Below are positions 1 to 64,000 of a stretch of 64,000 nt of DNA, one piece after another. Each line of letters begins with the position of its first letter. The first letter of the stretch is position 1. A program made the translations under genes and the position numbers. The stretch lies in NCBI RefSeq assembly GCF_009914755.1, contig NC_060947.1. The stretch is one strand, 5' to 3'. Below the pieces are notes generated by a model. The model did no database searches. It was given only the letters and a program-made list of their open reading frames with translations, and was not told where the DNA came from. Source of the stretch: the human T2T-CHM13v2.0 reference genome, Homo sapiens.

Positions 1-761
1 GACACCACGACTACAATGTTGATTCCAATCCCCCTTCCTAAGTGCAAATCAGCTACTTCAGCCCAACTTGGAGAGTTGCTTAAGGGACCTATTCTAATGA
101 ATAGCCTAGAGTGACTGGAACACATTCTCAAGTGTGTAAATAGTGCTTTTGAAATATTTGAGGGGGCTTAAAAACAGCTTGTTCTCTTTAAGTAGCCTAT
201 TCAGTTAAACAAAATGTATCAAGTATCTCCAATGACAGGCACTGCTTGCTGGGTTGGGGCCCAGGAAGGCCTCAAAACAGTTAAGACTGCCTTGGTGCTC
301 TCCAAGGAGGCCTAGCCTCAGAGGTGAGACCAACATAAATCCAAGTGACCCCCAATCCAAGGCCCAACAGTAAGTGCTGTGGTCCAATAAGAAGATGAGG
401 AAATGAAGTGGGGATGCCCTGGGCCAGCTTGGGGTGGAGGAATCACAGAGCAAGGGAAATGGGGAGACTTGAAAGGCCAGCTTAGATTTAGGTGGGCAAT
501 GCTGAAGGCAAGGGCATTCCAGGTAGAGGGAACCCCATTAGGCAAACACACAAAGATGACAGTCTGCGAGACACATGTAGAGAACAGTTGTTCACATTTC
601 CAGCATCCATTGCCCACTATTCCTGCAAAAGCCCCCACTTATCCTTTGGTGCACCAACTCTCTCCCACCCTCTTAAGTTGAAAGGGGTTCACCAGGGCCC
701 TCCCCCTTAGGCCTGCCAATTAAAATACCTCTTCTCCCTGGCCACAGTGACTGGTTCACGA

Positions 762-1378
762 TGTTATATGTAAAAATGTTTATTTAGAAATAGAATGTTT
801 GTTCCCCAGTGCCACAAAGAAATAGCACTTGAACATAAATTTAATTCTCTCAGCAAGGCCATTTTTACTTTCTGCAGAAAGGGCACACTCGCCAGCAGTT
901 TTGCCACAAGAGTATACCGAACAAAAGAGACAGGGTCATTTATAACCTGACGCATTCACCCTACTGCTGTCACCGGTTTCCACTGGCTGCAACAGGACCT
1001 CACATTCTGTATTTGTCCCAATTGGCTAGCAACTTAGAACTTTTTAAAAGAGGCAAAGGCAGAAGAGAACAAAGGAAGGAAGAGGTAACTTGCGGAATGC
1101 TGAGAAAGGTAAAAAACTCCTCCAAATAAGGAAGGGGAACGGGCTATGACCTAATGCTTGCTTGGACCAGTATAAGCATGCCAGGGCAAATATTTAGGCT
1201 AAATTGTGGGAGCTAAGAACACAAAGTACATTGATTTCTGTATTACGGCTAGCGGATATTTTAAAACGTTAGCACAGTTATTTGAATAAATTTCGCTTCT
1301 AAGAGAAGTTACTATTTATTCCTAATTAGACGGAGAGGAAAGTCTCTTTGAAGAGGAACCTCTACTTCACTTTTTACA
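762..1378 (-). mobile_element. Solo LTR, LTR10 family (HERV-I/IP group)
   Basis: TG...CA ends; minus strand starts TGTAAAAAGTGAAGTAGAGGTTCCTCTTCAAAG; shares a block with the LTR at 34545-35099 (both give the ORF motif MALLRELNLCSSAISL). Confidence 0.75.
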
Positions 1379-1442
1379 AAGATGAGCTCGTGGCCTGGGC
1401 TCATCCAATCAGAGGAAAAGTCAGGATATGATGGGTGCATGA

Positions 1443-1769
<327 letters not shown>

Positions 1770-2650
1770 TGAACCTTGGTCCATCTTAACCTTCGGATCA
1801 GGACTGCTGCAATTGCTACAGGCTGTTCCCTTTGAAGCCACCTTGGAAAATCACCATATTGAATCAGTTCCTCGGAAGAGGCTATTAAGGCCTTCCTGGA
1901 ATTGCAGGTGAGTTCACAGTTCTTGGAAAATCCCAATCAGAATTTTGTTTGAAAGGAGGAAGGAAATGGGTAGCAACAACAGCATTTTCCAATGTTCCAA
2001 ATCTATGTGCACGAAGCAACTTTTTCTAGAATTCTCAGCCACCTGGAAACCAAGAAGAGGTTACTCAGGGTATATTCTAGCCCTCAATCATTACTGAGGG
2101 TACACAGAGTACTCAGTTTTTTATCATAAGGACCAGCCCCCACAGCAACTTCTTGAGCTACCTTTTCTGTAGAGCCTTGACTCAGCGACCACCCCATACC
2201 TGAGATAAGAGATAATGTTTTTTCTGCAACTTGCTCACCCTTCCAGGAAAAACTCTTCTTTACTGACGATTTAGAATGTTACAATATAGGCAATGGAATC
2301 CATTAAGTTAATGTTTTCAGAAGAAATGAGACATCAGAGCTATGCTTTAGGAATGACACAAAGGATGACATTTGGGGGAAATAATGAATTGCAAGGAGAG
2401 ATTGAAGAGAAGAAGATGAATTGAGGGTTTCTCTTTTAATTCATGACAGATGATGCTGACCTGGATTGGGGCAGTGGCAGCAGGGAGAGAGGAGGGGACC
2501 AAAGTCGTGAACATTAGGAATAGAATTAGCATTTATGTGGAGATTAAGGGTAAAGCCAGGATCAGAGGTGATCCTGGTGATTCCCTGGTTTCTAAGTAAT
2601 TCTGGAAATGGTTCACTGAAACTTAGGCCCTTAAAAATCCCTTAAATCAG

Positions 2651-2936
2651 GGCCGGACACGGTGACTCACGCCTGTAATCCTGGCACATTGGAAGGCTGA
2701 GATAGGAAGACTGCTTGAGCTCAGGGATTCAAGACCAGCCTGGGCAATACAGTGAGATCCCGTCTCTACAAAAAAAATCTAAAAATTAGCCAGGTGTGGT
2801 GGTATGTCCCTATAGTCCCAGCTATTTGGAGAGCTGAGGAGCTGAGGTGGGAGGATAGCTTGAGCCTGGGAGGTTGAGGCTGCAGTGAACCGTGATTGCA
2901 CCACTGCATTTCAGCCTGGGCAACAGAGCAAGACCC
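2651..2936 (+). mobile_element. Alu (AluJ-like)
   Basis: GGCCGGACACGGTGACTCACGCCTGTAATCC start, dimeric body. Confidence 0.9.
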
Positions 2937-3074
2937 TTCCCCTCAACCCTTAAATTGTCCATTCCTCCCAATAAAATCCCTTAAATTGTCTATCAAGTAG
3001 AGTATATCCAGTTTCATGTATACAACCTTTGTACACTAAAGGTTTTTGGTACCTCTGAGCTAAACTAAAAAGAG

Positions 3075-3105
3075 GTGTGCGTGTGTGTGTGTGTGTGTGT
3101 GCGCA

Positions 3106-3149
<44 letters not shown>

Positions 3150-3169
3150 TGAGAGAGAGAGAGAGAGAG
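3075..3169. repeat. Compound (GT)n(GA)n microsatellite
   Basis: Directly visible. Confidence 0.95.
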
Positions 3170-6100
3170 AACAGACTATCTTAGAAAAGATAAGAAAGTA
3201 CAAGAAGACAAACTCAGTGGCTAAGGGGCAGGGTGTGAATGTATTGCTTATTCAAAATAATAAATATGGTTAAAATTTAAAATATATATAATTAAAATTA
3301 ATAAAGTTAGTAGCAAGCCAAGCATGTGTCAAGAGTCATCCAGCAGTAACCCTCAGCAAACAATATTGCCGCCAAACTCAGAATGATTCACTTGATAACA
3401 GTAAGACAAGAGCTTCAGCAGGACAGTGCAGGGAGGGCTCTGGCACTCTGGCTGTAATGAGCTCTGCATCCTTCTTCCTGTAGTTCTCCAGTAAGTAACT
3501 ATTTGGCTGGATTTCGTAGCCTATCTTTTTATCGTATGTACATCCCACCCCTTTCAAGGAAAGCAGTGATTCTCAGAAATAATAAAGTCACATTTTAAAA
3601 AGCAATAATTTCTTTCCTGAATTCAGACCCATGATGGATTTTGGGTTTTACATCATTTTGCAAAGCAGTTTCTGTTCTTTCTGTTTCTACTGGTGGAGAG
3701 ACCTGAGGCCCATACAATGCTTTGTCTAAAAACAGATCCATTAAACCCTAGTGACACAAAGAAACTGCAGCAGAAGCTTTGAAATTCAAGAACTTTTCGC
3801 AGGCTTTTTTTGTTGTTTTGTTTTTGTTTTTTACTTTGGGCCAGGTCAAATTTTTAGCTTTGGTGTATTCCCCTCTCTGATCTTTGAAGATAGTCCCCCA
3901 AAAGCCAGGTGAGGAGAGTGCAGGAAAGAAAGGATGGTGGGGAGTAACCCTTAAGATTCCATAGAATAAGCAATAGAATAAGCACCACGAGAATAGACAT
4001 CAAACATTATCAGAGCTTTGTTTTTTCCCCAGTGGAGTAATAGGTGAATTTAATTTCTGCAGATTATCAGCTGTGAGCATATGTTACATTTTATTTTACA
4101 TTGTATTTCAACAAAAACAAATCAGTATAAACACTCCTAAATAGTATAAGAGACTCATTAAATGATTTTATAGTATTTTTTCTGCAAACAAAATGCCTTT
4201 CTGTAAATAAGAAAAAAATCATTTTAAATTGCAAATGCTTTCCCTTTTTTTAATGGAAAAATAATCAGGCGCAATTTTTTTCAATGAATAAAGATTTCCC
4301 CAGACAGACTTGTACTAAATGTTAACATTTTAAACATTTCAGTGATGTAGTATGCTAACTACATACACATACACAATAGCTAACATGAAGAAAAGTTAAA
4401 ATCTCCCTTAAAAAACTGAAAATTGATCAAACTAATAATTCAAATTTTTAAAAAATTCAATGTTTTCCTAAAAATAGCTTTATATTTTAAGGACTTATTA
4501 GAAAAATGAAGCTGCAAAGTAACTTATAGAATAAAACCATACAAGCAAGTAGGTAATTTACTATAAAATTCATTGTCATCCTCCTAAGTTTTTCAGTATT
4601 ATATAAAAACTATAAATGTTAAAATAAATGTTTACAAAGGAGGATGTGACTAAGGCAACAGGAGGATGGGGGTTGGGGAGACACTTCTGGGGTAATCATA
4701 AATGTGTTATTTCTGGATCTGAGCACTGGTAATACAGCTGTATTCATTTGGGAGCACTCGTGGAGATGGACCATTATGAAATGGGAACTTTTCTGCATAT
4801 GTGTTATACTTCTATTTTAATAAATAACATTAAAAGCAAAAAAGAGGGGAAAGTCAAACAGAGGAGTTGAATGTTACAGAATTTTAGGATGGTGACCGAG
4901 ACTAGGTTGGATATTGTGAATAACAATAGTGACAATAACTACCATGTATATGGCTAATAATTATTTCAGTGAACACTTATCCTGTGCCAAATATTGCTAT
5001 AAGTACTTTACATATATTGACAAATTTAATTCTCCCCAACCCACTGAAGTATGCACTATTATAGTCTCCATTCTACAAATGAGGAAACTGATAAACAGAG
5101 TGGTTAAGTAACTTGCCCAAGGAGGTTATAGACTACTATTTCAAGAAGTTTATAGTGAATGAAAAAAGAGAACAGTAAATCATGCAGAAAACAGGGAGGT
5201 TTGTTTTTTGTTCTGTTGTATAGGCAGGGGTTGAGCGCATTTATGTTTCAGGAGAGAAGCCAGGGAAAGGGGAGTGAAAGTGCTTGATCCCTCCCTCAGG
5301 CGACCAGAAAGGATGGATCAAGAACCCAAGTATGTACAGCTTTGCCCAAGGGAATGGCCTCCCCTAAGATCTGAAAAGCCAAGAGTTCTGTGCACTAGAG
5401 AGCAGAGAGAACACACCTTAGGTAAAGTAGATTGTTGAGGACCTTGCTGAACGATGAGGAGGCCAGGAGTGGGTAAAGAAAGCTGGAGAAAATATGCAGT
5501 GAGGATTCCTCAATGTCTATCACAGTTAAAGCAATTGCACATGTCTGAATCCCACCCCAGGCCTACTGAATGGCATTCTCTGGAGGTGGATTCCCCGTGA
5601 CAGCATTTTTAACCAGCTCTAAAGGTGCTTCCGATGTCCCTTAAGTTTAAGAGACATAGTGGCATGTGAGATCCACAGACAGAGGATGAAGTGAAGAAGG
5701 ATCCACCCTCTAAGACGGAGCATGGAGGGACAGTTTCCCCAGAAACTGGGACTTTTTAAATAAGTTCTTCAAATGATTCTAATGTAGGTAGTCTGTGGGC
5801 CACACTGAGGAAGTTTTGCCTGTAGGGTGACAGTGGCTAAGCATGTAGACTCTGGAGCCAGATTCTGAATACTGTACTACTATTACCTGTGCAACCTTTG
5901 GCAAGTGAGTTAACCTCTCTGTGCCTCAATTTTCTCATCTGAAAAATGGGGCTAATAATAGATAGTACCCATTTCATAAGGTTGTTGTATTAAATAAGTT
6001 GATATATGTAAAGTGCTTGAAACATAATAAACATCCAATACTCAGTAAATATTAGCTATCAGTGTTGCTTTGTTTTTATCATTCACCATAGTTGGGGGGT

Positions 6101-6844
6101 GCAGGACCACTGAAAGTATGACCTGAAAAGTAGGTTAGGCAATGGAATGTTCAAGTAGACTCATGAAAATCACCCGAAAAGTCTTGTGACCAGCTCAGGA
6201 GGAGAAAGGGGGACTAAAACCTAATAATGAGGCAAAGTGAGAGTTGTACTCCTTTATGACTCGTCTGACTAGGGTCCCTCATTGGTGAAGACAGTCATTG
6301 ACAGGGGAAGTGTCACGCAGTATAGAGCTACATCTGGCAAAGTGAGAGTGGCAGGGAGATGGACATAAAACTGCTGCTAGGCCCTCCCTAGATGGAGAGC
6401 ATACTGGTTATTGAAAGAGGCTAATGTATTCAAGAAAGACTTGATAAAAAGAGTAGCTTGGGAACCAGTACTGCAAGGATGGCCAACTGCTTAAAATCTG
6501 CCTTGTTCTGTCCCTGGTGGGAAACACCAGGCTCTAAAAGTGCTCTCAAATCAACTAAAGTCCTTTATTACCATCTGACTAAAGGCCTTAGATTCTAAGC
6601 TAAGCCTCCTTGGCAAGCATTTGGAGACCTGTCACCAGCCACAGGGCCAGGCTGCTGCTTAGCCTCTTGGTGTGTCTTTTGCTCCTTTGCAACTTAATCC
6701 TGTTTTGGATGTCAGTTAAGCGGGACACAGAGAGGCTAGAGAGAAAGCTGGAACCCAGGTCCCAAGAGAAACAGTTGAAGGAGCTGGGGCTGCTTAGCTT
6801 GAAGAAGAGAAGACTTGAGTGTTTTGAATGAACTTCTTCAAGTT

Positions 6845-7174
6845 GGTTTTTGTTTGTTTGTTTTGTTTTTTGTTGTTGTTGTTGTTGTTGTTTTTGAGAT
6901 GGATTCTTGCTCTGTCTCCCAGGCTGGAGTGCAGTGGCACGATCTCGGCTCACTGCAACCTCCACCTCCTGGGTACAAGCGATTCTCTGCCTCAGCCTCC
7001 CAAATAGCTGGGATTACAGGCACCCGCTACCATGCCCAGCTGATTTTTGTATTTTTAGTAGAGAAGGGGTTTCACCATGTTGGCCAGGCTGGTCTTGAAC
7101 TCCTGACCTCGTGATCCACCTGCCTTGGCCTCCCAAAGTGCTGGGATTACAGGTGTGAGCCACCGCGCCCGGCC
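6845..7174 (-). mobile_element. Alu with (TTG)n-derived tail
   Basis: Antisense Alu consensus. Confidence 0.9.
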
Positions 7175-7209
7175 CAAGTTTTTTTAAAATCAATTTAGCT
7201 GGTAGCAAC

Positions 7210-7734
7210 TGTCCCTCGCAGCCACCAGAGGCCCTGTCAAAAGAACATCAGCAGGGGACCAACTTGCATGGGTCCCTTTTGGCAGGCAGCCTCAGGGTCA
7301 GGGGTCAGACTGCGGGCACTGCTTCAATGACACAACTACAATGTGAAAGTCTAAGAGTTCTTATTAGCACTTACCCACCCTGGGGTGTACACGGCATGCC
7401 CTGGAGGCCGCATGCACACAGGCACACACACAAGGTCAGGGAGCACGTGAGAGAGAAGAGAGCATGTCAACTAGCAGCATATATTGGAGAATAGGGTGTG
7501 TGGGGGTCGCTTTTAATTTCACAGGCAAATGCTTGAATGGTCCTGCACCAGAGATGTCTCTAAGTTCTTATCTCCAAACACCTACTGGAGCCATTTGGGT
7601 GTGGTGTCGAACTGGAAACGGTACTGGAAACGGTGTCAAGGGTGATTGAATGAGACCTGCCTCTGGCACGAGAAAGCTAAACCTGCATTCAAAATGAATG
7701 CCGAGGCAACATAAAATTATAAGCATTCACTACA
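7210..7734 (-). mobile_element. Solo LTR, LTR18-like (ERVL)
   Basis: TG...CA ends; minus strand starts TGTAGTGAATGCTTATAATTTTATGTTGCCTCGGC; near-TSD gcaac/tcaac. Confidence 0.65.
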
Positions 7735-8875
7735 TCAACGCAGTGTGGGTTCTGTACCTCTGAAGGGCTATTATAAAGCTGCAAGAGCAGGTGGGATGTG
7801 AGGGGTGGTGCCCAAGGGGCAGAACTAGGATTCATAAGTGGGTAGAAATTTCAGGGAGGCATCTTTCAGCTCAATACAAGGAATTAACTTTCTAAGAGAA
7901 CTGATCGACCATGAATCAGAATGGATACCTTGTGAGGTACTGGGTAATGAGTTCCCTGTCACTGGAGGAGTGCAAGCTCAGGTTGTATGACAAGTTTACA
8001 GGAGAGCACATTTAAGCATCCAGTTAAACTTTACAGCTAAAACGCTTGTTCTCTGTTTGTGTTCAGCAGCCTGGTTTCATTTCATAACCCTTGGCTTCTT
8101 AGCCCTGGGCTTTAACAGGCTGATTTAACATCTGGCAACCAGGTCACATCTAAATATAACTAGGAAATGGATGTTGGGTAGCACTTTGATTCTCTCATAA
8201 GCCCCAATTAGGTCCATGAGCGTCTCTCCTTTCTAGCTACCGTCACCTCTCCTCTCTCAGACTGCCTACAAAGTAGGATACATTTCTCTGGTTCCCTGAT
8301 TTCTTGCTGTCTTTGAAACAAACCCATAGGCCCTTTAGGATTTAGGATAGGAGGTGACAAAACAGCAAACATGGGCAAGTAATCCAGAGGCCCAGGAACT
8401 TTGTCCAAGTTTCCAGAGCAGATGTCCATTGTCTACTAAACAAGTGCTTCTCAAACTTTCATGTGCATTGAATCACCCCGGGATCTTGTTACAATGAAGA
8501 TTCTGATTTAGGATCCTGAGAGTCTGCATTTCTAACAAACGCCTGATGATGCTAATGCTGCTGGTCCATGAATCTAAGACATTATGTAAATGGCAGGTAA
8601 CTCACATGCCTACAGGATTAGCATAAATAGTTGAGCGAAGCCCAGGGGTTCTGAGAAGGTAGCAAATGGATAAACCAGTTGCTCTTCAAATATCCCTGGA
8701 CTCCCTGGGCCCTAGATCTCGTTACCTACCCCATCCCCCTGCCCAGGTGAAGGCCTCCTTGGCATTTTCTTCAGATTTCTTCCTTCAAAACAAAGGGCTT
8801 GGAATCCACAAAGGGCGCCGCCCACCACCAGGTACAACGTTTAAAAAAGTTTTTAATTTAAAAAATTTTATTTTT

Positions 8876-9678
<803 letters not shown>

Positions 9679-10330
9679 ACACACACACTTTAAACAGAAG
9701 GTTTGCTGCAGTTGTTTTTTGCCAGTAGACTCCAGGACAAACCCCAAGTTGGAGGGCAAAGACTTTCACCTCTGTAAAAGAATTGTTCCTTCCATAAGAG
9801 GTTCATCCAGTAAGAAAAATGGTAGTAGAGAAAGAGACTTAAGCCTGGGTTTATAATCATTGAAGAAGACCCTACCCCACCACCTTGGTCCCTCAGGGAA
9901 GTAGCAGTGGAGAGCAAAACCCAGCTCATTCTACAGAAGCCCTCTTTCATAATGGAAGCACAAATACCTCCCCAAAAGGAGCTGTGCTAACTTTCAAGAG
10001 TGGTGGGCATCCTGTCATGAAACAGCCTGGGCACACAGCTATATGAGTCAGATATGGTAAACACCAAGCATCCCAAGGAGGGAAAGGTTCTCAGAACTAG
10101 CTGCCTCCCCAAGGGAAGGAAGAGTTGTGTTCAAGGCTCCAGGACATCATCCCTCTCACACCACACTATGCTCTGGGCGCATGGAGGGGTGGTGGACCTC
10201 ATACCTCAGGGGCATGTTCTGTTGGAAGTGGCTCAAACGAGACACTTACAAACCTGTCTCAGCAGCCTGCCTGTCAAATTATACCTCTGTGCTGGGTCAA
10301 ACTTTTGGCCAATTAGAACTTAGAAGAGCA

Positions 10331-11086
<756 letters not shown>

Positions 11087-12884
11087 CTACTTGGTAGGAA
11101 TGCCACAGTTGTTGCAGAGAAGCTGTGTTAAACTGGGAAAAGCTTGCTTTGAGAATCGATCCAATTAGACTGCAATTCTAGCTCCCCCACTTTCTAGCAC
11201 TGAGACCTTGGAGCAAGTTACTTCACTGCTCTGTGCCTCCGTTTCCCCCTTGCAAAAACAAAGCAAGACCTACCTCTTCAGTGTATTGTGAGGATTTAAC
11301 GAGGCATTTGTGAAAGCACTTGACACAGAGCATGTGCTCTAAAAATGTTTCTTTCCTTCCTTTGGCCTGGCAGCATATGTTTACTAAGGAAAGCTGAGAC
11401 ATAGAGAGGCCAGCCCTATCCCTTGGACTGATGCCAAATTGGAGGCCTCTACATGCCATGCCCAGGAAACAAATATAAGACCAGAAGAAGATTAGATAAA
11501 GCTGCTGTCTGCCTGCCTGCCAATGTGACAGCTCTTTTGGGTTCTGACAAAGGAGAGCAAGCCAGTCTGAACAGAGTACCAGCTCTGGGAGTTTCGGATC
11601 CCAGAAAAAGGTCCTAAGTCCTGGGTGACAAAGACAAGGTCTCTAACTGCCCCAGTCTGGCATACATAGTCGGAGGCTGGCAGATGCATAGAAGAGGCCT
11701 AGACGGGGAAATAAAGATGGCTCCAACTCTGACTGCCACGAAAAATGTGGTTTCTGGAGTCCCGGGTCAAGAAGCTTCCCTCTTTCTGAGCGCCAGAGAA
11801 GAGTTCCAGAATGAACAGGAAGTGCAAAGAGAGAGCCAGCCGAGAGGCAACCCTAAAAGAACTATCCATCAGAGGCTCAGATCACAACTGCTCTTCTATG
11901 CATTGGCTTAAAAATCAAATTCCATTCTGGACAAATTTCCTTATTGCACGCAAGCTGCTCTAATTTCAAGAATGTCAAATACGCAGCCAAATGCAATTAC
12001 ATTTTAAGCACAGCACTCACTTGAAATATAGCACAAATTTCTAAACCAATTTTAATCAAATTACAGAGAGGGCAGACATGCTCAGCAACCTGAAATTCCA
12101 CCTGATCCAGAGAGCCTTTCCTGATTAGTTAGAAGAGTGGCCAGTTCACTGGCTCTCCCCTGCCTGTTGTGTTCACTGTCTGCTCTCAGGTATGTCTTTA
12201 TCCTTATTCTTGTACACTGTGTAGATGTGTTTGTTGATTATGCATTTCTGCCCTGGTTACCTGTTTGCTTGGTTAATCACATGTCCTTTATGCCTGAGCA
12301 GTCTTTTGGCTATTTCCTTCTGGTGCCTCTCTGTGGGCATGGGCCTGGCCTTGGAATCCTCCCATGCAGGGCTTCTGCCCAGGTGCTTAATAAGGGTTCT
12401 TTGAGAATGAAAGCTCAAAAAGTCTTAGGCCAAACCAGGTGGCTGCTGGGACATTATGTGACAGCAAGTCTAAGCCCTCCCCCAGAATTTAGGCAATAAC
12501 TCATTTATTATCTGGGCAATGGGTCTAAGTGCCTTAGTGTCACTCTGGTCTAGAAGACTGGCCTACCCCTCACAGCCAAGCATCACCAGAGATGCCTGCA
12601 TGTATATTCCTGCCACAGGTGGCTGGAGGAAGAGCTGCCTGTGTGCTCCCTCTAATGCTCAGCCCACTGACCAAGACCTGAGGGAATCATATCCAGGGGG
12701 CAGCTGACAGAAAGGAGATCAGAAGTTAGCTAATGAAGAGGTCTGTGACTGGCTTTGGGAGTTCTTCCATTGGGAAACCCACATTGTTGATTTCTGGATT
12801 GCCCCAAAAGGCTTCAGGACCGTCATTCAGGCACAAAAGGGCTCTGGGCTCCATGGACTGCCTGTAGCTCACACCCACTTCTTG

Positions 12885-13190
12885 GTTCTCTCTCTCTCTC
12901 TCTCTCTCTTCTTCCCTCTCTCCTTCTGCCTCCCTCTCCCTCTTCTTCCCTCTCTCCTTCTGCCTCCCTCTCCCTCTTTTCTTCTCCTCTCCCTCTCTCT
13001 GACTCTTTCCATCTTTGACAGTGTGTGTTTGTCTCAGTCTTTTTCTCCTCCATCTCCATCTCTCTGTTCTCTCTGTCTCTGTCTCTTTCTCTTTCTCTTC
13101 CACTCCCACTCCTCTCTCTGTCTCTGTCTCTGTGTCTCCACTCTCACTCTTGCTCTCTCCCCCTTCTCTCTCCTCTCTCTTACTCTCACT
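12885..13190. repeat. CT-rich polypyrimidine low-complexity tract
   Basis: (CT)n and CTCTCCTTCTGCCTCC repeats; source of the spurious ER/LS-rich ORFs. Confidence 0.9.
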
Positions 13191-14559
13191 GTCTCATCAC
13201 TACACACTCCATATGTCCATATACAGAAACACCCATTTTTCCCTTTAACAAGCCCACAAATTAAAAAAGGTAATTTCACTTAGAAACTAAGAGAAAGGAA
13301 GTAGCCCAGAGCACAGATGTCAGCCTCAGTCAGGATGTTAAACCAACCCCCCTTAACTCTTTTTCTGTTGTGTGATGAGGTCTCAGGGCTCCAGCCCCCA
13401 CAGGAACTGTCGTCCTGCCAGAATTTAACTCACTGGAACCCAAGAGTGACTCACTGGGATGGACAGTCATGAGTTGGATGACAACTTGCTGGGATCTCTA
13501 GCATCAGATTGAGGAATGAGGGTGGACTAGATGGAGCAGATAAATGACTTTTAAAGTCTGTCCTTAATGCAAGATTCTGAGATTTTTACAGTTGTGACAT
13601 ACTTGAGACTGAAATGACCAGATAGTATTGAGTTCTGGGCTTTATACATTAAGAGGAACAAACTAGAATATGTCCAGGGGAGTGTTAGTAGGATGGAGCA
13701 GGGACTGGAGACCGTGTCACTGTCTCAAAACCAACGTGAACTAAGTGCCTACTGCATGCCAGACACTGGACTCAGCACTAGGCATCCAGATTAATGAGGT
13801 ACAGCCTTTTGACTTCAAGAACTCACTTGAGTGATCAAATCTAGAAATAGGAGTTTAATAATAACAACATTCATTGAATGCTTGCAATACATCACACACT
13901 GTTCAAAGCTTTGTGCTTGTATTATCTGATTTAATCCCTATTTCACAGGTGAGGAAACTGGGACACAGAGAGGTTACATGTGGTGACAGTTTGGTGCCAT
14001 GAAGATTGATTGAAAGATCTAGGGCTGTCTAGCCTGAAGAAGATTCAAGGGAATGTGGGCCTCTTGTCTTCAGACTTCTCTCAGAGTCCAAGAGAACAGG
14101 TGTATTTGTACATGGCCACTGAGGGCAGAGCTGGAACCCAAGAGTGGAAGCATATCTGGACTTAATGAAAGGAAAAAATCTGCCTTAGGAGTCAGAGTTG
14201 TCTGTGGGTAAAACAGGTTGCCTGGAGAGGAAGGGAGATGTCTAAGCAGAGGCTGGATGATCACTCAAGAAGGGAGGAGGTGAAGAAGATGTTCCTAAAG
14301 GTTTCTTGTAGTTCTGAGGGGCTAGACATCTCTATTTTCTGGCTGCACACTAGCTTGAGGACCCAAATATGTCCCTTTAAAGTCCTATGGATATCCATAC
14401 TTCAGCTGTCAGAGATAAATATGCCCATCTCTGTATGTAGGAAGCCCCTGTGGCCTGCTTTTATGCTCATCCTTCTGCACAGAGTCCCTAATTATCTTCT
14501 TTTGTCCCATGCCGAAGGGGTTTGGGGCCATGCTTTGAAAAGAATCCCACCACAGTCCT

Positions 14560-16450
14560 CTACCTCAAGTTTCCTGCTCAGGTCTAAGGCTGATCTTATT
14601 GCAGTGGAACTGCAGACAAGAGCTAAACAATGGTTCTTCTTCAGTAGGGTGGTCAGACCACAGCAGATGACCAGCAGGCCAGTCACCATCAGCAAAGTCC
14701 AGGTAGCCCAAGGCCCCCACGCCTCATACATGGTGGACTGTGGTCACCCATTACTGCCAAGATATATGCTCTGTCCTTCCTCTAAGTCTAGCACACTCAC
14801 ATTGGCCCTTAGCAAAGCATCCAGCAGTGGAGAAGATTGCTAGAGATAGCTAAGTTAGTGAGGTGGCCAGGTATGGCTTTCAGGGTCCCTCCTTCCAGGG
14901 CTTGCAGCCTATTGTAGTGGAGGCCCAGACTAGCCAGGGGGAACCAGCCAAGGCCCTCAGGAAGGCTTCTCACCTTATCAGGGCTGTCCAAAACATGGAG
15001 CTTCTGCAGGCAGAGGGGCCATGCCTGGGAGCGCTTCATCCCATTGGCCTACAGAGAAAGCTTCTGCAAGGAGAACTGCAAGCCTCAAAAGGTCCCTGGG
15101 GTTAAAAACCATCCTCATGTTGCCAGAGAGATCCAGGCAGTGGAGAGTGGCAGGGGCAGACTCCTAAACGTAGGACCCTGGCTCATTCTTTCGAAGGCTC
15201 AGATTCTTCACTAGGAAAGCTGTCCTGGTGAAGGCTGGGGCCGGGGGTCAATGGTGCTTCTGAGGGAGGGGCTCTTTCCCGATGCTCCATGCCCCCAAAA
15301 CAGGTACAATATGTTGTCCTCCAAGTCTACAGCTTTCAGCCTGGGCATAATCTCAAAAAACCAGACAGGCGCACCTGAATCAGATTCCATGGAAATCCAG
15401 AGATGTCATGGGCAGAAGGACAGTGGAGAAGTAGGGAATGGCCTTGGAACTGGTGACGCCATGGGCAGTGGGCTGTCACATTTCAGAGACAGTTCTAGGC
15501 CATGCTGAGGTGCTGAAGGGCAGGAAGCCTACCAAGGAAGTCTCTTGGGAATGATACCAGTCAGTTTCTACTTAGGTCAAGTGGGATATGCCAAGATAAT
15601 GTCACTCAGGTTGGATGTTACGTCATGGCTGCTCCGAGTCAGATTCCACTAGTCACCTCTTAGTACCAACTGGCAACCCCCCATACTGGAGATAGGGGAT
15701 TTGGTTCTAGAGACATCAGGTAGTTGTCAAAGAAGGGAAACTGTCAGAGATGGTTTGGGGTAGGGAGAAGTGGGAAGGTGCTCAGAAGCCAGTTATGACT
15801 CGGGTCTAATACCTGAAACTAGTATGCCCCATCTCACTCCTCAGCTGCAAATAACTGCAGGGCACTGGGCCTCTAGTGGAGCTGCCACAGGTTGGGGAGG
15901 CTAAAGGCAGAGATGCAGTGAAGATAATTGCTGGCCGAGCTGAGCTCCTACAGCAGGGGCAAGCCAGCCAAGGCCCCTGACTCAATTTCCAGAATGTACT
16001 TGCTGCTCAGGTTGATCCAACAGCAAAGGGGAGCCCAAGAAGGTGCCCCAGGCCAGGCGAGTCATGTAGTTATCTGAGAGATTTAGGCTCTCCAAGAAGC
16101 TGAGTTTGACCACCTATGGCACCATTGAGGCAGTTGGCCGAGAGATATGGAACCCAAAAGCGACACAAGAACTGGAGTGCTCTGTCATTAGCCAGATGGT
16201 TATGGTCCAGGAGGTTGGAAGCCAGGATGAGGGAGCAGAGCCAGTGAAGCTGGTGGAGGGCTTCTGAGACCAAAACCTTCAGCTGGTTGCCCCAAAAGTC
16301 CAAGTGTTGAAGCCTTGGTCTGGCCTCAGTTGCACCATCCCCCCTAGAACTTTTAGAAGAAGGTTGTGAGAGAGGTCAAGTTGTTCCACACTACATGGGA
16401 GCCCTGCCAGAAACATTTGGAAGCAGAAGCCCTGGCAGAAAACACTCGGC
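14560..16450 (-). pseudogene. Decayed LRRC32 (GARP)/NRROS (LRRC33)-like leucine-rich-repeat transmembrane gene, main coding exon
   Basis: Manual minus-strand translation across frameshifts and stops: PSVFCQG..LPCSVEQLDLSHNLL / LQHLDFWGNQL..LCSLILASNLL / LESLNLSDNYMTRLAWGTF / INLSSKYILEIESGALAGL / ASNYLHCISAFSLPNL / FQVLDPSHNWLLSTFPLLP / LDLSRN*LVSFPRDFLGRLPALQHLSMA*NCL / GLQFSLQKLSL*ANGM / LASLGLHYNRL..LTNLAISSNLLHC / TM-like TWTLLMVTGLLVICCGLTTLLKK. Motifs are colinear with LRRC32/NRROS; pyrimidine tract + AG at 16480-16451. 3' end approximate. Confidence 0.85.
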
Positions 16451-17020
16451 CTGGCCATCAGGGTTGGGGAGAGAGAAGAGTATCTTGGGAGCTAGTGAAA
16501 GAGTAGGGTGGAGTTGGGGAGGAAGAGATGAACCCCATACCCTCAAAACAAAAGATCTTGAGCACCAAGATCTGTGTAATGTAATGCCAAATACATTACC
16601 TCACTCCAAGAAGTAGGGGTGGTTGTTCCTGTCTTACTAGATAATGAGAGAAGCTCAAAAAAGTGAAGTGACCTGCCCAGCGTACAGGATTTTAACCCAA
16701 GTCTGGCTGACTCAAAGCCCATGCTCTTTCAGTTTATCTTACCTCCTTGAGTGTATCTTTTTCTACTTCAAAAACCCCTTGTTCCCTATGGCAACAGGAA
16801 ATTTGTTTCTATCCATGAATGAATCAGGCGGTCTTACGGTACAATGCAATCAATATGATCCTCGAATGTTAGAGCTGGAAGAGACCTTAGAGAGCATTTC
16901 TCTCTGACAACCCTCTCATTTTATAACTAGCACAACAAAAGGCTCAGAGATGGGAAGAGGCTTGTTGAAGGGAACAGCAAATCCGAGCCTGCCTGCTCAG
17001 CCCCTGCCCCAGGAGCTCAC

Positions 17021-17130
17021 CAGATAGTGACCAAGAAAGGAGGGAGAGGCAACAATGAATCTATTTCTGGATGCCATAGGGTGGATGCTGCCCACCCACA
17101 GTTACTCTTCCTTGGAGATGAAGCACCCAC
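17021..17130 (-). pseudogene. Candidate upstream (signal-peptide) exon remnant of the LRR pseudogene
   Basis: Donor CTG|GTGAGC at 17021/17020, 570 bp upstream of the main exon; preceding frame reads MASRNRFIVASPSFLGHYL; weak similarity only. Confidence 0.3.
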
Positions 17131-17297
17131 CAAGGACAGGAGGAACCAACTTCTAGCCCTTTCCCTTGGAAAAAGAGTCAACCAGGAAGGTTCTCCACTC
17201 CCCAACCCCCACCCCCAACCCTACTCCCTGGAGAATATAACTTACGGGGTAAAAAGGGGTTTTGAGGTTAAAAAAAAAAAAAACAAAAACATGAGTT

Positions 17298-18264
<967 letters not shown>

Positions 18265-18967
18265 AGCTCCCATATTTTCATCCAAGACTGGGCCAGGAAG
18301 GCAAAAGTCCCCAGCATGGGGAAGATAGCAGCCTCAGGGCAGAGGTAGCCTTGCAACAAGGAGGCAGAATGATTTATTCTGCTGCTTTTGCAGAAACAGC
18401 AAGGCCAGGAGTAGGCTGAGATCTGGTTGGGCCATGCTGTTGGGGTCCTTCAATTTGCCCCAAAACCATGAACCTGGGCTAGGCCTTGGAAACTTTTAAG
18501 TAGGCCCATGCTAGGGCAGGAAGTATTGATACAGGATGGGAAAAGTAGGGACCAATATTCTCCCTGGGGGAAAGATGAAAAAGAGAAGTTGGGGAGGGAG
18601 TGAACGCTTTTGAAATAGGTAGAGGAAAACTGCTGGGCTTTTCTTGAAAGGAGTCACATCTTGGGGTACCAGGAAATGAACGCTTTCCCTAGCTGGCCTA
18701 TAAGTTTCCCTCAGCCCTTGGGGGCCATTTTAGGGAAACTCCTCCATTAGAAGGGAAATCCAAGCTCTGAGTAAAAAGACCAGCCTCTCACCCCCTGTAT
18801 TGTAGGGCTCTGTCTCAGAGACAACAGGAAAGTCAGAGGGTGGGGACCAGGGTGAAATTGGGATAGGGCCCTGCTTCTTGGCAAGTATTGTTCTGGGTGC
18901 CCCTCCCTCCACTCATTCAATTACTTAGTGCCAGGCCCTGTGGGGAATAGAAGAATCTCAAGTCTCA

Positions 18968-19444
<477 letters not shown>

Positions 19445-20480
19445 TCATCCCTTTATCTCCATCCCAAATACAACTTCTCCAGTCTAAGCTCAGCTCATCT
19501 TTCACCTGCCTCCAGTTTCTGTCTTCCTTCAAGGCAGCTGGACTGCCAGGTCATCAGTTGCATCCATCCAATTCCTTGCTTAGAACTCTTTGATGGCTCT
19601 CCACTGCCCCCACCAGATCAAGTCCAGTCTCCTTCACCTGGCACATGAGGTCCTTTGTGATCTGGTCCCTGCTTATCTGTCTGTATTTCTTGTCACTTCT
19701 CCCACAAGAAACATGCAATTCATACTTACTTACAGTTCCTGGAATGACTGTGAGTAGCTACCATTTCACACCTCTCTTTATTTGCACATACCATTATTCC
19801 TGCAACGCTCTTTCCAGCTTGACTGGCGTAATTTGACCTGTCTTACAACCTGTGGCTGAACCGTGATCTTTTTTGTGAAGCTTTCCTTGATCTCCCATCT
19901 TTTCTTGGCTTCAGCCTTCTAGCCATCTAGTCGGCGCCCTCCTCAAACTCCCTGGCAAGTTCCTGCTATGCCTGGTCTTGTTTATTCCCACTTTTGCCCT
20001 TCATTTTTCTTCAAGTGAGCTTTATTCTACACCAAACACTCTACTTATGTTGTATGCGTGTTATCACATTGAATCTTCACATCCACCCGGTGAGTTTGAT
20101 GCCATTATTATCCCCATTTTACAGCTGACAAAACCGAGGCTTGAATATCTATGTTAGTTGCTCAACATCACCCAAGATACAAGGTTAATAAGTGGCATAG
20201 TGGAGATCAAACCCAGGTTGACACAAAAGGCTTAATCATGGTGCTAGAGTCCCTAGCCTTTACCGAGTTGAGGGGTGCAGTAACCCTGGGAGAGGCTTGC
20301 TGAAGCTGGGCAGAAGTGGAGGTGAAATCTCCTTAGGGCCATGTGTCCTGATGTCCTAGAGGCTACAGTTACTTTGGGGCAGCCCAATGGCCAGTATATG
20401 GCTTCTTCCATCTGAGACAGAGAGCAGGCTGTGGCAGGAACAAGGTAGTACCTTTCTAAGGATAAAAAGATGCAAAGTTG

Positions 20481-20801
<321 letters not shown>

Positions 20802-20925
20802 TTAAGAGCTCTCACAAAATCCTCTAGCCATGCCTAGGCAGAGAAGGTCAAAATGTCCTGGGCAAGACTGACAGGCAGCAAAGAGAAGGCAAAGGGAAGC
20901 AAATGAGACAGAAGTTAGGCTCCAA

Positions 20926-20942
20926 CTGCCACCTGGTGGCCA
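20926..20942 (-). promoter_or_regulatory. Consensus CTCF motif
   Basis: Minus strand TGGCCACCAGGTGGCAG matches the CTCF core. Confidence 0.6.
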
Positions 20943-21689
20943 GCCTTAGAGAAGCAAGTGGATGGTTCTAGGGTCGCAAGCTTAGGACACAAGCCAAGGG
21001 CCAGAGAGGCTGCTCAGGTGAGCTGGGCCTTGGCTCACGGCATTCATTCATTCATTCACTCACTCACATATTCATCCATCCATCTATCTATTCATTTCTT
21101 CATTCATTTAAAAAGGTATATTATACTAGACAGACACAGCACTGGGAATATAGCAGTGAACACAAACAAAAATTCCTGCTCTCATTGAGCTCATACTGCA
21201 GTGGTAGGAGACAGAGCAAAAAAGTCCATGACATTGTGTTTTAGATGGTGATGAGTGCCATGGAGAGAAAGTGGGGAAAGGGGAGGAGCAGAGGCTTTGC
21301 CATTTTAAATAAAGCCTCACTCAGAAGGTGAAATTTGATAAAAGACTTGAAGGAAGAAGGAAGGGAGGTAGCCATGAGGATGTCTGTGCGAAGCAGATTC
21401 TGGGTTAAAGAAACAGTCTGTGAAAGCCCCAAAAGTAGGAGCATGTGTTATGTGACTGAGGATCGGTCAGGCCAGTGTGGCTGGAGCAGAGTGAACAAGG
21501 AGGAGAGTAATAGGAGACAGTCACGGGGAAGCAGGCAGGAGTTCAATCATGTGGGGCTCAGGAGGCATATTTTATATACTGAGTGAGAGATAGGAAGCCA
21601 GGGGAGGGTGACTTGCCCAGGGTCACCCAAGCTAGCAAGTGGTACTAGGCATTCTGTCTCAAAGGCCTGAGCTCTGTGGTTCTCACAGG

Positions 21690-27916
<6,227 letters not shown>

Positions 27917-29382
27917 AGTTGACTGGTTTTGATATTGTACTATAGTTATGCAAGATACCTGCGTTGCCAGAGGTGAGGTAGAGACTACACAGGATCTCAC
28001 TGCAACTTTCTGTGAACTATTTCAAAACAGAAATGTAAAACCAAAACATAAAACTCTGCAAGAAACCAGGAGAGATTCTAAACAATAAACTTAAGATGTT
28101 AGATCAAAAGTTTGGAGACCTCCACTGTCAGTTAAACAAAGAAACAAAAAACCTTAATGTATTTACTGTTAATAATATTCATAACTGAAAAACCAGCTCC
28201 TCGGCAAGATTAGAACTACTTCTGATCTGACCTTATGTAAGGGGATATTCAGGAAGATACTTAGTCCAACACTCTTATTTTAATGTTGGGGAAAATGAAG
28301 CTCAGAGAGAACTTGTCCACAGTCACACAGCAAAAGAGAATGGTGGAAATAAAATCCTGTTGGTTTTCCGTTTCAGTGAGGATTATAAGAAGCTTGGGGG
28401 AAAATAAGGCCAAGTACCTTCGCTTCTCTGAGCCTTTCTTCCTTAAATTCTGTAAAATGGCCAGTTATGAGTTTAAGTATGTAAAGTAACTAGCTTAGTG
28501 CCTGGCATGTAGAAAGTACTCTATAAACCATAGTTCCTTTACCCCCTTTGTTGAGAGAAGGACTGCTATGCCTTCAAAGCCAGAAGGGACAGAGAAGAAG
28601 ACAGCAGCTACTGCAGGGAGTCACCCTCCCCTTCCAGCCCTCCCTGAGTTCTAGACCTCCAGTAGAAATTGATCCTAGTGATATCCTGGGGATAGTCACC
28701 ATGGAAATGACTAGGGAGAGGGGCGTTCAGTCTCTATGGTGACAGCCCAAGAAACAGGGATGTGACTTGAAAAAAAAAAACGCTGGGGATCATGGAGTTC
28801 TTTCCATGGAGATGGGAAGGGGGCTTTCTGAGGCTCACATAGGGGGCAGGGGGTAGGGAAATTGGAAAAATGAAGCCATTCATCTCTATGGCAACAGATG
28901 GAAAAGGAGTGGAGTCACTGAAAGAACAGTTGACAGTGAAGCTTTCTATCTCTGATGCTAGAGGGCTGTTACAAGTTCACTTAGACCTATTTAAATTTTT
29001 TAAATGTCCCCCCATGTGCCATATAAATTCATCTTTCATGTCACCAGTATGCCTCTACACTTTGGGAAAACTAGACCACTGTATCTACTATAGTCTCTCT
29101 TCAAACAGTTACGGGGAGGAGTTAAGACATTGTTTATCTGAATTCTTTGGAAATAAGTGCTTTATAAATGGGGGGCATGGAGCAGCCCCAGCTTACCTTT
29201 CATGATTCATGAGGGCAGGGAGTTTGTCTGTCTCATTCACTCCAGCACTTTAGAACGGTGTCTCACACATAGCAGGCATTCAGTAAATGTATGTGGAATA
29301 AATTAACCATCCTCTTCTTGTTGCCCCCAACTGGAAGTTCCAAGAATATAAAAGTGCTTCAAGTTCCCTGCATATGCTATCA

Positions 29383-29733
<351 letters not shown>

Positions 29734-30625
29734 TCACGATAACAGCATTTGCTTCATTACATTGAATTCATGCGTTTGTTTGTCTCTGTCCTCACCTAGC
29801 TGTTAGAGCCTCAGGAGCAATGACTATGCATATTTATATCCCAGCAGTTAGCACAGTGCCTGGCACTCCAAAGGTCCTCAATAAATATTTAATTAACATA
29901 AATGCCTTTCTCTTACTTATCAAGTCTGCACTCTCCTGGCAGACTGTACATCCTCCATAATATGAGCCAGCCTACTGATTCAATCTTTCTTCCATTTACT
30001 TTCTAGCACATATGTGTTACATTTTCATTTCTTTTATTCTTCACTAGGTCTATAATTCACCCCTCTTCTGTAGTAGAGTGTGGTGGTTAAAAGCATGGGC
30101 TCTGGAATCAGATCTGGATCCAACAGAGTTGGGTTCAAATCTCAGCTGAATGTAACACTATTGGGCCAGTTACTTTAACCTCTATGAGCCACAATTTCCT
30201 CATCTGTAAAACAAGATGCTGTGGTTTGAATGTTCCTTCCAAAGCTCATGTTGAAATTTAATGGCCAATGTAACAGTATTGGAAGATGTGGCATTTAAGA
30301 GGTGAACAGATGAATGCTGTTTTCATGGGGGTGGGTTAGTCATTGACGGAGTGGGCTCCTGAGAAAAGGATGAGTTCAGCCCAATTTCCTCTGTCTTCTG
30401 CACACACTCACCATGTGATGCTTTCCTACATGGGATGAGGCCCTTACCAGGTGCCAGCAGCATGCTCTTGGACTTCCCTGCTTCCAGAACAATGAGCCAA
30501 ATAAATCTTTTCTTTATAAATTACCCATTGGTAGTATTCTGTTATAGCAGCAAAAAAAAAAAAAAAAAAAGGACCAAGAAACTGCGGTATAACAGCACCT
30601 ATTTCTTATGGCACTTCACTTGTGA

Positions 30626-30978
<353 letters not shown>

Positions 30979-31720
30979 TAAGAAAATGCATGTGGAGGGA
31001 GTGAAAGATGGCTTCCCTCCACTCTTCCAGGTTCTGTAGGTGGCCTATGAATTAAATGGACATAAGACAGATTAACAGTAGAAGAAACATTAATTACATA
31101 CATATGCACAGGAATCCCACAAACTATGAGACTTCAAGAAGGGTCAGATGATTGAAGCTTATCCTGAGCTATAGGAAGGAATAAGGGCTTGAGGTTTCTA
31201 GGGAGTGGTGGCAACACAAGTTAGGGGAGGGTAAGGGAAGGAAATGTTTGGTGAATAAATGTTGTTTTGTTAGGCAGACAAAAAGTCTCTCAGCTAATAA
31301 AAGTCATTCCAGAGCAGCCCTCAGAAAAATAGGTGATAGTCGGCCTGGGTGTGGTGTCAACCTCCAGTCTCCTGTGATCGTGGTTGAACCCTCCCTGGGT
31401 TTCATGACAATTAAGTTCCTTTTGGAGGAGCCAGCTTTAGGCAGATAAGGGGAGCTCAGAGACAGCCTCTGCCTGTATCCACTGTTCCCCAAGTGCCCTC
31501 AGTTCAAATAATCAGTATACCAAAGCAACATATTTTGAGGTGGCATTTCCTGAACTCCTCCATTTCCCCTGTCTGAAACTTCCCTGGAAGTTTCACACAC
31601 TAACAGCTGAGTTAATGGCTGAGAGAAAAATTGAGTTAGTAGCTGAGTGGTAAGAGACCTGAGAACAGGTCAGTCCACCTAAACAGTTGTGTCTCATTTC
31701 AGGAGGTTTGTTGCAGGTGA

Positions 31721-33853
<2,133 letters not shown>

Positions 33854-34544
33854 AGACTCAGCAATGTTTTAAACAAAAAGTCATTTTAAAAAATTTAATC
33901 TTTTTGTCAGTTCAGTTCCATGTAATTAATTCTCATTCTGCTTGATGTTAAGTTACTAGTTTCATGAGCCCATCAGTTTCTTCGTTACAGTTCTGGAAAT
34001 TCTTACCCAGTCCAATGGTATGATCGTAAAGTTATCATAAACCTGTATCCCAGAGTACAGAGTACTGTATCATTCATTTAACAAGAGTCATAATTAAGAC
34101 TTCAAAGGCAAATAAAGAATAGCCTTAGCTCTTATAATAGATAGGACTCTGTTTTCTTTTAAGTAGTCAAAGACCTGATAAAAGACAACATGAAGCACAG
34201 GAAATTATTTTGATAAGTAACAAAAATCTTTTCATTTAGGCAGATCACTCAAAAGGTAAAAACAAATCTTTCACTGTCTCTCATCACTACTATAAGAAAA
34301 TCTTGTCATTTTAAAGGAGAAGACCAATTCTAGTTTTGCCATCAGTGTACTTTTGATATTAAGGCTCATTTTTAAAACGCTTATAACAAATTCATTAAAT
34401 TTTAGTCAGTTTGACCACACAAGATTCTCCCTCACTTACTCTCTCTCTTCCCAATTTTACATCCATTAAATTTTTGTCCATCTTTTCTTCATTTGTTCTG
34501 AAACAATCTTTAAATAACCTCCCAACTGAACAAAATTATCTTTC

Positions 34545-35099
34545 TGTAGAAAGTAGAAAAGTTCGTCTTCAAAGCTTATCTTGGTTTAAAAATAAAATAA
34601 TAGACACTAGGAATAATAGCTTCTTACTCTAAAGCCTCCTATCAACTATCAGTTCTTATACTTTAGCCCCGTTAGCTGCTTTGGCTTACCCGGGCATGTC
34701 TGGACAGGCCCAGGCAAGTCTTAGCTTATAGCTTACAGCCCTTCCTCATTTGGAAATGTTATTGCTTCCTTAAACCTTTCATAAGCAACTTCCTCTCCTT
34801 CTTTGTTCCCCCTTGCACTTACCTATTTAGGAAAGATTTAGGCTATCAGCAAATCGGGTATCAGTTTAAGACTGTGAGGTCCAGCTCCAGCCAATGGATG
34901 CAGGACACAGCAGTAAGGACAACCCAAATGTGTAAGGGATAAATATGTCTTCTTTTCCTTTGTTCAAGTGTGCTATCACCATTGTTCCATCTGTGAGAGG
35001 CACCCTTTCTGCAGAAAGTAAAAATGGCCTTGCTGAGAGAATTAAATTTATGTTCAAGTGCTATTTCTTTGCAGCACCAGGGAACAAGCATTTCTAACG
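34545..35099 (+). mobile_element. Solo LTR10-family LTR
   Basis: Starts TGTAGAAAGTAGAAAAGTTCGTCTTCAAAG; 5-bp TSD CTTTC (34540-34544, 35100-35104). Confidence 0.8.
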
Positions 35100-35225
35100 C
35101 TTTCCCTCAACAACAAAAAAACACATTCACATACCGTAGATCATCTTTCTTTGTACATTTTGTATACAATGTTCTCTTATTTCTAGTAGTTTTGATTACA
35201 TGTTAGGATTTTAAGTCTTAGTAAC

Positions 35226-35898
<673 letters not shown>

Positions 35899-36376
35899 GT
35901 AACCCTAATTCCTAGTGTAAACCTAGGAAGTAAGCAATGTTGAACTGTCATGTACTAGCACTTTATTAATACACATTTCATAATTTTTGCAAACATGTTT
36001 TCTGCTAGAACAATTTTTCATTGTGGAACAGGACATACTTACTAACAGATCCAAAATATATTTTGTACTTCTATAGAATTCAAGAAGCCGAAAGTAAATA
36101 AACTTATGTTCAGAAATTAATGTTTTAGTATTTTATCTTATTTGGAAATGATCTGGATGTTCAGTGAATAGCCACCATTCAATTTAACTTAGCAAAACTC
36201 TGTAGGTAGGAGTTACCAAAGAGATTTGGGAAACTTTTTAAGTAAACATATAATAAAACATAATTATTGTTTAAGTTTATTTATAAATTTTATTTACATC
36301 TTATTTAATTTACTCATTCTTAACAATCATGTTTGGATTACTCATGAAAATTTCATGAGACATTAGACAAAACTAG

Positions 36377-38671
<2,295 letters not shown>

Positions 38672-40300
38672 TCAGGTTTTTGTTGTTGTTGTTGTTTGTT
38701 TATTGCTGAGAATCATCTTCCTAAAGTTTGCATTTCAAAAGGGATAGTTCTTGGATAAGACAGAGTAGAAAATTACATCTCAAAGGCACAGAGAAAGAAT
38801 GTAAGTTTTCACCAAGAAGGAGGGGGCATATTTGCCTATTAGAGGTCTAGTTTAGTTACTTTTTACAGTTTTCTTTCCTTTTCTTAAATGTAGAACTGTT
38901 CTGTTTCCAATGTTCTAATTTTTTAAAGTATCTGCAGACATCTTGAGATGAATAGGTGAAGTTTGGAGATTGATAATAAGGATAGGTGGGCTTTGAATTG
39001 CTTCTAGAGGCACATTCATGTTTTTGTAAGGACTCAATTTGTAAGACAAGGACAGTTGTTTTTAATTCCCCCCAAAATTAGGTTGCAGGCTGAATTATAT
39101 CAAGGGGTTGACCAATCCATCTAATTACATTATCTATAATTTGCTCCTTTATATCAGGGAGATTTCCAACTAAGATGGAAATTAAAAGATTCCTCTGTTC
39201 TAGATTTACAGCTGTTCATCTTTGGAATGTTTTAATAATCTGTTTTCTTTCTTTCTGAGTATATAGTTCCATTTTAGCTCAAGAGAGAAGGCCAGAAAAA
39301 AAAAAGTTCCTCTTATGCTCTGGATATATATAAACCAATGTTCTAAACCAAAGGTATACCTAATAGATCACTCAAACCAAAACTAATAAGCCTCTTTTGG
39401 CTTTAACCATGGACATATGAGGCATCTCCAGAGAGGGAGCAAGAAGATGCAGCCCTTCCAAGACACAAAGCCACTCCCAAAGACAGCCAGAAGAAAACCT
39501 TAAGACGATGATCCTGAGAGCCGGCAACAGTAGGTACATTAGCCTCAAATGGGGCACAACCCACATTCCTGTCCAGCCATATTTTGGGGTGCTCCCAACC
39601 TTTTGGTTGGCTGCCTGTACATGCAAGCCTGATAACCCATGTGCCCCTAATAAGCAGAAAGTTAAACCAAGTTCTCAAGACACAAAAATGAGACAAACAG
39701 GAAAACAATAGCTGTTCACGAGAGAGAAAGGATCACTAACAAATGGGTACTCCAAAACCAAAAGTCATAATTCAAAGCAATTCTTACAAATGTTTCTCTC
39801 CTTAGCTAAAGGAATGTAATGAGGAAATGGAGCCAGATTTGAAGGAGGGGAGTTTTAAATTAGGACCATGAGATCCAAAAGATATTTTGAAGGGTGAGGG
39901 ACAGGGAATTGGGGAAGTATAAGAGGGCAGAGAAGTAAAATTTACAATGAGTTAAAAGGATTTTAACTTTGTTCTAATCTGATTTCTGCTTTTTGATCTT
40001 GCTAAGGGTGTCTCTAAAGTTAGCTGTTATACCTCTTTATGTCCTTTTTTCAATTTGACCTTCTCATAGGTACCAATAAATAGTTGTTTAGAACAGCCCT
40101 CTGAAAATACATTTTTTTAATATAGCCAATTCATTTATCCTAAAAGTGACTCAACCAATAACTCTTTTCACAGAAACATGTAGAGTTAAACCAAAAGTTA
40201 TTCTAACTCTCCAGATTTAGAATATGTGACCTGAGAGACCAAAATAGATTCCCTTTTATCAACTAAGATGTACCCTAAGGTTAAGAAAATAAAACTTACC

Positions 40301-41118
<818 letters not shown>

Positions 41119-41695
41119 TGATATTGGGATGGGAATTTCCAAGCACTAACCAAGCAATGAAGATTAAAACAACAAAAGCCCCTTATGGACTGGGACTGCT
41201 TATTGTGACAGACTCCCCTGAAAGCTGACATGGCCAGTCAAAGAAAATGCTGCTTGCCACTTCTTGTCTCAGGTTCCAACCTGTTTGACTGGCTGCCTGA
41301 TGCAAGCCCATACTTGAGCCCCACTCCAGCAGATGGCAGATATCAGAGAGAGTGTTCTCTGGTCAGAAAGCCAAGCTCTCAGGACATAAAACAAGATGAA
41401 AGGAGAACCTCATCAGTTTATTTGTCTCTGGGACCCACACCAAAGTTTGTCTAAACTGACACCACTTTGGTGAGAACCTTAAACTCACCAATCTGTGAGG
41501 CCAGCTTGAACAACAGGTTTATAAGGGCCTGTGCCCATGTTCTGCCCTATGATTCTACTCCTCATGACACATGACATGAAAGACAAAATAAATGAAAAAC
41601 AAAGACCATATCTGGGAAGAAAGGGATCAGAAAACAAGAATATTCATAATCCCCTCCCCCAAATACTAGAATCCATATGCAGGAACTACTTCAGT

Positions 41696-42000
41696 GGCCA
41701 GGCACAGTGGCACATATCTGTAATCCCAGCACTTTAAGAGGCTGAGGTGGGCAGATCACTTGATGCCAGGAGTTTGAGACCAGCCTGACCAACAAGGCAA
41801 AACCCCATCTCTATTAAAAATACAAAAATTGGCAGGATGTGGTGGTGCACACCTGTAATCTCAGCTACTGGGGAGGCTGAGGCATGAGAATTGCTTGAAC
41901 CCAGGAGGCGGAGGTTGTAGTGAGTCAAGATCATGCCACTGCACTCCAGCCTAGGTGACAGAGGGAGACTCTTATCAAAAAAATAAAAAGAAAGAAAGAA
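41696..42000 (+). mobile_element. Alu
   Basis: Consensus. Confidence 0.9.
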
Positions 42001-42782
42001 CTAGTTCCTACACATTTCTTCTGCTAATCCAAATTTAGAAAGGGTAAGACAAAGGGACTCTTAACACTCTTGCTTCAACCAGACTCTGAAGGAAGAGACC
42101 TGAAAACCTGCTGTGGTCAGAAATCTTACCTGTGGCTAGCATTTTCGTCAGGGGTCTCAGGATCCTATAGTTTCAGCATTTGTGGAGTGAGCTGGTCCCT
42201 GCCAGTGAGGCCCTGGGTTGGGTGCCAACTATAGGGGAGCAAAAATAGGCTTTCCTCCACCCTTCTAGGTTCCTTGGCTGGGCTATGAATTAAATGGATA
42301 TAAGACAGATTAACTGGATTTTGAAAACCTATTTCATTACATACATATGTATGGGAATCCCACAAATTATGAGACTTGTAGAAGGGTCAGATTATTGTGT
42401 TATAGGACCAACAGGTTTGTATGCCCACTGTGCAGTAACATACCAATACACTGAAACAGAAGGGTTTGCAGCAGAGAAAGAGTCTAGTGATTGCATGGCA
42501 CCAAGTGAGGAGATGGGAGGAGACCCTCAAATCAATCCTCTCAAGGAGTTCTGGGCTGGGGTTTCTAAGGGGCTCATGGAGGGTGAGGGGGCTGGAAAAT
42601 TGGGGCCATTGATTGCTTGGGGTAAGGGGGATGAAATAATCAGGATGTGTAAACTGCATTCTTTGGTGAGTCAGCTTCTTGTGGGGTTCTTCACCCCAGC
42701 TGATGTTAGTAGTTTCACTGGCATACAGGACCTGAAAGAATATCTCAAATGGAAAACTTAATACTTTATAATGTTCAAGTTG

Positions 42783-43566
42783 TGCACTGTATTATCATTA
42801 TGTTCATCAAGCATGAGTGAATTAGCACCTTATGGTTATAAATGTTGACTCATAATATTCAATTTAATCCAGCTACAATTGACTTGGCTGGGTTCAGGCT
42901 CCCACCGTGCTGGATCATAGCATCCCCAAATTTTAAAAATACCAAATGCATGACAGTGCTCCCATGAGTGATCATGAGGTGATTAGTTATTGTTCCATTG
43001 AGATGTCTTATTTAAGGGGAACAAGCTGGCAATCTTAGTGTCCATGGCCCTGAAGAACCAGATGCCAGGTTTAATTTCAGTATAAGTCACACCTAAGTGT
43101 TATGGGCCTGGAGCAAGGAAGGTAGAACTTCCCGAGTGGGTTTCTAATTTCTCAAAGCTTGGTAGTTTAAGAAGGTGAATTGGAGGTGATAAGCGTGTTA
43201 ACAAGGAATTATTTGACTTGGATGTGCTATGTACCATAAATGACTGAACGTCTTATGTAATATTAAGGATTTGCTGTACTGGACAATGGGCGTGTATGCA
43301 AATCTGTCCTTGTGGTATGTTCAATAAATGTATGATAGGTTATTATGGCATTATTGTTCTTGCTGGATATTCATGGAAGTAGGAATTTAATGTATGATAA
43401 TACATCAATGTACAATGTATGATTAAGCATATATGATACTGGTACATTAATTCTTGGGGTCGAGCAGGAATGCACAATGTACATAGTTGTACTATTAATT
43501 TTTGTGGATTCTTCAATACTGACATAGCAGTTAAAATAAAATTACTGTACTCCCAAGTAGAGAAAT
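42783..43566 (-). other. NUMT control region (D-loop) incl. central conserved domain and CSB1-like block
   Basis: Minus strand TTCCCCTTAAATAAGACATCTC, CCTGGCATCTGGTTCTT, CATGCTTGATGAACATAAT. Confidence 0.85.
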
Positions 43567-43633
43567 CAGGGGATAGTTAAGGTACAACTTAAGCTTTGGG
43601 TGCTAGTGGTGAAGCAGGAAGCTTCCTCCTTGA
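43567..43633 (+). pseudogene. NUMT mt-tRNA-Pro
   Basis: CAGGGGATAGTT...AGCTTTGGGTGCTAGTGGTG; TGG anticodon; expected position. Confidence 0.85.
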
Positions 43634-43636
43634 AAT

Positions 43637-43705
43637 TGTCCTGGGGAGGAGGGCCCTCCATTTTTGGTTTACAAGACCAAAGTAATTTAATTATACTACA
43701 AGGAC
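43637..43705 (-). pseudogene. NUMT mt-tRNA-Thr
   Basis: GTCCTTGTAGTATAA...GGTCTTGTAAACC. Confidence 0.9.
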
Positions 43706-44831
43706 TTCTTCATTTGGGTAACTTGTTTTCTATTAGACTAGTGAGTGACATGAAAACAAGGATGAGGGAAAAATATGCAATAGATGCTGCTTAGCCGATG
43801 ATGATGAAGGGGTGTTGGACAGCTTGGCCTCTGATTCATGTAAGCTTAAGAAGGTCTGCTACTAAAACTCAGCATAAGCATTGACTTAATGGTTGAAATA
43901 TCATGCTTCGCTGCTTGGATATGTGAAGTATTGGAAAAATAGTTAGGATACGAATGAAGAGGACAAAGGCCAGTACCCCTCTTACTTTGTTAGGGACAGA
44001 ATGTAGAATTGTGTAGGCAAACAAAAAGTATCACTCTGGTTTATTGTAGGATGGTGTATTGAGGGTATTTGCCAGAGTCTAGTTGGTCAGGTGAGAATAA
44101 ATAGGTCAGATGAGAATAAAGTAGTAATAGAAGAAAGGGGATCAGGCTTAAGATGTCTTTGTATAGTAGGGGTGAAATGGAATTTTGTTAGAATCTGATG
44201 AAACTCCTGACAGATTGTTAGATGCTGTCTTGTGGAGAAATAAAAGGTGGACAGCTACTAGGGCTACAATAACAAAGGGTAAGATGAATTGAAGGCGAAG
44301 AATCGTGTGAGGGTGGCCTTGTCAACTGAAAAGCCCCGACAAATTCACTGCACAAGGTCAGTGCCAGTATATGGAATAACGGATACGAGGTTGTGATTTC
44401 TGTTGTACCTTAGAAGTTTATCTATCCTCATAGCAGGACATAACCTATAAATGCTGTACTATTATGGCAAATAATAAACTAATACCAATGTTTCAGGTTT
44501 CTAGGCAAGTATAAGACCCGTAATATAAGCCTCATCCTACATGTAAGAAGAAGAAGATGAAGAATATTGATGCTCCATTGGCATGTAGATATTGGATAAA
44601 TCAGCCATAATTTACATCTCAACAGATGTGGGTGATGGAGGAGAATGCAGCTATTATATCTGGTATATAGTGTATGGCTAGGAACAGTCCTGTAATAATT
44701 TGTAGGGCCAGGCAGTCACCTAGAAGAGAGCCAAAATTTCATCATGCAGAAATGTTTGGTAGTGCTAATAGGTCAATAAATGAGTGATTAATAATTTTTA
44801 TTAAGCAGTGGGTTTTTTGGATGTTGGTCAC
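43706..44831 (-). pseudogene. NUMT cytochrome b pseudogene
   Basis: Starts GTGACCAACATCCAAAAAACCCAC; recognisable [41 protein letters not shown] segments; many lesions. Confidence 0.95.
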
Positions 44832-44835
44832 TAGA

Positions 44836-45390
44836 GTTCTTATAGTCGAAGTACTGTATTAGGGCTCTCTAGAGGGACAGAGCTAATGGAATATATATAT
44901 ATATATTTCATTATATATACTCCCTTTATATATATATATATATTTATATGAGAGTTTATTAAGTATGAACTCACACGATCACAAGGTCCCACAATAGGCT
45001 GTCTGCAGGCTGAGGAGCAAGGAGAGCCAGTCCAAGTTCCAAAACTGATGATCTTGGAGTCCAATGTTTGAGAGCAGGAAGCGTCCAGCATGGGAGAAAG
45101 ATGTAGGCTGGGAGGCTAGGCCAGTCTCTCCTTTCACATTTTTCTGCCTGCTTGTATTCTAGATGCACTGGCAGCTGATTAGATGGTGCCCACCCAGATT
45201 AAGGGTGGGTCTGCTTTTCCCAGCCTGCGGACTCAAATGTTAATCTCCTTTGGTAGCACTCTCACAGGCACACCCAGGATCAATACTTTGTTTCCTTCAA
45301 TCCAATCAAGTTGACGCTCACTATTAAGCATCACAAGTACAACGATGATTTTTCATGTCATTGGTCATGGCTAAATTCCATGTGAAAATT
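44836..45390 (+). pseudogene. NUMT mt-tRNA-Glu split by an MLT2 LTR
   Basis: GTTCTTATAGTCGAAGTAC [insert] AACGATGATTTTTCATGTCATTGGTCATGG. Confidence 0.9.
44855..45335 (-). mobile_element. MLT2A-like solo LTR (ERVL)
   Basis: TGTATTAGGGCTCTCTAGAGGGACAG...CATCACA, internal (TA)n, 5-bp TSD AGTAC. Confidence 0.85.
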
Positions 45391-45419
45391 ATGACATCGA
45401 CTGTGTAGGAGTTAAAGAG

Positions 45420-45730
45420 GAGCTGGGCATGGTGGCTCAAGCCTGTAATCCCAGCACTTTGGGGGGCCAAGGCGGGTGGATCCTGAGATCAGGAGATCAA
45501 GACCAGCCTGGCCAACATGGCAAAACCCCATCTCTACTAAAAATACAAAAATTAGCCGGGGGGGGGGTGGTGGCGGATGCTTGTAATCCCAGCTACTCAG
45601 GAGGCTGAGGTCGGAAAATTGTTTGAACCTAGGAGGTGGAGGTTGCGGTGAGCCAAGATTGCACCATTGCACTCCAGCCTGGGCAACAAGGGTGAAACTC
45701 CATCTCAAAAAAAAAAAAAAAAAAAAAAAG
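45420..45730 (+). mobile_element. Alu
   Basis: Consensus with poly-A; AAAGAGGA precedes it and recurs after the SVA. Confidence 0.9.
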
Positions 45731-45739
45731 AACGGAAGA

Positions 45740-47260
45740 GCTCTCCCTCTCCCTCTCCCTCTCCGTCTCCCTCTCCCTCTCCCTTCCCCTCCCCCTCCCC
45801 CCTCCCGTCTCTGTCTCCCTTTGCACGGTCTCCCTCTGATGCCGAGCGGAGGCTGGATTGTACTGCCGCCATCTCGACTCACTGCAACCTCCCTGCCTGA
45901 TTCTCCTGCCTCAGCCTGCAGAGTGCCTGGGATTGCAGGCAGGCGCCGCCACACCTGACTGGTTTCCGTATTTTTTGGTGGAGACGGGGTTTCGCTGTGT
46001 TGGCCGGGCTGGTCTCCAGCTCTTGACTGCGAGTGATCTGCCAGCCTCGGCCTCCCGAGGTGCCGGGATTGCAGACGGAGTCTCGCTCACTCAGTGCTCA
46101 GTGTTGCCCAGGCTGGAGTGCAGTGGCCTGATCTCGGCTCGCTACAACCTCCACCTCCCAGCTGCCTGCCTTGGCCTCCCAAAGTGTCCAGATTGCAGCC
46201 TCTGCCTGGCCGCCACCCCGTCTAGGAAGTGAGGAGCGTCTCTGCCTGGCCGCCCATCATCTGGGATGTGAGGAGCCCCTCTGCCCGGCTGCCCAGTCTG
46301 GGAAGTGAGGAGCGCCTCTTCCCGGCCATCATCCCATCTAGGAAGTGAGGAGCATCTCTGCCCGGCCGCCCATCGTCTGGGATGTGGGGAGCGCCTCTGC
46401 CCCGCCACCGTCTGAGATGTGAAGAGCGCCTCTGCCTGGCCGCGACCCCATCTGGGAACTGAGGAGTGTCTCTGCCCCGCTGCCACCCCGTCTGGGAGGT
46501 GAGGAGCGTCTCTGACCGGCTGCCCAGTCTGAGAAGTGAGGAGCCCCTCCGCCTGGCAGTCACCCCATCTGGGAAGTGAGGAGCGTCTCCGCCTGGCAGC
46601 CGCCCCGTCCGGGAAGTGGGGGGCAGCCCCCGCCCGGCCGCCACCCCGTCTGGGAGGTGGGGGGCGCCTCTGCCCGGCCGCCCCGTCTGGGAAGTGAGGA
46701 GCCCCTCTGCCCGGCCGCCACCCCGTCTGGGAGGTGTACCCAACAGCTCATTGAGAACGGGCCATGATGATGATGGCGGTTTTGTCGAATAGAAAAGGGG
46801 GAAATGTGGGGAAAAGAAAGAGAGATCAGATTGTTACTGTGTCTGTGTAGAAAGAAGTAGACATAGGAGACTCCATTTTGTTCTGTACTAAGAAAAATTC
46901 TTCTGCCTTGGGATGCTCTTAATCCATAACCTTACCCCCAACCCCGTGCTCTCTGAAACATGTGCTGTGTCCACTAAGGGTTAAATGGATTAAGGGCAGT
47001 GCAATATGTGCTTTGTTAAACAGATGCTAGAAGGTAGCATACTCGTTAAGAGTCATCACCACTCCCTAATCTCAAGTACCCAGGGACACAAACACTGCGG
47101 AAGGCGGCAGGGCCCTCTGCCTAGGAAAACCAGAGACCTTTGTTCACATGTTTATCTGCTGACCTTCCCTCCACTATTGTCCTATGACCCTGCCAAATCC
47201 CCCTCTCCAAGAAACACCCAAGAATGATCAATAAATACTAAAAAAATTAAAAAAAAAAAA
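45740..47260 (+). mobile_element. Full-length SVA retrotransposon
   Basis: (CCCTCT)n hexamer, antisense Alu-like domain, GC-rich VNTR (~46190-46735), SINE-R, AATAAA and poly-A; TSD AAAGAACGGAAGA on both sides. Confidence 0.95.
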
Positions 47261-48269
47261 GAACGGAAGAAAGAGGAGACAAACACGAAACGCTGCTTGC
47301 AGTTAAAGACAGGTTTACTTTAGATAAAACCTGAGAGGCGCTCCTGGCTGATTTTGGTCAGGAGCGCTTTCTCTTATGGACTAAGAGTATATATTGGTTT
47401 TAGGGTGAGGGGGCTTATCACAAGCTTGGAATGTTTCTGTGTGGAGAGAAGTTTCTGGCAGAGTTGGAATGTCTCTGGGAGGAGGCAAGACAAAGATGTC
47501 TTGGGGCAGACATCTTTCCTGCCAGAGGGGGCTTATCTCGAGGCTGGCATCTTCCTGGCTGGAGGGGTGTTTATCTCAGGGCTAGCATGTCTCTGGTCGA
47601 GCAGGAGTTTGGAATGTTTCTGGTTGGAGATGCTATTTGTGGTTTATGGTCATGCTGACCTTAGCCATTAGGCTGATGCCCTTTGGATTTAGGTGGTTTT
47701 TTACTAAGGTGAACTTTAGAATGAGGGGCTCATCCAAGATGGCAATGTTCCTGCTCTGTCAGACTGTATTTTTATTAAGTGCAATTTTTGTTGTGGGCTT
47801 TGTGGGTTCTTCTTCAAAGCCTTCACCTATTTATGGAGGTTTAGGGTTGATCATTAGTCGACGAGTAGGTTGTGGTATTGTGTTAAATTTTGGTGGTGCT
47901 TTTCTGGGGTTAATCTTTTTTTTAATTTACTTGGGGTGAATGATAGTGGTTTTGGAATGTACTACAGCAATGGCTACTGAGGAGTACTCTGAAGCTTGGG
48001 GCTCAAGTGTTGTTATGGGGTGCCCTGTTGTTAGGGTTATTGTTAGAATTATTTATGGTTATGTGAATAGTGCATTATGATGAGGTAGAAATTATTACTG
48101 ATTATTAAAATATGGAAAATTGGGTGATTTTTAAGGGTGAGGAAGTAGGGCTTTGTGAAGATTCTGTAGGTATTGCTGCATTGTACAGTTATGGTAGTTG
48201 ATTAATGGTGGTTTCCGGTTTATCTTTGTCAGCATTTTTATTGTGATTGAGATTACTTGGGGAAACAGG

Positions 48270-50772
<2,503 letters not shown>

Positions 50773-50843
50773 TACTTTTATTTGGAGTTGCACCAATCTT
50801 TTTGGCTCCTAAGGCCAATGAATAGCTTCTATCCTTTAAAAGC
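50773..50843 (-). pseudogene. NUMT mt-tRNA-Leu(CUN)
   Basis: GCTTTTAAAGGATAG...TTGGTGCAACTCCAAATAAAAGTA. Confidence 0.9.
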
Positions 50844-50898
50844 TGAGCCTTATTGTTAGATATGGGGACATGAATTAGCAGTTCTTGCATGCTTTCTT
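50844..50898 (-). pseudogene. NUMT mt-tRNA-Ser(AGY)
   Basis: AAGAAAGCATGCAAGAACTGCTAATTCATG. Confidence 0.85.
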
Positions 50899-50967
50899 GG
50901 TAAATAAGAAGTTGGAGGCTTCTATTATTAGACTCACAATCTAATGTTTTGGTTCAACTGTATTTAC
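50899..50967 (-). pseudogene. NUMT mt-tRNA-His
   Basis: GTAAATACAGTTGAACCAAAACATTAGATTGTGAGTCTAAT. Confidence 0.9.
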
Positions 50968-52453
50968 AATATATGAAGCCCAAAATCATTTTGGGGTTCA
51001 GTGACAGGAAGAGGAGAGGTAAAAGATGTATGGACATTAAGGTGTTTTCTCATGTAAAGGAAGGTTTAATGCTATTAACGTAATAGGTAAATATCCCTCA
51101 TTGTGTTATAATTAATATATATATAGTGAATAGAGGGCTGTGATTAACATGTTAAGTCCTATTAACACATACTGAAGTTACATCAGGAGAATGAAGCTAT
51201 AGTTACAAAAAATTCTCCAATTTGGTTGATGGTTGTGGGGAGAGGGAGATTAGTAAGACTAGCTAAAAGCCATCACACACCTATTAGGGGAGTGTTTGGA
51301 GACCTCAGTGCTGCTTGGCCCACTGGAGACCTCTGTGGCTGGCAATGCCCCTGGCTGGGCCTCACTCAGCCCTGGGCTTGCCACAGGAGGCACCCTGCTC
51401 ACTCGGCCCAGTGGGCTGCACTTGGCTTGTGCTCCGGCCTGGATCCCCCACTCACTGTGGGATCCATGCTCAGCCCTCAGCTGGGCCAAGTGTGCCACGA
51501 CCTGCTTCCACCTTGGGCTTAGGCGTCTGGATGAAGGGACTGTGGTGGTGCCTGAACAGGGATGCCAGTGACCTCGAAGCCGCAAAGGGGGTGTTGCAGC
51601 ATGCTAACAGCTCTTTCAGTCCCACTGTCCACAGCCTGACAAAGGAGGGCATGTGGCGCTCAGCGGCTCCCTCTCCTGCTTGCTCAGCAAGCCAGAGGCG
51701 AGTGCTACAGTTACAGTTCTGTTCGCACACACCACTCAGGGGGTCCCAAGTTCTTCTCCCACATCCAAGAAGAATGAGGTTATGCTGACAGACAGTGGGT
51801 GAGCAAGGCAAACTGAGTGATGAAACAGCTCTCAGTGGAGAGGGGGACCCAAGTTGGGCAGCCCTTTTACCCAAAGTCAGGTAGGCTCCCCACAACCTGC
51901 AGGCGGGTAGTCCCAAAGTGTGAATGAGTCTGGGGCTTTTATGGACTCAGAATGGGGAAGTGTGTGCTGATTAGTTTGAGTGTGCAAAAAAAAGGCTAAA
52001 AAAAAGACACCACTCAAAGATGGGCACAACGGTGTAAAAAACTAATTAGGGAAGGGTAGGTATATGTAAAATAGGTGAAGGGTGGGGATCAATCAGAGGA
52101 AAGCACGCCAAACAGGAAGAGAGGTTCTCAATCCGGTCTGTGGATTTATTCGAGACTTGTAGCTTGGTTTTCAGACTTTAAACTGTCTTTGGTTTGAAGG
52201 TCAGGTTTCACAGGGGACCCGCCCCTGTCTGCCTAGGGATTTGTCTGCCTCCTGCTGCTATCATCAGGCTAATAGTATTGTTCAACTATGGATTCGTTCA
52301 TAATTTGAGTTTGCAAGGCAAAACAGTATAGATGATGTGAGTCCATGGGCAATTATTAGGACAACTGCACCCATAAAACTTCAGGGTATTTGGATGAGGA
52401 TGGCTACAGTAAAAAGTGCCATGTGGCTGCTTACAGAAGAATAGGCAATGAGA
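50968..52453 (-). pseudogene. NUMT ND4 pseudogene (3' portion), split by an LTR
   Basis: [40 protein letters not shown]-like segments. Confidence 0.9.
51309..52263 (-). mobile_element. GC-rich solo LTR, MER52/LTR27-28 group (ERV1)
   Basis: 4-bp TSD TCAG (51305-51308, 52264-52267); minus strand starts TGATAGCAGCAGGAGGCAGACAAATCCCTAGGCAGACAGGGGCGGGTCCCC. Confidence 0.75.
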
Positions 52454-54339
52454 TATAGAACAGTTAAGGGGAACTATAATCTTGTAACAGGGTCTACATG
52501 ATTTTGAAGCAGTAGGCAGCAAACAACTATGAGGAATCAGGTCAGAGGGCAAGCTGACCTCATGAATTCAGCATGAAGCTGAATTTGCTGCGAGTTTGGT
52601 TTATTTTTTTTCTCTCCCTCCCTTCTTCCCTGATTAATTTTATGAAGTTTATAGGGATTGTTTCAATTGAAGCTTACACAGCATCCTGAACTACAGAAAG
52701 GAATAGGGGCTTGGGGCTTCCTGGGGGCTGGTGGCAACACAAGAGTTATGGGAGAGCAAGGGAAGGAAATGTGTGGTAACAGAGGTTGTCTTGTTATGCA
52801 GATAAAAAGTCTTTCAGGTAATAAAACTTCTCTCAAAGCAGCTCTCAGAAGAATAGGTGATTGTCTGGGTGTGGTGTCAGCCTCCGATCTCCTCTCCTGT
52901 GATCCAAGTTAATCTTCCCTGGTTGGTAAGATTCCTAGAGAGGGGATTCATGACAATTACATTCCTTTTGGAGGAGCCAGCTTTAGGCAGATAAGGGGAG
53001 CTCAGAGACAGCCTCTGCCTGTATCCACTGTTCCCCAAGTGCCCTTGGTTCAAATAATCAGCATACCAAAGTGGCATATTTTGGGATGGCATCTCCTGAA
53101 CTCCTTCACATGTAAAGTACTTAGCATAGTCACTTGGCAGGATGTGAGCGCTCAGAGAAGGTTAGGTATTATTATGATACAAAGTTATTCATTTAACATT
53201 GAGTCTCTCCTACCTACTGGGTGGCAGGTTCTGTGCTAGAGTGAACAAAGATGAGTAAGACACTCTCCCTGGCCTTAAAGAGCTCTCAGTTTAGTGAGAG
53301 ACAGGTGTGGATAAAGATAACCACAGTACAGTACTATCACAGGGGGATGAATCAAATGCTATAAGAGCTAAGAAGGAGGTAGCCTCGCCTACAGGGGAAA
53401 ATCAGGAAGTGCTTCCCAGAGCAAGTGATCTTTGAGCCAAGTTATGAGTAATGAATAGAAATTTGCCAGGCACAGACAAGGAAGATGACATTCCAGGCAG
53501 AAGGTACCACCTATGTGAATGCATGAAGGCCTAAGAGAACATGATAGGTTTGGAGAACTAGGAGAGTTTGCTAAAGATTCAGCTTAGGATCCACGAAGGA
53601 ACAAAATGAAAAGGATGTCAGCAGGCAGATTAGAAAGGATCTTAAAGTCATGTTATTGAGTTTGACCTTTAACAGAATGCCCCTCCGGGCCAAAGTTATT
53701 CTCTCCATTCCTCTAACACCTTGAACACACCTTTATCAAAATATTTATCAAATTAACATTTGATTATTTGTTTACCTGTCTCTTCCGTGGAACTATGGAC
53801 CCCTTAAGAGCTTAAACCTCGGGTAGTGTTCGAATTCTCAATGCCTAGCATTCAGGTAGCACACAGCATGTATGGAAAGAGCAAAGGAAGGAATTTCTCC
53901 AAGGTCCCACAGCTATTCAGTAGCAGAGTTGGGCTAAAGGGATCCTCCCACCTCAGCCTCCCAAAGTGTTGGGATTACAGGCGGGAGCCACTGCACCTGG
54001 CCAGATTAATGCTTTTTATATTGTGTTACTTAGAGCCCTTGAGTCCCTCACCTGGAGTGCCACTCACTGAGCAGGTTGAGGAAGATGGGCCAGTGGCTGA
54101 GTTGGCAGGCTTCTTTGTATCCTCTTCAAATACATCAGTCCTTTTAGAAATTACAGGCTCTCTAAAACTTGTTTTGGAAAAAGAATTATGCTACTACAAA
54201 AAGTTTAAGTACCGTTATACTTTCATGATTGTTAAGTGCCCTAAACTAGGATTTTAAAAAGTCTCCCATGCACAACAGGAGTTTAATATGATAAAGTGTT
54301 TACACACAAAACACAGCAAACGACTCGTTTTTATTATTC

Positions 54340-55081
<742 letters not shown>

Positions 55082-56017
55082 GACTAATTTTGAAAGCCAT
55101 AAAAAATGACTTACAAAGTTTAAGACCAAATTAAGACTGTGCACATTTTTTTCCTCTTAAGTAACAGTAAAGACATGTTTTAATCCAAGCAAATGCAGAG
55201 AAGCAAATTATCTTTACTCTCACAATTACTACATTTCTAAGTCTCCTCCACAAGTACTATCTTTTTCTTTATATTCCCTGCCAAGCCTGACCCTGAAAGG
55301 TCAGTTTACTAGAGGTGCCAGATAAACCAAATAGGTAATTCGCCAAAGCCTCACTTCCTTCTTAGTTTATAAAGCAGGGGTTGCAAGGGAAGGTTTATTA
55401 GAATCACCTGGGAAGCTTTTTCAACCTACATGTGTGCCACAGCCTCCTCTCCCTCTTAGGAAGCACTGTTCTAGTTTGGGGCTTCAATCTGTCCCACATT
55501 AAAGGTCTTCATCTTTCTAAATCCTACCCAACTGAAGGTTAATGGAGTAGAAACAATTGAACGCAGAAGTCACTGACTTTGTCACAAACTGGCTGGACAA
55601 GTCCCTTAACCTTTCTGGTCTCAAGTTTTTCCTCCGATTTTGGGGGTTCCCTTTAAACTTTGACATTCTTCTATGTGACCGCATGTCATGTCTAAGAAGC
55701 CTTCTGAACTACTCCTAGCATGGGATGACTTGCCCTTTCTTGCTTTTCCAACAGCCTGTGCAATACAACATATCACCTATTTTATACTGTCCTATATTGC
55801 CCTCTAGTTGTTTTTTAATGAAGCTTTTTTTCTTCTCAACGATATGTAGTTTAAAATACTAGTTTAAAAGTTTATTTTCAGGGGTAGACAGTGTGCCTGC
55901 TACTTAAATCTCCTAGGACAATTCAGGCTGCGTCCTAAGGTAATCAGTATGTATTTATATTGCTTTGTTCAAAACAATGACGTCCCTTCTTTGAAGTCCT
56001 GAAATTATGTTTTCCAT

Positions 56018-56325
56018 CAGTTCTGTCCAGTAGAAATATAATGGGAGCTACAAATATAGTTTTAAATTATCTGGCAGGCACATTTACAAAGTGAAAAGAA
56101 AGAAGTACAATTAATTCTAATAATATATTTAATCCAACATATCCAAAAGACTATCATTTCAACATGTAGTCCATGTAAAAAGTATTTACATTTTTCATTC
56201 TTTTTTTTTAAATGTCTTTGAAATCTGGGGTGTTTTTTACACTTGCAGCACATCTCGATTCAAAATAGCCACTTTCAAGTGCTTAGTAACCACATGTAGC
56301 TAGTAACTACCTACTGAACAATGCT
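56018..56325. mobile_element. MER33/MER3-like hAT DNA transposon fossil
   Basis: CAGTTCTGTCCAGTAGAAATATAATG...GTAACTACCTACTGAACAATGCTG terminal motifs. Confidence 0.55.
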
Positions 56326-56789
56326 GTTCTGCATAAGTTGGCTGCTTTCCAAACTGATCACTTTTTTTTTTAATTCAGATAATGACTGATACTGAGTACT
56401 CAGGCTAGCCAGAGTGGTGCAAAGATGAGTCAAATTCATTCTGATAAGAGAGATTTGTAAGTCACTAGCAATTATACAGCGTGGTAGGTGCCATGATAGA
56501 GATGCATAGGAGAAACCCAGACTTGGCGGCTGAAGGGCACAGGGTGGAAGGCGGTAGAGAGACAAGGAAGGTTGCACAGAAATAACATTTGATGTAGGAA
56601 CTAAGTGCACGAAGGGAAGCCGGCTGTGCGGTGACCGGAGTTGCAGGTTGCCAATCTTGCTGAGGGGGGCTCCACCGGACGCCGGCCTACGGGTCGTAGG
56701 CGTGTGTGGGGTGAAGGGGGAAGAGGACGGGAGAGGATTGGCTGGGAGGAACCCGGAGCTCCATCTGGTGGGTGGACGGAAACCGCAGG

Positions 56790-56895
56790 GGGGCGCTACT
56801 TGCACTTCGCGCTCAAGCGACCGGATCTTCAAACCGTGGGAGTGGTGCGGCGGCTAGAGTCCCTGGACTCCTCAACCTAGGGAGCTACTCGCGAG
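56790..56895 (+). other. IGBP1: Non-coding first exon of IGBP1 (start approximate)
   Basis: Strong donor GAG|GTAAGG at 56895/56896 inside the CpG region. Confidence 0.65.
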
Positions 56896-57302
56896 GTAAG
56901 GGGCGCGCCAGACTGGCTCCTAAAACGCACTCGCTCGTCCGCACTCCTCGCGCTCCGAATTCAGCCTCGCCTCACCCGGGCTTCAGAGCCCACAGAACTT
57001 CTCAGCCCCGTGTCGGCGACGAGGAGCTCATGGTAAAACAGCGCCTAGGGTTTTGCTTGTTTGTTTGCTTTTAACAGATGCCTACGACTTGTAACGGGCT
57101 GCCTGGTAAAATGAGTCTATGGAAACGGTTGCCAGGGCCGGCTAACAGCGGCTCCCGGAAGTCCTTTGATGCTTTGTTAACAGTGAAGCTACTGGACCAA
57201 TGAGGTGCTTCTTCCGGTTTTGTCCGCGCTCGCCTAATTCTTCTTTATCAAGGTTGCCTTTGACCCCGGAAAAGAGATCTTCCGGGTTCCTCTCTCCCCA
57301 AG

Positions 57303-57490
57303 ATGGCTGCTGAGGACGAGTTACAGCTGCCGCGGCTCCCCGAGCTGTTCGAAACTGGTAGACAGTTACTGGACGAAGTAGAAGTGGCGACTGAACCCGC
57401 CGGTTCCCGGATAGTCCAGGAGAAGGTGTTCAAGGGCTTGGACCTCCTTGAGAAGGCTGCCGAAATGTTATCGCAGCTCGACTTGTTCAG
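57303..57490 (+). CDS. IGBP1: IGBP1 (alpha4, PP2A/PP4/PP6 regulator, TAP42 family) first coding exon
   Basis: AAGATGG Kozak; [27 protein letters not shown]...LSQLDLF; donor CAG|GTATGG, phase 2. Confidence 0.97.
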
Positions 57491-57877
57491 GTATGGGGGA
57501 AGATAGTAATAATGGCTGAGAACGAAGGTAATAATGGTTACCAAGGGTGGAGCCATTGCGCCTGAGTGGAGGGGACCTTTAGTGGTGAGAACGTTTCGTT
57601 CCTACTTACCACTGCGATCTTGTGTACATTGTTTACATTCCCCACCTCTCTTCCCAGATGGTTGATATCTTACGACTCTGCTTCCTAGCGTCTGCTGATT
57701 GCATAGGCATTGGGTGTGAGCCCTCAGCCACTTTCATTGAGTGAAACTGGCCGCTGTTCCCCGTGCCTCCTCCCTCTGGTCCACTCCCAGCCCAGCCTCC
57801 CACTCCGTCCCCCAGAAAGCAAGGGCCACAATTTGAATGCCTAGTCAGGCTTCACTGCCTCCTTTTTGCTCTTCCAG

Positions 57878-58171
57878 CCGAAATGAAGATTTGGAAGAGA
57901 TTGCTTCCACCGACCTGAAGTACCTTTTGGTGCCAGCGTTTCAAGGAGCCCTCACCATGAAACAAGTCAACCCCAGCAAGCGTCTAGATCATTTGCAGCG
58001 GGCTCGAGAACACTTTATAAACTACTTAACTCAGTGCCATTGCTATCATGTGGCAGAGTTTGAGCTGCCCAAAACCATGAACAACTCTGCTGAAAATCAC
58101 ACTGCCAATTCCTCCATGGCTTATCCTAGTCTCGTTGCTATGGCATCTCAAAGACAGGCTAAAATACAGAG
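57878..58171 (+). CDS. IGBP1: IGBP1 second coding exon
   Basis: Acceptor TTTTGCTCTTCCAG|C; (S)[25 protein letters not shown]...SQRQAKIQ(R); donor GAG|GTGGGT; phase matches the previous exon; gene continues beyond the window. Confidence 0.97.
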
Positions 58172-59573
58172 GTGGGTCAATAGCTATAATATGAGGCCTG
58201 CCCAATGGCGGTGCTTTTCAGGGGCATGCTTTCTTGGCGGGTGGTGGGGGGCCAGAATGGTATGTGTCACTTTCTTGGTTCTTATTGAGCATAGGCCCTA
58301 GGGAGAGCAAACTTTCCTGAGTTTTTCCAAGAAGCCTCTGCTTTTGTTGAGATGATTATACCTACTTATCAGACCCTTACTACCTTATGGTTGGCAACAG
58401 CAGCAATGTAGTTTAGCAGAGTGTCTCCCAACCTTTTCCACATCACATCATAGCAATGTTCATATGGTACAGTGGGGTAGATGTCTCTGAAAGGCAAAGC
58501 TAGGCCATTTTATGGTCCACTGATTGAGGAGCTCTGTTCAGACTACTGGAGTAGATGTGTAACATCCTGAACTGATCTTAGTCCTGGCACAGCTTCATTG
58601 TGTGACCTTGGAAAAGTTGCTTACTTTCTTAGGTTTTTTTTGTTGTTGTTGTTTGTTTTTTAAACAACATTTAATGGGTGGTCATGATGTCTAGGAACTA
58701 TGCTAGGCACTGGGGATACAAACTGTATAGGTATTTGTGTGAGTATGAGTGGTCCCTGCCTTGGAGGAGCATACAATCTGGTGAGGAAAACGGGCATAGA
58801 AACAGAATATCAATATAAACTGATGTTGTGGAGGGATGCACAAGGTACTATGAGAGCAGACAGGAAGGGCACCTAACCAAAGGGAGCAGGAGAGAGGAGA
58901 AAGCTCCCTGGAAGAGGTGACTCCTGTGCTGAGTTCTTTAAGGGTAAATAGGAATATCCAGGGGAAGAGGAGAGGAGGGCATTAGCCGGCAGAGTATGTA
59001 AAGCCTTAGTAAAGCCACAGAGGCATTAAAGAAACAGTGGTGGGTGGAGATGTGTAGACCAAAAACAGCAGCTATGAGCAATTAGGTGATGGTAGAACAC
59101 AAAGAGGGTGGTGGTAAGGGGGAAGGAATGATACTGAAGAATGTTGTAGGGTCCACATCAAGGAGAGCCTGGGATGTGAGGAACGTGAAGAGAAACTTGT
59201 TGCTGAGAACTTGGTAAGGTGTTTGAATCCCAGCTCGACGACTGTGATTAATCACTGTGATTTGTGGTAAGTTATTTAATCTTTCAGTACCTTAATTTCC
59301 CCAGCTGCAAAATTCAGATAATAATAGGTTCTTCCTCATAAAGTAGTTTATGAGGATTAAAAGAGAAATATATATAAAGCAGTTAGCCCAATGTTTGACA
59401 CAGTAAACACTCAAAGTCAACTATTATTATTTGTGGCTAAGAGTATGGGTCATAGAGTCAGAGACCTGGGTTTGAGATCCAGCTTTACTTACAATCTGTT
59501 GGACTTTGGGGAAGTTATTTAACCTAACTGAGCCTCAGCTTTCCTCATATGTGAAATCTAAGTAATAATGGTA

Positions 59574-59883
59574 CAGATGGTCCCCGATTTGCGATGGCTT
59601 GTCTTAGAATTTTTTAACTTTATATTGGTGCAGAAGCAATACACAGTCAGGGGAACATCAATAAATTACATGAGTTATTCAACACTTTATTATAAAATAG
59701 GCCTTGTGTTAGATGATTTTGCCCAACTGTAGGCTAATATAAGTGTTCTGAGCATGTTGAAGGTAAACTAGGCTAAGCTATGATGTTCAATAAGGTGTAT
59801 TAAATGCGTTTTCAACTTACCATATTTTCCATTTATGATGGATTTATTGAGATGCAGCCCTATTGTAAGTTGAGATGCATGTG
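59574..59883 (-). mobile_element. MER82-like TcMar-Tigger DNA transposon
   Basis: TA flanks; imperfect TIRs CAGATGGTCCCCGATTTGCGATGG / CTATTGTAAGTTGAGATGCATGTG. Confidence 0.7.
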
Positions 59884-60022
59884 TACCTATCTCAGGGTTA
59901 ATAAGCACAAATGGGAAAAATCACATAAAACAGCACAATATCTGGCATGTGGTGAGTATTCTGTAAATGTCAGCTGCTATTAGGTAGGACACGCCAAAGA
60001 GCTTACTCTGGTTGGTGACTGA

Positions 60023-62731
<2,709 letters not shown>

Positions 62732-64000
62732 CTATTGTTTTGATTTGCATTTCTTTGGCCTGCCGCTTTGAACGTTTTTCTTAAATGCCTGACAGATATC
62801 AACACTTAACTTTATACTAATGTCTCCCACATTCGTATTACTAGCCCAGACCCCTCCTGACCTTCAGACCCATACTTGCAACACCCTTCCTTCATGGGTG
62901 TTTCACAGACATGTCATACCTTGAACCCTTGGCTTTTTAACCCCCAAATGTGCCTCCTCACCCATCTCAGTAAGTGTACCACCATTGACTTAGGTTTTTA
63001 AACCAGAAACCTAGGATTTAGCTTCAATTCCTCACTTTTTCTGAATTTTCACATCCAGTCCATCAGCAAAGGCCTTTCCATTCCAGCTACAAAAGGTATC
63101 TTCTATCCTTCTATTTCTCTCCATCTCCACTATCATACCTCAGTCTAGGCTACCAGCATTTCTCAGCTGAGATAGACAAATCAGCTCCAAGGCCTTGTGT
63201 GATCTGCTGCCTGCCTCTTTTCAGTCTCACCATGTATCATTCTCCCCTCGTTCACTAGACTTCAGCCACAATGACCGTCTTTCAGTTCTTTGAATAGACC
63301 CAGCTCTGTCCCTCTATAGAATGTCTGTGTGTGCAGTTCTCTTTGCATGGAATGCTCGTCATATGGCTAATTCTTCATCCTCTAGGTCTCAGCTTAAATG
63401 TCACTCCTCAGGCCTTTCCAGATCAGTCTCTTTAAGTAGTTAACAACTATTATTCTCTCTTTGCTTCATGTTTGTTTCCTTCTTGGCACTTGTGTGCAGT
63501 CATTTCATGTGTCTTTCTGAGTTTTGTCTCTCTCCCCTACTACAGTATATACTCTATGAGGGCACAAGCCATTTCTTGTTCACTATGTTATGCCTGCCAT
63601 AGAGCTTGGCATATAGAAGTTCCTCAAGCAATGCTTATTATTGACAAGCAGGAGAAACAAGATGAACAAAAGCCCAAAGCCAGGGTATATTTAGGTATGT
63701 TCAAAGACTACATAATAGTCTGGTTTGGCAGAAGCTAAGAGGAGTATGGTTGCAGCTCTGCATGAAGAAGTGATGTGTATATAAAATACTGAAAAAGAAG
63801 AGAGGCAGAGGGAGAAATACAAGTTAGCATGTTATAATAGTACTTTAAATAGGAAGAAGTGATAAAAAATGAAGTTATAGCTATCAGAGATACTACTTTT
63901 GCAAGAATAGTTTACATGGTTAGAAAACAAATTACTCAGATCCTTATTTACTTTCCAGAAGTCCCCCAACCCATGCCTTTAGATACTGAGGCCATCTTAC

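What the first reader, a model, noticed from the sequence alone, without database searches (positions are those of the whole stretch)
14560..16450. Fossil of a possible third GARP/NRROS-family latent-TGF-beta anchor gene
Seen: stitching three minus-strand ORF fragments across many stops and frameshifts gives a complete-looking LRRNT, about 20 LRRs, a C-terminal cap and a TM helix in one ~1.9 kb exon. Known: LRRC32 and NRROS have this architecture, with nearly all coding sequence in one large exon. The remnant resembles both (ILEIESGAL vs NRROS IFEIEGGAF; HCISAFSL vs LRRC32 TCISDFSL; TFPLLP vs NRROS FFPLLP) and is far from either. Inference: a unitary pseudogene of a distinct paralog rather than a retrocopy, since no poly-A/TSD is seen and a splice acceptor sits where the family's big exon starts. 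Other vertebrates may retain a third TGF-beta-presenting membrane protein that this lineage lost.
Basis: partly seen in the sequence, partly recalled or inferred. Interest (0 to 1): 0.9.

Follow-up and report, generated by a model that had tools for sequence, protein, structure and literature searches.

The report
Dead third GARP/NRROS gene on X
Human Xq13.1 carries the decayed remains of a third relative of the two membrane proteins that anchor latent TGF-beta (GARP and NRROS), a gene still intact in marsupials, birds, reptiles, amphibians and fish but apparently lost in placental mammals.

Summary
Window 14492-16450 (minus strand) is the wreck of one large coding exon. It aligns collinearly with residues 48-653 of a 698-aa wallaby protein named 'TGF-beta activator LRRC32-like': 584 pairs, 50.9% identity, about 16 frameshifts and 10 stops, score 912 against 52 for reversed or shuffled controls.

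In the human genome its only relatives are the NRROS and LRRC32 exons, at 33-35% identity, with no DNA-level copy. In a 47-row tree the fossil is sister to the marsupial 'LRRC32-like' proteins (100/100), inside a group with turtles, birds, a lizard and amphibians. Forcing it to the LRRC32+NRROS side is rejected (p-AU 1.3e-12). The same marsupial, turtle and bird species also carry LRRC32 proper.

The locus lies beside DLG3 and among DGAT2-family genes, mirroring NRROS-DLG1 and LRRC32-DGAT2/DLG2. An AG and pyrimidine tract sit where the paralogues' big exon starts. Both cysteines that tie LRRC33 to latent TGF-beta are kept.

Not tested: synteny in outgroups, shared disabling mutations, any biochemistry. 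No paper describing this paralogue was found.

The parts
14492..16450 (-). Remnant of the single large coding exon of a third LRRC32/NRROS-family gene: second LRRNT cysteine through LRRs, C-terminal cap, TM helix, tail and stop. It is broken by about 16 frameshifts and at least 10 stops.
   Evidence: Frameshift-aware alignment to wallaby P0002 residues 48-653, window 16443-14633, 584 pairs, 50.9% identity, score 912 against 52 for controls. ORF listing and three-frame layout. Stop at 14494-14492.
16451..16480 (-). Likely retained 3' splice site of the intron before the big exon: pyrimidine tract 16480-16466, CTGAT at 16461-16457, AG at 16452-16451.
   Evidence: Sequence read. The AG lies 13 nt before the LRRNT Cys codon, against 18 nt in both human NRROS and LRRC32. 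Protein similarity to orthologues fades upstream of here, with no first LRRNT Cys and no signal peptide.
16429..16443 (-). LRRNT motif VFCQG (wallaby VSCQG; LRRC32 VSCQV).
15969..15998 (-). Y-ILEIESGAL. The Tyr aligns with LRRC33 Tyr174, a residue of the non-covalent latent-TGF-beta interface.
   Evidence: Alignment to 7y1r_E. The numbering offset of 16 was derived from that alignment and Cys201/Cys345 in PMC9411592. Column counts. Coordinates.
15909..15929 (-). NYLHCIS. The Cys codon at 15917-15915 is equivalent to LRRC33 Cys201, the first disulfide to LAP Cys4.
15477..15494 (-). NCL*NV. The Cys codon at 15491-15489 is equivalent to LRRC33 Cys345, the second disulfide to LAP Cys4. A stop codon sits two codons after it.
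14642..14710 (-). Transmembrane helix WATWTLLMVTGLLVICCGLTTLL, followed by KKN.
   Evidence: It aligns with the wallaby TM segment.
14492..14641 (-). Short cytoplasmic tail (about 46 codons) and stop codon. The length is similar to the wallaby tail; the sequence is barely similar.
   Evidence: ORF 14492..14743. Wallaby tail read. The alignment ends at 14633.

Best explanation
Window 14492-16450 (minus strand; chrX:68,524,492-68,526,450 of T2T-CHM13) is a very old unitary pseudogene. It is the human remnant of a third paralogue of LRRC32 (GARP) and NRROS (LRRC33). That gene survives intact as the 'LRRC32-like' models of marsupials, turtles, birds, lizards and amphibians, and probably of rays and ray-finned fish, and it has no intact copy in humans. 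The three genes most likely arose with the early vertebrate genome duplications, since each lies in a matching paralogous block. The X-linked copy was probably inactivated around or before the radiation of placental mammals and has drifted since. The ancestral product was a type I membrane protein with an LRR horseshoe of about 20 repeats. By inference, it tethered a latent TGF-beta-family ligand to the cell surface through two cysteines that disulfide-bond to Cys4 of the prodomain, as GARP and LRRC33 do. Shown here: homology, tree placement, decay, paralogon position and conserved residues. Inferred: the time of loss, loss across all eutherians, and ligand tethering.
For: Family:
- P0001 matches LRRC33 at 1.8e-16 and LRRC32 at about 1e-13; the next family scores 1.6e-5.
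- In the human genome only 3 places match at E <= 1: the locus itself, chr3:199.38 Mb (a 663-aa open exon, NRROS) and chr11:76.59 Mb (LRRC32).

Orthology:
- The best of 86 representatives is wallaby P0002, at 47% identity and 7e-34.
- Frameshift-aware scores fall in step with phylogeny: wallaby 912, devil 753, turtle 592, caecilian 542, bird 535, axolotl 480, lizard 423, ray 376, Polypterus 362. Bird NRROS scores 254, lemur LRRC32 234, the human LRRC32 exon 223 and the human NRROS exon 219. Controls score 52.
- In the careful tree, the fossil plus 4 marsupial proteins get 100/100, and that group within amniotes gets 99/92. A 68-row quick tree gives the same placement.
- The AU test rejects the fossil on the LRRC32+NRROS side (delta lnL 127.65, p 1.3e-12).
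- The fossil's translation was guided by a turtle protein, not a marsupial one.

Separate paralogue: Sarcophilus, Sminthopsis, Petaurus, Macrotis, Emydura, Carettochelys, Malaclemys, Anser and Cyanocitta each carry both LRRC32 and the 'LRRC32-like' protein.

Not a copy of a living human gene: a DNA search of the genome finds only the locus itself.

Position:
- DLG-type PDZ_assoc hits lie at chr3:199.845 Mb (0.47 Mb from NRROS), chr11:83.90 Mb (7.3 Mb from LRRC32), chrX:68.885 Mb (0.36 Mb from the fossil) and chr17:7.10 Mb.
- DAGAT-family exons lie at chr11:75.65-75.73 Mb (0.86 Mb from LRRC32) and at chrX:68.475, 68.634 and 68.670 Mb, flanking the fossil.

Gene structure: the AG lies 13 nt before the LRRNT Cys, against 18 nt in both paralogues, and follows a pyrimidine tract.

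Decay:
- About 16 frameshifts and 10 stops along the alignment, and 12 stops within 195 codons of one frame.
- The fossil keeps 60 of 78 columns that are invariant in 17 intact orthologues. Each intact protein, left out in turn, keeps 87-100%.
- The fossil's end branch is 0.85, against about 0.37-0.45 for marsupials from the same node.

Function:
- Cys site 1 is C in 29 of 35 third-type rows and Cys site 2 in 35 of 35. The fossil has C at both, and the 4 outgroup rows have C at neither.
- LRRC33 Cys201 and Cys345 bond to LAP Cys4 (PMC9411592, passages read).
- Wallaby P0002 matches LRRC32 at 1.6e-78 over residues 19-605 and LRRC33 at 3e-66.
Against: - Synteny of the outgroup genes with IGBP1, AWAT2 or DLG3 was not tested. 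The one attempt returned only eutherian IGBP1 rows, 120 of 120.
- The upstream signal-peptide exon was not found in the window.
- The AG is 5 nt off the paralogues' position.
- With a 3-row outgroup, the third-type proteins form a grade rather than a clade, with weak supports of 88/60, 84/88 and 88/84. The AU test does not reject monophyly (p 0.284), so orthology of the fish genes to the tetrapod group is not settled.
- The absence of eutherian orthologues rests on predicted-protein databases, not on genome alignments. No monotreme third-type protein was seen either.
- Cys site 1 is missing in 6 of 35 third-type rows: Bombina, Denticeps and 4 unnamed representatives.
- No binding data exist for any third-type protein.
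- The frameshift-aware aligner picks the best-matching frame, so identity and retention are somewhat inflated and the frameshift count is approximate.
Confidence: 0.88

Rival explanations
1. An old relocated copy (retrocopy or DNA duplicate) of the third paralogue landed here, and the original locus elsewhere was deleted. The fossil would then be a duplicated or processed pseudogene, not a unitary one.
For: Nearly all of the coding sequence sits in one exon, so a retrocopy would look much the same. The upstream exon was not found. Outgroup synteny is untested.
Against: The locus sits in the block expected for a third ohnologue: DLG3 is 0.36 Mb away and DGAT2-family genes lie on both sides, mirroring NRROS-DLG1 and LRRC32-DGAT2/DLG2. 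By my own rough estimate, a random insertion would fall within 0.5 Mb of DLG3 or DLG4 about 6 times in 10,000. Homology stops at an AG and pyrimidine tract within 5 nt of the paralogues' acceptor, and there is no contiguous signal-peptide or first-Cys coding sequence. No second copy exists in the genome. No A-run longer than 5 lies in the 3.09 kb downstream, though this is weak evidence after such a long time.
Confidence: 0.06
2. A pseudogene copy, processed or duplicated, of human LRRC32 or NRROS itself.
For: These are the only two human relatives. The architecture and motifs are shared.
Against: Protein-level identity to them is only 33-37%, with alignment scores of 219-223 against 912 for wallaby. 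There is no DNA-level match. The AU test rejects any placement on the LRRC32+NRROS side (p 1.3e-12). The tree gives 100/100 with the marsupial third-type proteins.
Confidence: 0.01
3. Not fully dead: the locus is still used in humans as a non-coding RNA or regulatory element, or encodes a short peptide.
For: Transcription and chromatin data could not be consulted. RefSeq functional elements in the window (silencer 9707-9941, enhancer 34142-35341; hub table) do not overlap the locus.
Against: The longest open piece is 101 codons. Retention at invariant columns is 77%, against 87-100% in intact genes. The RefSeq table for the window lists no gene model here.
Confidence: 0.04
4. A chance assembly of LRR-like ORFs, or the relic of some other LRR family (TLR, LGR, LINGO, IGFALS and the like).
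For: Short single pieces give weak and ambiguous hits. With the 101-aa piece, LGR4 and LRRC32 score alike at E about 0.003.
Against: The 195-codon read-through separates the families by 8 or more orders of magnitude. The alignment to the wallaby protein is collinear over 606 residues, with score 912 against 52 for controls.
Confidence: 0.005

Closest known systems
NRROS / LRRC33 (human 3q29; structure 7Y1R)
   Same: Collinear LRR ectodomain, with fossil P0001 residues 16-193 aligning to chain residues 184-363 at 1.8e-16. Both share a single large coding exon with an acceptor just before the second LRRNT Cys, a TM helix and a short tail. Both TGF-beta-linking cysteines (Cys201, Cys345) and Tyr174 have equivalents in the fossil and in the wallaby orthologue. 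NRROS also neighbours a DLG paralogue.
   Different: NRROS is a distinct clade, about 35-37% identical to the fossil. NRROS is intact and functional in humans; the fossil is broken by about 26 disabling lesions.
LRRC32 / GARP (human 11q13.5; structures 6GFF, 8VSB and others)
   Same: Same architecture and exon structure. The wallaby orthologue of the fossil matches GARP at 1.6e-78 over residues 19-605. Both cysteines are conserved. DGAT2-family and DLG neighbours mirror the X locus.
   Different: LRRC32 is a separate clade that includes echidna, marsupial, turtle, bird, snake and shark LRRC32. It has V, I or M rather than Tyr at the LRRC33-Tyr174 column in 14 of 14 rows. The human exon is 33.5% identical to the fossil.
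'Transforming growth factor beta activator LRRC32-like' gene models of non-eutherian vertebrates (for example Notamacropus eugenii P0002, Sarcophilus P0094, Emydura P0096, Catharus P0099)
   Same: These are the fossil's apparent orthologues: 50.9% identity over 584 aligned codons with wallaby and sister position at 100/100. They have the same length and domain order, including the TM helix and a tail of about 46 residues.
   Different: They are intact open reading frames of 660-705 aa. They are known only as automatic annotations. The searches for 'LRRC32-like', 'LRRC33-like', 'NRROS-like' and 'LRRC32L' found no paper on them.

Membership tests
LRRC32/NRROS family of membrane anchors for latent TGF-beta | Ectodomain homologous along its length to LRRC32 and LRRC33, and clearly closer to them than to other LRR families | tested here: met
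   Fossil P0001 scores 1.8e-16 and about 1e-13 against them, with 1.6e-5 for the next family. Only NRROS and LRRC32 match in the human genome. Wallaby orthologue: 1.6e-78 and 3e-66, against 1.7e-30 for IGFALS.
LRRC32/NRROS family of membrane anchors for latent TGF-beta | Type I membrane architecture: LRRNT, about 20 LRRs, C-terminal cap, one TM helix, short tail | tested here: met
   Collinear alignment from VFCQG to the TM helix and KK. 16 LRR cores are still recognisable, against 20-21 in intact members. The signal peptide and first LRRNT Cys, which lie on an upstream exon, were not found.
LRRC32/NRROS family of membrane anchors for latent TGF-beta | Nearly all coding sequence in one 3' exon that starts 6 codons before the second LRRNT cysteine | tested here: met
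   The AG lies 18 nt before the Cys codon in both human paralogues and 13 nt before it in the fossil, after a pyrimidine tract. The 5-nt difference is within the indel load of the fossil.
LRRC32/NRROS family of membrane anchors for latent TGF-beta | Two cysteines that disulfide-bond to Cys4 of the TGF-beta prodomain (LRRC33 Cys201 and Cys345) | tested here: met
   Both columns are Cys in the fossil. Third-type rows: 29 of 35 and 35 of 35. LRRC32: 14 of 14 at both. NRROS: 15 of 15 and 14 of 15. Outgroup: 0 of 4 at both. The role of the residues is taken from PMC9411592 passages.
LRRC32/NRROS family of membrane anchors for latent TGF-beta | Forms a covalent complex with proTGF-beta and presents it on the cell surface | not testable with these tools
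   No binding data exist for any third-type protein.
Unitary pseudogene | Disabled coding sequence with no functional copy of the same gene in the genome | tested here: met
   About 16 frameshifts and 10 stops. The locus itself is the only DNA match. The only protein-level relatives are the two distinct paralogues.
Unitary pseudogene | Intact orthologues in other lineages | tested here: met
   9 marsupial clusters at 71-85% identity to wallaby, plus turtles, birds, a lizard and amphibians. Tree placement.
Unitary pseudogene | Lies at the ancestral (syntenic) position of the gene | tested here: inconclusive
   Indirect support only. The paralogon position beside DLG3 and within the DGAT2-family cluster mirrors the two paralogues. 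In the dasyurid assemblies the contigs bearing the gene are 90-100 Mb, while LRRC32 sits on 645-657 Mb contigs. That fits the small marsupial X only by my recollection of karyotypes. The direct test failed.
Processed pseudogene (retrocopy) | Upstream exon sequence joined directly to the big exon, a poly-A tract, and a parent gene elsewhere in the genome | tested here: not met
   Similarity ends at an AG and pyrimidine tract. The longest A run is 5 in the 3.09 kb downstream. There is no parent. The poly-A criterion is weak for so old a sequence.

The most novel reading that the evidence does not exclude
Non-placental vertebrates have a third, so far unstudied membrane 'milieu molecule' that covalently holds a latent TGF-beta-family ligand through the same cysteine pair as GARP and LRRC33. 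It would be an ohnologue from the early vertebrate genome duplications. Placental mammals discarded it at about the time they arose, leaving GARP and LRRC33 as the only LRR anchors studied in mouse and human. Its cell type and ligand preference could reveal a branch of TGF-beta control that is absent from mouse and human models.
Probability: 0.45. Interest if true: 0.75.

Novelty: new member of a known kind. Interest (0 to 1): 0.62.

Why it matters
The TGF-beta literature read here speaks of two LRR membrane anchors, GARP and LRRC33 (PMC9411592, introduction passage). This locus shows the ancestral vertebrate set had at least three. The third is still intact in marsupials, birds, reptiles, amphibians and probably fish, with both ligand-linking cysteines and, in many members, the LRRC33-type Tyr174. 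That gives a testable candidate for a third way of presenting latent TGF-beta, available in chicken, Xenopus, opossum and probably fish models.

For genome annotation it adds an ancient unitary pseudogene that the supplied RefSeq table for this window does not list. For mammalian evolution it adds a signalling or immune-related gene whose loss appears to coincide roughly with the origin of placentals.

It is an extension of a known family, not a new kind of system, and the intact genes are already present as automatic gene models.

Tried and rejected
- Single short ORF pieces were too weak to separate LRR families. With the 101-aa piece, LGR4 and LRRC32 tie near E 0.003 in PDB. In the human genome the 101-aa and 79-aa pieces found only themselves plus chance hits at E > 0.4.
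- tblastn with the human NRROS and LRRC32 exons gave a collinear chain only for the N-terminal half, so I wrote a frameshift-aware aligner instead.
- A search for the upstream signal-peptide exon, using the first 60 residues of 13 orthologues, found nothing consistent. The best E-values were 0.02-0.3 at scattered places.
- The synteny test by contig identity, using the IGBP1 exon as a query for longer proteins, listed 120 rows, all eutherian. It says nothing about marsupials or birds.
- The site-mixture (PMSF) AU test of 'fossil on the LRRC32+NRROS side' did not finish in two calls. I replaced it with an LG+G4 test run directly in IQ-TREE.
- Earlier findings of this scan were not open to the session.
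- Paper searches: 'LRRC32-like' returned 0 papers. 'LRRC33-like / NRROS-like / LRRC32L / GARP-like' returned 33 papers, and the 15 listed concern plant or Giardia GARP factors or trypanosome surface proteins. 'LRRC32 + NRROS + pseudogene' returned one unrelated paper. 'LRRC32 + LRRC33 + paralog + phylogenetic' returned only the 2007 eLRR survey, which treats the two as a pair in mouse and human. The broader searches gave nothing on this family.
- I did not run structure prediction, fold search or complex prediction. Sequence identity to solved GARP and LRRC33 already fixes the fold, and no prodomain from a matching species was in hand.
Full report
**What is in the sequence**

On the minus strand between about 16450 and 14492, the three reading frames hold a chain of short open pieces full of LRR motifs such as LDLSHN, LNLSDN and LDLSGN. 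Pfam LRR_8 matches 3 of the 9 pieces I submitted at E <= 0.0012.

Single pieces cannot tell LRR families apart: the 101-aa piece ties LGR4 and LRRC32 near E 0.003. One frame stays LRR-like for 195 codons (15477-16061) despite 12 stops. Read through with X at the stops (P0001), it matches solved LRRC33 (7y1r_E) at 1.8e-16 and LRRC32 chains at about 1e-13. The alignment is collinear (query 16-193 to chain 184-363), and the next family, LGR4, scores 1.6e-5.

In the whole T2T human genome, P0001 finds three places at E <= 1: itself, chr3:199,379,535-199,380,074 and chr11:76,591,016-76,591,543. The latter two are the large open exons of NRROS (663 codons open) and LRRC32. A DNA search of the genome with the 1,891-bp interval finds only itself.

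**The closest relatives are not human genes**

An exhaustive HMMER search of 1.84 billion representatives with P0001 gave 86 hits. The best is a 698-aa protein, P0002, at 47% identity and 7.4e-34. That is far better than the 35% and 33% of the human paralogues.

A word-indexed search with P0002 attached names to the hits. P0002 is 'transforming growth factor beta activator LRRC32-like [Notamacropus eugenii]'. It is followed by eight more marsupial clusters at 71-85% identity. Next come turtles, many birds, a caecilian, axolotl, Bombina, a lizard, rays, a skate, Polypterus and a teleost, at 35-48%. Only then come eutherian LRRC32 proper (36-38%, E about 1e-75) and bird NRROS (E about 1e-71). 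No eutherian protein appears in the 'LRRC32-like' group among the 120 rows listed.

**Frameshift-aware alignment**

I wrote a protein-to-DNA aligner that allows frame changes and penalises stops.

- Wallaby P0002 residues 48-653 align to window 16443-14633. The alignment has 584 pairs at 50.9% identity, 16 frame changes, 10 stops and score 912.
- Reversed and shuffled wallaby sequences each score 52.
- Scores fall in step with phylogenetic distance: devil 753, turtle 592, caecilian 542, bird 535, axolotl 480, lizard 423, ray 376, Polypterus 362.
- Other family members score far lower: bird NRROS 254, lemur LRRC32 234, human LRRC32 exon 223, human NRROS exon 219.

The alignment covers the second LRRNT cysteine (VFCQG), the LRRs, the C-terminal cap (…LLRANVSVLDLEE…) and a 23-residue hydrophobic helix followed by KK at 14710-14642. 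A tail of about 46 codons ends at the stop at 14494-14492, similar in length to the wallaby tail. The aligner chooses the best frame, so identity is somewhat flattering and the frameshift count is approximate. Other guide proteins gave 8-17 frame changes.

**Trees**

The fossil's read-through translation used in the trees was guided by a turtle protein, to avoid bias towards marsupials.

- A quick 68-row tree (LG+G4) gave three groups: LRRC32 (support 100), core NRROS (100) and a third group (98). The fossil was sister to four marsupial proteins (100).
- A careful 47-row tree used a site-mixture model with ultrafast bootstrap and SH-aLRT supports. The fossil plus marsupials got 100/100. With sauropsids they got 99/92, and with the caecilian 95/87.
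- In the same tree the LRRC32 clade got 100/100. It contains echidna, three marsupials, two turtles, two birds, a snake and a shark. NRROS got 100/96, and LRRC32+NRROS together 100/97.
- Forcing the fossil onto the LRRC32+NRROS side costs 127.65 log-likelihood units, p-AU 1.3e-12 (LG+G4). The site-mixture version of that test did not finish.
- With a three-row outgroup, the third-type proteins appear as a grade, with the fish genes nearer LRRC32+NRROS, on weak supports of 88/60, 84/88 and 88/84. Holding all 18 third-type rows together costs only 2.68 units, p-AU 0.284. Orthology of the fish genes to the tetrapod group is therefore compatible with the data but not proven.

**A separate paralogue, not LRRC32 under another name**

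A search with the echidna LRRC32 (P0062) listed LRRC32 proper from Sarcophilus, Sminthopsis, Petaurus, Macrotis, Emydura, Carettochelys, Malaclemys, Anser and Cyanocitta. The same species each have the 'LRRC32-like' protein. The two genes therefore coexist in marsupials, turtles and birds.

**Position in the genome**

Pfam PDZ_assoc marks four human loci, which by recollection are DLG1-4:

- chr3:199.845 Mb, 0.47 Mb from the NRROS exon
- chr11:83.90 Mb, 7.3 Mb from LRRC32
- chrX:68.885 Mb, 0.36 Mb from the fossil
- chr17:7.10 Mb, where no family member was found

Pfam DAGAT exons lie in two clusters on chr11 at 75.65 and 75.72-75.73 Mb, 0.86 Mb from LRRC32. They also lie at chrX:68.475, 68.634 and 68.670 Mb, which the hub table names AWAT2, DGAT2L6 and AWAT1, on both sides of the fossil. 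The remaining DAGAT hits are on chr2 and chr7.

The fossil thus occupies the slot expected for a third ohnologue in a classic four-fold paralogy block. By my rough estimate, a random insertion would land within 0.5 Mb of DLG3 or DLG4 about 6 times in 10,000. The gene names on chr3, chr11 and chr17 are recalled, not given by a tool.

**Exon structure**

In both human paralogues the large exon starts at an AG exactly 18 nt before the codon of the second LRRNT cysteine. In the fossil an AG at 16452-16451 lies 13 nt before that codon. It is preceded by CTGAT and a 15-nt pyrimidine tract at 16480-16466. Upstream of it, similarity to the orthologues is poor. The first LRRNT cysteine and the signal peptide are absent, as expected if they lay on an upstream exon. 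I could not find that exon.

No A-run longer than 5 occurs in the 3.09 kb downstream of the stop. This is weak evidence, given the age of the sequence.

**How old is the loss?**

At the 78 scored alignment columns that are invariant in all 17 intact third-type proteins, the fossil keeps 60 (77%). Each intact protein, left out in turn, keeps 87-100%. The fossil's terminal branch is 0.85 substitutions per site, against about 0.37-0.45 for marsupials from the same node.

Taking -ln(0.77) = 0.26 replacements per formerly constrained codon gives roughly 0.12-0.17 neutral substitutions per site. By my recollection of human-lineage neutral divergence, that corresponds to the order of 100 million years. 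This is an inference with wide error. It fits the absence of any eutherian orthologue. All partial representatives with good similarity to P0001 proved to be bird, frog, lizard, fish, ray, turtle or monotreme-LRRC32 fragments.

**What the gene probably did**

Passages of PMC9411592 state that Cys4 of each TGF-beta1 prodomain bonds to Cys201 or Cys345 of LRRC33. They state that GARP and LRRC33 are 'two' LRR anchors, and that Y174R disturbs the non-covalent interface.

From the chain numbering (offset 16), these three residues are the C of NNLPC, the C of HQNC and the Y of RNYIFEIE. The fossil has NYLHC, (stop)NC and KYILEIE at those points. In the 68-row alignment:

- Cysteine site 1 is C in 29 of 35 third-type rows. 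The exceptions are Bombina, Denticeps and four unnamed representatives.
- Cysteine site 2 is C in 35 of 35 third-type rows.
- The four outgroup rows have C at neither site.
- The Tyr column is Y in 18 of 35 third-type rows, 10 of 15 NRROS rows and 0 of 14 LRRC32 rows.

The wallaby protein matches GARP over residues 19-605 at 1.6e-78 and LRRC33 at 3e-66, with IGFALS next at 1.7e-30. I therefore think the intact gene encodes a membrane anchor that covalently holds a latent TGF-beta-family ligand. I give that about even-to-good odds, and nothing here tests it.

**Novelty**

The RefSeq table supplied for the window lists no gene or pseudogene at this place. I could not consult GENCODE.

Full-text searches found no paper on a third family member. 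'LRRC32-like' returned 0 papers. The variants returned only unrelated GARP-named plant or protist proteins among the 15 listed of 33. Searches returned nothing relevant. The 2007 eLRR survey treats Lrrc32 and Lrrc33 as a pair (passages). Subscription papers outside the library were not searched.

The intact genes are public as automatic gene models, so this is a new member of a known family plus an unannotated ancient unitary pseudogene, not a new kind of system.

**Verdict**

The main open points are direct synteny in outgroups, lesion sharing among placentals, the status in monotremes, and biochemical function.

Noticed in passing
Proteins P0040 and P0044 (representatives; tree): Two unnamed representatives of 785 and 710 aa form a long-branched pair sister to the whole NRROS clade (100/96). 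They could be a lineage-specific NRROS duplicate or a fourth ohnologue of the family. The tool warns that two long branches meet here.
   Followed up: no
Alignment column of LRRC33 Cys201: 6 of 35 third-type rows lack the first ligand-linking cysteine: Bombina, the teleost Denticeps and four unnamed representatives that group with the ray-finned fish. All 35 keep the second. Fish and frog versions may tether a ligand by one disulfide, or differently.
   Followed up: partly
No monotreme 'LRRC32-like' protein was seen, although echidna LRRC32 proper (P0062) and a monotreme LRRC32 fragment (P0043) were. Monotremes may have lost the third gene independently, or it may be unannotated.
   Followed up: no
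Contig lengths: In the dasyurids the third gene sits on contigs of 90-100 Mb (Sminthopsis, Sarcophilus), while LRRC32 proper sits on contigs of 645-657 Mb. In several passerines the third gene is on contigs of about 20-21 Mb and LRRC32 on contigs of about 120 Mb. This fits the marsupial X and passerine chromosome 4A only by my recollection of karyotypes, so it is a lead, not a test.
   Followed up: partly
window 17259-17614: An Alu-like element (masked in the hub table, read) lies about 0.8 kb upstream of the fossil's acceptor site, inside what would have been the intron.
   Followed up: no
Protein P0032: A 7,341-aa representative matches P0001 over its residues 1430-1608 (5.9e-11). It is probably a fused or mis-predicted gene model containing an LRRC32-family segment.
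   Followed up: no
rows: Several primates and other eutherians carry extra IGBP1 copies on other contigs ('IGBP1-like', 'IGBP1 family member C'), so the neighbouring gene has spawned duplicates or retrocopies.
   Followed up: no
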